The translations under genes and the position numbers were made by a program. Of a DNA stretch of 64,000 bases, positions 1 through 64,000 are shown in pieces; positions within the stretch are counted from its first letter, which is position 1; the number at the start of each line of letters is the position of its first letter. The stretch lies in contig JACPLI010000020.1 of the NCBI GenBank assembly GCA_016186635.1, positions 3,548-67,547 on the forward strand, given 5' to 3'. The notes below the pieces were generated by a model. The model had not been told where the DNA came from and did no database searches. It saw only the letters and a list, made by a program, of their open reading frames with translations. The stretch is from Candidatus Liptonbacteria bacterium (lineage in GTDB: Bacteria > Patescibacteriota > Minisyncoccia > UBA6257 > 2-01-FULL-56-20).

Positions 1-1
1 G

Positions 2-899
<898 letters not shown>

Positions 900-907
<8 letters not shown>

Positions 908-2090
908 AAAAGTATTCATCGCCATGAGCGGAGGCGTGGATTCTTCCGTGGCCGCCCTATTGCTCAAAAGAGAAAGATATGACGTGACTGGCGTGTTTAT
1001 GCGCTGTTACAACATTGATGGATGTGCGGAGCGCGATGCCGAGGACGCGCGGCGCGTGGCGGGGCGGCTGAAGATTCCCTTTTATGTGTGGGATTTTGAG
1101 AAAGAGTATAAGCGGCGAGTGGTGGAGTATATGGTGCGGGGGTACCGGCAGGGAATTACGCCGAATCCGGATGTGATGTGCAATCGAGAGATTAAGTTCG
1201 GGTTGTTTCTAAAGCGCGCATTGTTGCTGGGAGCGGATTACGTGGCGACGGGGCACTATGTCCGGCTTCGCCGCACAGCGACAAGGAACAAGGAACAAGG
1301 AACAAGGAAATCCGCCATGTCCCATGTCCCATGTCCCATGTCACTGTTCGTTGCGCGCGACAAGAACAAGGACCAATCCTACTTCCTCTGGACGCTTACG
1401 CAGGAGCAGCTGCGGCACTGCCTTTTTCCCATCGGAGATTATGTGAAGCCCGAAGTGCGGAAGATTGCCGCGCGGGTGGGATTGTCCACTGCGGATAAAA
1501 AAGATTCGCAGGGAATTTGTTTTCTGGGGAAGTTCTCGCTCAAGGATTTTTTGAGGAAGCGCATCCGCTGTAAAAAGGGAAAGGTGGTGACGACGTCCGG
1601 CGTATTTGTGGGGGAGCATGACGGGGCGGCGTTCTACACTATTGGCCAACGTCGCATTGGCGTGGCCAATCGCGGATTGTCGCTGACCGAACGCGGAACA
1701 ACGCGGAAGGACTTTAAGCCGTTCTATGTGGCAGATAAAGATATCAAGACGAATACACTCATTGTTGCGGAGGGAGAGAAAAGCCCCGCGCTGTATAAAA
1801 GGGAAGTGCTACTCAAGGATGTGAATTTTATTGACTCTCACTTTAAGCTTAAAGCTCGAAGCTTAAAGCTCCCCGTGCTTGCCCGAGTGCGCTATCGGCA
1901 GCCGCTCGTGGAAGCCGCACTCGTAATTAGTAAATCGAAATTAGTAAATAAGAAACATCATTCCTCAATTACTAATTGCCAATTACGATTTTCGAGTCCA
2001 ATAAAATTCATCGCCGGGGGCCAGTCCGCGGTGTTTTACTCTCGGAAGGGAGAACTTCTCGGGGGAGGGGTGATTACGCGCGGGGATTGA
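900..2090 (+). CDS. mnmA: tRNA 2-thiouridylase MnmA, with repeat-derived in-frame insertions
   Basis: AMSGGVDSS, PNPDVMCN, ATGHY, KDQSYF, DSQGICF, YTIGQR and GQSAVFY motifs; ATG at 900. Confidence 0.97.
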
Positions 2091-2126
2091 CCCCCATCGC
2101 ATTTTCAGGTACACTTTACTCTCAAC

Positions 2127-2903
2127 ATGGCTGACGAAACGAAATCGGCATACCCGCAGGCGCTCGGCGCCGAGCTGAATGATGCGGCGCGCGAGATGAT
2201 TGCCGCAGGCGTATTTTACGGGAAAAAGAAGAGCAAGACGCACCCGCGCATGAAGGCGTGGGTCTTGGCGAACCGCGGGGGCATTGAGATTATCAATTTG
2301 GCGAAAACGGAAGAAGAGCTTTCGCGCGCGGCGGAGTTTGTGAAGGGGAAGGCAAAAGCGGGAGAACTTTTTCTTTTTGTGGGTACCCAGCCGGCGGCGC
2401 AGGATGCGGTGCAATCGGTCGCCGCGGAGTTTAAGATGCCGTTCGTGGTGAACCGGTGGGTGGGAGGAACGCTCACCAATTTCAAAATGATTGCCCAGCG
2501 GGTGGAATACATGAAAAAGCTCCGGACGGGTCTTGCCACGGGGATGTTCGACAAGTACACGAAGAAAGAGCGCCTTGGAATTGAGCGGGAGCTTGGGCGC
2601 CTTATAGAACTTATGGCGGGGCTTGAAGCGCTCGCGCGCGTTCCAGACGCGCTTGTCGTCATTGACCCTGTCGTGCATGAAACGGCGGTGCGCGAAGCCC
2701 TCCAGCTGGGGATTCCGGTCATTGCGCTTGCCGATACCGATGCGGACCCCGACGCAGTGACGCGCATGGTCCCGGGAAATGCGAAATCGAAGAAAAGCAT
2801 CGAATGGTTTTTGGGGAGAGTGAAGGCGGCTGTTGCGGAGGGGAAGAGTGCGGTACAATCTACCGAAGGAGTAATCGCCAATAACGCGAATGGAGGCAAA
2901 TAA
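2127..2903 (+). CDS. rpsB: 30S ribosomal protein S2
   Basis: FVGT, RWVGGTLTNF and DTDADP motifs; followed by tsf. Confidence 0.96.
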   Translation: MADETKSAYPQALGAELNDAAREMIAAGVFYGKKKSKTHPRMKAWVLANRGGIEIINLAKTEEELSRAAEFVKGKAKAGELFLFVGTQPAAQDAVQSVAAEFKMPFVVNRWVGGTLTNFKMIAQRVEYMKKLRTGLATGMFDKYTKKERLGIERELGRLIELMAGLEALARVPDALVVIDPVVHETAVREALQLGIPVIALADTDADPDAVTRMVPGNAKSKKSIEWFLGRVKAAVAEGKSAVQSTEGVIANNANGGK

Positions 2904-3348
2904 CGCGAATAAGGATGCAGTTCAAAAATTGAGGGAGGCGACGGGCGCGGGGGTGATGGAGTGCCACCGGGCGCTCAAGGACGCCGGCGGCGATTTTGCC
3001 AAGGCGGCGGCGCTTATCGGCGAGCAGGGACTTTCCAAGGTGGAAAAGCGCGCGGGGCGGGAAACCAGCGCGGGGTTGGTGCACGCGTACGTGCACGGCG
3101 AGCGTATCGGTGTCTTGCTCCACGTTTCCGCGGAGACCGATTTTGTGGTGCGTTCGGAGCCTTTCAAGGCGCTCGCGCACGAGCTTGCAATGCACATTGC
3201 CGCGGCGGCGCCGAAGGACATCGCGGAACTTCTCGGTCAGCCCTACATCCGCGACGAGAAGAAAACGGTGAACGACCTCATCGGCGAGGTGATTGCGAAG
3301 GTGGGGGAGAATATACAGGTGAAGGAGTTTTATAGGATAGAACTTTAA
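2890..3348 (+). CDS. tsf: Elongation factor Ts, short form
   Basis: LREATGAGVMEC, ETDFV and LAMHIAA motifs; rpsB-tsf order. Confidence 0.95.
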   Translation: MEANNANKDAVQKLREATGAGVMECHRALKDAGGDFAKAAALIGEQGLSKVEKRAGRETSAGLVHAYVHGERIGVLLHVSAETDFVVRSEPFKALAHELAMHIAAAAPKDIAELLGQPYIRDEKKTVNDLIGEVIAKVGENIQVKEFYRIEL

Positions 3349-3349
3349 A

Positions 3350-3439
3350 GGAGTAATCGCTAATAACGCGAATGAAGGCAAATAACGCAAATAGGATTCG
3401 CATTATTGAATCCAAATTCGCATTATTCGCGAATACTCC
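3350..3439. repeat. MITE-like ~90-110 bp element with GGAGTAATCGC...GCGA(A/T)TACTCC ends; related copies at 2868, 3883-3992, 36543, 46429-46519, 48154-48262 and 49500
   Basis: Terminal inverted repeats and internal AATAACGCGAAT-like units read directly in several copies. Confidence 0.85.
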
Positions 3440-3802
3440 ATGTTAGAATTTGTCCTTGCAAACATCGCAATGCTCTCCGCGGGAGTGGCGCTTTTTCTCG
3501 TTGCGCACTCACTGCCGCGCGTGGGGGAAAGTGAAACGGAGCCGAAATGGTTTCTGGAGCGGTGGGTTACGCTGGAATTTCCCGAGAAACTCGACGGGGC
3601 ATTTAACAGCTTCGCGGGAAAGTTTTTGAGGAAGCTCCGCGTGGTTATACTGAAATTCGACAACGCGGTATCCGGGACACTGAAGCGCTTCAAGAGCGAG
3701 AATGGCAACGGGAAATCGCTTGACTTTAAAGAGATGATGGGGGATAAAGGGGGGGGCGAAGCGAAGGATGAGGATGAGGGCAAGCGAAAAAAATCCAAAT
3801 AA
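3440..3802 (+). CDS. Hypothetical membrane-anchored protein
   Basis: N-terminal hydrophobic helix, charged tail, clean ORF. Confidence 0.7.
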   Translation: MLEFVLANIAMLSAGVALFLVAHSLPRVGESETEPKWFLERWVTLEFPEKLDGAFNSFAGKFLRKLRVVILKFDNAVSGTLKRFKSENGNGKSLDFKEMMGDKGGGEAKDEDEGKRKKSK

Positions 3803-3998
3803 TATGCATACGCTCGTCTATACAATCCCGCTCCGCCAGCCGGCGGACAGCGGGACCTCATAGAAGCAGTTCTTTGGGAAGAGGAGTAATCGCTCGTACC
3901 GCGAATGAAGGCAAATCTGCCTGTCGGTAGGCAAATAACGCAAGTAGGATTCGCATTATTGAATCCAAATTCGCATTATTCGCGAATACTCCCTATAT

Positions 3999-4083
3999 GC
4001 GCAGGTGGTAGAGCGGCCAATTACACGACGCTGTAAACGTCGCGCCCTTTCGGGCTACGGGGGTTCGAATCCCTCCCTGCGCA
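3999..4083 (+). tRNA. tRNA-Tyr (GTA), CCA not encoded
   Basis: Acceptor GCGCAGG/CCTGCGC, anticodon arm CGACG-CTGTAAA-CGTCG, long variable arm, GTTCGAAT T-loop. Confidence 0.97.
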
Positions 4084-4306
4084 CACTAAACCCCCGACCC
4101 CCGTCTGGGACACCTTCTGGTTTCCCACCCGCCCCGCTTCACCGCGGGGCTCCTTCCAACACGGGGGTTTAGTTCGCTTTGCTCCGCAAAGCGGCGCAGG
4201 GAGGGATTCGAACCGAAGGAGGGGTTTGGAGGAGGGCATGAAATGTCATAATTGGGACGATCGCCCCAATTATGACATTACAAGAGCAGAAACTACCCGT
4301 TAGAGA

Positions 4307-4384
4307 TGTCATTCCCATGAAAATGGGAATCCAGGGTATTGCAACAAAGCCATATTCTGGATCCCCGCGTGCGCGAGGATGACA
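4307..4384. repeat. REP-like paired hairpin element GTCATTCCC...GGGAATCC / GGATCCCC...GATGAC; related copies near 17278-17358 and 38512-38583
   Basis: Direct comparison of three copies. Confidence 0.8.
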
Positions 4385-4500
4385 GGACGTCATGAGAAAA
4401 CCCAGCCTTCTGTGCTCACTGCATAGTCATCTTTTGTTATCTACGAGCGCGGCGAGCATTAATGGGAAATTTGCCATGCCATGCTCAAGCTGATAGCATC

Positions 4501-7272
4501 ATGAATATGCCTAAAATCACAAAACTTTTCGCTCTCGCCGCAATTTTTGCCGCTCTGTTTTTTCTGCCCGGCATTACCGGCCTTATTACCGACTGGTGGT
4601 GGTTTACGGAAGTGAGCCATTCCCAGATTTTTGTAAAAATGCTGGTCACGAAACTAACGCTGTTTGGAACTGTCGGCTTGTTCGCCGCCGTTTTCTTGCT
4701 TGCCAGTTTCCGTCTGGCGCTTCGCTCAAAAACTTCCTGGACGGCAGTGCTGCCGGCGGGCATAACCGGCCAGGAGGTGAATATAGCCGACCGTATCGTG
4801 AAAAAAGTCGTTGTGGCGGTGAGCGTGGTCATCGCGCTCTTTTTCGGGCTTGCCGCCGCCGGCAATTGGCAGGAAACGCTGAAATTTATTTCTGGCGTGC
4901 CGTTTGGCGCAGTGGACCCCATCTTCGGTAAAGATGTCGGCTTTTACCTGTTCACCCTTCCCGTTGTTCAGATGGGGTTGGGGATGCTGCAATTTCTCAT
5001 TCTCACATCGCTCGCCGGCGCCGCAGTCCTTTACTTTTTTCAAGGACGACTTCGCTTTTTAAGCCGGCGCGCCGACCCGCACACCTCGCCGGCGAGTGGA
5101 GACGAAACTGGCGCCCAATCGTTTGAGCGGTTGCAAGTGGACCGCGCGGCAAGAATGCATCTCGGCGTTTTGCTCGCGATGCTTCTCGCGGGCATTGCCG
5201 TCGGCGCCTATCTTTCTCGTTTTGCGCTGCTTACGGGCCCGGGCGGCCTAGTATTCGGCGCGACGTACACAGACGTCGCCGTGAGAATGCCGATGCTGTG
5301 GATTTCGGCGGCCATCGCACTTGTTGCGGCGGTTTTCGCCGCCCTTTGGGCGTGGAAAGGGAAATTATCGCCACTCATTGCGGCGATAACTTTATATGTT
5401 GTTATAGAGTTCGCCGGAGCAGTGGTTCCGTCTCTTGTCCAAAAAGTGGCGGTTGCCCCCAACGAGCTGGTAAAAGAAACGCCGTTCATTCAGCATAATA
5501 TTGCCGCTACCCGCCGGGGATTCGCGCTTGATGCGATTGAGGAGCGCAACATCTCGGGAGATGCGCCCATCACCAGCGCCGACATCGCGGCCAACAATCT
5601 TACGGTTAAAAACGTGCGGCTTTGGGACAGGAGCCCTCTTTTGTCGACTTTTTCGCAGGTGCAGGAAATCAGAACGTATTACGAGTTTGCCGAAGTTGAT
5701 AATGACCGGTACATCATAGACGGAGAGATCCGCCAGATTATGCTTTCCCCCCGGGAGCTGTCTTCGGCGAGTTTGCCGAACAGGAATTGGATCAATGAAC
5801 GTTTGACCTTTACGCACGGGTACGGCGTGGCGGCTGGACCGGTGAATCAAGTTACTCCGGAAGGACTTCCGGTTTTGTTTGTGAAAGATTTGCCGCCCAA
5901 ATCGGACGCGGAAGAGCTTGCAATTTCTCGCCCCGAAATCTACTTCGGCGAACTTTCGAACGATTATGTCGTTGTCAAAACAAAATCCCGCGAGTTCGAT
6001 TATCCCAAAGGCGAGGAAAATATTTATGCAACATACGAGGGCGCGGGAGGAGTAGAGATTAACTCTTTTTTGAGGCGCGCGTTGTACGCGATAAAGTTTC
6101 AATCGCTGAAACTGTTTTTATCGAACGACATAACCAGCGAGAGCAGGATTCTCTACCACCGCACCATCGCCGAGAGAGTCGCCAAAATTGCGCCGTTTCT
6201 GGCGTTTGATAGGGATCCCTATATCGCCATTGCCGACGGCAAAGTGTATTGGATCGCCGATGCCTATACCACCAGTAACCGCTACCCGTATTCGGAACTC
6301 GTGCGATTGAATGGCGATACCGTAAACTATATCAGGAACTCGGTAAAAATAGTGGTTGATGCGTATGACGGCAGCGTCGTTTTCTACCAGGCGGATATCG
6401 AGGACCCCATCATACGCACCTATAGCGCGATTTTTCCCGGAACATTCCGGCCGATGTCGGAGATTCCCGAAAGCCTGGTTCCTCATTTGCGCTACCCTGA
6501 AGACATCTTCACCCTGCAGACCGCCGCGTACTCCGTCTATCATATGGACGATGCGCAGATTTTTTACAACAAAGAAGACCAGTGGGAAATTCCGGCTATT
6601 GCGGCAGAAGGAGAAGGGGTGTCTGCGGGCGGAGTTCCGCAAATGTCGCCCCGGCACATCATTATGAAGCTGCCGGACGAGAAAAAAGAGGAATATGTCT
6701 TGATGCTGCCCTTTACCCCCCGGGCAAAAGACAATCTATCCGCGTGGATGGTTGCCCGCAACGATGGAGAGCGCTACGGCAAGTTGCTGGTGTACCGCTT
6801 TCCTAAAGACAAACTTGTGTTCGGACCAAAACAAGTTATCGGCAGAATCAATCAGGACACCGAGATCAGCCAGCAGATTACGCTATGGAGCCAAGGCGGG
6901 TCGCAGGTAATCCAAGGCACGCTGTTGGTTATTCCGATTGAAGAATCGCTCTTGTATGTGCGTCCACTCTATCTTAAGGCCGAATCCGGAAAAATTCCCG
7001 AGTTAAAGCGGGTGGTGGTGGCGTACGAAAATAAAATAGCCATGGCGGAAACGTTAGAGGAAGGATTGATGAGAATCTTTGGCGGCGCGGCAGGAGCACG
7101 GCCGCAGGGCATTACGACGGCAAGGCCGCAAGCGGCGCCTTCTCAAAGCTTTCAGGGGCGCATACAAAGAGCCGCCGCTGCGTACGAAGAGGCGCTCCGT
7201 GCGCAAAGGGATGGCGACTGGGCGCGCTATGGCGAAGCGATAAAACGGCTGGGAAATATCTTGAAGCAATAG
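4501..7272 (+). CDS. UPF0182 family membrane protein
   Basis: DPIFGKDVGFYLF, NVRLWD, THGYG, NYIRNSVK and RAQRDGDWARYG motifs. Confidence 0.93.
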   Translation: MNMPKITKLFALAAIFAALFFLPGITGLITDWWWFTEVSHSQIFVKMLVTKLTLFGTVGLFAAVFLLASFRLALRSKTSWTAVLPAGITGQEVNIADRIVKKVVVAVSVVIALFFGLAAAGNWQETLKFISGVPFGAVDPIFGKDVGFYLFTLPVVQMGLGMLQFLILTSLAGAAVLYFFQGRLRFLSRRADPHTSPASGDETGAQSFERLQVDRAARMHLGVLLAMLLAGIAVGAYLSRFALLTGPGGLVFGATYTDVAVRMPMLWISAAIALVAAVFAALWAWKGKLSPLIAAITLYVVIEFAGAVVPSLVQKVAVAPNELVKETPFIQHNIAATRRGFALDAIEERNISGDAPITSADIAANNLTVKNVRLWDRSPLLSTFSQVQEIRTYYEFAEVDNDRYIIDGEIRQIMLSPRELSSASLPNRNWINERLTFTHGYGVAAGPVNQVTPEGLPVLFVKDLPPKSDAEELAISRPEIYFGELSNDYVVVKTKSREFDYPKGEENIYATYEGAGGVEINSFLRRALYAIKFQSLKLFLSNDITSESRILYHRTIAERVAKIAPFLAFDRDPYIAIADGKVYWIADAYTTSNRYPYSELVRLNGDTVNYIRNSVKIVVDAYDGSVVFYQADIEDPIIRTYSAIFPGTFRPMSEIPESLVPHLRYPEDIFTLQTAAYSVYHMDDAQIFYNKEDQWEIPAIAAEGEGVSAGGVPQMSPRHIIMKLPDEKKEEYVLMLPFTPRAKDNLSAWMVARNDGERYGKLLVYRFPKDKLVFGPKQVIGRINQDTEISQQITLWSQGGSQVIQGTLLVIPIEESLLYVRPLYLKAESGKIPELKRVVVAYENKIAMAETLEEGLMRIFGGAAGARPQGITTARPQAAPSQSFQGRIQRAAAAYEEALRAQRDGDWARYGEAIKRLGNILKQ

Positions 7273-7307
7273 ATAATGGAAGAATATGGGGAAAAACGGC
7301 GGGACGC

Positions 7308-7538
7308 CTACTTTTTCACCGCGCAGAACCTTCTTACAATTTCGTTTTCGTAAGAATCGCCCGTGCAGTACTTCGCGCGGAGTTCCTTTTCCAGGGCTTC
7401 TGCGTGGGCTTGCTTCAGCGCGGCGGCTTGCTCGATGGGGACAATCACCACGTAATACCACAACGCGAACACCCCGAGCGTCAGCACTACCATTATGGCT
7501 GCCACTCCAAGCAATCTCCTCACCGAGATAGGTTCCAT
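7308..7538 (-). CDS. Small single-pass membrane protein (76 aa)
   Basis: ATG at 7538, one hydrophobic helix followed by a helical segment and a Cys pair. Confidence 0.55.
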   Translation of the reverse strand: MEPISVRRLLGVAAIMVVLTLGVFALWYYVVIVPIEQAAALKQAHAEALEKELRAKYCTGDSYENEIVRRFCAVKK

Positions 7539-7590
7539 TTCCTTTCCTGTAACTATAGCAAACTTGCCCGGCGGGAGGTACAATGGCGGT

Positions 7591-8082
7591 ATGCAGGAAT
7601 ATGCGGGCGAGGCGGTTGTCTTGCGGCGGGAGCCGCACGGCGAGCAGGACAGCCGCGTATCGCTCTTTACGAAGCGGTATGGCAAACTGACCGCGAAGGC
7701 GAAGAGCGCCCGGAAAATCACCTCCAAACTCTCGCCGCATCTTGAGCCGGGGCTCGTGACAGACATCCGGCTCGTGGAGAAGAACGATATGCTTGTGACG
7801 GACGCCTTGAAGCGGGAGAAGCTCGCGCTCCCGCCTTCCACGCTTTTCTCTCTTGACCGAGTGCTCGCGGAAGCGGTTCCCGAAGAAGAACTGTGGAGCA
7901 TGATTCGAAACGGGGATTTTTCATGGCGTGCAGCGCTTGGCGAATTAGGGTGGGACCCGCGGGAAGCCGCGTGCGCGGTATGCGCCGCTTCGCCCGAGGC
8001 GTTTCACGCGGGACGGCAGGAATTTTTTTGTTCTTCGTGTGCGATGAAGATGAAAGTAGGAGACCTCATCGTGTTAGGATAA
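7591..8082 (+). CDS. recO: DNA repair protein RecO (short)
   Basis: N-terminal AVVLRR..GEQD..VSLFT..GK OB-fold; C-terminal CxxC...CxxC. Confidence 0.85.
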   Translation: MQEYAGEAVVLRREPHGEQDSRVSLFTKRYGKLTAKAKSARKITSKLSPHLEPGLVTDIRLVEKNDMLVTDALKREKLALPPSTLFSLDRVLAEAVPEEELWSMIRNGDFSWRAALGELGWDPREAACAVCAASPEAFHAGRQEFFCSSCAMKMKVGDLIVLG

Positions 8083-8115
8083 TTAGGTCAATTAGAGCAA
8101 TTAGAGATTTCTTCA

Positions 8116-9903
8116 ATGTCTACTTCTCCTTGGTCTGCGGATGAGGGGCTCGAGGCGCGTTCACCCCAGCCGCCGCGCTCGTACCTTTGGAGGGCGCTCC
8201 TCGGCGCGCTCGTGGCGCTTGGCATCGGGGCAGGCGTCTACGGGTATGTGCTTTTCAACCAGCCGCCGGACGCGAAAGTGTCGGTGGTGTTCGAAACGCC
8301 TCCCCAGCCGCTCCTCGGGGAACCGTTCTTGCTTTTTCTTTCGGTCGCCAACCAGTCGGACAATGTACTCCACGATGCGAAGCTTTCCATTTTCCTCCCG
8401 CAAGACGTCGCGTTCGTTGGGGAGTGGAGCGGGGAGCGGGTGCACGATGAATTGCTGGGAACGCTCGGGCCTGGGAGCGTGATGCAGCGGACCATGAATG
8501 TGGTGGCAAGCGGCCAGGCGAAGACAGTGCGGGAAATCCGGGCGAAGTTTGTCTACACGATTACCCCCGAGGGGCGCGTGCAGTTTGAGCGGAATACGAA
8601 CGCGACCGTGCAGATAGGCGAGCCCGCAATCACGCTCTCGCTCGAGACTCCCCAGCAGGCGGTGAATGGAGAGCCGTTCACCGTGAATGTGAAGTACAAA
8701 AACGTGAGCACGCAGGACTTTCGGAACGTGCGGCTCGGCGTTACGCGCCCGGGCATCTTCCAATTCCGGAAAGCGAGTCTTGAACCCGCCTCGCGCGCGA
8801 ACGATTCTTGGAATCTTGGTGCGCTCAAGGCGGGTGCCGAGGGGCAGATTGCAATCGAGGGCGTTGTCGTGGGACCGGAGGGGTCGTTTTTCACGGTCGC
8901 GGCAAGCGTCAGCGCGGATTTCCTCGGCGAGTCGAAGGAGCTTGCGAATCAAAGCGCGTCGCTTACGATTGCCACGTCGCCGCTCTCACTTTCCGTCTCG
9001 GCAAACGGCAGCCAGGAGTACGTCGCAGGAATCGGCGATTCGCTCCAGTACGTCATTACATACCGGAACAATTCCGCGGCGGTATTCCGCGGCATCGCGG
9101 TGCGCGCGCGCCTTATCGGGGGGCTTTTCGATTATTCCACGCTAAGCTCGCAGGGGTCCTTTAATTCGCTCTCAAACACGCTCACGTGGATTGCCGCGAA
9201 CGCGCCCGAATTGGAAAGCCTGGGACCAGGGGAAGAGCGGACGCTCAATTTCAGTATCCGGTTGAAACCCGCGTTTCCCATCAGCCGCGCGAGCGACAAG
9301 AACTATACGCTCAAAGTTGAGGCACGGGTGGAGTCACCCACGGTCCCGAGCGGAATTGCCGCAGAGCGCACCGTGTCGGTCGCTTCGCTTGAGACGAAAG
9401 TGCGAGGCGCGGTTGCGCTTCACACGAAAGCGTTGTGGCGGGACGCGGCGTGGGGATTCCTGAACGAGGGTCCTTACCCTCCGAGGATGAATCAGCCGAC
9501 GCAGTACACCATCCATTGGAGCATCACGAACTATGCGACGGATATTGGTTCGGTGCACATGGAGACGTTTCTGCAGTCGGGCGCGAAATTTTTAGGCAAA
9601 GCGAAGAGTACGGTGGCTACGCTTCCCCAGTACGACGCCGCGACAGGGCGCGTGACGTGGGACATTCCCACCATTGCGGCGACGCGGGGAGTGGTGGGCG
9701 CGCCGGTTGAGGGCGTGTTCCAGATAGAGGTTACGCCCGCGGTAACGCATGTGGGGAACAACGTGGTGCTTACGAACAGCACGCGACTGCAGGCGAGCGA
9801 CTTGTTCACCGGCGTGGCGCTTGAGAGTGTCGCGCCGGCGCTCACCACCGCGCTTCCGGAAGACCCCACCATTCAAGTTCCAGACAGGAGGGTGCAGCCG
9901 TAA
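8116..9903 (+). CDS. Membrane-anchored extracellular protein with Ig-like/DUF11-like beta repeats
   Basis: N-terminal transmembrane helix; repeated GD.L.Y.I.Y.N and W.LG.L..G.E patterns. Confidence 0.7.
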   Translation: MSTSPWSADEGLEARSPQPPRSYLWRALLGALVALGIGAGVYGYVLFNQPPDAKVSVVFETPPQPLLGEPFLLFLSVANQSDNVLHDAKLSIFLPQDVAFVGEWSGERVHDELLGTLGPGSVMQRTMNVVASGQAKTVREIRAKFVYTITPEGRVQFERNTNATVQIGEPAITLSLETPQQAVNGEPFTVNVKYKNVSTQDFRNVRLGVTRPGIFQFRKASLEPASRANDSWNLGALKAGAEGQIAIEGVVVGPEGSFFTVAASVSADFLGESKELANQSASLTIATSPLSLSVSANGSQEYVAGIGDSLQYVITYRNNSAAVFRGIAVRARLIGGLFDYSTLSSQGSFNSLSNTLTWIAANAPELESLGPGEERTLNFSIRLKPAFPISRASDKNYTLKVEARVESPTVPSGIAAERTVSVASLETKVRGAVALHTKALWRDAAWGFLNEGPYPPRMNQPTQYTIHWSITNYATDIGSVHMETFLQSGAKFLGKAKSTVATLPQYDAATGRVTWDIPTIAATRGVVGAPVEGVFQIEVTPAVTHVGNNVVLTNSTRLQASDLFTGVALESVAPALTTALPEDPTIQVPDRRVQP

Positions 9904-10008
9904 CTGCGGCCCATTAATAGGAGAATTTATGGTTCCTATACCCGCATTTACCCATTCGTGCGAATGTGTCCATTGATGGTGACAGGGATATTGTGTAGAA
10001 TCAAGAAA

Positions 10009-11850
10009 ATGAATTCTCAGGCTCGGCAGTGTCAGAATTGCAAATCAAGGTTTTTAATCGAGCAGGATGACCTTGCATTTTATGAGAAATTGTCCGCCAA
10101 AGGCGGATCCGCCTCCGGCGGAAAAGTCCCGCTTCCGACCTTCTGCTGGCTCTGCCGTGCCCAGCGGCGGATGGCGTTTCGGAACGAGCGTGTTCTCTAT
10201 AAACGGAAGAGTGATTTTTCCGGGAAGGATATCTTCAGCATGTATGCCCCTGACTCAGGGTACAAAGTGTATGAAAAAGATATATGGGTGAGCGACCAAT
10301 GGGACCCGCTCACGTACGGCAGGGATTATGATTTCAACCGCCCGTTCTTCGAGCAGTTTAATGAGCTTTTGCACGCGGTGCCGCTTAAAAATCTGAACGT
10401 GGTGAACGGCGTACGGAGCGATTACAGCAACAATTTCACCGACCCGAAGAATTGCTATCTCTGCTTCAACGGCAATAATTCCGAGGATTGCATGTACAGC
10501 CACGGGCTTACACAATGCCGGGATTGCGTGGATGTGTCGCATCTTGCAAAGAGCGAGTCGTGCTATGACTGTTTCTGGGTGACTTCCGGGAACCGGAATG
10601 TGGGTTGTGTGAATTGCGAGAACTCTTTCAATATGTGGTTTTCGAAGAATTGCGTTGGCTGCTCAGACTGCGTGGGATGCGCGGGACTCCGGAAAAAGCA
10701 GTATTGCATTTGGAACGAGCAGTACTCAAAAGAGGAATATTTGGCAAAGCTCAAGGAATTAAATTTGGGCTCGCATACGCAGTATGAAAAAGCGAAAGCC
10801 AAAGCGAAAGAGTTTTGGCTGAAGTTCCCGAACAAATTTCTCGAGGGGCTTCATAATGCGCGCGTGAGCGGGAACTATATTGACCAATCGAAGAACGTGC
10901 GTAACTCGTTCCTCGTGCGCGAAGGAGAAAACCTGAAGTTTTGCCAGTATCTTCAGGAAACGCCGGGCTCGAAAGATTGCTACGACTGGTCCATCTGGGG
11001 CGACAACGGCCAGCTTATGTATGAATGCCACGCGTGCGGCATCGGGACGCAGAATGTGAAATTCTGCCTTTTCACGCAGGAGGATTCGCACGACATTGAA
11101 TACTCGATGGTCTGCAGCGGCGCGAGCTACCTTTTCGGATGCGTGGGCGTGCGGAAGAAGCAATACTGCATTTTGAATAAGCAGTATACGAAGGACGAAT
11201 ATGAGAAACGTGCGGCAAAGATCCGGGCGCACATGGACGAGGTGCCCTATAAAGATAAGGCAGGGAGAGTATACAAGTACGGCGAGTTTTTCCCGATAGA
11301 GTTGAGTCCCGTGGGGTACAACGAATCCATGGCGCAGGAGTATTTCCCTCTGGGGAAGGAAGAAATAGTTGCGCAGGGATATGCATGGCGCGACACTGCC
11401 GCGCGGGACTATAAGCCCACGAAGCGCCCGGGTGAACTGCCGGACGGCATTGCCGAAGCGCCGGACTCGATTGTGAACGAGGTGATTGCGTGTGCCCATT
11501 CGACAAGCTCATGGCAAGGCGCCAACGGGGGAATGTGCAACCAGCTGTGCACCACCGCGTTCCGCATTCTTCCCGATGAGCTTACGTTTTACCGCAAACT
11601 TGGCGTGCCTCTCCCGCGGCTTTGCCACAACTGCCGGACGTTCGAGCGGTTGAGACACCGCACAGGACTGCAGTTGTATGCGCGGCAGTGCGAATGTAAC
11701 GGGGCACAATCGAAGAACGGCGCGTATGAGAATACCGTCGCGCACTTTCACGCCGTTGCGGCTTGCCCCAACCGGTTTGAAACGGCATACGGACCAGACA
11801 GGAAAGAAATCATCTACTGCGAGCAATGTTATCAGGCGGAAGTCGTGTAG
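10009..11850 (+). CDS. Cys-rich hypothetical protein with terminal zinc ribbons (family typical of CPR)
   Basis: CQNC N-terminus, PTFCWLC, Cys-rich repeats, YCEQCY C-terminus. Confidence 0.85.
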   Translation: MNSQARQCQNCKSRFLIEQDDLAFYEKLSAKGGSASGGKVPLPTFCWLCRAQRRMAFRNERVLYKRKSDFSGKDIFSMYAPDSGYKVYEKDIWVSDQWDPLTYGRDYDFNRPFFEQFNELLHAVPLKNLNVVNGVRSDYSNNFTDPKNCYLCFNGNNSEDCMYSHGLTQCRDCVDVSHLAKSESCYDCFWVTSGNRNVGCVNCENSFNMWFSKNCVGCSDCVGCAGLRKKQYCIWNEQYSKEEYLAKLKELNLGSHTQYEKAKAKAKEFWLKFPNKFLEGLHNARVSGNYIDQSKNVRNSFLVREGENLKFCQYLQETPGSKDCYDWSIWGDNGQLMYECHACGIGTQNVKFCLFTQEDSHDIEYSMVCSGASYLFGCVGVRKKQYCILNKQYTKDEYEKRAAKIRAHMDEVPYKDKAGRVYKYGEFFPIELSPVGYNESMAQEYFPLGKEEIVAQGYAWRDTAARDYKPTKRPGELPDGIAEAPDSIVNEVIACAHSTSSWQGANGGMCNQLCTTAFRILPDELTFYRKLGVPLPRLCHNCRTFERLRHRTGLQLYARQCECNGAQSKNGAYENTVAHFHAVAACPNRFETAYGPDRKEIIYCEQCYQAEVV

Positions 11851-11890
11851 AAGTCCCAATATTTGGAGCGTGTGAGGTATTATAGCAGTT

Positions 11891-13672
11891 ATGAGCGTTG
11901 CGGAGAGGAGGTCTTGCCAGAGTTGCAGGAGCCAGTTCATGATTGAGCCGGAAGACTTTGATTTCTACAAGAAAATCCAGGTCCCGCCGCCCACATGGTG
12001 CCCGGAGTGCCGCTACCGGAGGAGGTTAAGCTGGAGAAACACGTGGCATCTCTTCAAGAAGAAAGACGCCCGCACTGGCGAGGAAATATTCTCGCTGTTT
12101 CCCGAGGAGAGTCCGGTGAAAATTTACGAAAAGGAGTATTGGAACGGGGACGCATGGGACCCGATGGAGTACGGGCGGGAGTATGATTTCACCCAGACGT
12201 TTTTCAGCCAGTTTCGGGAGTTGATGCGCACGGTGCCGTTCCCCGCGCATTCCGTGACAAACCTTTCGAACTGCCAGTACTGCACGAACGCGAACGGCTT
12301 GAAAAACTGCTATCTTGTCCGCGCCTCGACGCTCACGGAGGATTCCCTGTATCTCATTTGGGACCACATGTCGAAACGCTGCCTTGACAGTCACATGACG
12401 AACCGGTGCGAATTGAGTTGCGGGAACATCAATACTCTCCGGTGCTATAAAACCTTCTTCTCGGCGGATTGCGAGGACTGCCAGAACGTCACGCTTTCGA
12501 AGGACTGCGTGGGGTGCAATAACTGTTTCGGCTGCATCGGGCTCCGCAATAAGTCGTACTACATTTGGAACAAGCCGTACACAAAGGAAACCTACGCGGG
12601 GGAGTTGAAGAAGCTCGACATCGGCTCGGCGAAAACCCTCGAAGAATTGCGGCAGAGAGCATATGCGCATTGGAAGAAGTTTCCGCACAAATTTATGCAC
12701 GGGCGGCAGAACGCAGGAGTAAGCGGGGATTATATTTCGGCATCCAAGAATGCGACACACTGCTTTCGTGTCCGCGGCACGGAAGACTCGAAGTTTTGCC
12801 AAAACTTTCTCGATGGGCCCGCGAAGCAGTGCTATGACTATTCGAATTGGGGCGAGAATGCGGAACTCGTGTATGAGTGCCTTATCGCGGGGATGGGCGT
12901 CTACAACCTCCGTTTTTGCTGGAACAACTTTCCGAATGTTAAAAATCTGGAGTATTGCATCTTCTGCCCCAGTTCATCCGATTGCTTCGGCTGTGTGGGG
13001 TTAAAGAAGAAGCAATATTGCATTTTCAATATGCAGTATGCGAAAGATGAGTATGAGAAGTTGAGGAAGAAGATAATCGCGCATATGAACGAGGCGCCTT
13101 ACACCGACAGCGCGGGGAGAGCATACCGTTACGGCGAATTTTTCCCGCCGGAACTCTCGCCGTTTCCCTACGAGGCCACCGAGGCGTACGAGTTTTTTCC
13201 GAGAACAGAGGGGGAAGCCCGCCGGGAGGGATTTGTGTGGTATCCCGTGAAGAAGCAGTCGTACGCCGTTACACTCCAGAGTCCGGCAATTCCCGACTCC
13301 ATCAAGGAGGTCAAGGACATTCTGGACGAAGTAATCGAATGCGCCCATAAGGGGGAATGCAAGGAGGAATGTACGGGCGCGTTTCGCATCGTCCGCGACG
13401 AAATTGAGTTTTATCGGCAGATGAATATCGCGCTCCCGCGGCTTTGCCCGAACTGCCGTCACTATAGCCGCCTCGCGCTCCGCAACCCGCCGAAGTTTTT
13501 CACTCGGCAGTGCCAGTGCGGGGGAGCGGCATCGGAAGATGGAGTGTACGCAAATGCCGTGGAGCATTTCCACGGGGACGGGCATTGTCAAAACGAGTTT
13601 GAAACCTCATATTCCCCGGAAAGGTCGGAAATAGTGTACTGCGAGCAGTGCTATCAAGCCGAGGTTGCATGA
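11891..13672 (+). CDS. Tandem paralog of the preceding Cys-rich protein
   Basis: Same architecture (CQSC, PPTWCPEC, YGEFFP, PRLC, YCEQCY). Confidence 0.85.
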   Translation: MSVAERRSCQSCRSQFMIEPEDFDFYKKIQVPPPTWCPECRYRRRLSWRNTWHLFKKKDARTGEEIFSLFPEESPVKIYEKEYWNGDAWDPMEYGREYDFTQTFFSQFRELMRTVPFPAHSVTNLSNCQYCTNANGLKNCYLVRASTLTEDSLYLIWDHMSKRCLDSHMTNRCELSCGNINTLRCYKTFFSADCEDCQNVTLSKDCVGCNNCFGCIGLRNKSYYIWNKPYTKETYAGELKKLDIGSAKTLEELRQRAYAHWKKFPHKFMHGRQNAGVSGDYISASKNATHCFRVRGTEDSKFCQNFLDGPAKQCYDYSNWGENAELVYECLIAGMGVYNLRFCWNNFPNVKNLEYCIFCPSSSDCFGCVGLKKKQYCIFNMQYAKDEYEKLRKKIIAHMNEAPYTDSAGRAYRYGEFFPPELSPFPYEATEAYEFFPRTEGEARREGFVWYPVKKQSYAVTLQSPAIPDSIKEVKDILDEVIECAHKGECKEECTGAFRIVRDEIEFYRQMNIALPRLCPNCRHYSRLALRNPPKFFTRQCQCGGAASEDGVYANAVEHFHGDGHCQNEFETSYSPERSEIVYCEQCYQAEVA

Positions 13673-13719
13673 CTCCAAATGCCGGAACGCAAGTTCCTCA
13701 AGTGGTGGAATTGGAAGGA

Positions 13720-13864
13720 TTGACAGGGAAGGAATAGCGGGGTATCCTTTTACAAATGTTTCTGACATTCATACAAACAGTAATTGTTCGCCGGAGCCGC
13801 CGTATCTAGAACGGGCGGTCTTTTAAAGTACATCAGCAAAAACCGCCCGCAAGGCGGTTTTTGC
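13720..13864 (+). promoter_or_regulatory. Promoter plus leader-peptide attenuator (MFLTFIQTVIVRRSRRI, 13756-13809)
   Basis: TTGACA-17-TATCCT; terminator 13836-13864; alternative pairing GGGCGGT(13813)/ACCGCCC(13842). Confidence 0.7.
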
Positions 13865-13986
13865 TTGGAAAAGGCGATACTCTCCGAAAGCTTCTGGCAC
13901 ACTCTCATATCTTCTCTTCCAGCCCGAAAACGCTCATTCACAAATTCTCCGCGGGCTGGCGGAGAAGACAAACGAAAGGATTAGTG

Positions 13987-14673
13987 ATGACTAAGATTAG
14001 AATTGATACTGCAACGACGTTCACGCCCCACGACCTGCTTGAAAGACTTCTTGTGGTTGAAGAAAAGGCATGGAGCGCTCAGGGGAATGCAATCGCGGCT
14101 TCGGCGGAAAAAATAAGAAGGCGAGTTATGACTTTCCCCGAGGGAGTAGTTATTGCCTGCGACGAAGGCAAACCGGAACTGCCGGTGGCGGGGTCGCAAT
14201 ACTTCTTCCGCTTTGACTGGGACAAGGATTTGAGTCGGCTCACGAGCTGGGAAGAAGCGACGCACAATGGCAATACGTGGGAAGTACACAGGGACGACGG
14301 CACTACGGGTTTCCTCGTGGGCGTCGGAGTTGTGCCGGAATACCGGGGAATGCGCGTAAGCCATAACTTGCGTTTTGGTGAGCATAAAATCTCGGAGTTG
14401 CTTATCGCTTTTGTGCTCGACTCCTTGTTCAATGCGGGAGTGGAACGGGTTATCGCCAATGCCCGGATTCCCTTCTATCACAAAGTCGGGAGTGAAATGA
14501 GGGTTGAAGCGTACTGCGCATTCAGGCAGGAGGGAAAACTTTTCGACCCGGTGCTCCGCTTCCACGAGCGGATGGGCGCGAAAATCCTGAAGCCGGTTTC
14601 GTACAGCATGGACGACCCGGAATCTCGAAATGGAGGCTGCTGGGTTGTTTACGAGAGGAGGTTCGAGAGTTAA
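13987..14673 (+). CDS. GNAT-family N-acetyltransferase-like protein
   Basis: VGVVPEYRG, ARIP.Y, DPVLRFH..MG and DPES motifs. Confidence 0.75.
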   Translation: MTKIRIDTATTFTPHDLLERLLVVEEKAWSAQGNAIAASAEKIRRRVMTFPEGVVIACDEGKPELPVAGSQYFFRFDWDKDLSRLTSWEEATHNGNTWEVHRDDGTTGFLVGVGVVPEYRGMRVSHNLRFGEHKISELLIAFVLDSLFNAGVERVIANARIPFYHKVGSEMRVEAYCAFRQEGKLFDPVLRFHERMGAKILKPVSYSMDDPESRNGGCWVVYERRFES

Positions 14674-14716
14674 TCTTCGTGTGGGGAGTCGTTGTGCGCT
14701 CCCCGCACAACCATTT

Positions 14717-15433
14717 ATGAAGTTCAAAATTCAAAAAGTATCAAAAGAAATCTATAAGGTAACAGAGCCTTATTTTTTGGAATACGCGAATATTTTCGTG
14801 TTTTGCGGTAAATCGTTTGACTTGGTTGTTGACGGTGGAATCGGTCTTGAAGATATAAAGTCTTTTCTCGTTTCCAAAGGCTTTAATCCAAGGCTTTTTT
14901 TGACGCATGGGCATTTTGACCATTGCGGGGGACTTCGATATTTTGAGGCGAATGATGTTCTAATGATGCCGAAAATAAGGGAAAATTTGGGCAACCGAGA
15001 ACTGCTGGGACTGGATTATCTGGATGCCAAATATTTCGTGCAGGATGCGGGAAAAGTTTTGAAGGCCGACATCCCGTCACTTGTCTCCGGCTTCCGAGTT
15101 TTTTTGCCGGAGAACGTGCAGGCATACAAAGGAAAGACAATTTCAAACGGGAGTTTTTCATTTGAGACTATTCACATGCCGGGGCATACGGATGATTCGT
15201 ACGTTCTCTTTGAGAAAACAAAAAGAATACTCGTAACGGGAGATGCGTTATATGATGGCGAAATATATACTTCTTTCTCTAATTCAAATACGCAAGATTT
15301 TCTTGCGTCGCTCAAAAAAATGAGGAAGCTGGATTTTGATGTTGTGTTACCCGGGCATAATGAGATAATGGATAGAAAGCATGCATTGGGAGTTGTTGGC
15401 CGGTGGATTAGGATTCTTTCTCAAATGAAATGA
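14717..15433 (+). CDS. Metallo-beta-lactamase-fold hydrolase
   Basis: THGHFDHCGG, PGHT, TGD and PGH motifs. Confidence 0.92.
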   Translation: MKFKIQKVSKEIYKVTEPYFLEYANIFVFCGKSFDLVVDGGIGLEDIKSFLVSKGFNPRLFLTHGHFDHCGGLRYFEANDVLMMPKIRENLGNRELLGLDYLDAKYFVQDAGKVLKADIPSLVSGFRVFLPENVQAYKGKTISNGSFSFETIHMPGHTDDSYVLFEKTKRILVTGDALYDGEIYTSFSNSNTQDFLASLKKMRKLDFDVVLPGHNEIMDRKHALGVVGRWIRILSQMK

Positions 15434-15945
15434 AAATTATCCTCTACATGGCAATCACGGCGAACGGGTACATTGCCCGCGAGAACGGCGACACGCCGTG
15501 GTCGGAGGAAGAATTTAAGGCGTATTATGGATTTGTGAAGGAGAGGGGGAATGTCATGGTTGGCTGGAATACGTACGAGCTTATGAAAAGCGGAGGAGAG
15601 TTTGAGAAATGCGGCAATCCCTTTGTGGTAATAGTTTCAAGAGACAATAAGAATAAGAATGAGAATGAAGCGAACGCATGTTGTGCTTCCTCGCCGCGGG
15701 AAGCGGTTGAGGTTCTCGCAGGAAAAGGATTCAAGGAAGTCGTCGTGGGCGGCGGAGGGACCTTGAACGCCGGATTCTTGAAGGGAGGGTTGATTGACGA
15801 ACTCATTCTTGACGTCGAGCCGCTCATTTTCGGGAAGGGGATTAAGCTTTTCAAAGATACGGATATGGAGGCACGGCTAGAATTACTTGAAACTCGGGCG
15901 CTCTCAAAAAACACGGTTCGGCTTCGGTATAAAGTTGTAAAATAA
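15430..15945 (+). CDS. Dihydrofolate reductase/RibD C-terminal family protein
   Basis: MAITANGYIA, GGGG..N, LIDEL and P.IFGKG motifs. Confidence 0.88.
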   Translation: MKIILYMAITANGYIARENGDTPWSEEEFKAYYGFVKERGNVMVGWNTYELMKSGGEFEKCGNPFVVIVSRDNKNKNENEANACCASSPREAVEVLAGKGFKEVVVGGGGTLNAGFLKGGLIDELILDVEPLIFGKGIKLFKDTDMEARLELLETRALSKNTVRLRYKVVK

Positions 15946-15956
15946 TACATACACTC

Positions 15957-15992
15957 AAGGTCGAACCTTGGGGATTCTAAAGGTTCGACCTT
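15957..15992. repeat. Paired AAGGTCGAACCTT/AAGGTTCGACCTT palindromic repeat; also near 29951, 31652, 35468, 35741, 39718, 45236 and 45471
   Basis: Read directly at multiple loci. Confidence 0.85.
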
Positions 15993-15997
15993 ATACA

Positions 15998-16264
15998 ATG
16001 GCAACAATCAAAAAGAAAATCTGGCCGGAGTATTTTGATGCGGTCGCCTCCGGCAAGAAGAAATTTGAGCTGCGGCTGAATGACCTCGAGGTGCATGAGG
16101 GCGACACCCTTCTACTCGAGGAGTGGGACCCGAAAACAAAAGTGTATACGGGGAGAACGGTTGAGAAAAAGGTGGGTTATGTTTTTAAGTTCAAGATGAG
16201 TGCGCTGTTTTGGCCCGAAGAAGAGGTAAAAGCAAAGGGATTGCAGATTATGTCAATCGAGTGA
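15998..16264 (+). CDS. ASCH/DUF3850-like protein
   Basis: KIWPEYF..V.SGKKKFELR and GD.L.L.EW motifs. Confidence 0.85.
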   Translation: MATIKKKIWPEYFDAVASGKKKFELRLNDLEVHEGDTLLLEEWDPKTKVYTGRTVEKKVGYVFKFKMSALFWPEEEVKAKGLQIMSIE

Positions 16265-16355
16265 TACTTAAAATGCCCTTTCACAACATACCAACATACT
16301 GGAGTATGTTGGTATGTCGTCGCCTTGAGTAATTGATGTGGAGGAGACGGAAACA

Positions 16356-16820
16356 ATGAAAAAAATTCTCACGCTTTGCCTCGTGCATCAGCCGTCGCGG
16401 TTGCTTCTCGGCATGAAAAAGCGGGGGTTCGGTGCGGGGCGGTGGAATGGGTTCGGCGGGAAGGTAAAAGAAGGAGAAACAATCGAGGAGGCGATGCAAC
16501 GGGAAGTGCGCGAGGAAGCGGGGATTGAAGTGCGAGACGCCGTGAAGGCGGGCATTATCAAGTTCGAGTTCCAGGGCAATCCGGAAATTCTTGAGGTGCA
16601 TATTTTTCGCGCGACGGAGTTTACCGGAGCGCCGAGTGAAAGCGACGAGATGAAGCCGCGATGGTATGGGGTAAAAGAGATTCCGTACGACGAGATGTGG
16701 CCCGATGATAAATACTGGTTGCCGCTTTTTCTCGAGGGGAAAAAATGTAAAGGGAGGTTTCTATTCGGCGAAGGGGACTCGATTCTCGAACACTCGCTTG
16801 AAACGGTCGAGATGCTATGA
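16356..16820 (+). CDS. NUDIX hydrolase, MTH1-like 8-oxo-dGTPase
   Basis: KKRGFGAGRWNGFGGK, REVREEAG and MWPDD motifs. Confidence 0.92.
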   Translation: MKKILTLCLVHQPSRLLLGMKKRGFGAGRWNGFGGKVKEGETIEEAMQREVREEAGIEVRDAVKAGIIKFEFQGNPEILEVHIFRATEFTGAPSESDEMKPRWYGVKEIPYDEMWPDDKYWLPLFLEGKKCKGRFLFGEGDSILEHSLETVEML

Positions 16821-17311
16821 CTACATTTGTTCCAAAGCCGGGGCAAGTTGATTACACGCACGCTGCGCGCGCGCCAGTCATCAATTGTGTGGTAGAGCAT
16901 GATGGAAAAATTCTGCTTGTAAAGCGGAGCAGGAAACTCAATTTGCATCCGGGAGTATGGAATGGCGTGAGCGGGTTCCTTGACGACGGGAAAAGTCCGA
17001 TGGAGAAGGCGAAGGAGGAACTTCTCGAGGAAGCGGGCATTTCACCGGAGCAGATTATCTCCATGGAGGAGGGAAAGGTTTTTGAGGTGAGAGATGGGGC
17101 ATACGGCAAGACGTGGGTGACGCACCCCGTGCATGTGAAAGTGGCTACCGATGCGGTGAAGCTTGATTGGGAAGCGGAGGAGTATCGGTGGGTTGCGCCT
17201 GCGGAGATAAAAGGATTGGCGCTTACCCCGGGGTTTCTGAACGTATTGGACCAATTCTTCGGCAAAACAGCACACCTGTCATCCCCGCGCACGCGGGGAT
17301 CCATGCCCTAG
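16817..17311 (+). CDS. NUDIX hydrolase
   Basis: ILLVKRS and SG.....A.EEL.EEAG Nudix box; C-terminus runs into a palindromic repeat. Confidence 0.85.
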   Translation: MTTFVPKPGQVDYTHAARAPVINCVVEHDGKILLVKRSRKLNLHPGVWNGVSGFLDDGKSPMEKAKEELLEEAGISPEQIISMEEGKVFEVRDGAYGKTWVTHPVHVKVATDAVKLDWEAEEYRWVAPAEIKGLALTPGFLNVLDQFFGKTAHLSSPRTRGSMP

Positions 17312-17442
17312 ATTCCCGCTGGAGCCTGCCCTCGACTACGATCGGGGGCGGAAATGACAAGCATGCATCATGGTGTGAAGGGATAGCTGTGGATAACTCC
17401 GCTTGACGCCCTTTTGTGTGGTGCTACTATTCAAATATTCGT

Positions 17443-17766
17443 ATGAATATTGTAATAGATAAAGCAGCGCGTGGTGCAGCAATGTCAGCGCCCGCGCTCC
17501 TCAAAAAGTCCCGTCTTCTCGCACTCGCGGGGGACCCAACGCGGGTCAAAATCTTTTGCTTTATGTTTGAGCGCAAGGAGGGATGCGTGTCGGATGTCGC
17601 CGCGGCGCTCCGGATGAGCATCTCAAGCGTGTCGCACCATCTTCGGCTTATGCGCGATAACGGTCTCCTTACCGCGCACCGGATGGGTAACAACATCTGT
17701 TATCACCTTGTGCGCAATTCGTTTACCAAAGCGCTTGAGGAGTTGATTTGCAAAGTAAAGGTCTAA
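17443..17766 (+). CDS. ArsR/SmtB family regulator
   Basis: ALAGDPTR, CV, SSVSHHL motifs. Confidence 0.9.
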   Translation: MNIVIDKAARGAAMSAPALLKKSRLLALAGDPTRVKIFCFMFERKEGCVSDVAAALRMSISSVSHHLRLMRDNGLLTAHRMGNNICYHLVRNSFTKALEELICKVKV

Positions 17767-17785
17767 TACACAAAGAAATAAAACC

Positions 17786-18022
17786 ATGTCACACATTACC
17801 ATTTACACCACCCCCGGATGTGTTTATTGCAAGATGACTAAGGCATTCTTAAAGGAGCATAACATCAGCTATGACGAGAAAGACGTTTCGGCGGATGCGG
17901 CGGCGCGCGATGAGATGGTGGCAAAGTCCCAGCAAATGGGCGTGCCCGTCGTTGACATTGACGGCGCAATCGTTGTCGGTTTCGACAAGACGCGGCTTTC
18001 AGAACTACTCCACTTGCAATAA
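17786..18022 (+). CDS. Glutaredoxin-like (NrdH/YruB type) protein
   Basis: CVYC, GVPV and VGFD motifs. Confidence 0.92.
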   Translation: MSHITIYTTPGCVYCKMTKAFLKEHNISYDEKDVSADAAARDEMVAKSQQMGVPVVDIDGAIVVGFDKTRLSELLHLQ

Positions 18023-18025
18023 CTC

Positions 18026-18556
18026 ATGAGTACGAAAGCCATAGTCGGAGGAATTGCGCTTCTTGCAGTTGCCTTGCTTGTGGCAGGTGGCTTGAACAGC
18101 ACTTCGGTGCCCGCCAGTCCCTCTCTTCAAAGCGCCTCTCTTCAAAGCGTTGTGCGGAATGGCAACGTTCCCGATTTCAGTTTAGAGAAGTTAGACGGGG
18201 GCACTATCACGCTCTCCGAGTTCAGCGGCAAAAAGCCGGTGGTGGTGGATTTCTGGGCTTCATGGTGCCCGAACTGCCGCCGCGATATGCCCCGCCTCAA
18301 TGGTTTCTACGAGAAATACAAGGACAAGGTTGCAGTCGTCGGCGTGAATTTGCAGGAGAGCGCATCGACCGTACGGGATTTTATTGCATCCCGCGGCATT
18401 TCTTTCCCTATAGCGCTCGACCCGTATGGACAAGCATCGAATGCGTTCGGCGTTCGTTCCACCAACACGCATGTGCTCATACACAAAGACGGCACTGTGG
18501 CGCGCACCATTCCCGGCGACATACAGGAGTCGGATATCCTCTCTCTCATTGAGTAG
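18026..18556 (+). CDS. TlpA/ResA-like thiol-disulfide oxidoreductase
   Basis: N-terminal anchor, FWASWCPNC. Confidence 0.92.
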   Translation: MSTKAIVGGIALLAVALLVAGGLNSTSVPASPSLQSASLQSVVRNGNVPDFSLEKLDGGTITLSEFSGKKPVVVDFWASWCPNCRRDMPRLNGFYEKYKDKVAVVGVNLQESASTVRDFIASRGISFPIALDPYGQASNAFGVRSTNTHVLIHKDGTVARTIPGDIQESDILSLIE

Positions 18557-18561
18557 CTTTC

Positions 18562-19599
18562 ATGCAATCATCCAAAACAGTCATTACGTTCGGCATTTTT
18601 GCACTCGCCATACTCGCGGCGTTTGCGCTACTGCGCGGGACGTCAAAGAACGATGTTGCCCCACCTCGGGGTGCGGAAATTACAGAAAGAACGAATACGG
18701 TGAGCGGCGCGTCACGTTCTTTATCGGAGCGAGAAATTACGGTGACAAACGGTGTGAAACGCAGCATTTCCCTCGATGAAATCATCGGTGGCGGACCGCC
18801 GCAGGACGGGATTCCTCCGATTGACCATCCGAAGTTTGTTCCGGCGGCACAATCCTTGTTCCTCACGGATACCGACCCCGGCATCGCGCTTTCGATTGAC
18901 GGGGCGGAGCGGTTCTACCCGTTTCAGATTCTGGTCTGGCATGAGATTGTGAACGACACCGTGAATGGCCAGCGTGTACTCGTCACCTATTGTCCATTGT
19001 GTCTCTCTGGAATCGTGTTTGACCCCGTTGTCAAAGGCGAGCAGGTCGAGTTCGGCACTTCCGGCAAGTTGTGGAATTCAAATTTAGTGATGTATGACCG
19101 CAAAACCGATTCGTTGTGGTCGCAGATCTTGGGAGAAGCAATCGTGGGAGAAATGACCGGCACGCGACTTGAAGTTTTGCCGTCAGACCAGATTCGATTC
19201 GGCGACTGGCGGAAATCTCATCCGAGCGGCGAGGTTCTGTCGCGCGATACGGGAGCCACAAGATTTTATGGGCGAGACCCCTACGGCGACTACTACACGA
19301 AACCCGGCACATATTTCCCGGTCAGCAAGAAAGACAGCCGCTTGGGCGAAAAAGAGTTTATTTTGGGAATAGTAGTGAACGGCAAGGCCAAAGCGTACTG
19401 GCCGCCAGCCGTCAAAAAATCGGGAAGGGTTGAGGATGTGCTTCAAGGAAAAACTATTGTTGCGGAGTACGAAAAAGATATTGACGCGGTGCGTCTTTTT
19501 GAGAAGAAAAGCGACGGGGAGCTTATTCGCATCAATCCGTTCGGCTCGTTCTGGTTTTCGTGGGTGGCGGCGCATCAGGAAACTGAATTATTCAAATAG
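18562..19599 (+). CDS. DUF3179 family protein
   Basis: GGPP.DGIP, WHEIVND, TYCPLC, MYDR.T.SLWSQ and FWFSW motifs. Confidence 0.88.
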   Translation: MQSSKTVITFGIFALAILAAFALLRGTSKNDVAPPRGAEITERTNTVSGASRSLSEREITVTNGVKRSISLDEIIGGGPPQDGIPPIDHPKFVPAAQSLFLTDTDPGIALSIDGAERFYPFQILVWHEIVNDTVNGQRVLVTYCPLCLSGIVFDPVVKGEQVEFGTSGKLWNSNLVMYDRKTDSLWSQILGEAIVGEMTGTRLEVLPSDQIRFGDWRKSHPSGEVLSRDTGATRFYGRDPYGDYYTKPGTYFPVSKKDSRLGEKEFILGIVVNGKAKAYWPPAVKKSGRVEDVLQGKTIVAEYEKDIDAVRLFEKKSDGELIRINPFGSFWFSWVAAHQETELFK

Positions 19600-19609
19600 T
19601 AAAAATAAC

Positions 19610-19831
19610 ATGAATAGTGATGAGCAAAATATGAATGAATCTAGCGAAAATCAGCCCTATAAAGTGGGAAGTATAGTACCAGAAGACGGATGGTATGCTT
19701 GTGTTCCCTGCGGTAACAGAAAATATCTCAAAGCAGGGACACGTTTCGGAAGTTGCTTAATGTGTTTTGGTAAAGAGAAGAAAGAATTTCGCAAAGGATT
19801 TGAACTTTGGGAAAAGTTGGAATCAAAATAG
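19610..19831 (+). CDS. Small zinc-ribbon protein
   Basis: G.Y.CxxCG...CxxC in a 73-aa ORF from ATG 19610. Confidence 0.65.
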   Translation: MNSDEQNMNESSENQPYKVGSIVPEDGWYACVPCGNRKYLKAGTRFGSCLMCFGKEKKEFRKGFELWEKLESK

Positions 19832-19840
19832 GCAATCAAT

Positions 19841-20971
19841 ATGAAAATTATGAAAGACACATTTGGTCCGGAATATATTGTCAGGGTATATAATCCCAAG
19901 GTTGGCATGGAGGGATTTTTGGTCATTGATACTACCACACTTGGACCCGGTAAGGGCGGCATTCGGATGACTCCAAATGTAACGGAAGAAGAAGTGCGGA
20001 GACTGGCTCGGGCGATGACCTGGAAAAATGCTCTGGCGGGCATTCCTTTTGGCGGAGCAAAAGCTGGAATTATCTGGCCGGGTGGATCAGATGAGCTAAA
20101 AAGGAAATATGTTCAGAGCTTTGCCCGCGCAATCAAGTTATTTACGCCGCGAAAGTATATTGGCGGGCCAGATGTGAATACGGGCGAAAAAGAAATGCAG
20201 TGGTTTGTGGAGGAAACAGGCAATTGGCGCTCCGTTACCGGCAAGCCTGCCACTCTCTGTATGAAATTATTTGGAAGGACGGGCGAGAAATGCGGTATTC
20301 CTCACGAATTCGGGAGTACCGGTTTTGGCGTAGCTCAAGCCGTTTTAGAAACGGCACAAGCTCTTGCTATTGGTATTCGTGGGGCTCGTGTGGCGATTCA
20401 CGGTTTTGGAAATGTCGGCACGTTCACCTATACTTATCTGCATCGCGCAGGAGCCAAAATTGTTGCTATTGCGGACAGTAGCGGCGCGATTTTTAGCGAT
20501 GCTGGGTTAGATGATGCTGAGGTGCAGGAAGTTATAAAAAAGAAACAACACATCTCTGAATGTAAAGGGTGCCGCAAGATTTCGAGTGAAGATTTTTGGA
20601 AGGTACCTGTTGATTTTCTCATTCCCGCCTCAGTTACGGATGTCATCAACGAAACGAATAAAAATGGTATCCGCGCCAAAGCAATTATTGAAGCGGGAAA
20701 TATTCCTATGAGAGAAAACATAGAAGAAGAGTTGTCTAAAAAAGGCATTGTTATAGTTCCAGATTTTGTGGCAAATGCGGGCGGGGTTATCTCCTCGTAT
20801 GCGGAATATCGCGGCTATAATCCTAAAAGAATGTTTGCACTTGTGGAGAGAAAAATTAGAAATAGCACTCGCCTCGTTTTGGAACAAAGTATAAAATTGA
20901 AGAAAAATCCTCGTGAAATCGCTTTGGCAATCGCCAAAGAAAAGGTCGAGGCGGAGATGAGTAAAAAATAA
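19841..20971 (+). CDS. Glu/Leu/Phe/Val dehydrogenase
   Basis: GKGGIR, MTWK, GGAK, PDVNT, GFGNVG and PDFVANAGGV motifs. Confidence 0.95.
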   Translation: MKIMKDTFGPEYIVRVYNPKVGMEGFLVIDTTTLGPGKGGIRMTPNVTEEEVRRLARAMTWKNALAGIPFGGAKAGIIWPGGSDELKRKYVQSFARAIKLFTPRKYIGGPDVNTGEKEMQWFVEETGNWRSVTGKPATLCMKLFGRTGEKCGIPHEFGSTGFGVAQAVLETAQALAIGIRGARVAIHGFGNVGTFTYTYLHRAGAKIVAIADSSGAIFSDAGLDDAEVQEVIKKKQHISECKGCRKISSEDFWKVPVDFLIPASVTDVINETNKNGIRAKAIIEAGNIPMRENIEEELSKKGIVIVPDFVANAGGVISSYAEYRGYNPKRMFALVERKIRNSTRLVLEQSIKLKKNPREIALAIAKEKVEAEMSKK

Positions 20972-20979
20972 ACTAAAGT

Positions 20980-21363
20980 ATGTTCGAACAACTAACACAA
21001 TACAACGACATCGGGCTCCTGATTCTGCGGCTGGCCGTTGCGGTAATCTTTATCTATCACGCTCTGCCCAAATTAAGGAACGCTTCCGGCATGAGCCAGA
21101 TGATGGGTATGCCAGCCGGTATGATCTTTATGCTTGGTTTAGTTGAAGCCGTCTCATCTTTGGGCATGATATTTGGTATCTACACGCAACTTGCCGCATT
21201 GCTTCTAGGGATTGTCATGATTGGCGCGATTGGCACGAAAATGATGAAATGGCGAGTACCGTTTGCTGCGATGGATAAAACTGGATGGGAGTTTGATTTG
21301 ATATTGCTCGCCGCAAATATCGCCATTGTGCTTGGTGGGGGCGGCGCGATAGGCATTCAGTAA
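20980..21363 (+). CDS. DoxX family membrane protein
   Basis: LILR..F..H..K and GWEF motifs. Confidence 0.88.
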   Translation: MFEQLTQYNDIGLLILRLAVAVIFIYHALPKLRNASGMSQMMGMPAGMIFMLGLVEAVSSLGMIFGIYTQLAALLLGIVMIGAIGTKMMKWRVPFAAMDKTGWEFDLILLAANIAIVLGGGGAIGIQ

Positions 21364-21372
21364 AACAGCAAT

Positions 21373-22344
21373 ATGGACACTATGTACGACCTCATCATTA
21401 TTGGCTCGGGCGCGGCCGGTCTTGGAGCTGCCATCTACAGCGGACGGTACCGTATGAAGGTTTTGGTCATTGGCAAAGAATTTGGCGGGGAAACCGCAAA
21501 AGCCGGCGCCATCGAAAATTATCCCGGTTTCCAGTCAATTGACGGTTTCGAATTAATGGACGCGATGAAAAAACAAGCGAAGGGCCTTGAAGTCAAAACA
21601 CTAGACGGCGAAGTTGCGGGTGTTAACCAGCAAGAGCATTGTTTTGAGGTTACTGTCGGAGATACGACGCATCACGCGAACTCCATTATTTTTGCTGTGG
21701 GAGCAGAGCGGCGCCGTTTGGAATTACCGAATGAAAAAGAGCTTACTGGCCGCGGAGTTCATTATTGCGTTACCTGCGACGGACCCGTATATGGCGGAAA
21801 GGTTATTGCGATGGTGGGTGGCGGCGACGCGTCAGTCAAAGGCGCGGTGCTGGCCGCGGAATATGTTTCAAAACTTTTTCTTATTGTACGGGGCAAAGAA
21901 GTTACCGCGGAGCCCATCAATCTTGAACGCATGAAGAAGCTCGGTGATAAAATTGAAGTGCTCTCTGAAACCGAAGTTAAAGAAATCGTTGGCAAGGGAA
22001 AGCTGGAAAAACTGATTTTGTCGCGTCCGTACAAAAATTCAAACGAGCTTGTTGTCGAAGGCCTTTTCGTCGAAGTCGGAGCGATTCCCAATGTGGAGCT
22101 CGCACAATCGCTTGGCGTAGAGCTTGACGGGCGAGGATACATCAAGGTCGACAATATGATGAAGACAAACATTGACGGCGTGTTCGCCGCGGGGGATGCA
22201 GTCAATCATTTTGGGTCGTTCAAGCAGGATATTACCGCGGCCGCCATGGGCGCGGTGGCCGCGACGAGTGCGTACGAAGACCATAAAGTTCACGGTGACC
22301 TCTGTTCTCTGCATAGTCGCCCAGCCATGCCGAAAGAAATATAA
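21373..22344 (+). CDS. trxB: Thioredoxin reductase
   Basis: IIGSGAAG, IENYPG, CVTCD, GGGD and FAAGD motifs. Confidence 0.92.
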   Translation: MDTMYDLIIIGSGAAGLGAAIYSGRYRMKVLVIGKEFGGETAKAGAIENYPGFQSIDGFELMDAMKKQAKGLEVKTLDGEVAGVNQQEHCFEVTVGDTTHHANSIIFAVGAERRRLELPNEKELTGRGVHYCVTCDGPVYGGKVIAMVGGGDASVKGAVLAAEYVSKLFLIVRGKEVTAEPINLERMKKLGDKIEVLSETEVKEIVGKGKLEKLILSRPYKNSNELVVEGLFVEVGAIPNVELAQSLGVELDGRGYIKVDNMMKTNIDGVFAAGDAVNHFGSFKQDITAAAMGAVAATSAYEDHKVHGDLCSLHSRPAMPKEI

Positions 22345-22465
22345 ATTAACAATTAATCAAATCAAGCTCTTCATGATGCCGATTCGTTTGGCAAAACTGA
22401 TGAAGGAAAACAAATAGTAATAGTAAAGGTCGAAAGCAGTAATCAGCAACTAATCAACAAAAAAT

Positions 22466-22636
22466 ATGAACAATCAAAACGATCAACAAAAGTTTGTCTG
22501 CAAGAGTTGCGGCTCGGAGTCGCAAGAAAAAGCGGGTACCTGTTGTGGCGCAGAGAGAAAAGAGAAAAAAGATGACGGCACCTGCATGGCGTGCAGCTGT
22601 CCTTGCGAGATGCACAAAGAGCACACCCACAAGTAA
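22466..22636 (+). CDS. 56-aa Cys/His-rich metallothionein-like peptide (not in the ORF track)
   Basis: Hand translation MNNQNDQQKFVCKSCGSESQEKAGTCCGAERKEKKDDGTCMACSCPCEMHKEHTHK; upstream of a MerC-like gene. Confidence 0.7.
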   Translation: MNNQNDQQKFVCKSCGSESQEKAGTCCGAERKEKKDDGTCMACSCPCEMHKEHTHK

Positions 22637-22682
22637 AGTGGGTGTGCTCGCTACGATTGCGGTTGTAAACAATATCTCCATT

Positions 22683-23078
22683 ATGAAGGACTTTCGTAAA
22701 AAAGTGCTCACAAGATTCACACCCATCCTAGGCGCGGGAGCGGTTGGAGTTTGTCCGCTTTGTTGGATCGGCTCAGCATCGCTTCTTACCTATTTGGGCT
22801 TGGGAGCACTTATACCGGTATGGCGCTGGATTGCTTTTGGATTAATTGCGCTGGGCGCAGTAGGATTCATCCTTGATTACCGGTCTCATAAAAATCTCTC
22901 TCCGCTTATACTTCTTTCTCTTGGCGCAATTCTTCTTTATGTCGGCCGGTACATATTCTTAAGCACTTGGGGAGCATGGCAGATTTGGGGACCAGGCGCG
23001 TTACTCATCATTGGAGCAGTAATCTACAATAAACACCTCTTCAGAAAACCGCTCGCCTCGCCGAAGCCTGCGGCGTAG
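22683..23078 (+). CDS. MerC-like membrane protein
   Basis: CPLC in the first helix, four transmembrane helices, R.HK loop. Confidence 0.7.
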   Translation: MKDFRKKVLTRFTPILGAGAVGVCPLCWIGSASLLTYLGLGALIPVWRWIAFGLIALGAVGFILDYRSHKNLSPLILLSLGAILLYVGRYIFLSTWGAWQIWGPGALLIIGAVIYNKHLFRKPLASPKPAA

Positions 23079-23130
23079 CGCGGGTCGGCTCTGCCACAAC
23101 TGCAAACATAGCAATGTATTCTATTCAAAT

Positions 23131-23673
23131 ATGAAAACGCCCATAATTATTATTAGTGTTGTGGTTCTCGTTGTTGCAGGATGGTTGCTTATTTCCAATA
23201 CGGGACAGCATCAGAATATGAATTCAAACGGCAACATCCCCGGAGAATCCGTTCGATTTGAGAGAGCGCCGGATTTTGCCTTGCAAGATTATAACGGCAA
23301 AACTGTACGGCTGGCTGATTTTTCCGGAAAACCGATGGTAATTAACTCTTGGGCGGCATGGTGTCCTTTTTGCCGGAAAGAACTGGTGGATTTTGCGACG
23401 GTGCAAAAGGAGTTAGGCGATAGAGTCGCAATCATTGCTGTTGATAGAGCGGAATCGCGAGAGACGGCAAAGAAATATACGGACGAATTAGGCGTGACGA
23501 ACGACTTGATATTTCTGCTTGACCCTTCGGATTCGTTTTACCAATCTATCGGTGGATTTTCTATGCCGGAAACAATATTTGTGGACAAAAATGGAAACAT
23601 TGTTGAGCGCAAGCGAGGGCCGATGGATGTTCAGGAAATCAGAGAAAAAGTCCGAAAACTTCTATCAACGTAA
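23131..23673 (+). CDS. TlpA/ResA-like thiol-disulfide oxidoreductase
   Basis: APDF, WAAWCPFC and MPET motifs. Confidence 0.92.
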   Translation: MKTPIIIISVVVLVVAGWLLISNTGQHQNMNSNGNIPGESVRFERAPDFALQDYNGKTVRLADFSGKPMVINSWAAWCPFCRKELVDFATVQKELGDRVAIIAVDRAESRETAKKYTDELGVTNDLIFLLDPSDSFYQSIGGFSMPETIFVDKNGNIVERKRGPMDVQEIREKVRKLLST

Positions 23674-23689
23674 GTAGAGACACAAAGTT

Positions 23690-23863
23690 ATGGTAAATAT
23701 TATACCGCAAGAAAATAAGACTCTGTATCAGTGCGAAGAGTGTGGTTTGAAGTATGCCGAAAAAGAAATCGCTGAGAAGTGCCAGGCGTGGTGCAAAGAA
23801 CACAAAAGCTGCAATCTTGACATTATCAAACATGCCGTAAAAGATTTATCTCACCAGTCATGA
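23690..23863 (+). CDS. 57-aa Cys-rich small protein (not in the ORF track)
   Basis: Hand translation contains YQCEECG.KY...AEKCQAWC..H.SCNL. Confidence 0.7.
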   Translation: MVNIIPQENKTLYQCEECGLKYAEKEIAEKCQAWCKEHKSCNLDIIKHAVKDLSHQS

Positions 23864-24050
23864 GTAAGAATCCGTCTCAAAAGTATCTTCGGCCGCGATA
23901 CAGGCCAATTTTGACTGACACAAGGAGCGACGACGGAGGTGTATCCTGTGATACTCCGAGGAGGAGTGACGATGCGATCAGGCGAAATTGGCCGTATCCC
24001 GAAGGGTTTTCGCTATTTTCCCGCTCTGCGGCGTGAAGTATACTTTTAAG

Positions 24051-24509
24051 ATGGGTTCTCGCACTCACCCTCGCATGCCGATATTTGAATACGATTACAT
24101 TGCTGACGGTATTTTTATCGGCACGAATCAGTGCTGCACGACGCACTTCGCTGAAGCGCTTCTTAAAGAGGGTATCACTGCGGATATCTCGCTCGAGGAG
24201 GACCGGCTTGACCAGCCGTTCGGCGTAGAAGCGTATGTGTGGCTTCCGGTGAAGGACCACGAGCCGCCCACACGCGCACAACTGGAAATTGGCGTTTCTG
24301 CGCTCGAGAAGTTCGCGGCGCTCGGGAAGAAGGTCTACGTCCACTGCAAAAACGGGCACGGGCGCGCGCCGACGCTTGTCGCGGCGTATATGATGCGGAA
24401 GGGAAAATCAGTGAAGGAAGCGGTTGCGCTCATCCGGGCGCAACGGCCTTCTGTGCATCTTCAGGATTCGCAAGTTGCTGCATTACAACAATGGAATTCT
24501 TCGCGCTAA
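24051..24509 (+). CDS. Dual-specificity protein phosphatase family protein
   Basis: VHCKNGHGRA (CX5R) motif; start may be 24075. Confidence 0.9.
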   Translation: MGSRTHPRMPIFEYDYIADGIFIGTNQCCTTHFAEALLKEGITADISLEEDRLDQPFGVEAYVWLPVKDHEPPTRAQLEIGVSALEKFAALGKKVYVHCKNGHGRAPTLVAAYMMRKGKSVKEAVALIRAQRPSVHLQDSQVAALQQWNSSR

Positions 24510-25261
24510 TCATTCCGGCATTTATTGCGGGAGTCCTCATGTTCCTTGCGCCGTGCACATTCCCGCTCATCCCGGCGTATGTGAGTTTTATCGGTGGTAC
24601 CACGGCGCATGATCTTCGGGATCCCGCGAAGGTGCGCGGCGCACGCCGAAGGGTTTTTATAAACGGCCTTTCGTATGTCATTGGTTTTAGCTTTGCGTTT
24701 ATTGCACTGGGGACGCTCTTCAGCGCAGGCGGCATCGCGCTTGCGCCCTATCGCCTCTGGCTTGGGCGCATCGGCGGGCTTTTCATTATATTTTTCGGAC
24801 TTTATCTTTTGGGGCTGTTCCGGCTGCCGTTTCTCTCACGGGCGATGGATGCGGAACACCACCTTCGAATTGGAAAGTCGCTCACGCCTGGGAAACCGAT
24901 GTCATCATTTGTATTTGGCGTAACGTTTGCGCTTGGATGGACGCCATGCGTGGGGCCGGTGCTCGCTTCGATTCTCGTGCTTGCTTCAACTGCGACGACG
25001 GTCTGGCAGGGAATGTTCCTCCTCACCGTCTTTTCCGCGGGGCTCGCGGTGCCGTTCCTGCTCGTGGCATGGGGAATCGGGTCCGCGCCGAAATACGTCG
25101 CGCGTGTTGCAAAGTACCTTCCCGCCGTCACGGTAATTGGCGGACTGCTGCTCGTGGTGCTTGGCGTGTTGCTGGTAACCGATCGTTTTTCCTTATGGGT
25201 AGGAGGTTTCTACCGATACTTCAACTTTATTCCCTACGAGCGGCTTCTCGACTATCTTTAG
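24491..25261 (+). CDS. ccdA: Cytochrome c biogenesis CcdA / DsbD transmembrane domain
   Basis: FLAPC..PL.P and WTPCVGP motifs. Confidence 0.92.
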   Translation: MEFFALIIPAFIAGVLMFLAPCTFPLIPAYVSFIGGTTAHDLRDPAKVRGARRRVFINGLSYVIGFSFAFIALGTLFSAGGIALAPYRLWLGRIGGLFIIFFGLYLLGLFRLPFLSRAMDAEHHLRIGKSLTPGKPMSSFVFGVTFALGWTPCVGPVLASILVLASTATTVWQGMFLLTVFSAGLAVPFLLVAWGIGSAPKYVARVAKYLPAVTVIGGLLLVVLGVLLVTDRFSLWVGGFYRYFNFIPYERLLDYL

Positions 25262-25339
25262 ACGGCTCATTCATGGTTCCTTCATTTTCTGTGCGTAACT
25301 CTTATTAAAAAGTCGGTTTTTTTTGGTACAATTCACCGC

Positions 25340-26014
25340 ATGAGCACAATTATGAAGCGGTTTGCGGTGGGAGGTGCGGTGGCGGTGTATCTCGCGCTCG
25401 CGGTCGCGGCGGGGGCGCAAACGCGGGCAACAGCGACGCCGCAGAAGGAAGTGAGGCGCGCGGCGGTGGAGGAAATGCGTGCAAAGTTCGAGGCGGCGAA
25501 GAAAGAGGCGCAAACGAAGATGCAGGCGGCGAGGACCGATTTTCAGGCGAAACTCAAGCAGATAAAGGACGGGAAGAAACAGCAAGCCGCGGATAACTTA
25601 TATGAGCGTTTGGGGATGCTCAACGCCAAGTGGGCGGAGCATTTCGGAAATGTGCTTGAGAAGTATGATGCGACGCTCAAAAAAGTGGAGAGTCGAAGGG
25701 ATAAAGCGCAAACTGCAGGAAGAGATGTGGCCGTAGTGAACGCCGCATTCCAAGCGGCAACCGCGATGATTGAGAGCGCCCGCGCCGCAGTAGAGGCGCA
25801 AACGAAGAAAACATATTCCGTAGCCGTTACCACAGAAGCGAAGCTCCGCGAGGCGTTCCAGGCCGCGCACAAGGCCTTGAAGACCGACCTCATGGCGCTT
25901 CGTGACGGGGCAATGAGGAGCGCGCGCGAGGCGGTGCAAAAAGCGATTCAGTCCCTTCGCGCCATACCGAATGTGGACAGTGCAAGAACTACTGCAACAT
26001 CCTCGCAACAATAA
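25340..26014 (+). CDS. Secreted helical coiled-coil hypothetical protein
   Basis: Signal peptide, Ala/Lys/Glu-rich helices. Confidence 0.75.
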   Translation: MSTIMKRFAVGGAVAVYLALAVAAGAQTRATATPQKEVRRAAVEEMRAKFEAAKKEAQTKMQAARTDFQAKLKQIKDGKKQQAADNLYERLGMLNAKWAEHFGNVLEKYDATLKKVESRRDKAQTAGRDVAVVNAAFQAATAMIESARAAVEAQTKKTYSVAVTTEAKLREAFQAAHKALKTDLMALRDGAMRSAREAVQKAIQSLRAIPNVDSARTTATSSQQ

Positions 26015-26025
26015 TTTTTACCATC

Positions 26026-26313
26026 ATGGAAAACAACAACAAGACAGGATGGGTAATCGCAGTCGTGGTGATTATCGCGGTGGCGCTCGTTGCGTGGTGG
26101 TATGTGGGCGAGAGCACGCCGCAGACCGCAAATGAGGCAGTATCATCGCCCCAACCGGCGGCGGAGAATCCTAGCGTACAGGAGCAGGTGGCGGTACCGG
26201 CGCCCGACAGTACGAGCGAGATTCAAAAGGACTTGGATGCGGCGGGCGGAGGGAATGAGGACCTTCAAGGAGAGCTTGATGCGCTTGATGCAGATATTCA
26301 GAAGGGATTTTGA
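26026..26313 (+). CDS. Small membrane-anchored acidic protein
   Basis: N-terminal transmembrane helix, acidic tail. Confidence 0.7.
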   Translation: MENNNKTGWVIAVVVIIAVALVAWWYVGESTPQTANEAVSSPQPAAENPSVQEQVAVPAPDSTSEIQKDLDAAGGGNEDLQGELDALDADIQKGF

Positions 26314-26369
26314 GGTTTCGACGTGCGTCAATTCTAGGAAATCGGACCTCTTATAACGGCATGCGTATT

Positions 26370-26528
26370 ATGAACCGTGAAGGGTATATGCATATTGTAG
26401 TTTTCATTGTTGCAGTCATCATCGGCATCGCAATGCTTCTCTTCCTTCGCGAGAAGGGCATCTCGCACGTCGATGGGGGAAGCCCACGGCTTTCTCCAGC
26501 GCTCATCAGCGGCCCCCAATCACGGTAA
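26370..26528 (+). CDS. Small membrane protein with a pilin-like N-terminus
   Basis: MNREG followed by a long hydrophobic stretch. Confidence 0.4.
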   Translation: MNREGYMHIVVFIVAVIIGIAMLLFLREKGISHVDGGSPRLSPALISGPQSR

Positions 26529-26666
26529 GGGAATCCATTACTGCATGCGCGTTTCTTATAGCGGACGGGGTGTGCATAACTTTTCTGTACATGTGAGCGT
26601 GTGGTTCTAGAATTTGAGATAAGGAGAAAGGTCGGCGTTTGCATAACGGAAGGGATGAGCATTTCG

Positions 26667-26756
26667 ATGGCGAAAAAAAGAAGGAAGTCGAAGAAGAATG
26701 CGCGGAGGGGGAAGCGGCGGACTGCGAAGCGAGGAGGAAAGCGGCGAAGGAGATAA
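26667..26756 (+). CDS. 29-aa Lys/Arg-rich peptide (not in the ORF track; alternative start 26655)
   Basis: MAKKRRKSKKNARRGKRRTAKRGGKRRRR, followed by a terminator. Confidence 0.6.
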   Translation: MAKKRRKSKKNARRGKRRTAKRGGKRRRR

Positions 26757-26775
26757 ATTGTATCTCCGTGTGTTC

Positions 26776-26814
26776 CCGTCCCTCCCTTTCTGCAGAAAGG
26801 GAGGGACGGGTTTT
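26776..26814 (+). terminator. Intrinsic terminator
   Basis: CCCGTCCCTCCCTTTC-TGCA-GAAAGGGAGGGACGGG followed by TTTT. Confidence 0.8.
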
Positions 26815-26841
26815 GTGTTGTCGTGTATAATAGGGAGACAT

Positions 26842-27255
26842 ATGACGGAGGAGGACTGGAAGCAAAAACTTACCCCCGAACAGTACCGCGTACTCCGCGA
26901 GCAGGGGACGGAAGCCGCCTTTACGGGGAAATATTGGAACGAGCACGGGAAGGGCATGTATCGGTGTGCCGCATGCGGCGCCGAGCTTTTTTCGTCTGAT
27001 ACAAAGTTTGATTCCGGCACTGGCTGGCCGAGCTTTACTGAGCCCGCAAATGTGGCACATGTGGAACTCCGTGAGGACAGGAGCCGCGGGCTCGCGCGCA
27101 CCGAGGTGCGCTGCAAAAAATGCGGCTCTCACTTGGGGCATGCGTTTGACGACGGACCGGTTGACAGGAGCCTGCCTGCCGGTAGGCAGGGGAAGCGCTA
27201 CTGCATCAATTCGGTATGCCTGGAGCTCGAAAGGTCGGGGGATGAGAATCAGTAA
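26842..27255 (+). CDS. msrB: Methionine-R-sulfoxide reductase MsrB
   Basis: GTE.AFTG, KFDSGTGWPSF, HLGH and RYCINS motifs; LPAGRQ palindrome insert. Confidence 0.96.
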   Translation: MTEEDWKQKLTPEQYRVLREQGTEAAFTGKYWNEHGKGMYRCAACGAELFSSDTKFDSGTGWPSFTEPANVAHVELREDRSRGLARTEVRCKKCGSHLGHAFDDGPVDRSLPAGRQGKRYCINSVCLELERSGDENQ

Positions 27256-27260
27256 TCAAC

Positions 27261-27557
27261 ATGGGTACAAGAGTGCTCATACGGGTAAGCGGAATTATCT
27301 TCGGGCTTTTTGCCCTTGCGCATGCGGTGCGGGCGATATTCCGGTGGGAGATTACCTTCGCGGGGCGCGCGATGCCGATATGGGCAAGCGTCCTCGTCGC
27401 GGTTATTGCGGCGTACCTCGCCTATGAGAGTTTTCGCACGCGGGAGGTGCGCTATATCTGCACGGGAGAATGCGGCGGCATGTCCCCGAAGCCGGGAATG
27501 TGCCAGGCGGAGAAGTGCGCGAAGAAGGGCATGCCGCTCGAAGAGGTGAGCGCATAG
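27261..27557 (+). CDS. Small two-helix membrane protein with a C-terminal Cys motif
   Basis: Two hydrophobic segments, then YICTGECGG..PGMC...C. Confidence 0.65.
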   Translation: MGTRVLIRVSGIIFGLFALAHAVRAIFRWEITFAGRAMPIWASVLVAVIAAYLAYESFRTREVRYICTGECGGMSPKPGMCQAEKCAKKGMPLEEVSA

Positions 27558-27560
27558 CGT

Positions 27561-28382
27561 ATGGCGTATTGCAAAGAGCGAGTCGCACGATTTCGCCGCA
27601 TTGTGTGGAATTATTACCGCGCGCATGGGCGCGATTTGCCCTGGCGGCGCACACGGAATCCCTACCGCGTTACGGTTTCGGAAATCATGCTTCAGCAAAC
27701 GCAGGTGGAGAGGGTCCGCGGCAAGTACGAGGAGTTCTTGAAGAAGTTTCCTGATTTCGCTTCGCTTGCGGGGGCCTCGTCCGCAGAGGTGCTCCGCGTG
27801 TGGCAGGGGTTGGGATATAACCGGCGCGCGCTTGCACTTCGATGTCTCGCGAAGGAAGTGGTGGGAAAGTACGGCGGAAATCTTCCGCGGGAGGTCGAGG
27901 CGCTCGACGCGCTTCCCGGAATCGGCGCGGCCACGGCGGGTTCCGTTGCGGCATTTGCATTCAATGTACCGGTGGTGTTTGTGGAAACGAACATCCGGCG
28001 CGCCGTTATCCATCATTTCTTCCCGCGCCGCCGCAAGGTAAGCGAGGAAAAAGTGCGGGAAGCTGTCGCCACTGCGCTCGACCGGAAGAATCCCCGCGAG
28101 TGGTATTGGGCGCTCATGGATTATGGCGCGATGCTTGGGAAATCAGTCTCGAATCCCAATCGCCGGAGTGAGCGATACCGGAAGCAATCCTCATTTCGCG
28201 GCTCGGATAGGGAACTCCGCGGGAAGATTGTGCGTTTGCTTCTCGAGCAGTCCCGCATAGCGGCTTCTTCTGTCCTGGAAATTACGCAAAAATCCGCGGA
28301 ACGAGTGAACGAGATTCTCGAATCGCTTGAGCGGGAGGGCTTTTTGCGGCAGGAGAAAGGGATTGTTATGATTGCGAAATAG
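27561..28382 (+). CDS. mutY: A/G-specific adenine glycosylase (MutY-like, short, no Fe-S motif)
   Basis: RDLPWR, SEIMLQQTQV, WQGLGY.RRA and LPGIG motifs. Confidence 0.85.
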   Translation: MAYCKERVARFRRIVWNYYRAHGRDLPWRRTRNPYRVTVSEIMLQQTQVERVRGKYEEFLKKFPDFASLAGASSAEVLRVWQGLGYNRRALALRCLAKEVVGKYGGNLPREVEALDALPGIGAATAGSVAAFAFNVPVVFVETNIRRAVIHHFFPRRRKVSEEKVREAVATALDRKNPREWYWALMDYGAMLGKSVSNPNRRSERYRKQSSFRGSDRELRGKIVRLLLEQSRIAASSVLEITQKSAERVNEILESLEREGFLRQEKGIVMIAK

Positions 28383-28400
28383 TTACCTTTTCAACGCGTC

Positions 28401-28432
28401 GAAGTCAGACTTCCTGAAGGAAGTCTGACTTC
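28401..28432. repeat. Paired GAAGTC(A/G)GACTTC palindromic repeat; also near 28889, 36998, 38071 and 40797
   Basis: Read directly; the flanking TTCAACG and GGCAGATTGATG are shared with the 28889 copy. Confidence 0.8.
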
Positions 28433-28457
28433 GGCAGATTGATGCAGAACCAAACCA

Positions 28458-28874
28458 ATGCGGCAGATTCTTAAAGATGGCGCAGTATATATCCTCCGTT
28501 TCGATAAGGGCGAGGAAGTGCTCACGGGGCTGATTGCATTCGCGCGGCAGATGGATATTCACGCGGGAACATTTTCCGGCATCGGGGCGGCCTCGAGAGT
28601 GGCGCTTTCTTATTATGACTTTGAAAAGAAAGAATATTTGAGCACAGAACTTCGGGAAGTGGAAATCGCCTCGCTTACCGGCAATATCGGGATTTTGAAA
28701 GGGGAAATAGCCATACACGCGCACGGAGTGTTCTCTGGAAGGGATATGGCGGCAAAGGCGGGACATGTGAAGGAAATCGTGGTATCAGGAACATGTGAAA
28801 TGCGTTTCGAGGCGCTCGCAGGGAAACTTGAACGCGCGCATGACGCGACAACGGGACTGAATTTGATACAGTAA
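28458..28874 (+). CDS. PPC/DUF296 domain protein
   Basis: GIGA, EIASLTGN, HAH and GH motifs. Confidence 0.9.
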   Translation: MRQILKDGAVYILRFDKGEEVLTGLIAFARQMDIHAGTFSGIGAASRVALSYYDFEKKEYLSTELREVEIASLTGNIGILKGEIAIHAHGVFSGRDMAAKAGHVKEIVVSGTCEMRFEALAGKLERAHDATTGLNLIQ

Positions 28875-28993
28875 GAATTCAACGTGTTGAAGTCGGACTT
28901 CCTGCCTGCGCTACGCCGAAGGCTCCGGCAAGGCGAGCAGGAAGTCCGACTTCGGCAGATTGATGTGGGAGAGTTCGCTATAATGTGTAAGTT

Positions 28994-29248
28994 ATGAAGA
29001 GAAGTTTCAAAGAACGGGTATATGCAGTTGTCGCAAAAATTCCCCGTGGGAAAGTATTGACGTACAAGGAAGTCGCACGCCGAGCGGGGAGTCCGGATGC
29101 CTCCCGTGCGGTCGGAAATATTCTGGCGAAGAATTTCAACCCAAAGATTCCCTGCCACCGCGTGATTCGCTCGGATGGGAAACTCGGCGGCTATAACCGC
29201 GGCGGAGACCTCAAGCGTGAGATTTTGGAAAGAGAGAAGGTGCTATAA
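28994..29248 (+). CDS. O6-alkylguanine methyltransferase family protein (single domain)
   Basis: IPRGKV.TY, RAVG and PCHRV motifs. Confidence 0.92.
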   Translation: MKRSFKERVYAVVAKIPRGKVLTYKEVARRAGSPDASRAVGNILAKNFNPKIPCHRVIRSDGKLGGYNRGGDLKREILEREKVL

Positions 29249-29283
29249 AGGATTCTGGCTGGAACTTATGCAGTCCCAGCCGG

Positions 29284-29916
29284 TCAGCTGTGGAACGACA
29301 GCTTGCAGCTCTTTGAGGCATTGCGCACTCGCGCATGCCAGGAGCTAACAGTAGTATAGCAAATAAACCTGAAATTGTAGAGCTTTTTCGCCCATGCGCC
29401 TGCATAATCCACGCCGATGCGCTTTCCCGCGAGGATATCTTTCTTGTTAATGCATACTCCGCGGTTTTCAAACCACAGTCCAGTTTTCCTTGCAGCGATT
29501 TTCCCGTTGAAAGATTTCCCGACGTGGAGATATTTCGTGAGCCGCGCCGGCCCACGGATGAGTTTAGAGATGAGTTTAGAAGTGATAAGTGGTGAGTGAT
29601 AAGTAACACCGCTTCGAATGAGAACTGCGGCGGGGTATCCCTTGGGACCAGTCACGATGTTCAGCATCCAGTGCATGCCGTAGGTGAAATAGACGTAAAA
29701 ACGCCCTGCCTCGCCGAACATGACCTTCGTCCGGGGCGTGAGTCCGCGGCTCGCGTGCGATGCCTTGTCATGCGGTCCGTCGTACGCCTCTGTCTCGGTA
29801 ATCATCACCGCGATGGTTTTCGTGCCAATCTTGCGCACGAGGAATTTTCCCAGAAGTTCCTGTGCCACCGTGAGCGTCGGGCGATTGAAAAATATTTTCC
29901 CGAGGACTTTTCTCAT
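29284..29916 (-). CDS. 3-methyladenine DNA glycosylase (MPG/AAG family)
   Basis: ETEAY, YVYFTYGMH, AVLIR, GP and RIGV motifs; heptamer-repeat insert. Confidence 0.93.
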   Translation of the reverse strand: MRKVLGKIFFNRPTLTVAQELLGKFLVRKIGTKTIAVMITETEAYDGPHDKASHASRGLTPRTKVMFGEAGRFYVYFTYGMHWMLNIVTGPKGYPAAVLIRSGVTYHSPLITSKLISKLIRGPARLTKYLHVGKSFNGKIAARKTGLWFENRGVCINKKDILAGKRIGVDYAGAWAKKLYNFRFICYTTVSSWHARVRNASKSCKLSFHS

Positions 29917-30052
29917 TTATCCCATTTTACCCATTACTGCACTCGCTGTTAAGGTTTGACCTTGAGAACGCCTAAGGTCGAACCTTAGAAAATAAAAAGC
30001 CCCGCGTCGCGCGGGGGGGTGTCATCGTCATTGTTATGGTCATCGTGTGACC

Positions 30053-30496
30053 CTAGTTCAGCACCGCAATCTCCGCCCGATGCGCGCCGAACCGGAGCGC
30101 ATCCGCCTTCGTCGGCATCCACACGTCCACATTATTAGTCTTGCGGCGGTGCATGCGGTCTTCCACGACGAAAATCTTGTCCCCGAAAAGCGAAGGAATC
30201 TGAACTTTGGTTCCGAAGGGGAGGAAGTTCGCGGCAATGATGCCGTCACGCACGAACGTGCCTTTTGCGGTGATAAACGGCGTGTCGTCCGTTTCCTCCG
30301 GGGTGCTTGAATAGGCAGTCACCCAGACGGTAACTGTAGGCGCCTTCCTTGCGGCGACGCGCGGCGTGCTCTGGAGAAGCGTCGCTTCGAGAGAGGTGCC
30401 CAGTACAATTGGCTCGTCAGCCATCGTGATGCCTGCCGAAGAGGGGTATACCGCAAGCGCGCCCGTTATAAAGATTAAAACCAGGTTTTTTGCCAT
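30053..30496 (-). CDS. 3D-domain (peptidoglycan-related) secreted protein
   Basis: TAYSS, TD.TPFITA, LPFGT, VEDR and DVW motifs. Confidence 0.88.
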   Translation of the reverse strand: MAKNLVLIFITGALAVYPSSAGITMADEPIVLGTSLEATLLQSTPRVAARKAPTVTVWVTAYSSTPEETDDTPFITAKGTFVRDGIIAANFLPFGTKVQIPSLFGDKIFVVEDRMHRRKTNNVDVWMPTKADALRFGAHRAEIAVLN

Positions 30497-30640
30497 GGTT
30501 CCTAATAAAAAGCCCCCTTTCTGGGGGTATTGAATTGTTAGGGGATATGCTAGCAAACTTGACGAATATTGTCAAGTATTGTGGAATTGCATGTGGAAGA
30601 TTTTCTATCGGCTAATTCGTACGAATGGTAGAATAAAAGC

Positions 30641-30901
30641 ATGCGGGAGTTTGAAAAAACTCTTAAGGCGGTCGCGAATCGGCGGCGATTGGCAATCCTT
30701 AAGTATTTGAAGAGTAATGACGCGGCATCAGTGGGAGAGATTGCGCGGGAAATTGGATTATCACTTCGCTCGACATCGAGGCACCTTGCGGTGTTAAGCG
30801 CGTGCGACATTGTGGAACGTGACCAGCGGGGATTACAAGTTTTCTACTGTCTCGCATGCAAATTACACACTACAGTTCGCCAGGTTATCTCTCTTCTTTG
30901 A
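30641..30901 (+). CDS. ArsR family regulator
   Basis: LKAVAN..RL.I and SRHL..L motifs. Confidence 0.88.
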   Translation: MREFEKTLKAVANRRRLAILKYLKSNDAASVGEIAREIGLSLRSTSRHLAVLSACDIVERDQRGLQVFYCLACKLHTTVRQVISLL

Positions 30902-31007
30902 CCCTTGTCTTGTTGTTATGGGCTTATTCGTGCGAATTAGCCCATAACATAGCAGGAATTTGGGAGTCAGGAGTCGGGATGGGGTATAGATGAGGTATAA
31001 TAGGAAT

Positions 31008-31652
31008 ATGATAAGTGGCAAAGAGCTTTCCGGGATGAGAAAGCGGGCATCGAAAATCATTAGTGTTCTCGGAAAGCTTTTTCCGAACCCAAAAATTGCC
31101 CTGAAGTACGGCAATAACTGGGAATTGCTCGTGGCGGTGCAATTAAGTGCCCAATGCACGGACAAAAAAGTGAATGAGGTAACCCCCGCGCTTTTCAAGA
31201 AATATCGGCGGCTTGAGGATTATGTAAGCGCCAATCCCCGGGAGTTTGAAAAGGATATCCACCAGTGCGGGTTTTTTCGGGCGAAAACGAGGAATATTTT
31301 AGCCGCGGCAAAGGTGGTGCAGGAAAAATTTGGCGGGAAACTGCCGCGCACAATGGAGGAGATGCTCGTGATTCCCGGCATCGGCAGAAAAAGCGCGAAT
31401 GTCATCCTCGGGAACGCCTACGGCGTAGTGGAAGGAATTGCGGTAGACACGCACGTAAAGCGCCTCTCGCGGGTGCTGGGATTAAGTAACGAAAAAACGC
31501 CGGAGAAAGTCGAGAAAGACTTGATGGCGATTATTCCGAAGAAGGATTGGTTCAGGGCGACGTACCTTTTGATTGATTATGGAAGGAAATATTGTTTTGC
31601 AAGGCCGCATCAACACCACCTTTGCCCGTTATCGAAAATTTTGGAGCGGTAA
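31008..31652 (+). CDS. nth: Endonuclease III
   Basis: LSAQCTDKKVN, PGIGRKSAN and VDTHV motifs. Confidence 0.95.
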   Translation: MISGKELSGMRKRASKIISVLGKLFPNPKIALKYGNNWELLVAVQLSAQCTDKKVNEVTPALFKKYRRLEDYVSANPREFEKDIHQCGFFRAKTRNILAAAKVVQEKFGGKLPRTMEEMLVIPGIGRKSANVILGNAYGVVEGIAVDTHVKRLSRVLGLSNEKTPEKVEKDLMAIIPKKDWFRATYLLIDYGRKYCFARPHQHHLCPLSKILER

Positions 31653-31888
31653 AGGTTTGACCTTGGTTCTGCAAAAAGGTCGAACCTTGGCGGTGTTGAT
31701 AATGCGTCCCATAGTCCCGCGAGCGTCGGGGCTTTGCAGGGCTTCGCAAGGCCGTATGAGCATGATATTTGCCCGTTGTCGAAGATTGGGGTCGGGTAGC
31801 TTCTCTATTTTCTTATTCGCGCGAATAAGAAAATAGGATATATGCAGTTTGAAAATTGTGAATATTGGAGTAGTATTGTCATATTGAG

Positions 31889-32914
31889 ATGGATAAGAAA
31901 CAGCTCATACAGCAGATACAAGGACTACGGAATTCGCGGGTAATTACCTATGTCACAAGCGACCGGACGGGGCCGGTAAACGCCCGAATTGCGATGGATG
32001 TGATTCCTGTGGTGAGCAAACAACTCCGCGCAATCGGAAAAACCCAGAATATCGACCTGTTTCTCTACAGCGCCGGAGGCGACACAATGGTGCCGTGGAG
32101 AATTGTGTCCATGATTCGGGAGTATTGTGAGAAGTTTTCGGTGCTTGTGCCGTACAAGGCGCACAGCGCGGCGACGATGATTGCGCTCGGCGCGGATGAG
32201 ATTGCGATGAGCGACCTCTCGGAAATCTCACCGATTGACCCCTCAACGGCGAATGTTTTCAACCCGCAAGACCCCCAGAATCCGCAGAATAAAATCCCGA
32301 TTTCCGTGGAGGACGTGATGGCATATTTCGATTTGGCAAAAAATAAGTTCGGTATTAAGAATGACGCGGAACTTTCCAGTATCTTCTCAAAGTTTGTGGA
32401 GTCGAATCCGCAGATTCATCCTTTGGCGCTCGGGAACGTGAATCGTATCCACAACCTCATCCGTATTCTCGCGAAGCGGTTGCTGAAGAGCCATAAAACG
32501 CCAATGAAGGATGATGAGGTGGAAAAGATTGTTGACTACTTCACCGAAAAACTTTACTCGCACCAGTATTTCATCGGGCGGAAGGAAGCGAAAGAGGATT
32601 TGGGTTTGAAGTCGGTTGCGTATGCGGATAACTCCCTCGCGAAAGCGATGACGGAGTTGTTTGAGGAATACAGGAAAGATATGGACCTTGAGACGCTCTG
32701 GAACCCGGAAAACGAGCTGGGTGTGAATGCGATGCAGAATAGGAAGCAGTATAAGATTGCGTTTATTGAAAGCGCGCAAGAATCAAGGCATTTTGAACTC
32801 TCGATTGAGTATCGCAAACAGCAAGTGAATATGGTTCAGCAAACCCCGCAGGGACCGATTCAAGTCCCGCAAGAACAGGTCGGATGGAGAATTATGGAGC
32901 AGGGGTGGAGATAA
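31889..32914 (+). CDS. ClpP-class serine protease (SDH_sah-like)
   Basis: S.GG, AHSAATMIALGADEI, SPIDP and SH..I...EA motifs. Confidence 0.85.
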   Translation: MDKKQLIQQIQGLRNSRVITYVTSDRTGPVNARIAMDVIPVVSKQLRAIGKTQNIDLFLYSAGGDTMVPWRIVSMIREYCEKFSVLVPYKAHSAATMIALGADEIAMSDLSEISPIDPSTANVFNPQDPQNPQNKIPISVEDVMAYFDLAKNKFGIKNDAELSSIFSKFVESNPQIHPLALGNVNRIHNLIRILAKRLLKSHKTPMKDDEVEKIVDYFTEKLYSHQYFIGRKEAKEDLGLKSVAYADNSLAKAMTELFEEYRKDMDLETLWNPENELGVNAMQNRKQYKIAFIESAQESRHFELSIEYRKQQVNMVQQTPQGPIQVPQEQVGWRIMEQGWR

Positions 32915-32941
32915 ATCTTTGTTTCTGTTATCATACCTTCT

Positions 32942-33550
32942 ATGAAGATTGAAGCAGTGAAAAACGTAAATATTACGGCACTTTTTGCGTCTCCTCTTAA
33001 CCACCTCCTTATTAGTCAGAGTGGTCTTTTGGATTTGCTAAAAACCGGCGACGAAATAAAAGATAAGAGAACCTTTGTTGAGGCCCCTGGTTTGAAGGTC
33101 TTGATATTTCCGAATAGGAAAAAAGATTTTGTGTTTGAGGGAACAAGAATCCTCGTTAGCGACAAGAGCGAAGTTTTACCAAAAGAATCTGATGTGGTAG
33201 ATGATTTTGAAAAGATAGTTAACAGCGACATGGTTGAAAAAAACAAGATTGCGGCTTACGGATTTAATTATGATGCTGTAGTAAATCCCGAGAACGGTTT
33301 TAAAATCGGTGACATTGTTGGCAGTAAGATCGCTGGCATCCAAGATATAAAGAGTGCAGGAGTCAGCATTTTATTTGAAAAGGGTGGAACAACTTATACA
33401 TTAGAGATTAAACCGATAGGAGTGGAACAGAAATTTGTTGCACACTTTAATGCTCATTTTAGTACTAACAGTTTACCAAGTGATGAGGAGTTAAAGGGAA
33501 AAATCGATAAGGAGTTTTTAGAATTTAGAAATATTGTTGGAAAAATATGA
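32942..33550 (+). CDS. Hypothetical protein, possibly TIGR04255-like
   Basis: AT-rich ORF; I.A.GFNY motif only weakly recalls that family. Confidence 0.6.
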   Translation: MKIEAVKNVNITALFASPLNHLLISQSGLLDLLKTGDEIKDKRTFVEAPGLKVLIFPNRKKDFVFEGTRILVSDKSEVLPKESDVVDDFEKIVNSDMVEKNKIAAYGFNYDAVVNPENGFKIGDIVGSKIAGIQDIKSAGVSILFEKGGTTYTLEIKPIGVEQKFVAHFNAHFSTNSLPSDEELKGKIDKEFLEFRNIVGKI

Positions 33551-33810
33551 ATGAAGTGTTGACGCTCGACAATCTTACTGGAGTGTTTCAGCCAGGCGCA
33601 ATTTCACTCTCTCCGCAGCCTTTAGTGGAAGAGAAAATAATTGAGGATAAGTTTTTGTTATTGAAAAAGGATATAGGGGAGGATTTATTTAATAAACTCA
33701 CCTACGGCCAACAGGCTTTTATTGTGAACGTGTCTAATACGATTGACCTAGGCGAGACTGTTGATATTGATGCAATATATAGCGGAATTGAGAAATTAGA
33801 GTATGAGTGA
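33547..33810 (+). CDS. Small acidic hypothetical protein (antitoxin candidate)
   Basis: Overlaps both neighbours, directly upstream of a PIN gene. Confidence 0.55.
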   Translation: MNEVLTLDNLTGVFQPGAISLSPQPLVEEKIIEDKFLLLKKDIGEDLFNKLTYGQQAFIVNVSNTIDLGETVDIDAIYSGIEKLEYE

Positions 33811-34336
33811 GGTGAGGGTACGAGAGGGCAGAGCGAAGGCATTTCTAGATACGGCTTTTTTAGCCTCTTTTTCCATACCAAATCACAAGGACAATAAAAA
33901 GGCGAGAATATTATTGGCAGAACTTACACTAAAGTATGACTTATACACAGCACCCCTTTGTTTTTATGAGTTGTGGCAAGTAGTAAAAGAGTACAAAGAT
34001 TTTTATAAAGGAAATTACCAATTTATAAGGAAGCTAAATAAGGTACTAAAGCTTATTCATTGTAAAATATTATTTAACGAGATCAATCTTTCTTATAAGG
34101 CGGTAATTAATGATTTAAAGTCTTTCACGAAGCAAATTCTTGGATCGATGTTTATTACTGTTATTCCCTCAGATAGGCAGAGTATTAACTCAGCATTGGA
34201 TGCGATAGACGAGTTTCTGGCGAAACCAGGCGACGCTTTTCACTTTTCCTCAATGGATAGTGCTGGGATTGAAACGGTGGTTACTGGGAATAGAAAAGAT
34301 TTTGAAAGGATGGGATTACATGTAATTTGGTTTTAG
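33803..34336 (+). CDS. PIN-domain (VapC-like) ribonuclease
   Basis: FLDTAFL, E, DA.H and T.N.KDF motifs. Confidence 0.85.
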   Translation: MSEVRVREGRAKAFLDTAFLASFSIPNHKDNKKARILLAELTLKYDLYTAPLCFYELWQVVKEYKDFYKGNYQFIRKLNKVLKLIHCKILFNEINLSYKAVINDLKSFTKQILGSMFITVIPSDRQSINSALDAIDEFLAKPGDAFHFSSMDSAGIETVVTGNRKDFERMGLHVIWF

Positions 34337-34447
34337 ATAAGCTTGATGTATTTCCTCATTCGCCCATTTGCACGAATGGGCGAATGAGGGTGTGACGAGA
34401 GAAGTATATTTGTATTACTTGAGTGATATGTTTACATTTGACATGCA

Positions 34448-36559
34448 ATGCAAAAATTTGAACTCGCAAAAGAGTTGAAGCCAGCAGGTGATCAACCAAG
34501 CGCTATCGAGAAGCTTGTGGCGGGATTGAAGAGGGGATACCAGCATCAGACGCTTTTGGGAGTTACGGGGAGCGGAAAGACGTTTACTGTCGCGAACGTG
34601 ATTGCAAAGATACAGAAGCCGACGCTGGTGATCGCGCACAACAAGACGCTCGCGGCCCAGCTTACGAATGAATTCAGGGAGCTTTTCCCGAAGAACTCGG
34701 TAAATTATTTCGTGTCGTACTACGACTACTACCAGCCGGAGGCGTATATTCCATCGTCCGACACCTACATAGACAAAGAAGCGCTTATCAACGACGAGAT
34801 TGATAAACTGCGCCATGCGGCGACGACGGCGCTCCTCACGCGGCGGGACGTAATTGTGGTTGCATCCGTCTCATGTATCTACGGCTTGGGCGCGCCGGAG
34901 ACGTACGCGGAGAACATTTTCCGGTTCAAGGTTGGAGACAGGGTTGAGCGGAAGAATTTTGCGCGAAAGCTTGTTGAATTGCAATTCACGCGCACGAACA
35001 TAAATTTGAAGCGCGGTACGTTCCGCCTTCGTGGAGAGAATTGGGAAATAATGCCGCCGGACAGGGAAGTGATTTACATGCTCGAAGTGCGAAGTTCAAC
35101 TATCGCGGCGATATATGCAACAGACCCTGTAGTTGGGTTTCAGCCCGGCAAGACACCGCCAGTCGAGGAAGTCATCATTCCTCCGGCAAAACATTTCATT
35201 ACCGAAGCGGACGCGCGCGAGCGGGCAATCGGCTTGATTCAGGAGGAGCTCAGGGTGCAACTCAAGTATTTTGAGGAAAATAAGAAATTTCTCGAAGCCG
35301 AACGGCTCGAGCGCCGTACAAAGTTCGACATTGCGATGATACGGGAGATCGGCTACTGCCACGGCATCGAGAACTATTCGCGGCACCTTTCGGGCCGCGC
35401 GGCAGGTACTCCTCCTGAAACTCTTCTCGACTATTTTATGCAGGGTTCGAAATCGCATTCGGATGCAAAGGTTCGACCTTTAGGGGGTTCTCAAGGTCGA
35501 ACCTTGGAAGAACCCGATTTCCTGACCATAATTGACGAATCCCACATCACCGTGCCGCAGATTCAGGGGATGTATCATGGCGACGCGTCGCGGAAGAAAA
35601 CGCTCGTCGAATACGGGTTCCGTCTTCCCTCCGCCGCGGACAACCGGCCATTGAAATTTGCGGAGTTTGAAAAGCGCATAGGGCAGACGATATATACATC
35701 CGCCACGCCGGGACCGTATGAGTTGAAGAAGAGCGGGGTAAAAGCTCGACCTTTAAGGGATTCTCAAGGTCGAGCCTTGGGAGAAACCGGAGGTCAAGTT
35801 GTGGAGCAAATTATCCGCCCTACTGGCCTCGTAGACCCCAAAATCACCATCCGGCCCGCGCGCGGGCAGGTGGACGACCTGATTCCTCGGATCGAGGAGC
35901 GCGTTGCCGCAAAGGAGCGGGTGCTCGTGACGACGCTCACCAAGAAAATGGCGGAGGATTTATCCGCATATCTCGAAGGAAAGAAAATGAAAGTGGCGTA
36001 TCTCCACAGCGACGTGAAAACGCTTGACCGTATCCGCATTCTTACGAACTTGCGGAAGGGTTCGGAGGCGAAGGGCGGATTCGACGTGCTCGTGGGAGTG
36101 AATCTCCTGCGCGAAGGGCTCGACTTGCCCGAAGTGTCGCTCGTCGCGATTCTTGATGCGGACAAGGAGGGCTTTCTCCGGAGCGAGACCTCGCTCATCC
36201 AGACCATCGGGCGCGCGGCGCGAAACGTGCGCGGAGAGGTTTTGATGTATGCCGACCACATCACGGGTTCGATTAAGCGCGCGGCGGGGGAGACCGAGCG
36301 GCGCCGAAAACTTCAACTTGCCTACAATAAAGAACATGGCATTACGCCGAAGACGGTGATGAAGAAAATCACGAGTATCTTGCCGGAAGAGGTGTTGAAG
36401 CTCGAAATGAAGCCGATTCCGAAATCCAAATCCGCAATAGAGAAGCTTATCCGCGAGAAGGAGCGGGAGATGCGCGAAGCGGCGAAAGAGCTGAACTTTG
36501 AATTAGCGGCGATTTTACGAGATGAGATAAAGGTTCTTAAGAGGAGTAATCGCGAATAG
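34448..36559 (+). CDS. uvrB: Excinuclease ABC subunit B
   Basis: GVTGSGKT, YYDYYQPEAY, DESH and QTIGRAARN motifs, C-terminal UVR domain. Confidence 0.98.
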   Translation: MQKFELAKELKPAGDQPSAIEKLVAGLKRGYQHQTLLGVTGSGKTFTVANVIAKIQKPTLVIAHNKTLAAQLTNEFRELFPKNSVNYFVSYYDYYQPEAYIPSSDTYIDKEALINDEIDKLRHAATTALLTRRDVIVVASVSCIYGLGAPETYAENIFRFKVGDRVERKNFARKLVELQFTRTNINLKRGTFRLRGENWEIMPPDREVIYMLEVRSSTIAAIYATDPVVGFQPGKTPPVEEVIIPPAKHFITEADARERAIGLIQEELRVQLKYFEENKKFLEAERLERRTKFDIAMIREIGYCHGIENYSRHLSGRAAGTPPETLLDYFMQGSKSHSDAKVRPLGGSQGRTLEEPDFLTIIDESHITVPQIQGMYHGDASRKKTLVEYGFRLPSAADNRPLKFAEFEKRIGQTIYTSATPGPYELKKSGVKARPLRDSQGRALGETGGQVVEQIIRPTGLVDPKITIRPARGQVDDLIPRIEERVAAKERVLVTTLTKKMAEDLSAYLEGKKMKVAYLHSDVKTLDRIRILTNLRKGSEAKGGFDVLVGVNLLREGLDLPEVSLVAILDADKEGFLRSETSLIQTIGRAARNVRGEVLMYADHITGSIKRAAGETERRRKLQLAYNKEHGITPKTVMKKITSILPEEVLKLEMKPIPKSKSAIEKLIREKEREMREAAKELNFELAAILRDEIKVLKRSNRE

Positions 36560-36685
36560 CGCGAATTTGGATTTAATAACGCGAATAAATCTCTTGCCCA
36601 TTTTATCCACAGGAAAGGGTTAGTTGTCCACCGATTCTCCACATTTTTTACTTGACTTTTTGAAACGAGGCGGGAAAATTATTAC

Positions 36686-36906
36686 GGTTCCTAGGATCGC
36701 GCACAACTTCCGTTCAAAGTAATTTTTCACCACAAGAACCCGAAGCATGACGCGCCTGTGGGTACGTCATTGAGGGTCAAAACTTGTGAAACCGGCGGAG
36801 GAGTTTGAGCGCGAGACGAAGAACCAAGATAGAGTTTCCTGCACAGCCGCAGGAAACTCTCCGTATAACCAAACTTTTATCTACCACCGCCCCCGCAGGC
36901 GGTTTT
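36686..36906 (+). ncRNA. Structured ncRNA candidate, 6S-RNA-like rod followed by a hairpin and terminator
   Basis: Nested pairings GGTTC/GAACC, TCGCGC/GCGCGA, CACAAG/CTTGTG, ACCC/GGGT and ATGACG/CGTCAT with a central bubble; upstream TTGACT. Confidence 0.55.
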
Positions 36907-37037
36907 AATTTTTTCCGGTGTTCTGCTACACTTTCTCTTGCTACCCCCTATGCATCACATGAAGGGGGCGATTTGCATGTTGCGGAATCAATTTCGGGAA
37001 GTCGGACTTCCAAACATTGGGAGCTAATCCAAAAACT

Positions 37038-39725
37038 ATGCATAACAAGATAATCATTCGCGGCGCCCGCGAGCATAATTTGAAGAACATCACGCTCGAG
37101 ATTCCGCGCGATAAAATGACTGTGTTCACCGGGCTTTCCGGCTCGGGGAAGTCGAGCATGGCGTTCGACACGATTTTCGCCGAGGGACAGCGCCGCTACA
37201 TCGAGTCGCTCTCCGCGTATGCGCGGCAGTTTTTGGGGCGGCTCGATAAACCGGACGTGGATGATATTGAGGGGCTCTCGCCCGCAATCTCGATTGATCA
37301 GAAAAGCCATTCCCACAATCCGCGTTCGACGGTGGCAACCGTGACCGAGATTTATGACTATCTTCGCGTGCTCTTCGCCCGCGCGGGGAAGCCCCACTGC
37401 CCAAAGTGCGGCAGGGAAATCCAGAAGCTTACGAACGAGGAGATTGTGGATGTCGCCGTCCAAATCTCGAATGAGAATAAGTCAAAGAAAAACATCGTGA
37501 TTCTTGCGCCGGTCGTGCGTGGACGGAAAGGGGAATACTATCAGCTCCTCTACGACTTCTTGAACGCCGGGTTCTCCGAGGTGCGCGTGGACGGGGTTTA
37601 CAAAACGCTCCGCGAGCGAGTGGAATTGAGCAGATATAAAGCGCACTCGATTGATTTGGTAGTGGACCGCATTCCGGCGGGAATTGATTTTTCCGACAAA
37701 GATGCGCGGCTTCGACTTGCGGAGGCGGTTGAGATGGCCTTGAAATACGGGAATGACGTGGTGACGGTTGTGACCGACAAGGAAGTCTCGCTCTCCGCGA
37801 AGTTTACCTGTCCGAACGACGGGTTCTCGTTTCCCGAAATCGAGCCGCGGCTTTTCTCGTTCAACAGCCCGTACGGCGCGTGCCCCCAATGCCACGGGCT
37901 GGGCACGGAAGATGTGTGGTCCGAAAAGATTTGCCTGGTGTGCGCGGGGAAGCGTTTGAAAGAAGAAAGTTTGGGGGTATTGATTAACGGTAAAAGCATA
38001 GCTTCGATCGCGGCGCTATCGATTGGGGATGCGTATATGTTTTTTGAAAAATGGGAAGCATCAATAGCGGGGAAGTCGGACTTCCCGAGGAAGTCCGACT
38101 TCCAAAAATTGGCCTTGAAGGAGATCGCGGAAGCCCCGCTCCGCGAAATAAAAAACCGTCTGAAATTCATGATTGACGTGGGGCTCGAGTATCTCACGCT
38201 CGAACGCCGGGCGGGGACGCTCTCCGGCGGGGAAGCGCAACGAATCCGGCTTGCCTCGCAAGTGGGTTCTCGGCTCGTGGGCACGCTCTACATTTTGGAC
38301 GAGCCGACCATCGGGCTTCACCAAAAAGATAATGCGAAGCTCATCAAGACGCTTCACGACCTGCGTGATTTGGGGAACACGATTGTGGTCGTCGAGCACG
38401 ACGAGGAGACAATTCGGGAGAGCGATTATCTCGTAGACTTTGGTCCCGGCGCGGGTATTCATGGGGGGAAAGTGGTGGCGCAGGGGGCGATTCCAGAGCT
38501 GTTGGGACCAGTGTCATTCCCGCGCACGCGGGAATCCAAGGTATCACAGGGAACTCTGGATTCCCGTTTTCACGGGAATGACAGAAAAGTTCTTACTCGG
38601 CAAAGTCAGGTTTTGAAAGATTCTCTCACTCTTCAGTATTTGCATGGCAAGAAGTTTATTGAAATCCCGAAAGAGCGCCGCGGCGTCGGCAAGGGGACGA
38701 AGCTTATTTCCATCAAAGGCGCGAAAGAAAATAATCTCAAGAACATCGACGTGGCGATTCCCGTGGGGCGGCTTACGGCGGTGACCGGCGTTTCGGGTTC
38801 GGGGAAGTCGAGTTTGGTCTACGACGTGCTCTATAAGACGCTCGCGAATAAGTGGCACGGGGCGAGTTACAAGGAGGGCGCGCATAGCGGAATTTTTGGA
38901 TTAGAGCACATAAATCGAGTGATCAACATTGACCAGTCGCCGATTGGGCGCACGCCGCGCTCGAATCCCGCGACGTATGTGGGTGCGTGGACGTTTGTTA
39001 GAGACCTCTTCGCGGCGACCCCCGACGCAAAAGTGCGCGGCTATAAGCCGGGGCGGTTCAGCTTCAATGTGCCGGGCGGCCGGTGCGAGAACTGCGAAGG
39101 GCACGGCACGCTCGCCATCGAGATGCATTTCCTCCCCACGGTCTACGTGCAGTGCGACATCTGCAAAGGCAAGCGCTTCGACCGAGAGACGCTTGCGGTG
39201 GAGTACCGATCCTCCGCTAAAGCTATGGACGGCAGGCAAAGCAAAAATATATACGAGGTTTTGAAACTCACGATTGAAGAGGCGGTGAAGTTTTTTGATG
39301 AAATCCCGTGGCTCGCGGACCGATTGAAGATTCTGGACGAAGTGGGGCTCGGATACCTCGAACTCGGGCAGTCCGCGACGACCCTCTCCGGCGGAGAAGC
39401 CCAGCGCGTGAAGCTTGCCTCGGAGCTGGGGAAGCGCGACACCCGCCGGACGCTCTACTTGCTCGACGAACCCACGACGGGGCTTCACTTTGCGGACGTG
39501 GACAAATTGCTCCAAGTTTTACAGCGCCTTGTGGGCAGAGGGAATACGGTCGTCGTCATCGAGCATAACTTGGATGTCATCAAAACCGCGGACTGGGTGA
39601 TTGACCTTGGCCCCGAAGGAGGAGAGAAGGGCGGCGAAATTGTCGCCGCGGGCACGCCCGAAGAAATCGCGCGAAAGAAAGGGAGCTTTACGGGGGAGTA
39701 TCTGCGGAGGGTTCTCCAAGGTTAA
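37038..39725 (+). CDS. uvrA: Excinuclease ABC subunit A
   Basis: GLSGSGKSS and GVSGSGKSS Walker A, two LSGGEAQR motifs, zinc fingers. Confidence 0.98.
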
Positions 39726-39778
39726 ACCTTGAATCTGCAAAAAGGTTTAACCTTACATTGAAATAGGGGCGATTCGCG

Positions 39779-40447
39779 TTACTTCAACCCCAAGATATTT
39801 TTAGCAATGGCCGGCACCTCGCGGCGGAAATATGCCTTTATTTCTCCCCACGTCGCCTTAAAGAAAAGGGTTGGCATAGGGTCGTCTTCCGCCTCCGTAA
39901 AATAAGTTAAGCTTTTGATGAAGTGCGGGAAGTTCAGATTTTTTGTTGGATAGTGTTCTTGCACGCGAGAGAGAATGTCGCAAAGCGGCTCCCGATTTTT
40001 GACATACCAGTACAGGTCAACAAAATCGCGCTTGCGGCAACGCTGACTGATTGCAATAATCTTCATCACCGCAATATCTTCCGGAGGAAGGATTTTAACG
40101 GTGCCGAAACGCGTGAATGTTCCTGAAGCGACGAAAAAGGGATAGGCGATAAAACTCGCTTTTGCTCCCGCATACTCTCCGTATAATGTGCCGGCGGTTG
40201 CCGATGTTGTGTTCCAATCGCCAGTTTTGAGAAGTACCCCTTCGAGCGCAAGCCGGTCAAACTCGGCTTCCGGCGTGAAAAAATCCAAATCAACGGACTG
40301 GCGATGTCCGACTTGCAGCGCGAGCGCCGTGCCCCCCGCGAGATACCAGCCGCCTCCGCGAAAAAGCGGCATCTTTGAGAATGTTTCAAGCGCGTGCTTG
40401 GTGTCCGCAGGCAATGCCTCAAAATGGAATCCATCAACTTGTTGCAT
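39779..40447 (-). CDS. AbiEii/AbiGii-type nucleotidyltransferase toxin
   Basis: YLAGGTALAL..GHR.S.DLDFF and K...R...RDF.D motifs. Confidence 0.9.
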   Translation of the reverse strand: MQQVDGFHFEALPADTKHALETFSKMPLFRGGGWYLAGGTALALQVGHRQSVDLDFFTPEAEFDRLALEGVLLKTGDWNTTSATAGTLYGEYAGAKASFIAYPFFVASGTFTRFGTVKILPPEDIAVMKIIAISQRCRKRDFVDLYWYVKNREPLCDILSRVQEHYPTKNLNFPHFIKSLTYFTEAEDDPMPTLFFKATWGEIKAYFRREVPAIAKNILGLK

Positions 40448-40464
40448 GGTGTGCGGTACCGTTA

Positions 40465-40719
40465 TCAAGCAAACACAAGTTTCCACAATGCTCGCGATTG
40501 CGGCTGCAGCACGCGAGAGGTGAGCACTACCTTCTTGATGAGCGACTTGGGATAATACGCCGCCATCCATCGCAACTCGTCGTCTCTTCCGAAATCCAGA
40601 ATCCGCTCAATCACATAGACCGCGTGTTTCTTCGGGTCAATCGTCTTCGGGTCAACGTCCCAAAAAAGCGATTGCCGAAATCGCATTGCGGGCGTGGCGC
40701 TTTTTTTCGCGACCTTCAT
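40465..40719 (-). CDS. DUF6922-like small partner protein (antitoxin candidate)
   Basis: LFWDVD and YVIERIL.FG motifs, upstream of the AbiEii gene. Confidence 0.8.
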   Translation of the reverse strand: MKVAKKSATPAMRFRQSLFWDVDPKTIDPKKHAVYVIERILDFGRDDELRWMAAYYPKSLIKKVVLTSRVLQPQSRALWKLVFA

Positions 40720-40868
40720 GTGTCGCCTATATTTTAGCATTTTTTACTCATTCTTTCTAATTTATTTCTCTCGGTTTTTTTGTTGCTCCGGATTCCGAAG
40801 TTGGACTTCCGGGAGGAAGGATTGTGATTGTACTTTCTTCCCTCTGATTGAGAAGCCGGAAGCGGGAT

Positions 40869-41300
40869 TTATTTTTCTTTTCCGACGAATGCGCGCACCT
40901 GCCGCGTATATTCCCCAAAATCGCCGTAGTTTTTCTTCGTATTTCGCACAAAGAGAGCCCTATCCAGTTTTTCGTATTGGTGCACAATCATGTTTCGCAC
41001 GCCGACAATCGGAGCTATTGTGAACGCAAAGTTTTTCTCTATCACATTCATCTCGCCAAGCAAGCGGAAGGTGCCCTCCAAATCGTCCGGCGCGCCAAGG
41101 TGTTTTTCCTTGATGATGTGCCGGTTGATATCTATCATGGCGTCAACTGCGAGCTGAAAAACCCGCTCAAGCGCGTGATATTTAACACTATCTTTCAAAA
41201 TATCGTCGTCCGAGAACTCGGCAACAAAGGGCTTTATTTCTCCCACATAACCTGCCAGCAGATGCAGCTTTTTCTCCACAAGCGCAAAATCGAGCGTCAT
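40869..41300 (-). CDS. HEPN/DUF86 (HepT-like) toxin
   Basis: RNMIVHQY (RX4H) motif. Confidence 0.9.
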   Translation of the reverse strand: MTLDFALVEKKLHLLAGYVGEIKPFVAEFSDDDILKDSVKYHALERVFQLAVDAMIDINRHIIKEKHLGAPDDLEGTFRLLGEMNVIEKNFAFTIAPIVGVRNMIVHQYEKLDRALFVRNTKKNYGDFGEYTRQVRAFVGKEK

Positions 41301-41698
41301 AGTTTTGAAAGCGTGTAATCAAGGAAATCCCTTCGCAGTTCAAACAATATTTCTGCATCATCGTAGTTCCGGAGCGCATATAAATATGCCTCGTTAAAAA
41401 GCGATTGACTTCGCTCATACAGCACCACCGCATTCGTCACGATCTGCTTCGCGAGAAGCGGGGGCGCAGTTTTCAGATTCACGAGCGACACCTTGTCGTT
41501 CCGAAAAACCTCCGTCAGGTCGAAATTCAAAAGCACCTCATCGTCAAACGAGAGTTTTTTGTCCGCGAGATATGCCACGTCCACATCGCTTTCCTTGTGC
41601 GTCTGCCCTGTTGCCTGCGAGCCGAAAAGCACGACCAACGAAAGGCCGTATTTCTCGGCAAGCGCGGCGATATGGGGTTGTGTTGATGCAATATTCAT
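41297..41698 (-). CDS. MNT (MntA-like) antitoxin
   Basis: LFGS.A.G...SDVD motif; overlaps the HEPN start. Confidence 0.9.
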   Translation of the reverse strand: MNIASTQPHIAALAEKYGLSLVVLFGSQATGQTHKESDVDVAYLADKKLSFDDEVLLNFDLTEVFRNDKVSLVNLKTAPPLLAKQIVTNAVVLYERSQSLFNEAYLYALRNYDDAEILFELRRDFLDYTLSKL

Positions 41699-41792
41699 GT
41701 GATTTCATCGTACCATGTTTCTCTAAATGCTCCAATAACCCTTATTTTATAATGGTTTCCGACTTGTCCTGAGCTTGCCGAAGGAGAGACGA

Positions 41793-41822
41793 TTGACAAG
41801 ATAGCATAAAGTATGCTATATT
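41793..41822 (+). promoter_or_regulatory. Sigma70-type promoter overlapped by a palindromic operator
   Basis: TTGACA (41793), TGcTATATT, inverted repeat ATAGCATA-AAG-TATGCTAT (41801-41819). Confidence 0.7.
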
Positions 41823-41859
41823 TACACCGTTATTTTGCAGTTCTTTCACACAGCAAAAT

Positions 41860-42348
41860 CGTTTGAACCCCGTTGTTGTACGAGAATAGCACCATGCTAG
41901 TCACTAAGTCCTAATGGCTAAGTTCTAGTGGCTGTCATTGAGCTATTCTCGTGTGAGCGTAGCCAGTATCTTCGCCTCCTGTCTCTTTTGAGAGAATGGA
42001 CGAACGGTATCGCGCTACCGCAACAGCGCATCTCCATTTCCGATGACCTCAGTGGACCGCTGGGTTCGAAACTCGGGCAATGCCCGAGTAATGGTGCAGT
42101 GGGATGATCAAACTGGAAGGGTTCCAGCACTCATCCTTTCCACCCATTACCATGGGGATGGTGGCGGGCAGGATGCCCGCTTCGTGCGGATTCAGATTGG
42201 AAAACCCCTCTATTTTTCGCCCGCAATGTAAAAATGTGCGGGCACGCCGAAAGGCAATGGAGACGACTGAATCCTGTAGATTCGGTCAGGTGGAGCCCTG
42301 AGCTACGTCGAAGGGCTCCACCAATCTCTACTGTTCTCGGTTCCAACG
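41860..42348 (+). ncRNA. Large multi-domain structured RNA candidate, family not recognised
   Basis: Closing stem CGTTTGAACC/GGTTCCAACG with many nested internal helices; follows a promoter and a boxA-like motif. Confidence 0.65.
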
Positions 42349-42394
42349 AGGGAGTTACATTTCTTCCTAAAAATAAAAAATTGAAAACATTGAT

Positions 42395-42468
42395 GGGGCG
42401 AAAGAGTCAAAAACTCAATCGCCCCGCTCAATTGAGTCCATAAGCGAAAGTTTGTGGATTCATAGAGC
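42395..42468 (+). repeat. RNA-motif repeat copy 1 (invariant TCGCCCCGCTCAATTGAGTCC)
   Basis: 21-mer at 42419-42439 with variable hairpins on both sides. Confidence 0.85.
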
Positions 42469-42667
42469 AAGCAGTTCTTTCAAATCAATAAAATTGGAAT
42501 CTGGAAGAATTCGTTGCTGCACTTGTAGGAAGCGCAAAGATTATCAAAATAGTTTTTGCGCTTCCTATGAGGAACGCAGGCGATATCGGCGGGCCGCAAA
42601 CATGCCGATAAACTTCACGCCCACTGGAAAGGCGCTATGCCAAGTCCTACGGGCACGAGGAGATAGT

Positions 42668-43429
42668 ATGGAAAATAACCAGCAGAATCAGTCGTATCGG
42701 GTATTCACCATCAATTCCGGGAGCATCACCGAAGGCGCGCCGGTTCAGATGGTGAAAATCGCGCAAGGGACAGTTGAGATTTTCGCGGTCACGGTCGGGG
42801 AGAGTGGCCGTGGGCGCCAACTCGGTATGGTCCCGGTGGACCGGCCGCCGCACACGGCTTGCTCGAACCGGAATCGAGAAATGTCCGGCGAAAAGTGCGA
42901 CAAATGCGGTGTCGCGCTTGAGAATGGCAAGCACCCGGACAAAGGAGAGGTGCCGGGGCGGCTCATGTTCGCGGAGTTGGGGCAGACAAAGTCCGGGAAA
43001 CCCAAACTTTTCTCGAAACCGTCGGCGACTTCGGATGAAAAGGTCATCGCTGTTTTCAGTACGATGATTGGTTTCCGGGGCGGCAATTCGCATACCGGAG
43101 ACCGCGCGGGGTGGACTTGTTCGTGCGGTGAGTCTGCTGACACCGCCAGGCCGGAAAAGTGCCCCAAGTGCGGTGGGACTGAAGGTCTGAAGAATAAATT
43201 CGCGCAGTTTCCTGGTGAGATTATCTGCCAGGGTACCATCGCCGAAGGAGACGCGGGGCGGATGGGGAGCGGCGAGCAGCTCGTCGCGTTCATGCCGAAG
43301 GATGTGGTTTTCCGAACATCCTACTCGGGGCGGCTCTATGGGAAGCCGGGTGCCCACTATTACAAGTGGACTGGCGAGAAATTCCTCGCCGCCACGTGGG
43401 AAGATCGGTCGGCGGCGGATCTGTTCTAG
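42668..43429 (+). CDS. Orphan protein with two zinc-ribbon-like inserts
   Basis: GAGGAG ribosome site, ATG 42668, CDKCG and CSCG...CPKCG. Confidence 0.8.
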   Translation: MENNQQNQSYRVFTINSGSITEGAPVQMVKIAQGTVEIFAVTVGESGRGRQLGMVPVDRPPHTACSNRNREMSGEKCDKCGVALENGKHPDKGEVPGRLMFAELGQTKSGKPKLFSKPSATSDEKVIAVFSTMIGFRGGNSHTGDRAGWTCSCGESADTARPEKCPKCGGTEGLKNKFAQFPGEIICQGTIAEGDAGRMGSGEQLVAFMPKDVVFRTSYSGRLYGKPGAHYYKWTGEKFLAATWEDRSAADLF

Positions 43430-43480
43430 GTTCCAATCGGGAGAAGGAAAACTTCCTAAAAACAAACCAAAAAACATTTA

Positions 43481-43563
43481 GCGGGCGATTGGGAAAACCT
43501 GATCGCCCCGCTCAATTGAGTCCGTCGCGCCGTGAGTACGGAATGCGGTGGCCTCAACAGAGT
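43481..43563 (+). repeat. RNA-motif repeat copy 2
   Basis: 21-mer at 43503-43523. Confidence 0.85.
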
Positions 43564-43583
43564 GGTTGCTACTTTACAACTTT

Positions 43584-43916
43584 ATGAAAAGAATAATCGT
43601 CCAAAAGGCGACGGATTTCTGGCCAACCTACGACCCTAAGAAATGGGTTGCCTTCGAGGAGGGGAAAAACCCATCGGAGGGGAGTACGGGCAGTACTTTT
43701 GGGTTGGCGGCCATGGCGCTCGCTGCGAACGTGGCCGATGAGAGCGAAATACCGCCGATGCAGGTACGCATCACGGTAACGCTCAATCGGCCAAGGGATG
43801 CGGTACTCATGGTTTGGAAGTTTTTCCTCGCTTTTCTGAAGCTGCTATTTGGGGAAAAGCAGATTCGGATAAGTATGGATCCCTTGTCGATGTTTGTCGA
43901 CAAGGTACAGCGTTGA
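43584..43916 (+). CDS. Small orphan protein
   Basis: ORF filling the space between repeat copies 2 and 3. Confidence 0.6.
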   Translation: MKRIIVQKATDFWPTYDPKKWVAFEEGKNPSEGSTGSTFGLAAMALAANVADESEIPPMQVRITVTLNRPRDAVLMVWKFFLAFLKLLFGEKQIRISMDPLSMFVDKVQR

Positions 43917-43923
43917 AATTTTT

Positions 43924-44000
43924 GCGGGCGAGTGGTTCTATTCCATTCGCCCCGCTCAATTGAGTCCGAGAGTGAAAGATTCTCGCGAGCTGAACAGAGC
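43924..44000 (+). repeat. RNA-motif repeat copy 3
   Basis: 21-mer at 43947-43967. Confidence 0.85.
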
Positions 44001-44038
44001 GATTTAAAAATAAAAACGTGAAAGGAGGTGAAAAGCAA

Positions 44039-44302
44039 ATGCTGAAAATCCCGAAAAACGGGGCGGAAATCCAAACGGTCAAAGGGATACAATATCTCGT
44101 TGCCCGGCTGGATGCGCAGAAAACCTGCGCGGACTACCTGAACGCGCTTCGGAGAGGAGAGACCGTGGTTGTGCCGCTTTCAAAAAGGACACATCTCACG
44201 GGGCTTCTTAAGAGGGAATCCATTTTTACTCGGCAAAAGACACTTGTTGCCGGGAAATGGATCTCTTTCACTCCGTGTGAAGAAAGGGAGTTCAAGCCTT
44301 AA
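44039..44302 (+). CDS. Small basic orphan protein
   Basis: Strong AAAGGAGGTG Shine-Dalgarno before ATG 44039. Confidence 0.7.
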   Translation: MLKIPKNGAEIQTVKGIQYLVARLDAQKTCADYLNALRRGETVVVPLSKRTHLTGLLKRESIFTRQKTLVAGKWISFTPCEEREFKP

Positions 44303-44362
44303 CTGCGGCTTTGGCACGCGGGGCAGAGCGACTGCCTGGCAACGGAATTGTCGCAAAAATTT

Positions 44363-44394
44363 GGAGGTGCAAAAACGCACCTCCTTTTGCTTTT
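44363..44394 (+). terminator. Intrinsic terminator closing the ncRNA/orphan unit
   Basis: GGAGGTGC-AAAAAC-GCACCTCC followed by T runs. Confidence 0.8.
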
Positions 44395-44420
44395 TATACG
44401 ACGGGGTATACTCCAAGCGC

Positions 44421-45761
44421 ATGACTGATTTTGACCTGCCTGCTGGCAGGCAGGGAAAATTAAAAGACAAAGTGATACATGATTTTCCGGAGACGCCGGG
44501 GGTGTATACGATGCGGGGTGCAACAAAAAAGGTGCTTTACATCGGCAAAGCGGGAAATTTGCGGCGGCGGGTATCAAGCTATTTTCTACGCGCACACGAC
44601 GCGCGAATCGAGCGACTGATGCAGGAAGTGCGGGAGATTAGCTACGAGGAAACGGATACCGCGCTTGAGGCGCTCATTCTCGAGTCAAAACTCATTAAGG
44701 AAAAGCATCCGGTTTATAACATCCGCGAGCAGGATGACAAAAGTTTTCTCTATGTGGCGATTACGCGCGAGGCGTTCCCGCGGGTGCTCCTCGTGAGAGG
44801 AAAAGATTTCAATGCGGGAAGGATTAGCCTTCTGAAGGAGGCTAAGCCTTCCAAAGCATTCGGGCCATTTACCTCCGGCACGAGTATCCGCGAGGCGCTA
44901 CGGATTTTGAGAAGGATATTTCCGTGGAATACGCATAGGTTAGAAGGTGGAAAGGTGGAAAGGTTAGAAGCGGAGAAGCGGCCATGCTTCGATTACGAAG
45001 TGGGCTTGTGCCCGGGGACGTGTATCGGGGAGATAGATAAAAAAGAGTATCGCAAAAATATACACCGCCTCATAGACGTTTTTGAGGGAAAGAAGAAACG
45101 AGTGTTACTCGGGCTGGAGCGCGAAATGAAGAAAGCGAGTAAAGCGTTGGAATTTGAGAACGCCGCAAAACTGCGGAAACAGATTTTCGCGCTGAAGCAC
45201 ATACAGGATGTGGCGTTACTGAATCAAGATGCCCCAAGGTTTAACCTTGAGGATTCGAAGGTTAAACCTTCGATACGGATTGAAGGATATGACATCTCGA
45301 ACATTTCCGGGACTTCGGCGGTGGGTGCGATGGTAGTTTTTCTAAACGGGGAGCCGGCGAAAAGCGAGTATCGGAAATTTAAGATTTGCACGGTTGCGCA
45401 ATCCGATGATATCGGGATGCTCGAAGAGGTACTGCGAAGGAGGTTTAGGAGACATGGGGCGGAGGATGTTAAGGTTCAACCTTTCGGCACATCAAGGTTG
45501 AACCTTTGGGCGATGCCGAATCTTATTTTGGTTGACGGCGGGAGGGGACAAGTGAACGCGGCGCGGGAGGTGCTTGCAGAGGCGGAGCTCCGAATCCCGC
45601 TCGTGGGCATTGCGAAGGGACCGGAACGGAAAAGGAATGATGTCATCGGCAGAGTTCCAGTGGGGGTCTCGCTCGCCACGCTCATCAGAGTCCGCGACGA
45701 GGCACACCGGTTTGCGATTCGGTATCACAGAAAACTCCGAAGAACCAGGGCGTTTGAGTGA
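44421..45761 (+). CDS. uvrC: Excinuclease ABC subunit C (short, no C-terminal HhH)
   Basis: PGVY, YIGKA, ALILE, EGYDIS, DGG.GQ and RDEAHRFA motifs. Confidence 0.95.
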   Translation: MTDFDLPAGRQGKLKDKVIHDFPETPGVYTMRGATKKVLYIGKAGNLRRRVSSYFLRAHDARIERLMQEVREISYEETDTALEALILESKLIKEKHPVYNIREQDDKSFLYVAITREAFPRVLLVRGKDFNAGRISLLKEAKPSKAFGPFTSGTSIREALRILRRIFPWNTHRLEGGKVERLEAEKRPCFDYEVGLCPGTCIGEIDKKEYRKNIHRLIDVFEGKKKRVLLGLEREMKKASKALEFENAAKLRKQIFALKHIQDVALLNQDAPRFNLEDSKVKPSIRIEGYDISNISGTSAVGAMVVFLNGEPAKSEYRKFKICTVAQSDDIGMLEEVLRRRFRRHGAEDVKVQPFGTSRLNLWAMPNLILVDGGRGQVNAAREVLAEAELRIPLVGIAKGPERKRNDVIGRVPVGVSLATLIRVRDEAHRFAIRYHRKLRRTRAFE

Positions 45762-45849
45762 TGCCCGGAACGAGCGCTTTTCATACTTACCCATTCGCAC
45801 GAATGGGTAAGTGTGAATTGGAGATTTTGACTCGTGGTATGCTGAAGGA

Positions 45850-46425
45850 ATGGCAGTTCTCGCAAATTCGTTGAGCGATGCGGGGGTTGTGCGGGTTCTT
45901 AGAGTTGGCGGCGTGGCGGTGATTCCGACGGACACAATTTACGGCATCGTGGGATCGGCGCTCCGCGAGAAAACAGTCGTGCGCATTTACAAACTGCGGA
46001 AGCGGAACCCAAAGAAGCCGCTCATCGTGCTTATCGGGTCGCTCCGTGAGCTTTCGCGCGTTGGGGTGCGTCTTGGGGCGCTTCGCCGTCCTCTGTTCCG
46101 ATTCCTACGGGGTGTGTGGCCCGGGAGGGTGAGCGTGGCATTGCCTGTCAAAAGCAAGAAATTCGGATACCTCCACCGAGGGACGGGATATATTGCCTTC
46201 CGCGTGCCAGCAAAGAAAGCGTTGCGGGAACTGCTTATGAAAACCGGGCCGCTCGTGGCGCCAAGTGCGAACGTCGAGGGAAAATCTCCCGCGACGACTC
46301 TTCGCGAAGCGCAGAGGTACTTTGGAGATAGGGCGGATTGCTATGTGGATGGAGGAAAAGTAATGCGCAAGCCCTCGACGCTTGTGAAGATATTGGAGGG
46401 GAAGCCGGTGGTGATACGAAAATAA
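45850..46425 (+). CDS. tsaC: L-threonylcarbamoyladenylate synthase (TsaC/Sua5)
   Basis: PTDTIYG, K.R..KP, WPG and PSAN motifs. Confidence 0.92.
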   Translation: MAVLANSLSDAGVVRVLRVGGVAVIPTDTIYGIVGSALREKTVVRIYKLRKRNPKKPLIVLIGSLRELSRVGVRLGALRRPLFRFLRGVWPGRVSVALPVKSKKFGYLHRGTGYIAFRVPAKKALRELLMKTGPLVAPSANVEGKSPATTLREAQRYFGDRADCYVDGGKVMRKPSTLVKILEGKPVVIRK

Positions 46426-46523
46426 TAAGGAGTATTCGCGCCGTGCCTGCCGGCAGGCAGGAATAATGCTAATATAGATTCAATAATGCGAATCCATTCG
46501 CGTTATTGGCGATTACTCCTCTT

Positions 46524-48170
46524 ATGCTCGCTGACGAACTCCGGAAAATAATCAAGGGCGACGCGGAAGCGGACGACACGACGCTTGAGAAATACAGCCG
46601 CGACTTTTCGATTTTCAAGGTGGTGCCGGAGGTGGTGGTGTTCCCGAGGGACACCGAAGACGTGAAAGCGCTGGTGAAGTTTGCGAGCGCGGCGCGGAAA
46701 AGAGGAAGGAAAATCTCATTGACGGGGCGCGCGGCGGGCACGGATATGACGGGCGGGCCGCTTACGGAATCCGTGGTGGTGGACTTCACGCGGCACATGA
46801 ATCGGATTAAGGAAATCGGCAAGGATTATGTGGTGGTGGAGCCGGGAGTGTACTATCGGGACCTCGAACCGGAGCTTGCGCGCCGGGGGCTCATGTATCC
46901 GGCGTACCCCGCATCGAAGGATTACTGCGCCATCGGCGGCATGGTGATGAACAATGCGGGAGGCGAGAAGACGCTTCTCTACGGCAAGACCGAGCAGTAT
47001 GTGGCGCAAATAAAAATGGTGCTCGCGGATGGGGAGGAGCATGTGATAAAGCCCATGTCGCGCGGCGCGCTTGAGGAATGCGCGGGAAAGCGAGATTTCG
47101 AGTGTGCGGCATGGAGAAAGCTCCGGCGGATGCTCGAGCGGCGCGCGAACGCGATTGCGGCGGCGCGCCCGGACACGTCAAAGAATTCCTCCGGTTATTC
47201 GCTCTGGAACGTGTGGGACGGGAATACCTTTGACCCGGTGAAACTTTTCGTGGGCTCGCAAGGGACGCTTGGGCTCATGACAGAGGTAAAATTGCGGCTC
47301 GTGCCGAAGCCGGCGCACACCCAGCTTGTAGTGCTTTTCCTGCGCGATATCGAGCGCATCGGCGACCTCGTGAACGAGATTCTCAAAGTGAAACCGGAGA
47401 GCATTGAGTCCTACGACGACAAGACGCTCGGCGTGGTGCTCCGTTATCTTCCCAGTTTCATTTGGTCCATGAAAGGGGATTTCCTGAAGCTTGCATGGAG
47501 TTTCCTTCCAGAGGTGGGGATGATGCTTCGCGGCGGGGTTCCGAAGATGATTCTCTTGGTGTCGCTCACTGCCGATACAGAACAGGAACTTCATGCGCGC
47601 ACCATCAAGCTGGTGCACATGGTGCGGCGGGAGTTCCGGCTCCCTGTCCGCGCGGTGCGCGATAAGGCGGAAGAGGAAAAGTATTGGACGATTCGGCGCC
47701 AGAGCTTTGCGCTCCTTCATGGGCACATCAAGGACCGCGACACCGCGCCCTTCATTGATGACATCGCGGTACAGCCGCGGCACCTCCCTGAATTTTTGCC
47801 GAAGCTCAATGCGATTCTTGAGCGCTATAAAGACAAGCTTATCTATACGATTGCCGGGCACCCGGGGGACGGAAACTTCCATATTATCCCGCTCATGGAT
47901 TTGAAGAATCCAAAAGTGCGCGCGCTCATTCCCGCCATTTCCGATGAGGTATATGCGCTTGTGCTGCGCTATCGCGGCTCTATCACTGCCGAGCACAACG
48001 ACGGCATCATCCGCACGCCCTACGTAAAGGAGATGTATGGCAGGGAGGTGTACGCGCTCTTTGAGGAGGTGAAGCACACTTTCGACCCGCAGGGCGTTTT
48101 CAACCCTGGAAAGAAAGTGAGAGGGACGCTCAAATATGCGCTCGAGCATATCAGGAGTAATCGCGAATAA
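46524..48170 (+). CDS. FAD-binding oxidoreductase (GlcD/D-lactate dehydrogenase-like)
   Basis: P.VVV.P, GSQGTLG, GH.GDGN.H, AEH.DG and FDP.GVFNPGK motifs. Confidence 0.9.
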   Translation: MLADELRKIIKGDAEADDTTLEKYSRDFSIFKVVPEVVVFPRDTEDVKALVKFASAARKRGRKISLTGRAAGTDMTGGPLTESVVVDFTRHMNRIKEIGKDYVVVEPGVYYRDLEPELARRGLMYPAYPASKDYCAIGGMVMNNAGGEKTLLYGKTEQYVAQIKMVLADGEEHVIKPMSRGALEECAGKRDFECAAWRKLRRMLERRANAIAAARPDTSKNSSGYSLWNVWDGNTFDPVKLFVGSQGTLGLMTEVKLRLVPKPAHTQLVVLFLRDIERIGDLVNEILKVKPESIESYDDKTLGVVLRYLPSFIWSMKGDFLKLAWSFLPEVGMMLRGGVPKMILLVSLTADTEQELHARTIKLVHMVRREFRLPVRAVRDKAEEEKYWTIRRQSFALLHGHIKDRDTAPFIDDIAVQPRHLPEFLPKLNAILERYKDKLIYTIAGHPGDGNFHIIPLMDLKNPKVRALIPAISDEVYALVLRYRGSITAEHNDGIIRTPYVKEMYGREVYALFEEVKHTFDPQGVFNPGKKVRGTLKYALEHIRSNRE

Positions 48171-48263
48171 TGCGAATGGGGGCAAATAATGCGAATGAAG
48201 AAGCATAAGAAGAAATAATTTGCATTATTGAAATTACAATTTGCATTATTCGCGATTACTCCC

Positions 48264-48548
48264 ATGGAGGCGCCGAGCGCGTTCAAGATAAGGATTTTAG
48301 GGCGTGTGCAGGGCGTGGGATTCCGCTATGCGGCATATAAGGAAGCGGTGCGCCGCGGCATTCGGGGTTTTGTGAGGAACGAGCGCGACGGGAGCGTGTA
48401 CATGGAAGTAGAGGGAAGTCGTGAAATACTTGACGCGTTCACCGAGTGGTGCAGGAAGGGATTTCTTGGCGCGCATGTTGAGAAGGTGATTACGGAGGAA
48501 GCGCCAGTTCGTGGTTTTCAAAAATTCGAGATACAATCACTCATATGA
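48264..48548 (+). CDS. acyP: Acylphosphatase
   Basis: GRVQGVGFR and GFVRN..DGSV motifs. Confidence 0.95.
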   Translation: MEAPSAFKIRILGRVQGVGFRYAAYKEAVRRGIRGFVRNERDGSVYMEVEGSREILDAFTEWCRKGFLGAHVEKVITEEAPVRGFQKFEIQSLI

Positions 48549-49516
48549 TGTATGACACTATTAGGGACTTTCATCGGCAATTTTCGTTTCGCCCGGAAAT
48601 TGAGAATAGGGGGCGGCTTGCGAGGAGAAAGAAAATCCTGGCGGCGGGGATGGGGGGTTCCCAGCTTGCGGCGACGCTCCTTCCGCTGTTCAGTCCGAAA
48701 CTCGACATTATCCATCATCGCGACTATGGGCTCCCGGCGGCGAACATCCGCGATCGGCTTGTGATTGCAAGCTCGTACTCGGGGAATACCGAGGAGACGT
48801 TGAGCGCGTTTCACGAAGCGCGGAGGCGGAAGGTATCGCTTCTTGCGATTGCTTCGGGCGGGAAACTCCTCGCGCGTGCGCGGCGTTTTAAAGTTCCCTG
48901 TATTGAGCTCCCCAACCTTCATATTGACCCTCGTTCGGCGCTGGGGGTAAGCACCATGGCGTTTCTTGCGGCAATCGGCGTGCGCAAAGAACTCCGCGAA
49001 GCATCGGGACTCGCGCGGACGCTTATGCCGCGTGCGCTTGAGCCGAGGGGGCAAGCGCTCGCGCGGCAGCTCAAGGGTAGCGTGCCTGTCGTGTACAGCT
49101 CGGCGCGAAATGCGCCGCTCGCGTATATTTGGAAAATTAAATTAAACGAGACAGGAAAGATTCCGGCATTCATGAACGTGCTCCCGGAGTTGAATCACAA
49201 CGAGATGAACGGCTTTGATGTGACGCCGCATACAAAAGAGCTTTGTTGCCCATTTCATTTCGTTTTTCTTGAGGATCCAGCCGACACCCCGAGAATCCAA
49301 AAAAGGATGAAGGTGCTTGCATCTCTCTACCGCAGGCGCGGATTGCCGGTGACTCCGGTTGCACTTCACGGAGAAGGGATGTTCAAGAAGGCGTTTTCTT
49401 CGGTTGTGCTCTCTGATTGGACTGCATATCACGCCGCGCTCATGTACCACAGGAATCCCGACGGCATCCCAATGGTGGAAGAATTCAAGCGGCTCATAAG
49501 GAGTAATCGGGAATAA
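48545..49516 (+). CDS. Bifunctional phosphoglucose/phosphomannose isomerase
   Basis: GMGGS, SYSGNTEET, NE..K and PELNHNE motifs. Confidence 0.92.
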   Translation: MMYDTIRDFHRQFSFRPEIENRGRLARRKKILAAGMGGSQLAATLLPLFSPKLDIIHHRDYGLPAANIRDRLVIASSYSGNTEETLSAFHEARRRKVSLLAIASGGKLLARARRFKVPCIELPNLHIDPRSALGVSTMAFLAAIGVRKELREASGLARTLMPRALEPRGQALARQLKGSVPVVYSSARNAPLAYIWKIKLNETGKIPAFMNVLPELNHNEMNGFDVTPHTKELCCPFHFVFLEDPADTPRIQKRMKVLASLYRRRGLPVTPVALHGEGMFKKAFSSVVLSDWTAYHAALMYHRNPDGIPMVEEFKRLIRSNRE

Positions 49517-49558
49517 TTGGTATCATTAGTACCCATTCGCGTATTGGCATCGTTTATT

Positions 49559-50245
49559 ATGCAAAAACTCTCTCGCTCAAAAGTCGAACTGTTCTTGGAA
49601 TGCCCTCGGTGCTTTTGGCTGGACGTGGCGAAAGGGATAAAGCGCCCGCCTCCGGCGCCCTACACCATCAACAGCGCCATCGATTATCTCTTGAAGCAGG
49701 AATTTGACGTCTACCGAAAAAAAGGGGAGCCGCATCCAATCATGGTGAAGCACGGCGTGGAGGCAATTCCCTTCGCGCATAAGGATATCGACACGTGGCG
49801 GCATAACTTTACAGGAGTGTCGCATGTGCATAAGCCTACGGGCATACACGTGTTTGGCGCAGTGGACGATGTATGGATAAATCCCAACGGAGAGCTCCAC
49901 GTGGTGGACTACAAGGCAACCGGCGCGAATCAGCACAATGTGTACGATTCGTATCAGCGGCAGATGGAAGTGTACCAGTGGCTCCTGCGCCGGAACGGGC
50001 ACGAAGTTTCGCCCACGGGCTATTTTGTCTTCGCGCGGGTGGATAAGGGGGGAGGGTTTTCAGGAAACGGCAAAGGCGGCGGCACGGCACTTTTACCATT
50101 CAATATCTTCGTGGAGTCTTATACGGGCGATGATTCGTGGGTGGAGGAGGCAATCATGCGCGCGAACGAGACACTCAAAGGCGCAGCGATTCCGAGTGCG
50201 GCGGAGGAATGCGAGTATTGCAAATACCGCGAGGCAGGAACCTAG
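49559..50245 (+). CDS. PD-(D/E)XK nuclease family protein (RecB/Cas4-like fold)
   Basis: CPRC, GAVDD, VVDYK, Q..VY and CEYC motifs. Confidence 0.85.
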   Translation: MQKLSRSKVELFLECPRCFWLDVAKGIKRPPPAPYTINSAIDYLLKQEFDVYRKKGEPHPIMVKHGVEAIPFAHKDIDTWRHNFTGVSHVHKPTGIHVFGAVDDVWINPNGELHVVDYKATGANQHNVYDSYQRQMEVYQWLLRRNGHEVSPTGYFVFARVDKGGGFSGNGKGGGTALLPFNIFVESYTGDDSWVEEAIMRANETLKGAAIPSAAEECEYCKYREAGT

Positions 50246-50295
50246 ATAACGATGTGAGAAGAATGCACCATTTTATATCCCACGTGGGATATAAA

Positions 50296-50634
50296 ATGGT
50301 GCACAAAGAACTGCGAGCGTGCGCTAAGTTGCTAATCCTTCGTTGGCGGAATGCCGCGGGACATAACGATGGAGTTTTTATGCTGGGAGACGATGAACGA
50401 CAAGCGGTAACAACGGTAGTTTTCTCTTCTGATGATGCGCAGTACAGACTCATAAAAGTTTTACTTGTTGGGCTTAGGTTGCAACCGAACCAGCTCCAGC
50501 AAGTCGAAAATCTTTTGAGCTCGGTTGCGCCCCACGCGGTGAAAAAGGCAAAGGAGGAGATACAACAAGGACACAAACTGACTCCGCCGGCTTTGTTGGA
50601 TGAGGACGACGCGGCGCTGGAAACGGATGATTAG
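50296..50634 (+). CDS. Hypothetical protein
   Basis: Intergenic ORF, start uncertain. Confidence 0.45.
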   Translation: MVHKELRACAKLLILRWRNAAGHNDGVFMLGDDERQAVTTVVFSSDDAQYRLIKVLLVGLRLQPNQLQQVENLLSSVAPHAVKKAKEEIQQGHKLTPPALLDEDDAALETDD

Positions 50635-50707
50635 TTCGGACTTTCGTGCCCTGCGTTGCAATTTTGCGCGCAGGGCACAGTCATTTTTATCGGCGTATAA
50701 TGAAATT

Positions 50708-51154
50708 ATGTTTGAGTTCCGAAAGCCGAAAGTGTTTCACTGGACGAACCACGCCCGAGGGAAGATGCGGTATTATAAACTCTCCGAACAGCGGGTGCGG
50801 CGGGTGCTTCACTCGCCGAAGCGCGTGGAGGAGGGAATTGCGCCGAAGACGGTGGCTTTCATGCAACCATCATCAGTAAGTAGCAAGTGGCAAGTAGTAA
50901 GTGGTAAGGAACAACCGAAGAAGCAAGAAACATGGAGGCAGGAAATTTGGGTGATGATTCAGGATACGAGGAGTACGCGAAAGATTATCAGCGCATGGCG
51001 GTACCCGGGCATGACGAAGCCGGGGGCATCGCTCCCTGATGCAATTTTGCGGGAAGTGCGCGAGGGAGCGGTGGCATTGAGCGAGGAGAATCTTGCCGCC
51101 CGCGAAAAAATGTCCGGAATGCTTAAAAAATGGCGCCGGACACTGCGAGGGTAG
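50708..51154 (+). CDS. DUF4258-like small protein with a heptamer-repeat insert
   Basis: WT.HA..KM, EIWVM and IISAWRYPG motifs; SSKWQVVSGK insert. Confidence 0.7.
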   Translation: MFEFRKPKVFHWTNHARGKMRYYKLSEQRVRRVLHSPKRVEEGIAPKTVAFMQPSSVSSKWQVVSGKEQPKKQETWRQEIWVMIQDTRSTRKIISAWRYPGMTKPGASLPDAILREVREGAVALSEENLAAREKMSGMLKKWRRTLRG

Positions 51155-51208
51155 TATTTTGCCGTTTAAAGCATAATTCATTATTCTTAATTCATAATTC
51201 TTTCTCGC

Positions 51209-51652
51209 ATGATTCTTACTACCCCTGCATTCAAAAACGGAGAGCCTATTCCAAAAAAATTTACCTGTGAAGGAGGGGATATAAATCCTGGGCTTCGGAT
51301 AGAAAACATGCCGCAGGGTGTGAAGAGTCTGGCATTGATTATGGAAGACCCCGATGCCCCCGGGGCGACGTTCGTGCATTGGATTGTATGGAATATTGAC
51401 CCTGCCGCGGCGTTCGTGAAGGAAGAAAGCAAACCGTCGCGGAGTATTGAGGGAACGAATTCCGCCGCAAAAATCGGTTACACGGGACCATGCCCCCCGC
51501 CCGGAAAGCCCCACCATTATTTTTTCAAAGTGTATGCGCTTGATGCGGATATGGACCTTATGCCCGGTGCAACGCGGCAGGAATTTGAGGAGGCGCTCGC
51601 GGGGCACGTGCTTGCGGAGGCGGAGTTGATGGGGACATACGCCCGCGAATAG
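51209..51652 (+). CDS. YbhB/YbcL (PEBP) family protein
   Basis: DPDAP..F.HW, GPCPP and H.Y.F..YALD motifs. Confidence 0.95.
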   Translation: MILTTPAFKNGEPIPKKFTCEGGDINPGLRIENMPQGVKSLALIMEDPDAPGATFVHWIVWNIDPAAAFVKEESKPSRSIEGTNSAAKIGYTGPCPPPGKPHHYFFKVYALDADMDLMPGATRQEFEEALAGHVLAEAELMGTYARE

Positions 51653-51729
51653 CGAGGAGCAAAGGGCAAATAGCTGATTGGAAAGGGGGTTGCTTGACGG
51701 GTATCCGATTGGGCTTTACACTGGATGCG

Positions 51730-52033
51730 TATTGAAAATCATAATGTCCGTCGGGGTCCCTTGCAGGAATGTGAGGGGTTGGGCCTCGGCAGTTCCGGGC
51801 AACTGGAGCGCGGATGATTCTTGCGAGAGTGAGAATCCGGCATCCCCCGTAATCATGGGATAACCAATGTCGTCCTGAGTTTGCCGAAGGACGGAGTTGG
51901 TGAGAAGCCCGAAGAAGCATAGGTGGAGCCCGCCTTCGCTAAAGCTTCGGCGGGCGAAGTAAGGTGGCACCGTGGGAATGAATCCCGCCCTTATTGTCTG
52001 ACGCAGTTGTCAGACCATGAGGACGGTTTTTTT
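51730..52033 (+). promoter_or_regulatory. T-box riboswitch
   Basis: Antiterminator AAGG-TGGCACC-GTGGGA/TCCCGC-CCTT (51961-51992), overlapping terminator ending in a T run, promoter TTGACG-17-TACACT. Confidence 0.8.
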
Positions 52034-52093
52034 GTTATACAAAATTCCCGAATGGATTTCATTGGCCCTTAACAAATCTTAAAAAAGATATTC

Positions 52094-52309
52094 ATGAAAG
52101 CAACTCACAGAACCTTCTTCTGCCCGGAATGCCGCTATTTCAGTACGCTGGCACTTCCGAAAGCCACTCGGAGTTGCCTCCGATGCGGGCATTCTCTCAT
52201 TCCTCCCTATACGGAAGAGGATTTTGGGGATACGAGCGATGTTCCCAACTGGCTTCGCATTCATACAACACGCTACTTTAGCCTGCCGCCCAAGGCGAAA
52301 CCGAAATAG
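52094..52309 (+). CDS. Small zinc-ribbon orphan protein
   Basis: CPEC and CLRCG motifs; terminator at 52325-52353. Confidence 0.6.
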   Translation: MKATHRTFFCPECRYFSTLALPKATRSCLRCGHSLIPPYTEEDFGDTSDVPNWLRIHTTRYFSLPPKAKPK

Positions 52310-52387
52310 CGGCAATCTAAGCAAGGCGCTCTCCGCAAGGGAGCGCCCCTTTTATTTCAGGAGTTTACGAGGCTGTGGATAACCGGC

Positions 52388-52626
52388 TTGACACGGATGA
52401 GGAAGGGGAATATTCTCTACCGGTAGCCATGTCAAAGATTTCAGCCGTGCAAAATAATCACAAGCTTTATACGCCCTCGTTCGGCGCGTGGGATTTTTGC
52501 TTTAGTTTCAGCTTTATCTTTAGCAAGCCTCGCGAGGGGGTAACTGGAAATGTATGACTGTGGAATAGATATTGTTCCAAAGTAACCAGTGAAAACCTCC
52601 TCGCACCGCGAGGAGGTTTTGTTTTT
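52388..52626 (+). promoter_or_regulatory. Promoter plus Phe-rich leader-peptide attenuator 1 (leader 52429-52557)
   Basis: TTGACA-17-TATTCT; WDFCFSFSFIF; terminator 52592-52620 with antiterminator GCGAGGGGGT. Confidence 0.75.
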
Positions 52627-52823
52627 TGGGAGTCCCTCATCTTATCCGCTGTTTTATGAAAACGGCAGGAAAACAGCAGATAAGATGAGTGTCTCCGATG
52701 GATACCGGAACCATCTGCGGCATTCAGCTAGGTAGTAAGTAAGTGAAAAGTGTTAAGTGATAAGTTAGCAAAAGGTTATTGTATTAAAACGTCGCGATTG
52801 CGCATAGCAATTAAGAAAATCGC

Positions 52824-53513
52824 ATGAAAATAGGAGTTTTGGGAGGTACCAGTCCACTGGTAAGTATTCAGTTGCAGAGGCTGATTGCGGAGTCTACTCC
52901 TGCGAGAAAGGACGAAGACCATTTGGAGGTGGTGTGCTACACCAATCCAAAGGTTCCCGATTGCGCCGACGGGCCCGAGAGCGACCGGGACGCGACGGAG
53001 CATCATGAAGCACTCGTGACTTCCGCGCAGCTTTTGGTGCGGGCGGGCGTTTCCATGATTGCGATACCGTGCAACCGGGCGCATATGCGTATTACGGACA
53101 TTCAAGGGCGTGTTCCGGTGCCGGTCATGAATATGGTGGAGCTTGCGGTGCGCCGGGTTGTTGAGGAGCATGGCAAAGCCCACGTAGGTCTTATTGCCGC
53201 GGGACCGGTGGTTACCGGCAAGATATATGAACGTACGCTGCCCGATTCAGGAGTGCATTGGATATTGCCCGACGCGCGGGGGCAGGAAGCGGTGGCGAAA
53301 GCCGTGCAGGCGGTCAAGGCGAATGCGGACGTGGACGGCAGCGCGGTGGTGAAGGTCGCAAAACAACTCATCGAGAACGGCGCGAAAGTGCTCGTCGTGG
53401 GTTGCACGAAGCTTTCCATGCTTACGGAAGATATCGAGAAACTGGGGAAGCCGGTAATTGACCCCATGCGCGTGCTTGCGGAGCACCTTGTGGACCAGGC
53501 GAGAGTAGTGTGA
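52824..53513 (+). CDS. Asp/Glu racemase family protein
   Basis: IGVLGG..P, IPCN.AH, GCT and IDP motifs. Confidence 0.9.
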   Translation: MKIGVLGGTSPLVSIQLQRLIAESTPARKDEDHLEVVCYTNPKVPDCADGPESDRDATEHHEALVTSAQLLVRAGVSMIAIPCNRAHMRITDIQGRVPVPVMNMVELAVRRVVEEHGKAHVGLIAAGPVVTGKIYERTLPDSGVHWILPDARGQEAVAKAVQAVKANADVDGSAVVKVAKQLIENGAKVLVVGCTKLSMLTEDIEKLGKPVIDPMRVLAEHLVDQARVV

Positions 53514-53556
53514 AGTAAAAGCGGCGAGGAATCTCGGTTCCTCGCCACTTTCCGTC

Positions 53557-53702
53557 TCGGGTATTGATTTCAGGCGAGGCGCCCCGCATGAAATCAGTAT
53601 CGGAGGAAACCATGTTGTGTGGACGTGGCCGATGCTGAAGCTCTTTGACTTCTTAAAAAACGTGCGAAGTGAAAGAGTTGATTAATGCAGCAACGTTGGG
53701 AG
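53557..53702 (+). repeat. Duplicated structured element, copy 1
   Basis: Near-identical to 57674-57821. Confidence 0.9.
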
Positions 53703-53708
53703 ATACAT

Positions 53709-54380
53709 ATGCTAAAAAGTTTTTTGGAGTTTGACCCTATGAAATGGACGGCGGAGACGAAGAAAGATGTTGTGAAGTCTCCGATGGTGAAGAAGGTAGT
53801 GTCGTTTGCGCTTGGGCCGAACGGCACTAATATTGCCCAGGCGGCGGGGCGCTGGCACGAAGAAATGGGAATTTCCGCTAAGGCGGAAATCAAGCTTTGT
53901 GATTTGCCGGAATCGGCGGTGCGGGAAAATTTGGCATTGCACGAAGATGGAGCTTTGGGGGTGTTCTGGACGTGCGCCGTGTTCAAGCGCCTGAATGAGG
54001 TGTTTTTTGATAACCCTGGGACATTCCCGTTTTTTTTCCAGTACGATATGCTTTTGGATGAGATGCAGCTTGCTGCTATCTCACGGGAGTGTTCGAAAAT
54101 TGATAATCCGGCGTCCATGACGATTGCTACACATGTGTCGCCAGCTCCTTTGGTGGTAGAGCTTGTGGCCGCTCACGCTCGGGTTGTGGATGCAAGCAGT
54201 AACGCCGAAGCCGCCCGTAAGTGCGAGGCGGGGGAAGTGACGGCGTGCATAACGACCGAGACTGCAAGACTTATGCAGCATCTTGTCACACTACACCGTT
54301 TCGGCTCCCCTCTCATGGTTTTCTTTGGTGGAATCACAGAGAGTGGACTTGCCTTGCTGACTTTGGCTGACGGACGCTAG
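53709..54380 (+). CDS. Stand-alone prephenate dehydratase-fold protein, BacA-like prephenate decarboxylase candidate
   Basis: ALGPNGTN, ATH.SP, SSNAEAARK and IT.E.AR motifs; no TRF motif or ACT domain. Confidence 0.65.
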   Translation: MLKSFLEFDPMKWTAETKKDVVKSPMVKKVVSFALGPNGTNIAQAAGRWHEEMGISAKAEIKLCDLPESAVRENLALHEDGALGVFWTCAVFKRLNEVFFDNPGTFPFFFQYDMLLDEMQLAAISRECSKIDNPASMTIATHVSPAPLVVELVAAHARVVDASSNAEAARKCEAGEVTACITTETARLMQHLVTLHRFGSPLMVFFGGITESGLALLTLADGR

Positions 54381-54440
54381 GACGTCACTCCGGCACTCAA
54401 CTCTTAAGTGGATGCATCAGCATTCCACAAGCAATTTCAA

Positions 54441-54478
54441 TCCCCGTTGCGGCAACGCAGCGGGGGCCTTCTTTTTTT
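54441..54478 (+). terminator. Intrinsic terminator
   Basis: CCCCGTTGCG-GCAA-CGCAGCGGGG followed by a T run. Confidence 0.7.
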
Positions 54479-54511
54479 GGTTTCTTGAGTTATGCTTGAA
54501 AATAGAATGGC

Positions 54512-56047
54512 ATGAAGAAAGCGCAATCAAAATTTACGCAGGCAGTTATCGGCGCCAAGGGGAATATGGGCCGCTTTTTGGCGCAACACTTGGTTGCGCT
54601 CGCGCCGGTTATAGAAATAGATGCGGACAGCAGCGCTGCCGCGTGGAGAAAAGCCTGGAAAGCGGATGTGATATGGCTTTCTATTCCGCGGGAAGCAATT
54701 GATTCGACGTTTCGGGGGAAGAAACTCAACAAAAACCAGCTTGTTGTCGATATTTGCTCTGTTAAAAGCGATGTGGGGAGAATTATCGGGGAGAGCGGCG
54801 CCACTCACCTTTCCCTGCATCCGTTGCATGGTCCGAAGGTTCCTTTAATAGGACAGCGTTGGGCGGTAATACAAACCTCTTCGCATGGCGAGCAGCATCC
54901 TCTGGGGCGCGTAACGCTCGATTTTTTCAGAAAGCAAGGAGTGGCCTTTTTGCCGCCGGTCCCGCATGACCAGCACGATTTTATGATGGGAGTTACTTTG
55001 AGTATTCCGGAAGTTCTCACTGTCGTTTTAGACAGAGTTATCGGTAGTTATGCAAAACGTTCGGGGAAGCCTGTTCCTTCTCAAGAAGAACTGATGCGGT
55101 GGGCAGTGCCTGCTTCGAACGCCATTTTCGGCGCGTACGTGCATATCGTGAACAGCACGCCGGAGTGGCTGCGGTATGAGATTGTGAAGCAGGCTCCGCA
55201 TGATGTCTTGGGCGCCATTCGTGATGCTTGTCGGGGGATTGAAGAACTTTCTTTAGGCGATGTGGAAAAGGAGGTTGCGGAGCAGGCACAAAGCGTGCAT
55301 CAGATTTCTCCCGCAGAGCAGGACCGTATCCGCCGGTGGATTAACCAGTGGTTTGTGGACTCGACCAAGACATTCTTTAAAACCGCGAAAGAGAGCCGTG
55401 TGAAACCGGCATTAAACATCCAATGGATGGAGAAGAAGGAAGCAATCTTTCCGCGTTCCAAGAAATCCCTTACCGTGGGGATTCACGGAATAGACGGTTG
55501 TTTCACGCACGAGGCGTTGCTGCGCTTTCTTGAAGAAAACGGAATTTCCGAACACCGCGTGGCGCCGAAGTTCCTTGTGACCGCAGAGAATGTGCTTGAA
55601 GCGGTTACTTCCGGTAAAACGGACTTGGGGATATTTGCAATCGCGAATTCCGGTTCGGGCGCTTACGTTTCGAGCATGGCGCCGATCGCAAAACATACGT
55701 TCAAAGTGCAGGCAGTGATGGGTATGGAAATTATGCAGTGTCTTTTGGCGCACAAGTCGGTGAAAAGCGTGGATGGCATCAAGGAAGTGTTTGGTCATCC
55801 GCAGGCGGTGAGCCAGTGCAAGCGGACGCTTGAAGAAAGTTATCCGCGGCTCAAAGTTGTTGCCGGAAAAGACAGCGACGACACGGCGCTTTGCGCGAAG
55901 TGGATTGCCGAAGGGATTCTGCCGAGAACCACCGCGACCCTCGCCTCGCAGATAGCCGCGAGGCGCTACGGGCTGAATATCATTTCCTACAACATGCACC
56001 ACGACCCGTTCAATACGACGACGTTTCTTCTCGTATCAAGGAAGTAG
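54512..56047 (+). CDS. Prephenate dehydrogenase - prephenate dehydratase fusion
   Basis: N-terminal IGAKGNMG, DICSVK, HPLHGP and HD..M; C-terminal G..G.F.HEA, NS..G, HPQA..QC and N.TTF. Confidence 0.85.
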   Translation: MKKAQSKFTQAVIGAKGNMGRFLAQHLVALAPVIEIDADSSAAAWRKAWKADVIWLSIPREAIDSTFRGKKLNKNQLVVDICSVKSDVGRIIGESGATHLSLHPLHGPKVPLIGQRWAVIQTSSHGEQHPLGRVTLDFFRKQGVAFLPPVPHDQHDFMMGVTLSIPEVLTVVLDRVIGSYAKRSGKPVPSQEELMRWAVPASNAIFGAYVHIVNSTPEWLRYEIVKQAPHDVLGAIRDACRGIEELSLGDVEKEVAEQAQSVHQISPAEQDRIRRWINQWFVDSTKTFFKTAKESRVKPALNIQWMEKKEAIFPRSKKSLTVGIHGIDGCFTHEALLRFLEENGISEHRVAPKFLVTAENVLEAVTSGKTDLGIFAIANSGSGAYVSSMAPIAKHTFKVQAVMGMEIMQCLLAHKSVKSVDGIKEVFGHPQAVSQCKRTLEESYPRLKVVAGKDSDDTALCAKWIAEGILPRTTATLASQIAARRYGLNIISYNMHHDPFNTTTFLLVSRK

Positions 56048-56189
56048 TTGATTCCCATTGGCGGGTGCGGTAGGGTGGTAGGGCTTGTCTAGAAAGACGG
56101 GCTTTCCTTAACAATTTTAATGACGATGTTCGAAGCGCATGGCAGCGTCGGCGAGCGTCGTTCCACAACCAAAATGAGTGAAGGTACTT

Positions 56190-57380
56190 ATGAGAAAATC
56201 ACGATTGTCAGTCGGTGCGGATTTATTTGTCAGAATAAAGTCTGCAATTGCGGCGGCGGAAGCGTCGGGCAGGAAGTTGATTCCGCTTGCCGTCGGGCAA
56301 CCGACAGGAGCGGCATTCCTTGAAGCGAGACGAGCCGCCGCCGTGGCAGTTATGAGCGAGGCGGAAGCGATGCATCAGTATCAAGACGTATGGAGTCCCG
56401 GGGTGCCGAACTTTGCCGAGCGGTTCGTGCAGACGCATGTGAAGACGAAACTTGCGAGGCAAAGCGTGGACTTTCTGCCGATACCGGGAATTAAGTCGAT
56501 CTTGAAAACGGTCATCATCGCGTCGCGCTGTTCCAGTGAGCGACTCAAGGTCCGGACGATGACGGCTCCGGGCTACGGCGTTCCTGCCACGTGGTGCAAG
56601 GGGCACTTCCGCGATTTCATCACCCATACGGAAGTGTCGCTTAACCCGAGGAATCGCTTCTTATTTGATCCAAGCTTCGACCTTGAGAATCTAACGCACG
56701 GCTTGCTCATGCTGAATTACCCACACGCGCCATCCGGACAGATTGCGAGTCAGGAGTGGCTCTGGCGTGTGTGCAGATTTTGCGAGGCGCAGAACATTCG
56801 CATCTTCAACGATGCGGCATACACGGCGCTTGTGCACGCCCCCAAAAATCATTCAACGCTCACCGACGTTGCAGTTGAGTTTCCTAATCTGTCTTGGGCG
56901 GAAGCATTTTCCGCGTCAAAGGCACTGGGAAACACCACGGGGTGGCGTATCGGCGCGGTTGCGGGGTCACCCGATTTTGTGGACGATGTGCGGACTGTCA
57001 AATCAAGCGATGATGCCGGGTTCGTAGCGTTTGCTGCGGCGGGAGTCATTGAAGGGTTTGAGAAGTATGCGCATCTGATTGAGGCGAACCGCAAAGTCTA
57101 TGCTCGACGACTGCGACTACTCATTAAGTGTCTTCGGTCGAAAGGCATGCGGCTTGCAGTTCAACCGAAAGCAGGCTTCTTCACGCTTTGGCTCACGCCA
57201 AAGCGGGCATTCGGTCGGGACATCGCATCGGCAGAGGACTTCAACTTCCTCATGCTTCAACGCACACGCATCTTTGGGGTGCATTTCCCTCCCTATCTCC
57301 GCTATGCGGTGGTAGGGGACGTGGAAGCGGCGCTCCCCGAGATTGGCGCCGCATTCGAAGCGGCGAAAGTCGCTTATTAA
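56190..57380 (+). CDS. PLP-dependent class I/II aminotransferase
   Basis: NYP..P.G, DAAY and SASK..GWRIG motifs. Confidence 0.9.
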   Translation: MRKSRLSVGADLFVRIKSAIAAAEASGRKLIPLAVGQPTGAAFLEARRAAAVAVMSEAEAMHQYQDVWSPGVPNFAERFVQTHVKTKLARQSVDFLPIPGIKSILKTVIIASRCSSERLKVRTMTAPGYGVPATWCKGHFRDFITHTEVSLNPRNRFLFDPSFDLENLTHGLLMLNYPHAPSGQIASQEWLWRVCRFCEAQNIRIFNDAAYTALVHAPKNHSTLTDVAVEFPNLSWAEAFSASKALGNTTGWRIGAVAGSPDFVDDVRTVKSSDDAGFVAFAAAGVIEGFEKYAHLIEANRKVYARRLRLLIKCLRSKGMRLAVQPKAGFFTLWLTPKRAFGRDIASAEDFNFLMLQRTRIFGVHFPPYLRYAVVGDVEAALPEIGAAFEAAKVAY

Positions 57381-57449
57381 TCAGCTTTATCATGCAGGCG
57401 GACGGGTTTCCTCGTCCGCCTGCTTGTATTTTTGGGATCCTATCTCTAC

Positions 57450-57669
57450 TTGACAAGGTTTTTAAAGGAGAATAATCTGAATGTAATATGATGTGCAGAG
57501 TGCAAAATTTAGCGTGCATCGTCCCATTCTCCCCATCGTTCGCGGCGGCTTTTTGGTTTACATTTTATGGATTTACCACCAAGGAGGCGGGAGAAAAAGC
57601 CACACTGTAAGGAATCAGACTGAAACACAAATAGAAATTTCTCCAAGCCTCCTCCAAAAGGAGGCTTTT
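57450..57669 (+). promoter_or_regulatory. Promoter plus aromatic-rich leader-peptide attenuator 2 (leader 57488-57610)
   Basis: TTGACA-17-TAATCT; FWFTFYGF; terminator AAGCCTCCT/AGGAGGCTT with antiterminator AAGGAGGC. Confidence 0.75.
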
Positions 57670-57673
57670 CGTT

Positions 57674-57821
57674 TCGGGTATTGATTTCAGGCGAGCCGCC
57701 TCGCATGAAATCAGTATCGGAGGAAACCATGTTGTGTGGACATGGCCGATGCTGAAGCTCTTTAACTTCTTAAAAAACGTGCGAAGTGAAAGAGTTGAAA
57801 GAAATGCAGCAACGTTGGGAG
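57674..57821 (+). repeat. Duplicated structured element, copy 2
   Basis: Near-identical to 53557-53702. Confidence 0.9.
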
Positions 57822-57885
57822 CATAGTTTGTTATGTTATGTTTTTTTCTTCTGGCGGTGGAAATCCGCTTGGGAAGGAGATTGCG

Positions 57886-59265
57886 ATGAATACGCAACTC
57901 CAGGAGATGTTCGATGTGATGATGGGAAGAGGTGACAAAAGGTTGCGGGTGTATGGAGGCAAGGGTGGCAACCTTGAAAGGGGTATCGTGCTTGACTCGG
58001 GGAACGCCTTCGGTAGGTCATTGAGTGACTTGCTTGAAAGGCATGAGTACCAGGCGCGGAGGTTTCAGGTGGAACCTGCTGCGGTCATGCAAGTCTTCAC
58101 AGGCTCCATTTCAGGGGTTTCAACAGGAAGGACGCTGGATGGTTTGTTCGATCTTCCGTTGTTCTGTATGGATGTTGCGGAAAACCCAGCATCTTTGGAA
58201 CACACAACCATCACCATGGGTTTCGGAGGTTCGACATCACCAACTCCTCTCCGTTTCCCTGCATATGTCGTGCCAGCGATGAGAATGCTTTGCGGGCTTG
58301 AGGCGCTTGGATTGCCTTTGCCTGCAGTGCGGCTCATTTCAGCACAGATGAGCGCGGTTACCGTAAACGGCATGAATGCGGCGGAACTTTGGCCTGCAAC
58401 ACTTACCAACTTCGCGGCGGCGAAACTCTTCGTGGAAGAGTTTTTTCCGAAGGTTGCCCATCGGCTTCTGGTCGATTTTGATCAGCCGCTTGAGGGGGAA
58501 TACTTGGAAGCTGCGACGGCACTTGGAGAGTATGTCACAAGAGAGGGTAAGAAAGAGCGAATTCTTGATGAGGCCTTTGCAGCGATGGAACGACAGGGGC
58601 GGCAGCATGGCGGGGCAGAGAGAGCAATGTTGTACGTGGCGTTGCACGTTCTCCTTTCGCCTGATTGCACCGCTGGGAAATTCGGTTCTCCATGGGTTTC
58701 CGCATGTCACCAAAATGGCATCGTGGATCAGATTATGATTACCGCAGGGTGCGAGACCGAAGGCTACTTCAACGCCCTTCGGCGATTCCTAGCCGAGAAT
58801 GCTCGGAAGGTTCTCGGTGGAGCAGTGAGGTTTCCTCGCCGATCTTTGCAGGTAATCTTCGGGGCGCATGTTCCTCCGTACTATCCAAGGGTTGGAGAAT
58901 TGGACTTTCAGTCAAGGAGAATCGAGAGCTTGCTTTATGACTTCAAGGGGAAGCCCCGGGGAGATTCCGAATGGCGACGGGCGAGAGCGGATCATGAGCT
59001 GGCCTGGGATTATGACGTGCTTGAAGCCGCCGCAGGGGGCTGGAGGCCGTTTCTCGAGTGGGTGTGGGACACAGCAGCTCTCTTTGAGCTTGCTGATGGA
59101 TTAGGGAACAACGCGCGAGAGCGGTTTGCGGGATTGGTCTTGCGGGATGATAAGCAACGCGACCCTTTCGCCATTTTGTTGGAAGCGTATGCTGAAAAAT
59201 TGAAGGGCAAATCATTTGCTGCTCTATGTGCGCTTCAGCGGCAAAGGTTTCTGAATGGGACATAG
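57886..59265 (+). CDS. Orphan enzyme-like protein
   Basis: AAGGAG ribosome site, 459-aa ORF, family not recognised. Confidence 0.8.
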   Translation: MNTQLQEMFDVMMGRGDKRLRVYGGKGGNLERGIVLDSGNAFGRSLSDLLERHEYQARRFQVEPAAVMQVFTGSISGVSTGRTLDGLFDLPLFCMDVAENPASLEHTTITMGFGGSTSPTPLRFPAYVVPAMRMLCGLEALGLPLPAVRLISAQMSAVTVNGMNAAELWPATLTNFAAAKLFVEEFFPKVAHRLLVDFDQPLEGEYLEAATALGEYVTREGKKERILDEAFAAMERQGRQHGGAERAMLYVALHVLLSPDCTAGKFGSPWVSACHQNGIVDQIMITAGCETEGYFNALRRFLAENARKVLGGAVRFPRRSLQVIFGAHVPPYYPRVGELDFQSRRIESLLYDFKGKPRGDSEWRRARADHELAWDYDVLEAAAGGWRPFLEWVWDTAALFELADGLGNNARERFAGLVLRDDKQRDPFAILLEAYAEKLKGKSFAALCALQRQRFLNGT

Positions 59266-59396
59266 TCCGAGGGTGGACTCGCACGAGTGTTGGTAAACAA
59301 ATTTGAGGGAGACATATGACTTGTGTCTCCCTCAAACCCGTTTCACAGAAGTTGAACCGCATCTCTTAATACGATATTGTGATACGTATATGCACT

Positions 59397-60851
59397 ATGA
59401 AAGAAGTTTTAATTGAACAAAAAAAGCAAATCGCGGAAAAGGTGGACGCGGTGCTCAAGAAAATTCTCGATGGGAGACCGGCGCTCCAGGCGATTGCGGA
59501 GGCGCGCACTCTTGGGGAATACTTGGAGCCTCCGCTCCGATGGAATCCGGAAAAGGGAGCGTTTCCGCTGCGCCCGCTTCTTGAGGACTTAATATTGAAG
59601 GAAGCCGAACGCTTATACGGAATCCCAACGCGCGAGGCGTTGCGGGAAGAGTTTTCCAAAAACTGGGCGGTGGAGACAGGGGCGCATATTTATTTGCCGC
59701 GGCGGTATGACCGACTCGAGAAGAAAGGGGCGGGGCAAATCAATCCCGTGGTGTTTCAGGGGCAGGTGCTGTGGGCGGCGCTGCGGCGCGCGCTTTTGGG
59801 GAGCCGCATTAACTTCAGCATGAATACCGGCCGCATACCGCTCTGCAATGCAAATAGCGGCGCATATTTGGATTTTTCTTTTTCCACGGAGCCGCTCCGC
59901 CTCGTGAGCAACCGCTATATGAATACGCCGCAGCTCTTTATTCCCGCGCTGGACGATGAAAAACTCAAAGAGAAAACCGAACAGCTTCAGGCGCTTGCGA
60001 GTCAGGAAAAAATTACCGATGCCGAATATGCGTACGCGAAGGAAGTACTTGCTGTGTTTGTGGAGCATCGCGACGGGCGCTTCAATCACCAGGTGGCGGT
60101 GGGGCAGGCGCATATTATGAATAAAGTATTGCCGCAGGGAATGAGGCAAGTCACGATTGACCTCGAGAATATCGGCACCGCATTCATAGTGCGGCTTTTG
60201 CGGGACCCGTCGAGTACGCTTTACCGGATATTCAGCGATGAAAAGCTTCGCGCCCGTTTCTATGGCGCATTAAAGGGCATCCGCACCGCATGGGAGGAAG
60301 GGGACAGTATGTTTTACGAAGTGGACCGTTCGGGGAAGGAGCTTAAGCTGCGCGAGTACAGGGGAGACTTAATGCCCGAGGTACTTGCGGACCTGCTTGA
60401 ATCCGAGCGTATTCTCCACAAAGGACTCCTTGGTTTTTATATATTCATCATTGAAGGCGGGTTGTGCCCTATCGGCGGTATGTTCCAGTCGCAATATTGC
60501 ATCGAGCTCCGTGACCGTATGATTCCCATACTTGAGGCGATTGGCGAAGAAGCTCGTGCCGCGCATCTTCAAGAGATGCCCACTGCGGTTGCGGCGACGT
60601 CCCCCTGCTGGGGGCTTGTGCGGAGGGGCGCGGGAGTGGAGCTCTTGATTGCCATGGATTGCATGGCGGTGCCTTTATCCGAAGCCGATTTCGCTAAAAT
60701 TCCCGCCCTCTCCGGAAGGGATTCATTGCGCCTTGCCGCGCCGTCGCTTGCCCAACTCATGCTCCACGAGGAAGCCGGAGTTACTTACGAGGAATTGCGG
60801 GAACTCTTGGGGGAGCATATTGTTACTCGCGGGATGAGTACTGCAACATAA
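59397..60851 (+). CDS. Orphan enzyme-like protein
   Basis: Long ORF coupled by TAATG to the next gene; ETGAH and GG.FQ..Y motifs. Confidence 0.8.
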   Translation: MKEVLIEQKKQIAEKVDAVLKKILDGRPALQAIAEARTLGEYLEPPLRWNPEKGAFPLRPLLEDLILKEAERLYGIPTREALREEFSKNWAVETGAHIYLPRRYDRLEKKGAGQINPVVFQGQVLWAALRRALLGSRINFSMNTGRIPLCNANSGAYLDFSFSTEPLRLVSNRYMNTPQLFIPALDDEKLKEKTEQLQALASQEKITDAEYAYAKEVLAVFVEHRDGRFNHQVAVGQAHIMNKVLPQGMRQVTIDLENIGTAFIVRLLRDPSSTLYRIFSDEKLRARFYGALKGIRTAWEEGDSMFYEVDRSGKELKLREYRGDLMPEVLADLLESERILHKGLLGFYIFIIEGGLCPIGGMFQSQYCIELRDRMIPILEAIGEEARAAHLQEMPTAVAATSPCWGLVRRGAGVELLIAMDCMAVPLSEADFAKIPALSGRDSLRLAAPSLAQLMLHEEAGVTYEELRELLGEHIVTRGMSTAT

Positions 60852-61984
60852 TGAACATGTTCACCATTACCGGCGGTTCCATTTCGAAAATAACGATTCC
60901 GCTCGTGAAGCCGTTCGTCACAAGTTTCGGCAGTATTGCAGAGCGGGAAATCGTGCTTGTCTCGCTCGAGACGAAGGAAGGGGCGATTGGCTGGGGAGAA
61001 GCCCCCGTGCTTTCCCTGCCCGTGTACGGCGCGGAGATTCCCGAAAGCGCAATTGCGGTGATTGCCCGAGTCATTTTCCCGCGTGTGCGGGGTGTCTCGT
61101 TCGCGCACCCAGAGGAACTCGATACCGCGCTCGGCTTTATTCGCGGCAACGAATTTGCGAAGAGCGCGGTGATTATGGCGGCGTACGACCTCTACGGGCA
61201 ACTTGGGAAAAAGCGGCTGGTGGACCTTATCGGCGGCACGAGGAATGAAGTGCAAAACTCCGCGACTATCTCGATTCACGAACGCCCAGAGGACGCGATT
61301 GAGGAAGCGCGTGGGTACTATGACGCGGGAATTCGCTTTTTGAAACTCAAGATAAAGCCGGGGTTTGACTATGAGCATGCGCGGGCAATCCGCGAATCGT
61401 TCCCGGAAGCGAAACTGATGCTTGATGCGAATGCGAGCTATGCATTTTCGCCCGATGCAATTGCAATTTTGAAGAAGTGCGATGCGCTGGGGCTCTATTG
61501 CCTTGAACAGCCGTTCCGCGCCCGGGAACTTCTCGCGCATGCGAAGCTTCAGCGGGAAATCAAGGCGCCTCTCGCGCTTGATGAAAGCGTGGAATCATAC
61601 GCCGACGCAGAGCAGGTGATTGAGCTCGGAAGTGCTAAGTTGGTGAACGTCAAAATTGCGCGCGTGGGGGGACTTGTTCAGGCGCTCGCAATCAACAAAC
61701 TATGCGCCGCGCACGGCGTCCCCGCATGGGTGGGCGGTATGCTTGAGTCGCCGGTGGGGCTTTACGCGAACCTCGCGCTTGCGAGCGTGCCGAACTTTGA
61801 CTACCCGATTGATTTTCTTGACACGTTCACGTATCTCCGCGAGTATGCGTCGTTTTTCACCCGCGTGCCGTTCGAAATTCGCGGAGGGACTGTCGCCATC
61901 TCGCTTTCTGGATATGGCTTAGGACTGGAACTCGACTGGGAGCGCTGTAGAAGCCACATTTCGGAGCGCATTCCGTTGGCGTGA
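60851..61984 (+). CDS. Enolase superfamily NSAR/OSBS-type enzyme (N-acylamino acid racemase-like)
   Basis: PF.TSFG, GWGE, KLKI, DAN, EQP, DES, K..RVGG and GGMLES motifs. Confidence 0.88.
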   Translation: MNMFTITGGSISKITIPLVKPFVTSFGSIAEREIVLVSLETKEGAIGWGEAPVLSLPVYGAEIPESAIAVIARVIFPRVRGVSFAHPEELDTALGFIRGNEFAKSAVIMAAYDLYGQLGKKRLVDLIGGTRNEVQNSATISIHERPEDAIEEARGYYDAGIRFLKLKIKPGFDYEHARAIRESFPEAKLMLDANASYAFSPDAIAILKKCDALGLYCLEQPFRARELLAHAKLQREIKAPLALDESVESYADAEQVIELGSAKLVNVKIARVGGLVQALAINKLCAAHGVPAWVGGMLESPVGLYANLALASVPNFDYPIDFLDTFTYLREYASFFTRVPFEIRGGTVAISLSGYGLGLELDWERCRSHISERIPLA

Positions 61985-62018
61985 GCGATAACTAATTATT
62001 TTCACCTTTACAATTACA

Positions 62019-63146
62019 ATGAAGAATCAGGAAATCCAGAAGATATTGTTTGACCTCATACGTTTTAAGACAGAAACAAAAAAGCAGAGCGAAGTGAAGC
62101 GGGCAATCGGGTATATCGGGAAGTTTTTTGCGGGGACTTCGTATGCGGTGAAGCGCTTCGCGAAGCACGGTGTGCATTCGCTGCTGGTGTATCCAAAAGG
62201 TACAAGCTGGAGAAATCCGGAAGTTCTCCTGAACGGCCATGTGGATGTGGTTCCCGCAAGCGAGGCGGGGCAGTATGCGCCATTCAGGCGCGGGCATAAA
62301 GTGTTCGGGCGCGGGTCGTCCGATATGAAAGGAGGACTTTCCGCGATAATCGGCGCGCTTCTTGAACTTGATGCGAAGCGTGTGCGGCATGGTGCGGCGT
62401 TTCTCGTGAACGGCGACGAGGAGGTGGGGGGAGCGCATGGCGCGGGGTATGTGGTGAACGACATAGGCATCCGGCCGAAGTTCGTGGTGGTCGCCGATAA
62501 CCCGCGGCATGAGGGATTTGTGGTTACTACGAAAGAGAAAGGAGGAATATGGCTCGAGCTCACCGCTCGCGGGAGGGCGGCGCATGCGGCGTACCCGTGG
62601 CTCGGCGAAAATGCGCTTGAGAAGCTCATTCATGCGGTGGGGAAGATTCAGCGCCTCGTGGGGAAGGTGCGGCCCGACGCATGGAAGACCACCGTAAACC
62701 TCTCGGGGATTCATACGGACGGCGCGACGCATAACATGGTTCCCGCAGGGGCGCGCGCCATGCTTGATTTGCGCTTCACGGAGGAGTTTGCGAAGAGCGC
62801 GGATGAGGCGTACCGGAAAGTACGGCGCGCGGTGCCGGGGGTGGAAGTGCGTGCGCTTGTGAAAGTGGCGCCGCTCCGAAATAACCATCGGCACGCGCAC
62901 ATTCGGAATTTTCGGTCGCTCTTTTCCCGGACTCTCGGCAGGAAAATTCCCTTCGGGTACGGGCACGGCGCGAGCGATGCGCGTTACTTCGGCGCGCGCG
63001 GTATTCCGAGCATCCTTGTGGGCACCGTCGGCGCGCACTGGCATTCCCGGGGCGAATGGGTTGATTTCCGCACGGTGCTTGCGCTCAAAGACGTGGTAAA
63101 GGCATACATTGTGAAGCACCATGTTCATCGCGAGGTTAACTCTTGA
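62019..63146 (+). CDS. M20 metallohydrolase (DapE/ArgE-like deacylase)
   Basis: GHVDVV, GRGSSDMKG, DEE, G..AH..P..G.NA and SDAR motifs. Confidence 0.92.
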   Translation: MKNQEIQKILFDLIRFKTETKKQSEVKRAIGYIGKFFAGTSYAVKRFAKHGVHSLLVYPKGTSWRNPEVLLNGHVDVVPASEAGQYAPFRRGHKVFGRGSSDMKGGLSAIIGALLELDAKRVRHGAAFLVNGDEEVGGAHGAGYVVNDIGIRPKFVVVADNPRHEGFVVTTKEKGGIWLELTARGRAAHAAYPWLGENALEKLIHAVGKIQRLVGKVRPDAWKTTVNLSGIHTDGATHNMVPAGARAMLDLRFTEEFAKSADEAYRKVRRAVPGVEVRALVKVAPLRNNHRHAHIRNFRSLFSRTLGRKIPFGYGHGASDARYFGARGIPSILVGTVGAHWHSRGEWVDFRTVLALKDVVKAYIVKHHVHREVNS

Positions 63147-63337
63147 CGGCTCCTGCTTTCGCGCTATAGTGAATCCAACAATGAATTGCTTCCGCACAAT
63201 CTCGCTTCTTAGCCTCCTTCTTAGCCCGACTAAGGGTGGAGGTTTTGCTTGTGTCCGGATTGCAAAGAGCGAATAGCAAATCGCAAAGAGCAAATAGAAA
63301 CAAGCCAGCCCTCCACGGACTGGCTTGTTTCTTTTTT
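63143..63337 (+). promoter_or_regulatory. Promoter plus Leu-rich leader attenuator A (leader 63181-63276)
   Basis: TTGACG-16-TATAGT; MNCFRTISLLSLLLSPTKGGGFACVRIAKSE; terminator 63297-63337. Confidence 0.75.
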
Positions 63338-63383
63338 GGGAACAAGAGTGTGTTTTTTGTTTGTCTAATAATTCAATTTTCCA

Positions 63384-63526
63384 ATGAGAAACATTCAGCA
63401 AAATCTTTTACTTGGATTGCTTCTTCAACTTCTTCTTACAGAGGGAGGGTTTTGTTGGAAATTGGTTTATAGATAGTAACTATAAAACGGATTCCATAAG
63501 CCCCTCCCTGCGCGGAGGGTTTTTTT
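63384..63526 (+). promoter_or_regulatory. Leu-rich leader attenuator B (leader 63384-63476)
   Basis: MRNIQQNLLLGLLLQLLLTEGGFCWKLVYR; terminator CCCTCC/GGAGGG plus T run at 63498-63526. Confidence 0.75.
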
Positions 63527-63646
63527 GAGGTTTCGTTTCGGGGACTACGGACGAAAAAAACATCCCTAGTCCCCGGGTCAAAATCCTTAACAAAGCAACA
63601 CAGGTCCGGCTGCGTTGCAACAAAATGATTGATAGAAAGGAACCGT

Positions 63647-64000
63647 ATGAGTGAAAGAACTAAGCGGGTTCGGAAAAAGCCGTTTCAACTCATCCCAAGA
63701 GTTGATCGGGCGAAGGAATGGAAAGATGCGTTCGAAGATGGACATTGTAGACACTCGATGGCAGAGGTTATTGGTTTGACGGGGGCGTTCAACTTTGATG
63801 TGTGTATGGAAATGCCGTATGGCCACCTCTGCCACATTCTTGACTTGCATGTCAAAACGATGGCGCTTGTAGCGGAATCGGGAAGCGCCGGCGCGGGGGA
63901 TCTCCTTTTCAATGTAATGAAAGGAGGAATCAGAAGCTACGAAAGCCAAAAAAAATTCCTACGCGAGCTTGAGGCGATAACGGTGTACGGTTGTCCGTAC
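63647..64000 (+). CDS. Hypothetical protein, 3' truncated by window
   Basis: GAAAGG ribosome site, ATG 63647, frame open to the window end. Confidence 0.65.
   Translation, partial: MSERTKRVRKKPFQLIPRVDRAKEWKDAFEDGHCRHSMAEVIGLTGAFNFDVCMEMPYGHLCHILDLHVKTMALVAESGSAGAGDLLFNVMKGGIRSYESQKKFLRELEAITVYGCPY

Follow-up and report, generated by a model that had tools for sequence, protein, structure and literature searches.

What holds together four small genes that are unrelated to one another, lie behind one promoter and are separated by repeated RNA structures? The question is raised by positions 41793 to 44394 of the window (the whole 64,000-nucleotide stretch of DNA that was analysed), which belongs to a host genome (G000) of 921 kb and 97.85% completeness. 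The array is flanked by two toxin-antitoxin pairs (AbiEii/DUF6922 and HepT/nucleotidyltransferase) on one side and by uvrC on the other. The two pairs lie on the minus strand at 39779-41698, between uvrA and the array, and are missing from that place in a sister genome (G081).

A Patescibacteria genus carries cassette arrays of this kind, and the one here holds four cargo genes that are mutually unrelated. A conserved folded RNA wraps or precedes each of the four accessory genes; in relatives the wrappers are kept and the genes differ. We hold this architecture, taken apart from any function, with high confidence. The features of the array are as follows.

41793..41822, plus strand: sigma70-type promoter with extended −10 (TTGACA-N18-TATATT, 11 of 12 consensus matches)
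41802..41818, no strand: 17-bp palindrome between −35 and −10, candidate operator
41837..41846, plus strand: boxA-like motif 1
41859..41869, plus strand: 5′ arm of the cassette 1 outer stem, pairing with 42339-42349
41880..42042, plus strand: 5′ half of frame A, with a long hairpin, an inner hairpin, a possible pseudoknot and an arm (42031-42038) just before the ATG; z −4.5
42043..42231, plus strand: cargo 1, 62-aa ORF
42238..42330, plus strand: 3′ half of frame A, with a GNRA hairpin, an arm (42256-42263) complementary to 42031-42038, and two hairpins; z −5.0
42331..42392, plus strand: tail 1, with the outer-stem 3′ arm, a small hairpin and an A-tract
42395..42468, plus strand: separator 1, hairpin H1 and internal-loop hairpin H2
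42471..42480, plus strand: boxA-like motif 2
42493..42525, plus strand: 5′ arm of the cassette 2 outer stem, pairing with about 43407-43437, last ORF codons included
42522..42571, plus strand: long hairpin; an ATG in its 3′ foot opens 14 codons only
42668..43429, plus strand: cargo 2, 253-aa ORF
43430..43480, plus strand: tail 2, with the outer-stem 3′ arm, a small hairpin and an A-tract
43483..43563, plus strand: separator 2 (H1 and H2)
43584..43916, plus strand: cargo 3, 110-aa orphan ORF in strongly folded RNA
43926..44000, plus strand: separator 3 (H1 and H2)
44039..44302, plus strand: cargo 4, 87-aa ORF with Shine-Dalgarno-like AGGAGG
44363..44394, plus strand: intrinsic-terminator-like hairpin (44363-44384) and T-run

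An earlier note on this DNA had claimed a promoter and a terminator, and both are present, at 41793-41822 and 44363-44384. Similar promoters head the arrays of relatives. The palindrome is perfect over its 17 bp and overlaps the promoter, whose extended −10 region makes up its right half. It may be an operator that renders the array repressible, as the earlier note proposed, and a LexA box is one candidate identity for it. A near-copy in reversed orientation occurs at one of 40 other promoter-like sites in the genome (G000:C3:5767-5783); five related promoters keep part of the palindrome, and seven others that were read lack it. The promoter with the near-copy precedes a secreted-looking orphan gene that adjoins a tRNA. 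The tail shared by the first two cargoes, also described in the earlier note, has two copies in the genome, both within the array. The hairpin at 42522-42571 is probably a left-over start-codon hairpin.

Frame A and the cargo genes

The first cargo had been read as a structured RNA of about 490 nt. The region (41847-42360) does fold strongly (z −7.9 for 41840-42450), yet it contains a 62-codon gene, and the apparent large noncoding RNA is a small ORF, cargo 1, within a conserved RNA frame. Cargo 1 has a homolog of 93 aa (P0122; 51% identical, E 1.2e-6), and a separate homolog search with it gave no match. In relatives, six other, mutually unrelated ORFs of 161 to 252 aa stand in register in frame A. 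The ATG lies 2 to 9 nt past the 5′ arm and the stop 21 to 49 nt ahead of the 3′ arm in all seven frame-A cassettes examined; shuffled inserts gave the same register 0 or 1 times in 2000 for six cassettes and 39 times in 2000 for the window cassette. The frame-A arms are complementary over 8 to 12 bp, from which we infer an inner helix that barely varies and has a pair probability of 0 to 0.3 in six of seven whole-cassette folds. For genomes of this kind the case is a warning that what looks like a large noncoding RNA may prove to be a small gene in its frame.

The 3′ motif of frame A was found in 5 of 125 family genomes, in 3 of 401 genomes of an order sample (all three inside the family) and on three metagenome contigs, and the 5′ pattern had 0 matches in viral contigs. 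Loci L029 and L164 carry the 3′ motif, and no frame-A 5′ arm was found there. Because L029 combines the motif with a different 5′ frame, frame halves can be mixed. Two further groups with the 3′ motif (L054, L080 and L096; L092, L117 and L150) are single-copy and outside arrays, in surroundings that are conserved but different.

The earlier note had proposed a modular array with exchangeable cargo, and a motif search combined with cargo comparison in relatives supports this: the scaffold is common and the cargo differs. Scaffold matches are present in all four other genomes of the genus, with more than one array per genome in relatives. An array precedes uvrC in G014, G060 and G081, as it does in G000, and none of the four shares cargo. 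Among 52 ORFs (some spurious) called in 15 array stretches there are only 3 homologous pairs. Three cargo pairs are common to genomes; two of these stand at different sites and positions, with the type of 5′ frame kept. Loci L036 and L111 have their 3′ frame and downstream genes in common and carry different cargo. Because their upstream parts differ too, the difference may be a rearrangement rather than a clean replacement. In G060:C109, two near-identical separator-tail repeats surround different ORFs. No cassette-skipping joint was found in the DNA contigs of four runs from one study.

Cargo 2 is beta-rich with two cysteine-pair inserts, was modelled confidently (pLDDT 95.8), and belongs to a family that also occurs in phages. 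It has 678 homologs, the named ones including Parcubacteria and Patescibacteria records. Homologs occur in two Pseudanabaena phages (GenBank) and at 25 viral loci, and a type II hammerhead scored above the Rfam cut-off at 2 of the 20 viral cargo-2 loci scanned. Within the order the gene is rare (4 of 401 genomes, three of them weak), and a single-protein locus search of genome contigs returned 3 matches, all at zinc-ribbon level. The model gave one weak viral structure match (E 4e-3) and none in the PDB (best Z 4.9). A weak cargo-2 homolog lies in an array of another family (G304:C3, about 17000-20400; L187 and L212) whose repeated spacer is of another kind and which also contains a type II hammerhead. 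On viral contigs L219, L220 and L223, cargo-2 homologs are flanked by repeats of a short hairpin that carries a ribosome-binding site, and Rfam gave no match there at gathering score.

A homolog search with cargo 3 returned the query alone, and its RNA folds strongly (z −6.9 and −4.0); cargo 4 had no Pfam or PHROG match. Among 27 cargos of the arrays scanned with Pfam, sigma-70 region 4 and RNA polymerase alpha-CTD scored over the cut-off, and sigma region 4, STIV B116-like and MltC_N matched weakly; PHROG gave weak matches for only 3 of 30 cargos. Start codons lie inside long hairpins at L018:2857, L026:3415, L028:5160 and 4470, L209:7044, 6358, 4571 and 3800, and L210:3930, and the 5′ arm of each hairpin matches the first codons of its own, different cargo. 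These hairpins are candidates for a translation switch or for leaderless mRNA made by RNase III.

Separators, boxA-like motifs and enclosing stems

The repeated RNA motif of the earlier note corresponds to three separators that are unique to the array within the 921-kb genome. All three genomic copies of the separator 20-mer lie in the array, its 14-mer core occurs 3 times against 0.011 expected in the genome, and the separators fold with z of −8.5, −4.9 and −6.0. A model built from 13 copies and run on 125 family genomes gave 21 matches in 7 of them. Those not seen before comprise four matches in a second array of G081, a single match in G072, another copy in G060:C109 and two weak ones. Putative R1 matches are present in G106 and G060:C5. 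In the H2 alignment, 90.2% of cells are paired and 5 of 11 pairs have changed on both sides, a level reached by 0 of 500 shuffles; the alignment shows the predicted H2 structure kept by compensatory change. The exact separator 20-mer had 0 matches in the viral and genome collections, and the array DNA had no match among GenBank phages. Two viral matches to the H2 pattern (L214 and L215) were rejected as chance, one lying in a coding region and the other lacking the flanking layout.

Decamer GCAGTTCTTT is present at 41837, at 42471 and at 3866 before tRNA-Tyr, as the earlier note had it. By itself it is unremarkable (9 genome copies against 4.4 expected). The decamer at 3866 stands 133 nt ahead of the tRNA and comes after a −10-like sequence and a hairpin, in that order, a placement that fits a boxA role. 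The likeness to boxA that had been proposed is supported by position: 29.7 kb of arrays hold 30 sense and 3 antisense matches to a boxA-like pattern, against 3.3 expected at the genome rate, counts that lean in favour of the motif since pattern and array limits were chosen from these same arrays, and that are not independent across arrays since the genomes are close kin. The 30 sense matches fall after a promoter (7), after H2 (14), after a hammerhead (4) or elsewhere (5); window separators 2 and 3 have no boxA-like match behind them.

Rfam hammerhead matches, all below gathering score, were obtained in G060:C2 (E 5e-4), G081:C1 (1.5e-3) and G304:C3 (4.5e-3), and the cores of the hammerheads in sister arrays look intact. 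Neither Rfam nor a type III pattern found a hammerhead in the window, and the strict form of that pattern had no match in G000 as a whole. Only tRNA-Tyr reached gathering score when the window was compared with Rfam, and six further matches were at chance level (E above 1). A 6-kb array in G081:C1 (L209:2250-8390) contains at least three hammerheads and four separators, as well as a repeated further type of frame with little coding capacity; it is preceded by a regulator that we take to be TrmB-like. Read from sequence, separator and hammerhead fill one slot, because the boxA-like motif follows either. Since RNA 5′ ends arise at promoters and at hammerheads alike, H2 probably yields one as well.

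One alternative, which we consider unlikely, is that H1-H2 or frame A cleaves itself, as a ribozyme not yet described, and that RNase III is not needed. Within these arrays H2 and the hammerheads take the same position ahead of the boxA-like motif, the placement of H1 recalls that of hammerhead stem I, both elements end in CAGAG- or TAGAG-like letters, and in frame A some bases look unpaired yet do not vary and a pseudoknot is possible. However, the conserved letters of H2 lie mostly in stems while its internal loop varies, no Rfam ribozyme match appeared up to E 10, and the window array is without a hammerhead core and its partner motif.

Cutting by RNase III, the reading we favour, draws on the stems that enclose the cassettes. 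The earlier note had described a stem-enclosed ORF, and cargo 2 (42668-43429) indeed lies inside an outer stem of about 28 bp that forms in the whole-cassette minimum free energy fold (duplex z −5.4). The outer stem of cassette 1 has a duplex z of −4.1 and, when the whole cassette is folded, a pair probability of about 0.35. Of 10 outer-stem duplexes compared with shuffles, only those of the two window cassettes were clearly better, and the other 8 gave p of 0.055 to 0.8. The arms keep a TTGGAA:TTCCAA core, and their flanks change in compensating fashion. RNase III cuts rRNA-type stems, and NusB/NusE binds boxA. In the genus, the 23S processing stem contains ATTGGGAT:ATCCCAAT and the 16S processing stem contains GTTCCAAT:ATTGGAAC; the cassette stem core is the same as these or differs by one letter, a likeness of 7 to 8 bp that was spotted post hoc. 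G000 itself gave no 23S match. The neighbouring genes rnc and nusB are present in five of five genomes. Protein-coding inserts occur in or just behind rRNA genes at L177 (16S of G092) and L173 (3′ end of 23S of G081).

The same structures could instead control stability, translation or termination within a message that stays whole and uncut, which we think quite unlikely. Among 18 start sites folded, 8 have the ATG and the codons behind it within a long stem, the 5′ arm of which is matched to the cargo in each case. Moreover, cargo ORFs fold more strongly than neighbouring genes (mean z −1.69 over 82 folding windows versus −0.69 over 79, with z below −2 in 34 of 82 versus 13 of 79 windows that are not independent). 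An uncut message would nevertheless leave the hammerheads in the H2 slot and the rRNA-stem core unexplained. Processing into separate RNAs is indirectly supported by both, and we regard it as the better account of the scaffold.

A proposed route of expression and exchange

We propose, with moderate confidence, that the array is built in the manner of an rRNA operon, its antiterminated transcript being cut into single-gene RNAs and its cargo being swapped by recombination between frames. A single promoter would give one transcript that loads NusB/NusE at the boxA-like sites. RNase III would cut the long stems around the first two cassettes and probably H2, with its internal loop, as well, leaving separate, end-protected single-gene RNAs; in sister arrays, hammerheads would do the job in the H2 slot. 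The frames would set translation, either by ending at the ATG or by hiding it in a stem. Cargo may be drawn from a phage-like accessory pool and exchanged by homologous recombination between the repeated frames, without a dedicated recombinase.

A farther-reaching reading, which we regard as doubtful, is that Patescibacteria have a recombinase-free cassette platform on which any foreign gene is packaged to mimic pre-rRNA, with boxA, a host processing stem and an ORF-clamping frame. The separator or frame would then be a new class of self-cleaving RNA, interchangeable with the hammerhead, and would set every gene free on a separate RNA that may be circular.

It is improbable that the separators are instead DNA recombination sites, either attC-like or Y1/HUH hairpin ends, which a recombinase from another locus would use. 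One promoter followed by orphan ORFs with hairpin repeats in between does resemble an integron array, and Y1 genes are present in three of four relatives. Against this, the array is without attC core sites, and the G-U-type pairs, the substitution by hammerheads and the strand bias of the boxA-like motif point to RNA. Consistent with the earlier note, which had seen no integrase or reverse transcriptase, no reverse transcriptase and no Y1 match were found across G000, and its one integrase-family match (PF00589) is on another contig. Least probable of all is movement through an RNA stage, in which a reverse transcriptase acting in trans would copy a cassette RNA that had been excised and may be circular: the cassettes have ends paired in long stems, hammerheads in sister arrays and folded coding regions, and four of four relatives have reverse transcriptase genes, but none was found in G000, five of six such loci show template/variable repeat pairs differing mostly at adenine positions, as in diversity-generating retroelements, and none has adjoining frame motifs, the nearest frame-A motif lying 4.7 kb from one reverse transcriptase. 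We continue to favour homologous recombination between frames.

Comparison with known systems

Several known elements were considered and set aside. The frame-A 3′ motif equals the last 19 letters of some CRISPR repeats, and 72 of 128 loci retrieved with it are regular arrays of 35- to 37-nt repeats; a CRISPR array or solitary repeat was rejected, as each cassette has a single copy, only the 3′ half matches and there are no spacers. No cas1 was found in G000, and cas6 (PF10040) was found in 0 of 5 genomes. A link to diversity-generating retroelements was rejected, with no reverse transcriptase found in G000 and no frame motifs beside the reverse transcriptase loci of relatives. Loci that resemble such retroelements, with a reverse transcriptase and repeat pairs, occur in four of four relatives (L164 and L245-L248). 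Likenesses to tmRNA, group I and II introns, HDV, twister and pistol had no Rfam support.

rRNA operons combine boxA and NusB-NusE with RNase III stems, and kindred cases are the ORF-bearing intervening sequences of 23S and the RNase III sites of the T7 early region. Like an rRNA operon, the array has a boxA-like motif after a predicted 5′ end; long stems around the products (strong in the two window cassettes, weak in 8 others) and a stem core would be further points in common. Like the T7 early sites, it has internal-loop hairpins between genes. What is enclosed differs from an rRNA operon: the products are protein genes, unrelated to one another, and they turn over from one sister species to the next. 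Integron arrays and CALINs have one promoter, repeated hairpin units and orphan cargo. The array resembles them in each respect, its cargo differing among relatives, and departs from them in having 0 attC core matches in 41793-44394, no adjacent integrase and signals that point to RNA.

PeSL cassettes of T4-type phages are described by Arbiol et al. (2010, PMC2839356) as repeated regulatory units between non-essential genes that act as recombination points for shuffling, which offers a model for cargo exchange here. PeSLs, as described there, are units of promoter and terminator, whereas the array has one promoter, one terminal terminator and repeats that are RNA frames. PeSL-type recombination between repeats is for this array a presumed step.

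The closest published case found is that of clustered hammerhead ribozymes, which flank single variable, mostly hypothetical genes in prophage regions (Perreault et al. 2011, PMC3088659). Shared with it are a polycistronic block of variable genes punctuated by RNA elements, hammerheads in the sister arrays, and a phage family near hammerheads to which cargo 2 belongs. Unlike the clusters as described there, the array has an uncatalogued two-hairpin separator, boxA-like sites and stems that enclose ORFs, and it lies among housekeeping genes with no integrase beside it. Because the window array is without a hammerhead, it is not a member of these clusters, though it appears to work alike.

In the literature searched (mostly open-access, main texts only), we found no description of such arrays in CPR. 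We conclude that the array is, by its sequence, a real and uncatalogued variant of ribozyme-punctuated accessory-gene clusters on an rRNA-like scaffold, with a predicted function. It suggests a testable answer to how bacteria with reduced genomes take in and express foreign genes without integrons, namely by reusing the machinery of rRNA antitermination and processing. Moreover, its RNA structures are uncatalogued and stand in the slot that hammerheads otherwise fill, which makes them direct candidates for cleavage assays.

Follow-up and report, generated by a model that had tools for sequence, protein, structure and literature searches.

Conserved folded RNA ends around a small interchangeable gene: a likelier reading of a 489-nt structured stretch in a Liptonbacteria genome

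The 489-nt stretch at positions 41860-42348 of the window, the 64,000 nt of a Candidatus Liptonbacteria contig analysed here (from an ultra-small groundwater bacterium with a genome of 921 kb), raises the question of whether it is one large RNA or an assembly of smaller parts. An earlier note, based on hand pairing, had proposed a novel large non-coding RNA. All the helices that it named are found in place. The terminal stem, 41860-41869 with 42339-42348, forms 9 of 10 pairs at a pair probability of 0.8-0.9, and the stem of the first domain (41880/41952, at least 0.93) is firm, as are those at 42265/42287 (0.99) and 42289/42322 (at least 0.88). The GCC-GAAA-GGC hairpin at 42246 is present at a pair probability of just 0.54, while the stem taken to close a second domain, 42031/42263, is in place but has a probability of 0.16-0.20 in the 41826-42500 transcript. 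The whole stretch folds at -208.6 kcal/mol on the plus strand (z -8.81 against shuffles). Its minus strand also folds (z -6.74), and an equally low fold is found in 1 of 60 random 489-nt stretches drawn from the window. The note saw no RNase P, tmRNA, SRP or intron signatures, and in the Rfam 15 scan no family matched at the locus, including the large RNAs listed in the note if they are in Rfam: at gathering score the whole window gave one tRNA and nothing else, and the best E-value over 41700-42700 is only 0.74. ARAGORN reports nothing at the locus, and 17 related loci have no Rfam match except tRNAs. A contig from a public DNA run, which may be the source sample, spans the stretch with 0 differences. 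The parts of the unit are as follows.

41860..41869 (+): 5' strand of the cassette-closing (leader-trailer) stem
41871..42028 (+): conserved leader domain, a three-way junction
41880-41952 (+): long arm of the leader, with a genome-repeated insert at about 41904-41933
42031..42045 (+): leader end, with a CTCCATT strand capable of pairing with the trailer and the start codon directly after it
42043..42231 (+): cargo ORF of 62 codons, without a match to any known family and perhaps truncated N-terminally
42219..42322 (+): conserved trailer, with hairpin 42219-42243 and the GCC-GAAA-GGC hairpin 42246-42255
42256-42263 (+): trailer, continued, AATGGAGA, followed by hairpins 42265-42287 and 42289-42322, the latter carrying a genome-repeated insert at its tip
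42339..42348 (+): 3' strand of the cassette-closing stem

It is the flanks that fold stably, with z-scores of -4.3 for the leader and -6.3 for the trailer. The interior, 42043-42215, has a z-score of only -1.7 and folds no more strongly than the coding cargo of related cassettes (25 pieces, mean z -2.3). The conserved scaffold extends over 41860-42042 on the 5' side and 42219-42348 on the 3' side. In a DNA search, 9 of 101 relatives match piecewise, in the two flanks and not in the middle. After removal of duplicate and near-identical records, 12 trailer-bearing loci were examined, nine of which have a recognisable leader; two others start too near a contig end, and one, L051, has no leader. 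In all nine leader-bearing loci an ORF opens with the ATG directly after the CTCCATT strand, and its stop codon lies 11-36 nt ahead of the GAAA hairpin. The ORFs in this position are 62 to 265 aa long, and the 11 available when L123 and L124 are added fall into nine unrelated groups by blastp; those scanned against Pfam or PHROGs gave no match of note. The clearest exchange is at the orthologous locus L043, which has the window's upstream nucleotidyltransferase gene, promoter, leader, trailer and cassette B in common, with 81-88% of the shorter sequence matched in these parts. Its slot holds a 217-aa gene unrelated to the window cargo (152 matches versus 145+/-4 in shuffles). Comparison of the loci shows the middle of the unit to be a cargo slot with an exchangeable ORF. 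The cargo looks foreign. No trailer was found in a scan of viral contigs; the cargo of L021 has one relative on a viral contig, which lacks the scaffold. Directly after this homologue, at L126:1890-2400, lie tandem units of about 70 nt, each with a constant AT-rich part and a hairpin-like variable part.

The cargo ORF of the window has one homologue among 1.84 billion proteins searched with phmmer, the 93-aa protein P0001 (E 1.2e-6), which is identical at 32 of 64 positions (50%) and has the same C-terminal end; the other two of the three matches are repeat-protein noise. Codon-position bias favours the ORF frame (+1.0 versus -6.9 and -2.6), with one antisense frame scoring equally, and the frame stays open in 21% of shuffles. 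The predicted fold of the product, a four-strand model, is poor (pLDDT 58.5). Word-index protein searches, Pfam, PHROGs and Atlas gave no match to the ORF, no relative of P0001 was found on viral contigs, and a tblastn hit in G026 (E 4e-4) has no scaffold around it. Judged by its single homologue, which conserves the reading frame, 42043-42231 is best described as a real or recently shortened gene and not a conserved RNA domain.

Two of the competing explanations turn on this interior. A stand-alone large non-coding RNA would account for the fold, the dedicated promoter, the closed ends and the missing Rfam family. Its interior, however, is unconserved, is replaced by a long ORF in every full homologue (9/9 full cassettes) and folds no better than coding sequence. 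The relatives keep both flanks and carry unrelated ORFs of 145-265 aa between them. What stands of the original proposal is an undescribed, conserved RNA structure with covarying flanks; the single non-coding RNA of about 490 nt appears largely refuted and is very improbable. Alternatively, the scaffold may be the same and the window copy decayed, so that the cargo is a truncated, untranslated remnant and the 489-nt RNA is non-coding in practice. P0001 is 30 residues longer at its N-terminus, the junction before the ATG deviates from the consensus, the stop sits inside the first trailer hairpin, and this ORF is the shortest of the 11. Against decay, no break interrupts the frame across the 59 aligned residues, its end coincides with that of P0001, the stop position of 14 nt lies inside the 11-36 nt range, and the codon bias points to the same frame. 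Decay is unlikely, if the most plausible of the alternatives considered. More probably, the large-RNA candidate consists of two conserved, folded RNA ends that enclose a small interchangeable gene, and it carries a caution for RNA discovery, since a cassette with short cargo can be mistaken for a large non-coding RNA.

The cassette does not stand alone. The unit opens an array of four ORFs, in which a promoter, a boxA-like site, a closing stem, an ORF and a conserved spacer stem are followed by boxA again. The sites are labelled boxA-like from the general boxA consensus. The remaining features of the array are these.

41793..41822 (+): sigma70-type array promoter, 11/12 consensus matches, extended -10, conserved in relatives
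41839..41848 (+): boxA-like site 1, 14 nt before the closing stem
42390..42468 (+): spacer motif 1, a candidate processing site, with a hairpin stacked on a stem that has a 3x2 internal loop (core 42426-42468)
42473..42482 (+): boxA-like site 2, 12 nt before the next closing stem
42493..43438 (+): cassette B, with closing stem 42493/43438 and a different structured leader
42668-43429 (+): ORF of cassette B, 253 aa, a widespread uncharacterised family
43510..43916 (+): spacer motif 2 (43510-43562) and a 110-aa ORF (43584-43916)
43954..44302 (+): spacer motif 3, degenerate (43954-43999), and an 87-aa ORF (44039-44302)

Only one plus-strand promoter is found in 41600-44300, and the gap between boxA and stem in the array units is 8-16 nt. 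A palindrome at 41801-41817, between the -35 and -10 elements, is a possible operator and is conserved even in the scaffold-free genomes G093 and G040. The type-A slot ORFs are not preceded by a Shine-Dalgarno sequence. The spacer itself is strongly folded (z -8.7), and its pattern occurs in 17 distinct copies from 18 sources; in G042 it follows a gene and precedes a promoter or terminator, not boxA. The cassette B protein has 678 relatives, the few named ones being from CPR and Deltaproteobacteria-type records. It occurs in 4 of 401 class genomes, and viral contigs yielded no relative. The 87-aa ORF also terminates the array of L038. We regard the cassette anatomy proposed here, with 41860-42348 as the opening unit of a variable array of gene cassettes, as very likely.

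Similar arrangements are seen elsewhere. In a distant family (G575, L133:470-1530, reverse), a cassette B homologue and a neighbouring orphan each lie behind a boxA-like site and a repeated structured leader, in the layout of the window arrays with a different scaffold. A second array site in the genus (L118:4600-6600, reverse, on G002:C1, with L119 and L120) has long structured regions, several spacers and a hammerhead, and it lies upstream of the same housekeeping genes. A third leader type, marked by a GAGAGCAGC arm, recurs in four loci (L123:2470-3130, reverse; L005:1590-1810; L021:2600-2770, reverse; L003:1440-1660), and in L123 it is combined with a type-A trailer.

In related arrays the spacer position, just 5' of a boxA-like site, is taken by a match to the type III hammerhead: twice in L038 (6.7e-8) and once each in L079 (6.2e-5) and L118 (7.5e-4), the values in brackets being E-values. 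The full-length matches score 46.3, 35.8 and 34.2 bits, all under the Rfam cut-off of 48.5 bits, and the fourth core was found by pattern with only a partial Rfam match. All the matches carry a non-GUC triplet. No type III hammerhead was found in the window's genome by pattern or in the window by Rfam, and no exact copy on viral contigs. Three related loci thus have a hammerhead match in place of the spacer, so the spacer is probably where the transcript is cut, by RNase III or by self-cleavage. A bolder proposal is that the spacer at 42390-42468 is itself an undescribed self-cleaving ribozyme, interchangeable with the hammerhead within an RNA-encoded platform for gene capture and expression in CPR bacteria. 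We consider this doubtful. If it were true, rRNA-type antitermination and leader-trailer pairing would package foreign genes into self-processed, translation-gated mRNA units; since the motif trades places with hammerhead ribozymes, it is in any case an inexpensive candidate for a cleavage assay.

Leader, trailer and spacer all show covariation of the kind expected of RNA structure. Both partners have changed in 9 of 27 trailer pairs (10 sequences) and in 6 of 14 spacer pairs (12 sequences), and in each case 0 of 500 shuffles reach the covariation score; in the leader arm, both have changed in 10 of 28 predicted pairs (8 sequences). These counts overstate independence because the 8-12 sequences are related, and the invariance of the trailer 18-mer is due in part to its use as a search pattern. 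G-U pairs are frequent and strand-specific in all three motifs. By these comparisons, the leader and trailer are conserved, covarying RNA scaffolds. The two long-range stems give weaker signals. In the outer stem native pairing beats cross-pairing weakly (p 0.038), the native partner being best in 2 of 8 rows. The inner stem has 10-12 bp in relatives and 8 bp in the window, where its predicted pairing is low, and it shows one-sided changes only, with no two-sided compensatory change. In L123 the trailer motif follows a leader without the complementary strand, and the loop also varies. The hairpin tips hold short repeats, with 5 and 10 copies in the genome, which explain part of the fold stability. 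Short genome-repeated palindromes lie at 41763-41785, upstream of the promoter, and in the scaffold hairpin tips at 41904-41933 and 42296-42315.

The element lies between genes that resemble uvrA and uvrC, and arrays adjoin one or other of these genes in further members of the genus too. Upstream, on the minus strand at 39779-41698 and divergent from the array promoter, are two toxin-antitoxin pairs, AbiEii with DUF6922 and a nucleotidyltransferase with a HepT-like HEPN protein; a similar pair precedes the arrays in L016 and L043, and one is just upstream of the array of L120. RNase III is encoded in all five genus genomes and NusB in that of the window. The 23S rRNA stalk core differs from the cassette stem by one base pair in the three relatives examined. 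A search of the window's genome for 16S rRNA with Rfam gave no match, though a partial 16S gene lies on its contig C12; the leader of this gene, itself partial, lacks the motif. Several insertions interrupt the partial 16S and 23S genes of this genome, at G000:C12 1-700 and G000:C5 1-800. The boxA-like sites cannot be countering Rho, because Rho is missing in all five genomes. In a crude count, Shine-Dalgarno enrichment is absent (36 versus 36 of 508 long ORFs).

Two further explanations concern the repeats of the cassette. The inverted repeats could work in single-stranded DNA, where a recombinase would use them to capture genes in the manner of attC-like or transposon-end sites, with RNA folding incidental. 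Nested inverted repeats do flank the cargo, replacement is precise at the ATG, and the minus strand folds too (z -6.7). Strand-specific G-U pairs are nevertheless frequent, and GNRA loops, boxA-like sites and hammerheads function as RNA. No recombinase lies in the part of the window from 34 to 50 kb, and the sole tyrosine-recombinase match of the genome is on another contig. No cassette excision joint appears among contigs from 4 DNA runs, although rare forms are lost in such contigs; the joints seen there are pieces of uvrA and uvrC from other organisms. This explanation is quite improbable. Still less probable is that the trailer is the captured end of a CRISPR repeat, either a Cas6-type site or a decoy for the repeat, to which the leader strand would be the anti-repeat. 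Genuine CRISPR repeats do share the 18 nt of the trailer core as their 3' end, and among the loci found with this core 15 of 22 metagenome and 7 of 13 genome loci are arrays; the single-copy cassettes number 7 of 22 and 5 of 13, the rest being CRISPR arrays or one lone repeat (L056). The array of L053 has neighbouring genes that by eye resemble those of type III systems. Each cassette, however, has a single copy and no spacers, and Cas1 is absent from all five genomes. Only the 3' 18-19 nt match, the core consists of a common GAAA tetraloop and 8 nt, arrays offer a pattern many more chances to match, and the loop varies in L123. The identity is striking and probably coincidental. CRISPR arrays whose repeat ends in these 18-19 nt are L029, L048, L050, L053 and L058-L062, several of them in records titled Verrucomicrobia.

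Two candidates were set aside. A group II intron has no Rfam intron match and no reverse transcriptase in the window's genome, and the sequence of the hairpin after the ORF varies freely. Circularisation and retro-mobility as a retrozyme-like circular RNA were dropped, with RtcB in 0 of 5 genomes and the same lack of a reverse transcriptase. The reverse transcriptases of L072 (G004:C7) and L084-L087 look by eye like those of diversity-generating retroelements; the one on G004:C7, which lies about 4.5 kb downstream of a trailer, is broken into two ORFs.

The account that we favour, and consider likely, is that leader and trailer scaffolds in the style of an rRNA operon package variable orphan genes into processed single-gene mRNAs, and that recombination between scaffolds swaps the cargo. 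A single transcript would start at the promoter at 41793. NusB and S10 on boxA may retain the closing stem's 5' strand until transcription has reached the trailer, as has been modelled for rRNA leader-trailer helices. The transcript would be cut at the spacers, the closing stems or both, most simply by RNase III, to give single-gene mRNAs whose ends could be protected by pairing. The inner stem, which covers the bases just before the AUG, might gate or position initiation, and cargo could be replaced through homologous recombination between the common scaffolds. Among these parts, comparison shows conserved and covarying flanks, an exchangeable ORF slot, repetition of boxA, closing stem and spacer, and hammerhead matches in place of the spacer at three related loci. 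Processing into monocistronic units at the RNA level seems somewhat better than an even bet, and recombination as the swapping route about an even one.

CPR genomes are rich in orphan genes. For a reduced genome without Rho or obvious Shine-Dalgarno signals, a reusable scaffold that takes in unrelated genes with a junction precisely at the start codon would offer a concrete and testable way to express newly acquired ones. The analysis also yields three RNA motifs absent from Rfam, the leader, trailer and spacer. The type-A scaffold is narrow in range, and a similar layout of boxA, leader and orphan occurs in a distant family. The trailer-bearing records are titled Patescibacteria or Saccharibacteria. 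The trailer model finds 4 of 125 family and 1 of 151 order genomes, an undercount because it misses a diverged copy in G152, and the trailer 18-mer occurs in 2 of 401 class genomes, the second (L137) without the cassette context. The leader-end pattern finds 1 of 125 family genomes and is too strict, missing the window itself. The spacer model is matched in 7 of 125 family and 2 of 151 order genomes. In the literature searched there is no description of the element, which the supplementary motif lists of RNA-discovery papers could contain.

Several known systems share some of these features. Integron arrays have one upstream promoter, variable orphan genes and a conserved palindromic repeat between them. 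The arrays described here likewise have one promoter upstream, variable orphan genes and a repeated palindromic separator, but they differ in having no adjacent integrase, RNA-type pairing in the repeats and gene-specific leader scaffolds of several types. In the mRNAs of type I toxins such as hok and aapA, long-range pairing between the 5' and 3' ends surrounds a short hydrophobic toxin. In the cassette too the 3' end can pair beside the start codon, while its cargo is interchangeable and not a short hydrophobic toxin.

The PeSL cassettes of T4-type phages, as PMC2839356 describes them, are repeated intergenic elements that punctuate runs of hypervariable orphan genes, and shuffling by repeat recombination was proposed; each is a short unit of promoter, terminator hairpin and Shine-Dalgarno sequence. 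Here too repeats flank variable orphan genes. Unlike the PeSLs so described (PMC2839356), they lie on a cellular CPR chromosome, with one promoter per array, boxA-like sites and no sigma70 promoter or Shine-Dalgarno sequence inside each repeat, and have multi-helix leaders and trailers of 130-180 nt that pair across the gene. A mini-circle joint of the PeSL type was looked for and not found among contigs from the 4 DNA runs, a kind of data in which rare forms are lost. In prophages, several hammerheads flank individual non-constant genes, and processing to single-gene mRNAs was proposed (PMC3088659). Related arrays here also have hammerhead matches between cassettes, whereas the window has none, an unrelated stem motif taking the position; no prophage context was seen, and each unit has a boxA and a closing stem, features in which it departs from those prophage genes (PMC3088659).

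The rRNA operon offers a parallel in the order of parts. That boxA anchors the leader strand of the rRNA leader-trailer helix is a published model, and in E. coli the closing stem of 16S needs >17 bp, with a boxA gap of 18-19 nt, according to PMC10250234. As in the boxB, boxA and boxC of that operon (PMC10250234), a hairpin, boxA and a short gap precede the 5' strand of a helix that closes the cargo, and this order recurs ahead of the unit that follows. In its core the stem is similar to the 23S stalk of relatives, and the genes for NusB and RNase III are present. Unlike in the rRNA operon (PMC10250234), the cargo is a protein gene, the closing stem has about 10 bp and the gap is 8-16 nt. The system thus works like a variable array of the PeSL or integron style built from parts like those of an rRNA operon, and is probably a member of none of these classes.

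Follow-up and report, generated by a model that had tools for sequence, protein, structure and literature searches.

A predicted rRNA-precursor-like closing helix frames exchangeable genes in a Candidatus Liptonbacteria array

A boxA motif followed by a leader–trailer helix is regarded as a signature of rRNA precursors, and in the early region of phage T7 a polycistronic RNA is cut to single-gene mRNAs by host RNase III. Accounts of the Escherichia coli rRNA system describe a boxA-loaded complex that links the leader to RNA polymerase so that the helix halves meet (bioRxiv 10.64898/2026.03.17.712431), a 16S leader–trailer helix that needs more than 17 bp (PMC10250234), and cleavage of leader–trailer helices by RNase III (PMC10250234). 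The Bacillus subtilis hbs mRNA is described as pairing its 5' and 3' ends over 14 bp, which modulates endonuclease cleavage and ties stability to translation (PMC5737220). We found no description of boxA-headed helices around swappable open reading frames (ORFs) in searches of the open-access literature. Here we analyse such a helix in a window of 64,000 nucleotides from a Candidatus Liptonbacteria genome of 921 kb (completeness 97.85%), in which all features lie on the plus strand unless stated otherwise.

The helix lies in an array that is part of a variable island, with a uvrA-like gene on one side and a uvrC-like gene on the other (names read from translations). One strong sigma70-type promoter with an extended −10 element (41793–41822; 11 of 12 consensus positions) stands at the head of the array, as it does in three related loci (L063, L064, and L065), and is followed by three copies of a hairpin spacer in which no promoter was called. 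The adjoining minus strand (39779–41698) carries two toxin–antitoxin-type pairs, a nucleotidyltransferase with a HepT-like protein and a DUF6922 protein with AbiEii, and no recombinase gene was found among the scanned ORFs adjoining the array. Rfam returned nothing at gathering score for the array; with E relaxed to 10, its matches did not rise above chance level. DNA contigs from four runs of one study, which may be where this DNA comes from, contained no joint within the array, on contigs that lose rare variants.

The initial annotation proposed that a whole ORF is enclosed by a 14-bp long-range stem containing its stop codon. Fourteen contiguous pairs, two of them G-U, do form between a 5' arm (ATTGGAATCTGGAA, 42493–42506) and a 3' arm (TTCTAGGTTCCAAT, 43424–43437) that includes the stop codon (TAG, 43427–43429) of a 253-aa cargo ORF, P0001 (42668–43429). 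The boxA-like motif named with it is present as well (GCAGTTCTTTCAAA, 42471–42484), 8 nt before the 5' arm; GTTCTTTCAAA matches 10 of the 11 positions of GYTCTTTAANA (PMC5725501), a gammaproteobacterial consensus that is rare in the 16S leaders of this family. No longer helix joins the 197-nt leader to the 90 nt around the stop codon. Dinucleotide shuffles reached at least 14 bp in 2 of 1000 cases, and in 0 of 1000 with at most two G-U pairs. At that stricter setting 9 of 695 genome ORFs qualify, one being the same gene read from an upstream ATG and the three others inspected owing their helices to heptamer repeats or to the inverted termini of a transposase-like gene. A 320-aa transposase-like ORF flanked by perfect 30-bp inverted repeats occurs at about 26260–27345 of contig C3 in genome G000.

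Ensemble folding gives the arms a pairing probability of 0.84–1.0 in the single unit and 0.82–1.0 in a two-unit transcript. A pairing that would enclose the spacer instead, between the 3' arm of unit 1 and the 5' arm of unit 2, was rejected, having probability 0 and weaker duplexes. Past a 1-nt bulge the helix is predicted to run about 12 bp further into the last codons, for a total of about 26 bp, with an inner 5' arm at 42508–42519 and its predicted partner at about 43406–43422; a purine tract (43439–43448) is predicted to pair with the boxA-like motif, which would lengthen the clasp. The coding region is mildly more structured than codon shuffles (z −2.2). The 14-bp helix and the frame around it can be regarded as a real, selected RNA feature.

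The leader between the 5' arm and the ORF is itself structured. The hairpin noticed earlier in this 5' UTR is real and, at 23 bp (42522–42571), longer than claimed, and it covaries in 13 aligned leaders. A conserved motif, TTCACGCYCAC...ACGRGCACGA (42614–42659), forms a stem with AC-rich internal loops, the base of which overlaps a Shine-Dalgarno (SD)-like GAGGAG (42657–42662) in a family whose 16S genes mostly lack an anti-SD. P0001 belongs to an unnamed all-beta family, seen in Patescibacteria and phages, in which two Cys-rich ribbons are optional, and its description as a zinc-ribbon orphan must be amended on both counts: 678 of 925 candidates are homologs, and the ribbons are insertions missing in many members. 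Among the homologs found, the named relatives are mostly Patescibacteria and phage contigs, and two Pseudanabaena phages carry a member amid hypothetical genes. Structure prediction, which had been suggested as a check, yielded confident AlphaFold2 models (pLDDT 95 and 94) that are nearly all-beta but matched no solved fold; the best VIA matches (Z 4.8 and 5.0) are weak and do not show a new fold. Sequence searches of Pfam, PHROGs, NCBIfam, PADLOC, and PDB gave weak ribbon matches only, and an uncharacterised rudivirus protein matched weakly (E 7e-4, TM 0.47/0.51). We take P0001 to be a passenger; judging only by conserved Gly/Arg/Tyr/His loops, our rather doubtful guess is that it may serve as a soluble accessory protein binding nucleic acids or nucleotides.

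The unit upstream of P0001 has the same construction. Its boxA-like motif (41837–41850; kept in L063, L064, and L172) precedes a 5' closing arm (41860–41869) that forms 9 of 10 pairs with a 3' closing arm (42339–42348), with pair probabilities of 0.86–0.97 in the two-unit transcript and 0.34–0.38 when folded alone. This stem had been read as the closing stem of a non-coding RNA; the stem is real, but the supposed non-coding RNA is another cassette with a cargo slot, filled here by a putatively coding 62-codon ORF without an SD (42043–42231) and in L063, L064, and L065 by ORFs of 217–232 aa. Its leader and trailer (41880–42040 and 42246–42330) belong to a type A scaffold, also present in L063, L064, L166, L167, and L170, with a conserved 5' hairpin into which different repeats are inserted, no SD, a conserved multi-hairpin 3' UTR, and a CTCCATT before the ATG that is complementary to AATGGAG after the ORF. 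In L063, a run of four additional G (2274–2277) lies after the stop codon and before the 3' arm and is bulged out in the predicted helix, and in L064 a gene copy is apparently out of frame near its start (about 1692–1720; possibly an assembly error). Downstream of P0001, the third cargo ORF (43584–43916; 110 aa from its ATG, 122 from a GTG at 43548) showed no TTGGAA/TTCCAA arms, and the fourth (44039–44302; 87 aa) has a strong SD and is followed by a terminator-like hairpin (44363–44384). Arms are missing from two of the four cargo ORFs of the window.

Spacer elements occupy 42395–42468, 43481–43563, and 43924–44001, the first consisting of a G/C hairpin and then a conserved hairpin with an internal loop. 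The hairpin of the window's spacer covaries at 6 of 15 pairs and has neither a ribozyme match in Rfam nor a hammerhead core motif. As an RNA, the spacer is genus-specific, with the G/C hairpin followed by CUC-AA-UUGAGUCC...GGAUUCA-UAGAG, and it also occurs in L144, L145, L153, L157, L168, and L169; the exact pattern was found in none of the other 299 of 301 genomes of the order, and a single viral match, of unrelated sequence, is due to chance. We rejected the spacer as a palindromic DNA site, the CTCAATTGAG palindrome being broken in 3 of 14 spacers with the hairpin intact. The spacer RNA sits in the slot that hammerheads fill in sister arrays, and is a candidate cleavage element.

When the upstream non-coding DNA was used as a query, the frame was recovered from 4 of 4 genus relatives, with short repeat matches only elsewhere, and the frame is present in all five genus genomes. 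Each unit runs in the same order, from a boxA-like motif through an A-rich run to a TTGGAA arm 8–12 nt from the motif, a structured leader, the ORF, a TTCCAA arm, and a spacer. Eleven cassettes, delimited by hand in the genus and its closest metagenomic relatives (few related genomes, not independent), share a TTGGAA/TTCCAA-type core of 7–15 contiguous pairs around unrelated cargo of 62–470 aa, most genus arms reaching only 7–11 contiguous bp. At two outer pairs both sides change within units, one alternating between G-C and A-U and the other among C-G, G-C, and A-U. The expectation that complementary flanks covary in homologous loci is therefore borne out among close homologs, by compensatory pairs around unrelated cargo in a small, non-independent sample. 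Cognate arm pairs do not outrank non-cognate ones in the 11 cassettes (ranks 2–10 of 11), which conservation of the core sequence itself would lead one to expect. The combined pattern of boxA and TTGGAA has 7 matches in 4 of 5 genus genomes against 0 for the reversed control, in a host genome whose heptamer repeats also commonly contain the words TTGGAA and TTCCAA. It was rejected as a family-wide marker: 24 of 121 family genomes match, but the reversed control often matches too, and the inspected matches outside the genus lack the frame. Pfam matched none of the 10 scanned cargo ORFs. The P0001 gene was absent from all 60 relatives searched, so that the cargo moves and the frame stays. Comparison of these sequences identifies the 14-bp helix as the stem that closes a reusable gene-cassette frame, which the genus keeps around genes unrelated to one another.

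Beyond the genus, complementary flanks are seen in about half of the leader-sharing Patescibacteria loci but not in the protein family at large. As a trait of the whole family the stem was rejected, with a mean score of 8.97 versus 8.56 and scores of at least 12 in 5 of 93 loci versus 1.8% (93 de-duplicated loci out of 109). A homologous leader of about 200 nt precedes 14 of 96 family loci, with covariation at 14 of 32 pairs among 13 aligned leaders, and its model matches in 3 of 149 other genomes of the phylum, once before a distant P0001 homolog. In 7 of 13 cases (4 of 7 groups) the leader forms a better duplex with its own stop region than with any 3' end of another group, the arm sequences differing. 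An energy scan over 2.4 kb was negative, with the 5' arm finding its best partner close to the stop codon in 3 of 34 loci (1.1 expected; two incomplete loci dropped). A second test took the longest contiguous helix formed by the 35 nt after boxA; the region at the stop codon ranked in the top decile for 16 of 35 loci and for 10 of 22 groups, or 9 of 21 groups without the group of the window (p ~1e-4), and 2 of 5 genome-search matches passed; this test was devised after the examples and the negative energy scan, on loci that had partly been inspected beforehand. For leader-sharing loci generally, a helix at the stop codon is suggestive only.

Ribozymes accompany several of these arrays. L069/L070 contains a boxA-like motif, an arm, a family ORF, and an arm, then a type III hammerhead, then a second boxA-headed unit in which the arms enclose an unrelated 306-aa ORF with its stop codon; the L069 hammerhead has an Rfam E of 2.3e-7, slightly under gathering. 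Of 93 family loci, 7 have a hammerhead core nearby on the sense strand and none has one on the antisense strand, and in one genus array (L168) a core precedes the boxA-like motif. A scan for the core CUGANGA...GAAA found none in the host genome of the window. Longer arrays with at least four boxA-headed leaders and varied small ORFs are seen in L012 (337–4800), L223 (G409 C13), and L141, the L012 array containing one hammerhead core. Phage-like loci, including L016, L037, L039, and L055, carry family members in arrays with twister-P1 and type II hammerhead ribozymes (Rfam) and repeated GC-rich spacers.

The core of the cassette arms recurs in the rRNA helices of the lineage. The 16S leader–trailer helix of genomes G001 and G002 (AGTTGTTCCAAT/ATTGGAACAACT) ends in GTTCCAAT/ATTGGAAC, the cassette core, which was found in 10 of 16 family 16S helices (17 loci given, one dropped); no 16S was found in G000. 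For the 23S helix, ATTGGGAT/ATCCCAAT, the two arms were seen in G001 and G107, and the 5' arm also in G002 and G004; the cassette arms share its orientation. The overlap is about 7 bp only, at one helix end, and most rRNA helices span 22–31 bp. A GTTCTTT-type motif precedes only 3 of 16 family 16S genes, so the cassette motif is closer to canonical boxA than the lineage's own rRNA leaders are. The 16S and 23S genes are not linked and have separate promoters, and a conserved element, GGGTYCTYGCCTCGCGGATCGCACGCGATGGGCG, precedes the 23S helix (L202, L204, and L207). Genes for NusB, RNase III, and the SuhB family occur in 5 of 5 genus genomes, the last being Inositol_P matches and hence putative SuhB orthologs; nusB and rnc are adjacent in all five (1605–2475 of contig C14 in G000). 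Neither Rho, searched for by two domains, nor RtcB was found in any of the five (completeness 96–99%). The analogy with rRNA operons drawn in the initial annotation gains support from the arms, their compensatory pairs, the common core, and the NusB, RNase III, and SuhB genes, but is strained by the rarity of boxA in 16S leaders and by helix length: set against the E. coli minimum, the window has 14 plus 12 bp with a bulge, and most sister cassettes have 7–11 contiguous bp.

A canonical anti-SD tail ends 1 of 16 family 16S genes, a second regex match being off position. L226, possibly a foreign contig, has such a tail together with a canonical boxA and a helix unlike that of the others; L197, L198, and L227–L240 have 16S 3' ends without the tail. 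Loss of the anti-SD has been published for a Parcubacteria subgroup (PMC9297842), and the genes of G000 are without SD (5 of 246 operon-internal starts, versus 8 in a control window). An SD is nonetheless carried by 19 of 21 P0001-type leaders, among them all 4 from close kin of the window, counted from hand-picked starts and irrespective of the anti-SD status of distant hosts. As a general trait of the genus cassettes the SD was rejected: one lenient rule, which got the L064 start wrong, found it at 5 of 26 array ORFs and at 49 of 704 genome ORFs. Overlapping the base of the leader stem as it does, the SD may be structural or inherited. A far bolder reading, in our view highly doubtful, would make the cassettes dedicated mRNAs packaged in rRNA style, looped by Nus factors, released by ribozymes or the undescribed spacer RNA, and long-lived through the end clasp; some, led by an SD that the anti-SD-less ribosome of their own cell could not read, would then be stable messages from an episymbiont to the ribosomes of its host cell.

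We propose, with about as much belief as doubt, that the cassettes encode single-gene RNAs that are cut in the spacers and closed by a Nus-assisted clasp in the manner of rRNA leaders and trailers. With NusB and NusE bound to the boxA-like motif, the 5' arm would stay tethered to RNA polymerase, as in the E. coli rrn complex, over the roughly 940 nt of transcription that separate it from the 3' arm. Since Rho was not found, such looping is a better rationale for boxA than antitermination against Rho. Cleavage of the long transcript at the unit boundaries would fall to hammerheads in the sister arrays and, in the window, to the spacer element or a host nuclease, and the paired ends would protect each released RNA. 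With the stop codon inside or next to the 3' arm, a ribosome that terminates there would unzip the clasp close to the leader, coupling stability or re-initiation to translation.

The same helix might instead be an RNase III substrate, cut as in pre-rRNA; by symmetry with the rRNA helix, the cut would lie about 11–12 bp in from its CCAAT end, on the stop codon or just ahead of it, so that in this unit cleavage would act as a decay or off switch rather than in maturation. A core common to both rRNA helices, an rnc gene beside nusB in 5 of 5 genomes, and the total of about 26 bp with one bulge would suit such an enzyme, known to cleave leader–trailer helices in the work cited above. We nevertheless consider this reading unlikely: only one end of the rRNA helices is shared, and distant arrays use unrelated arm sequences and already have hammerheads. 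RNase III needs about two helical turns, and most sister cassettes offer the 7–11 contiguous bp given above. Circularisation, which the initial annotation entertained alongside excision and stabilisation, would have each unit excised and ligated into a circular RNA. The helix brings the ends together and sister-array hammerheads could in principle ligate them, but RtcB was found in none of the five nearly complete genomes, which leaves the claim unsupported, the window's array has no ribozyme or Rfam match, and Perreault et al., who looked for circular RNAs made by clustered hammerheads, report no such product (PMC3088659); we regard this outcome as barely credible.

Descent could also account for the frame, if it had been inherited from early-gene arrays of phages or other hosts and were now largely vestigial, with boxA, SD, and arms kept by ancestry. 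The protein family is common in phage contigs, a canonical boxA and an SD suit other bacteria better than this lineage, and about half of the leader-bearing loci have no clear stem; yet arms, leader, and spacer all show compensatory changes, the arm core matches the lineage's own rRNA helices, and the frame is in all five genus genomes, which makes vestigiality quite improbable. Slightly less probable still is an action at the DNA level, in which arms and spacers would be homology blocks or cassette ends for cargo swaps, like the PeSL elements of T4-type phages, with RNA pairing secondary. Cargo does differ among close relatives in the same frame, P0001 itself is missing from all 60 of the relatives searched, and PeSL-mediated shuffling has been reported (PMC2839356). 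The pairing, though, tolerates G-U pairs and bulges and is strand-specific, the spacer hairpin holds where its palindrome is broken, and the scanned neighbouring ORFs include no recombinase. Recombination may account for the shuffling, but not for a covarying helix.

Should the proposed clasp exist, a Nus role in RNA looping would be separable from antitermination, in a bacterium where Rho was not found, and arrays of variable genes would have a route to stable single-gene mRNAs. The design of rRNA precursors would have been reused as a socket for interchangeable protein genes. The frame is searchable and may mark unnamed accessory genes that uncultured episymbionts appear to express strongly, and its cassettes are concrete substrates for studying how SD-led genes are read without an anti-SD.

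Several known systems share parts of this design. The RNase III sites of T7 are local hairpins between genes, whereas the window's helix encloses a gene. In hbs, a 14-bp pairing of the 5' and 3' UTRs likewise surrounds one ORF; it is a single housekeeping gene, and the abstract of its account does not mention a boxA, an array, cargo exchange, or an rRNA-like core (PMC5737220). The clustered hammerheads of prophages flank single genes in arrays of inconstant content and cut them into gene-length RNAs (PMC3088659), and the sister arrays described here have hammerheads in the spacer slot as those clusters do; the window's spacer, in contrast, is not a hammerhead, and the description of the prophage clusters makes no mention, in the passages considered, of a boxA or closing helix (PMC3088659). 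T4-type PeSL also combine repeated intergenic elements with variable orphan genes and modular shuffling, but are described as a promoter–terminator unit for each gene, acting at the DNA level, where the window's array has one promoter and paired RNA arms (PMC2839356). Compared with PeSL and integrons, the array has no promoter and terminator per repeat, and no integrase with attC among the adjacent genes scanned. The rRNA system itself, with its rrnTAC complex of NusA, NusB, NusE, NusG, and SuhB, and with RNase III, is described with the same layout of a boxA-like motif, then a 5' arm, and a 3' arm about 1 kb away (PMC10250234, PMC11404451). As in that system, the motif is repeated for each unit, the core is common to the lineage's rRNA helices, and NusB, RNase III, and SuhB-family factors are encoded. 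Unlike it, the window's unit encloses swappable protein-coding cargo (a 253-aa ORF with no Rfam match) rather than an rRNA, its helices are shorter (7–15 contiguous bp), its 3' arm overlaps the stop codon, and Rho was not found. By this analogy, the cassette would work like the rRNA boxA and leader–trailer system but is not a member of it.

Follow-up and report, generated by a model that had tools for sequence, protein, structure and literature searches.

Two copies of an element of about 147 nt lie in the window, as we call the whole 64,000-nt stretch of DNA analysed here, and they raise the question of whether such a sequence encodes a small peptide or functions as RNA, and how it might then act on the genes behind it. 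A sequence-only reading had noticed the duplication and offered both answers. The 2 copies, listed below, were borne out: they are spaced by 4117 nt and are 93.6% identical over 157 nt, and blastn and nhmmer searches of the 921-kb genome found no third.

53557..53702, + strand: element, copy A (order P1, P2, strand X, P3, tail)
57674..57821, + strand: element, copy B
53612..53638, + strand (copy B, 57729-57755): 8-codon micro-ORF, judged incidental

A recent neutral duplication lacking homologues is excluded, as homologues are present outside this genome. We found 8 distinct copies of about 150 letters each in 5 related loci, 7 of them close to each other and one, from genome G002, divergent at 60% identity. 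Between lineages the element is 90–97% identical, as compared with 0.32–0.83 for neighbouring genes at four-fold sites (a comparison from which three aminotransferase rows with L026 were left out as out of frame). Among classified genomes it occurred only in this genus, in 3 of 5 genomes; G001 has the racemase that precedes copy A and lacks the element, and in G003 the racemase runs out at the contig edge. Searches outside the genus were uniformly negative, whether by blastn (strong matches in 2/151 genomes, all within the genus), by model R1 (3/150), by model R2, which scored 20–24 candidates per genome (family 3/125, and order, class and phylum 1/150 each, own genome counted), or by pattern search (2/301). 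Phages and plasmids held no element, exact patterns gave 0 hits in metagenome and viral contigs, loose viral matches (n=21) reached 11.8 bits at best, 11 other loci gave 0 matches, contigs from sequencing runs yielded only alleles already known, and among the runs listed as containing the element none was of RNA. The Rfam scan that the earlier reading had proposed was run, and nothing in Rfam 15 reached the gathering threshold inside the element (window, L035 and L027). Judged from its sequence, the element is a new RNA motif of narrow distribution with a predicted fold.

The peptide answer rested on a GGAGG, an ATG and the frame MLCG(R/H)GRC-TGA, all present as written. GGAG is followed at 5–6 nt by an ATG or GTG start in 8/8 copies, and both Cys codons are preserved in the 7 close copies, as would be expected of a translated uORF or of an 8-aa peptide substrate. 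However, the stop is changed from TGA to TGG in 3/8 copies; 4 copies would encode 8 aa, another 3 would encode 14 aa, and the G002 copy an unrelated peptide of 11 aa, MPVWERRLFDV, which has no Cys; changes in the micro-ORF are mostly non-synonymous; and the swap between ATG and GTG is also G-U-compatible within a stem, P2. Moreover, CCUCC is absent from the 16S 3' ends of 4/4 congeners (the organism's own 16S was not assembled), and there is no genome-wide Shine-Dalgarno enrichment, GGAG lying near 14/461 starts as against 18 in a control window, where starts were called crudely as the first ATG after a stop. On this sequence evidence, the GGAGG of the element cannot act as a Shine-Dalgarno sequence, and translation of the micro-ORF is very improbable. 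Shine-Dalgarno sequestration was rejected on the same two observations, and an N-terminal coding extension was rejected because the frame to the next gene varies among copies. We take the element to be a conserved structured stretch of mRNA and not a peptide gene.

Folding of the + strand gave -53.6 and -53.4 kcal/mol for copies A and B, respectively (z -4.4, 0/200 shuffles as good), and was better than that of the - strand in 4/4 copies tested. The predicted parts are, with copy A coordinates:

53557..53604, + strand: P1, irregular 20-bp hairpin, with 2 compensatory pairs of 16 counted; a candidate RNase III substrate
53610..53628, + strand: P2, 7-bp hairpin with the ATG inside; one compensatory pair in L027, no P2 in G002
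53640..53678, + strand: P3, hairpin of 11 pairs, one of them compensatory, in which 100% of cells pair across 8 sequences; it carries a purine-purine mismatch, and its loop is A-rich
53688..53699, + strand: tail, which pairs with strand X as P4 when the energy is minimal; support is weak
53594..53638, + strand: ALT helix, in which the P1 3' strand (53594-53603) and strand X (53629-53638) pair around P2, to the exclusion of the base of P1

For P1 and P3 together, 99.5% of cells pair, both sides having changed in 3 cases, and 0/500 shuffles scored as high, in a control that ignores relatedness. Within paired columns, 10 of 12 changes preserve the pair (p 0.006); many G-U pairs occur among pair-preserving changes. 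The divergent G002 homologue preserves P1 and P3 through compensatory changes, and its P1 retains 18 bp, as compared with 20 bp in the other 7 copies, despite a different loop. Loops and unpaired purines are also conserved. The suggestion of a new cis-acting structured RNA is thus supported by outside homologues and by covariation in P1 and P3; when covariation is set against codon conservation, as that reading had advised, P1 and P3 covary and the peptide is not conserved. Two further candidates were rejected: P4 as a selected helix (shuffle p 0.44, 0.38 and 0.07) and an origin of the element from a single hairpin duplicated in tandem (p 0.07–0.13).

All three stems that had been described from the sequence exist, but not all at once. 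The ATCGG/CCGAT pairing of the second grows to 10 bp and occupies the 3' strand of the first, so that stems 1 and 2 are mutually exclusive. This longer pairing is the ALT helix. Its predicted energies in native combinations were -15.5 and -14.6 kcal/mol as compared with -7.0 and -8.7 in chimeras, chimeric pairs losing about half the energy, and shuffle tests gave p values of 0/5000, 0.0004 and 0.008. The two strands of ALT vary together when G002 is compared with the window clade, this one divergent sequence being the source of the covariation. Because the G002 homologue preserves P1, P3 and an ALT that excludes the base of P1, two mutually exclusive folds look conserved when the sequences are compared.

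Another view holds that P1, P2 and P3 are static hairpins which stabilise or segment a polycistronic mRNA, and that the complementarity behind ALT is incidental. The full P1 was predominant at all six transcript lengths tested in 8/8 copies, an observation which also ruled out co-transcriptional formation of ALT, and latent partners occur in control hairpins as well: at p<0.05 in 2/5, one at p 0.005, equal to G002 P1 in the same test. Genome-wide, 82/927 long hairpins reach -15 kcal/mol with a latent partner, and a single change in gB weakens ALT and strengthens P1. Against the static view, strand X of G002 has changed along with the P1 3' strand and not with the tail, and a 10-bp complementarity at the GC content of ALT is a 1–3% event; among genomic hairpins with a basal GC of 5–7/12, 5/341 had a partner of this strength, copy A being one of these 5. 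We regard the static view as unlikely. In computed folds P1 predominated with an intact 5' end, and ALT prevailed after about 10 nt were removed, removal of 10 nt giving 8–10 ALT pairs in 8/8 copies. A ribosome-driven domino from the racemase stop was rejected, as in 4/4 A-type copies no more than 0.1 ALT pairs formed when 9–18 nt beyond the stop were blocked.

The surroundings of the copies are as follows.

52388..52620, + strand: Leader 1, with promoter-like site, Phe-rich 42-aa ORF (52429-52557) and terminator (52592-52620)
52629..52696, + strand: unrelated hairpin of about 22 bp directly behind terminator 1; 5/22 pairs compensatory in 5 loci
52824..53513, + strand: amino acid racemase (PF01177, TIGR00035)
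53518..53551, + strand: hairpin between racemase and copy A, with weak U tail
53709..54380, + strand: PDT-like protein, with no Pfam match of its own; PF00800 on 8 of 89 listed homologues
54441..54466, + strand: hairpin that follows the PDT-like gene, terminator-like and conserved
54512..56047, + strand: prephenate dehydrogenase-like/dehydratase fusion
56178..57380, + strand: class I/II aminotransferase
57450..57675, + strand: Leader 2, with promoter-like site (by eye), 40-aa ORF (57488-57610) containing FWFTFYGF, and terminator (57645-57667)
57838..59265, + strand: 459–475-aa protein (u459), start at 57838 or 57886

The PDT-like protein may resemble BacA; for u459, the structural lead is a weak one to a class I tRNA-synthetase-like fold (TM 0.33–0.50, below our bar for naming). 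Each copy had been said to follow directly on a terminator-like hairpin. This holds for copy B (57645-57667, 6 T in 8), but ahead of copy A the hairpin, with 4 T in 8, did not yield a terminator call; a real terminator precedes B-type copies only, and that before copy B belongs to the Phe-leader attenuator. Phe-rich leader ORFs are in frame in 9/9 loci, and the match to RF01859 spans only the terminator (21.5 bits against a gathering score of 55). The hairpin at 52629..52696 is a positional parallel of P1.

The likeness of the copies to each other might also reflect a DNA-level feature, that is, a recombination anchor or site conserved by homogenisation and allowing exchange of downstream genes. 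Paralogues are as similar as orthologues (98.6% for L030 A/B); divergence is greatest in the genes that directly follow the copies, with window-G004 four-fold identity of 0.32 for the PDT-like gene as compared with 0.80–0.83 for its flanks, and u459 at 50% aa identity; and the window order could have arisen if a 4117-bp unit had integrated at the element (cf. L027). Yet the only tyrosine recombinase is on another contig, 4 sequencing runs gave no excision joint between copies (contigs break at repeats), the many G-U pairs fit RNA, and homogenisation accounts for the likeness of the 7 close copies and not for covariation with G002. An attC site was rejected, its core motifs occurring in 0/4 copies tested. 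We consider a DNA-level role quite improbable.

Similarly, the terminator-like hairpins inside the unit, NusB in 5/5 genomes, and a resemblance of the P3 5' strand to the consensus GYTCTTTAANA, as given in 10.1101/091223, could suggest a boxA-type Nus-factor site promoting read-through. But the full consensus is matched in 0/8 copies, the motif is base-paired in the covarying P3, the genome has 13 occurrences of a looser form, the congeners' rRNA leaders that we examined do not carry the motif, and Rho is found in 0/5 genomes; such a function has very little probability, and an rRNA-leader or boxA origin was likewise rejected. A CsrA target was also rejected, CsrA being found in 0/5 genomes.

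Our preferred reading, held tentatively, is that the element is a cut-and-refold cap. In the presumed transcript, the hairpin P1, of ~20 bp, would be a site of cutting by RNase III; the downstream RNA would then refold, the freed P1 3' strand and strand X forming the 10-bp ALT helix; and this new 5'-end helix might shield the genes behind the element from RNase J. RNase III and RNase Y are above cut-off in 5/5 genomes of the genus, and RNase J in 4/5. P1, at 20 or 18 bp, is a helix of about two turns, as in RNase III-processed leaders. A comparison of P1 with the rRNA flanks of G001, G002 and G004 gave no common motif; RNase III determinants differ among species, according to PMC3074117.

Against this reading, the high conservation of loops and of both GGAG motifs exceeds the needs of a nuclease site, and the position of a cut in P1 allowed no prediction.

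The main rival to the cut-and-refold reading, which we consider possible but less likely, is a ligand- or protein-triggered switch, in which binding would stabilise ALT without cleavage and alter expression of the next gene, alongside the Phe attenuator. Enforcing ALT takes no more than 3.4–7.6 kcal/mol, loops and unpaired purines are conserved, and each of the 8 copies sits in a unit for amino-acid metabolism that begins with a Phe-rich leader. An expression platform is not evident, however: behind neither copy in the window was a terminator called. The genes downstream also differ (PDT-like, u459, and a 609-aa protein), the G002 copy lying about 150 nt upstream of the next long ORF. Predicted start-codon accessibility in copy A hardly changes between the folds (0.52 and 0.56), so that translational activation is unsupported. 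Because ribosomes of this group lack an anti-Shine-Dalgarno, the usual logic of hiding a Shine-Dalgarno is inapplicable, and a real switch would have to work by way of RNA processing, RNA stability or general access to the start site. A broader proposal is doubtful: that the element represents a new class of two-state RNA switch in bacteria without an anti-Shine-Dalgarno, in which a metabolite or protein would flip P1 to ALT as a second input on the Phe attenuator, and which would serve as a fixed regulatory socket for enzyme genes exchanged between species.

Post-transcriptional control in Patescibacteria is sparsely described, and among the papers listed in our search of the Patescibacteria/CPR literature, which did not extend to subscription papers and supplements, none dealt with such an element. 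Its narrow range limits its general importance; its RNA is short, and both folds are testable in vitro without culturing.

Among known systems, riboswitches (all Rfam 15 classes) resemble the element in their multi-stem folds, in their position before metabolic genes and, should ALT form, in two exclusive conformations, but the element matches none of them, lacks a terminator or Shine-Dalgarno platform and is confined to one genus. Integron attC sites have the core motifs RYYYAAC and GTTRRRY. Like them, the element folds, is repeated and stands immediately in front of variable genes; it differs in having no core motifs, two copies, a multi-hairpin fold and no neighbouring integrase. Leaders 1 and 2 are like pheL-type attenuators (RF01859) in their Phe-rich short ORFs and terminator, whereas the element is a separate module downstream of the attenuator terminator. 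With boxA, as described in 10.1101/091223, the P3 5' strand is 1–3 letters off consensus, but the motif is imperfect, base-paired and not common to the lineage's rRNA leaders examined. The nearest parallel to the proposed cap is the S. aureus cspA 5' UTR, in which, according to PMC3386247, RNase III cleaves a long 5' hairpin to leave a shorter stable 5' helix, and the mRNA is stabilised. P1 is shorter (~20 bp as compared with 32), the new helix would require strand exchange with strand X, a separate stretch, the position of the element is behind an attenuator or between genes, cleavage in it is a proposal and a sequence relation is not expected; yet the element would work alike, through a cleaved hairpin that leaves a stable 5' helix.

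The duplication proposed by the sequence-only reading was borne out: an element of ~150 nt is present at 53557-53702 (+; copy A) and 57674-57821 (+; copy B), with a spacing of 4117 nt and 93.6% identity over 157 nt, and no third copy was found in the 921-kb genome, which belongs to the Patescibacteria. The + strand of the element folds far better than its shuffles (z -4.4). That the whole could be explained as a boxA site appears very improbable. An Rfam scan gave no match inside the element, which falls into none of the known families against which it was compared. No description of it was found in the literature searched (including PMC11665869, PMC8708148, PMC3074117 and 10.1101/091223). Each copy had been placed directly after a terminator-like hairpin. 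Copy B does come immediately after a terminator (terminator 2), whereas copy A is preceded, in order, by leader 1, a racemase gene and a hairpin whose U tail is weak and which was not called in the terminator scan.

Both copies are carried by the congeneric genome G004, and among metagenome contigs we observed two more in L030 (one repeated in L029) and one in L027, the latter between leader 2, which in the window precedes copy B, and a gene for a PDT-like protein. A covariance model search recovered a divergent copy in G002, 60% identical, which lies downstream of the orthologous racemase gene and is followed by an unrelated gene of 609 aa. The N-terminus of protein P0006 is a read-through of another copy. 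Wider homologue searches, limited in sensitivity, found no element outside the genus. The G002 609-aa protein (L044 9343-11172) has no Pfam match and 217 homologues, mostly over ~70% of its length. A 51-nt insert lies upstream of the element in L027 (2926-2976); its sequence complements the 3' half of the element, and folding predicts a long stem that closes the element. In G001 (L051 2370-2640) the position of the element is instead occupied by a distinct promoter-like site together with another structured leader, and other genes follow. The region upstream of another PDT-like gene, at L032 490-660 (also L045, G433), combines a Phe-rich leader and a terminator with a 16-bp hairpin and a multi-stem region that bears no relation to the element.

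Across 8 sequences, pairing holds in 99.5% of cells in the 5' hairpin P1 and the downstream hairpin P3, and the three changes that affect both sides of a pair all come from G002; the shuffle control for this pairing ignored kinship of the sequences. The small hairpin P2, which holds the ATG, has one compensatory pair, contributed by L027, and of the 12 changes that fall in paired columns of the seven close copies, 10 preserve pairing (p 0.006). The second stem of the sequence-only reading exists and can be extended to a 10-bp helix, ALT, but this would use the P1 3' strand (53594-53603, paired with strand X, 53629-53638) and would thus be an alternative to P1. Both ALT strands changed together in G002: native duplex energies are -15.5 and -14.6 kcal/mol, as against -7.0 and -8.7 for chimeras, and linker-shuffle p values are 0/5000, 0.0004 and 0.008. 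However, controls temper this evidence, as a latent partner at p<0.05 was present for 2 of 5 control hairpins, and 82 of 927 genomic hairpins reached -15; among those of similar GC content the count fell to 5 of 341. P4, the pairing of strand X with the tail, was not significant. In transcript-length folding full P1 was dominant at all lengths, with ALT costing 3.4-7.6 kcal/mol, and static hairpins would suit that dominance; given the joint change of the ALT strands, we regard them as unlikely to be the full explanation.

The genes of the region encode the racemase, the PDT-like protein, a prephenate dehydrogenase/dehydratase fusion, an aminotransferase, two unknown proteins, an enolase-family enzyme and an M20 peptidase. 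In leaders 1 and 2 alike, a promoter-like site is accompanied by a short Phe-rich ORF and a terminator. The features concerned are:

52429-52620 and 57488-57667, Phe-rich leader-peptide attenuator candidates, start codons ~10 nt behind the -10 box
52629-52730, behind terminator 1, covarying ~22-bp hairpin with a short conserved motif, in 5/5 loci aligned

Since the Phe-rich ORFs keep their frame in 9/9 loci aligned, and from established knowledge of pheL-type systems, both leaders are likely attenuators. The ~22-bp hairpin behind the leader 1 attenuator differs from P1. Nearby, a T-box-like leader at 51741-51995 (+) matches RF00230 at 25.4 bits (E 0.015), far under the gathering score of 93; its G004 counterpart shares 90% identity and is followed by a 292-aa gene of no assigned role that is absent from the window. 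A 71-aa zinc-ribbon-like ORF (52094-52309, +) is retained in G004. A 490-aa protein (59379-60851), of a family without a name (Atlas feature score 0.95, no Pfam), has a G004 match that ends after ~47 codons.

Identity among the seven close copies is 90-99%, against 0.32-0.83 at four-fold sites of neighbouring genes. Paralogues resemble each other as closely as orthologues do, a pattern indicative of homogenisation among the copies. The genes directly behind the copies (53709-54380, 57838-59265) are the most diverged of the region, far more so between congeners than their neighbours, which suggests allele exchange; four-fold identity of the PDT-like gene is 0.32-0.45 in 5 of 6 pairs, and u459, the 459-475-aa protein behind copy B, has 50% aa identity between congeners. 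A DNA-level anchor would fit such exchange, yet with pairing preserved as described we consider it improbable.

A translated 8-aa peptide had also been proposed. Three of the 8 copies have lost the stop, and the G002 peptide is unrelated; we reject the peptide reading with high confidence, and a uORF role seems scarcely credible. GGAG is retained twice in the element despite the lack of an anti-SD (anti-Shine-Dalgarno), save that the longer GGAGG occurs once as GGAGA, and is not enriched before starts in the genome. CCUCC is absent from the 16S ends of G001-G004, the host's own 16S lying outside the assembly; anti-SD loss is reported for part of the Parcubacteria in PMC9297842. In L084-L087, where the anti-SD is missing in 4/4 congeners, 16S and 23S genes lie on separate contigs and a protein gene lies directly behind 16S.

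ALT formation requires removal of the P1 5' strand, and on trimming 10 nt from the 5' end ALT prevailed in 8/8 copies (computed). A ribosome at the racemase stop did not achieve this removal in computation. A switch driven by ligand or protein would also employ the exclusive folds, and we hold it possible but rather doubtful. We favour, tentatively and short of an even judgement, a cut-and-refold leader, for which we infer transcription, cleavage and effect, because cleavage would remove the P1 5' strand, P1 retains 18-20 bp across copies, RNases III, Y and J are encoded, and a different, covarying hairpin of ~22 bp stands behind the other likely attenuator. RNase III would cut P1, separating downstream mRNA from the leader or racemase, and ALT would then cap the new 5' end. 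As computed start-site accessibility is nearly the same in both folds, stability is the likelier output than translation. In its working, the element would thus resemble RNase III-processed leaders, and its ALT cap may be likened to the shorter hairpin that caps the new 5' end of S. aureus cspA, as described in PMC3386247.
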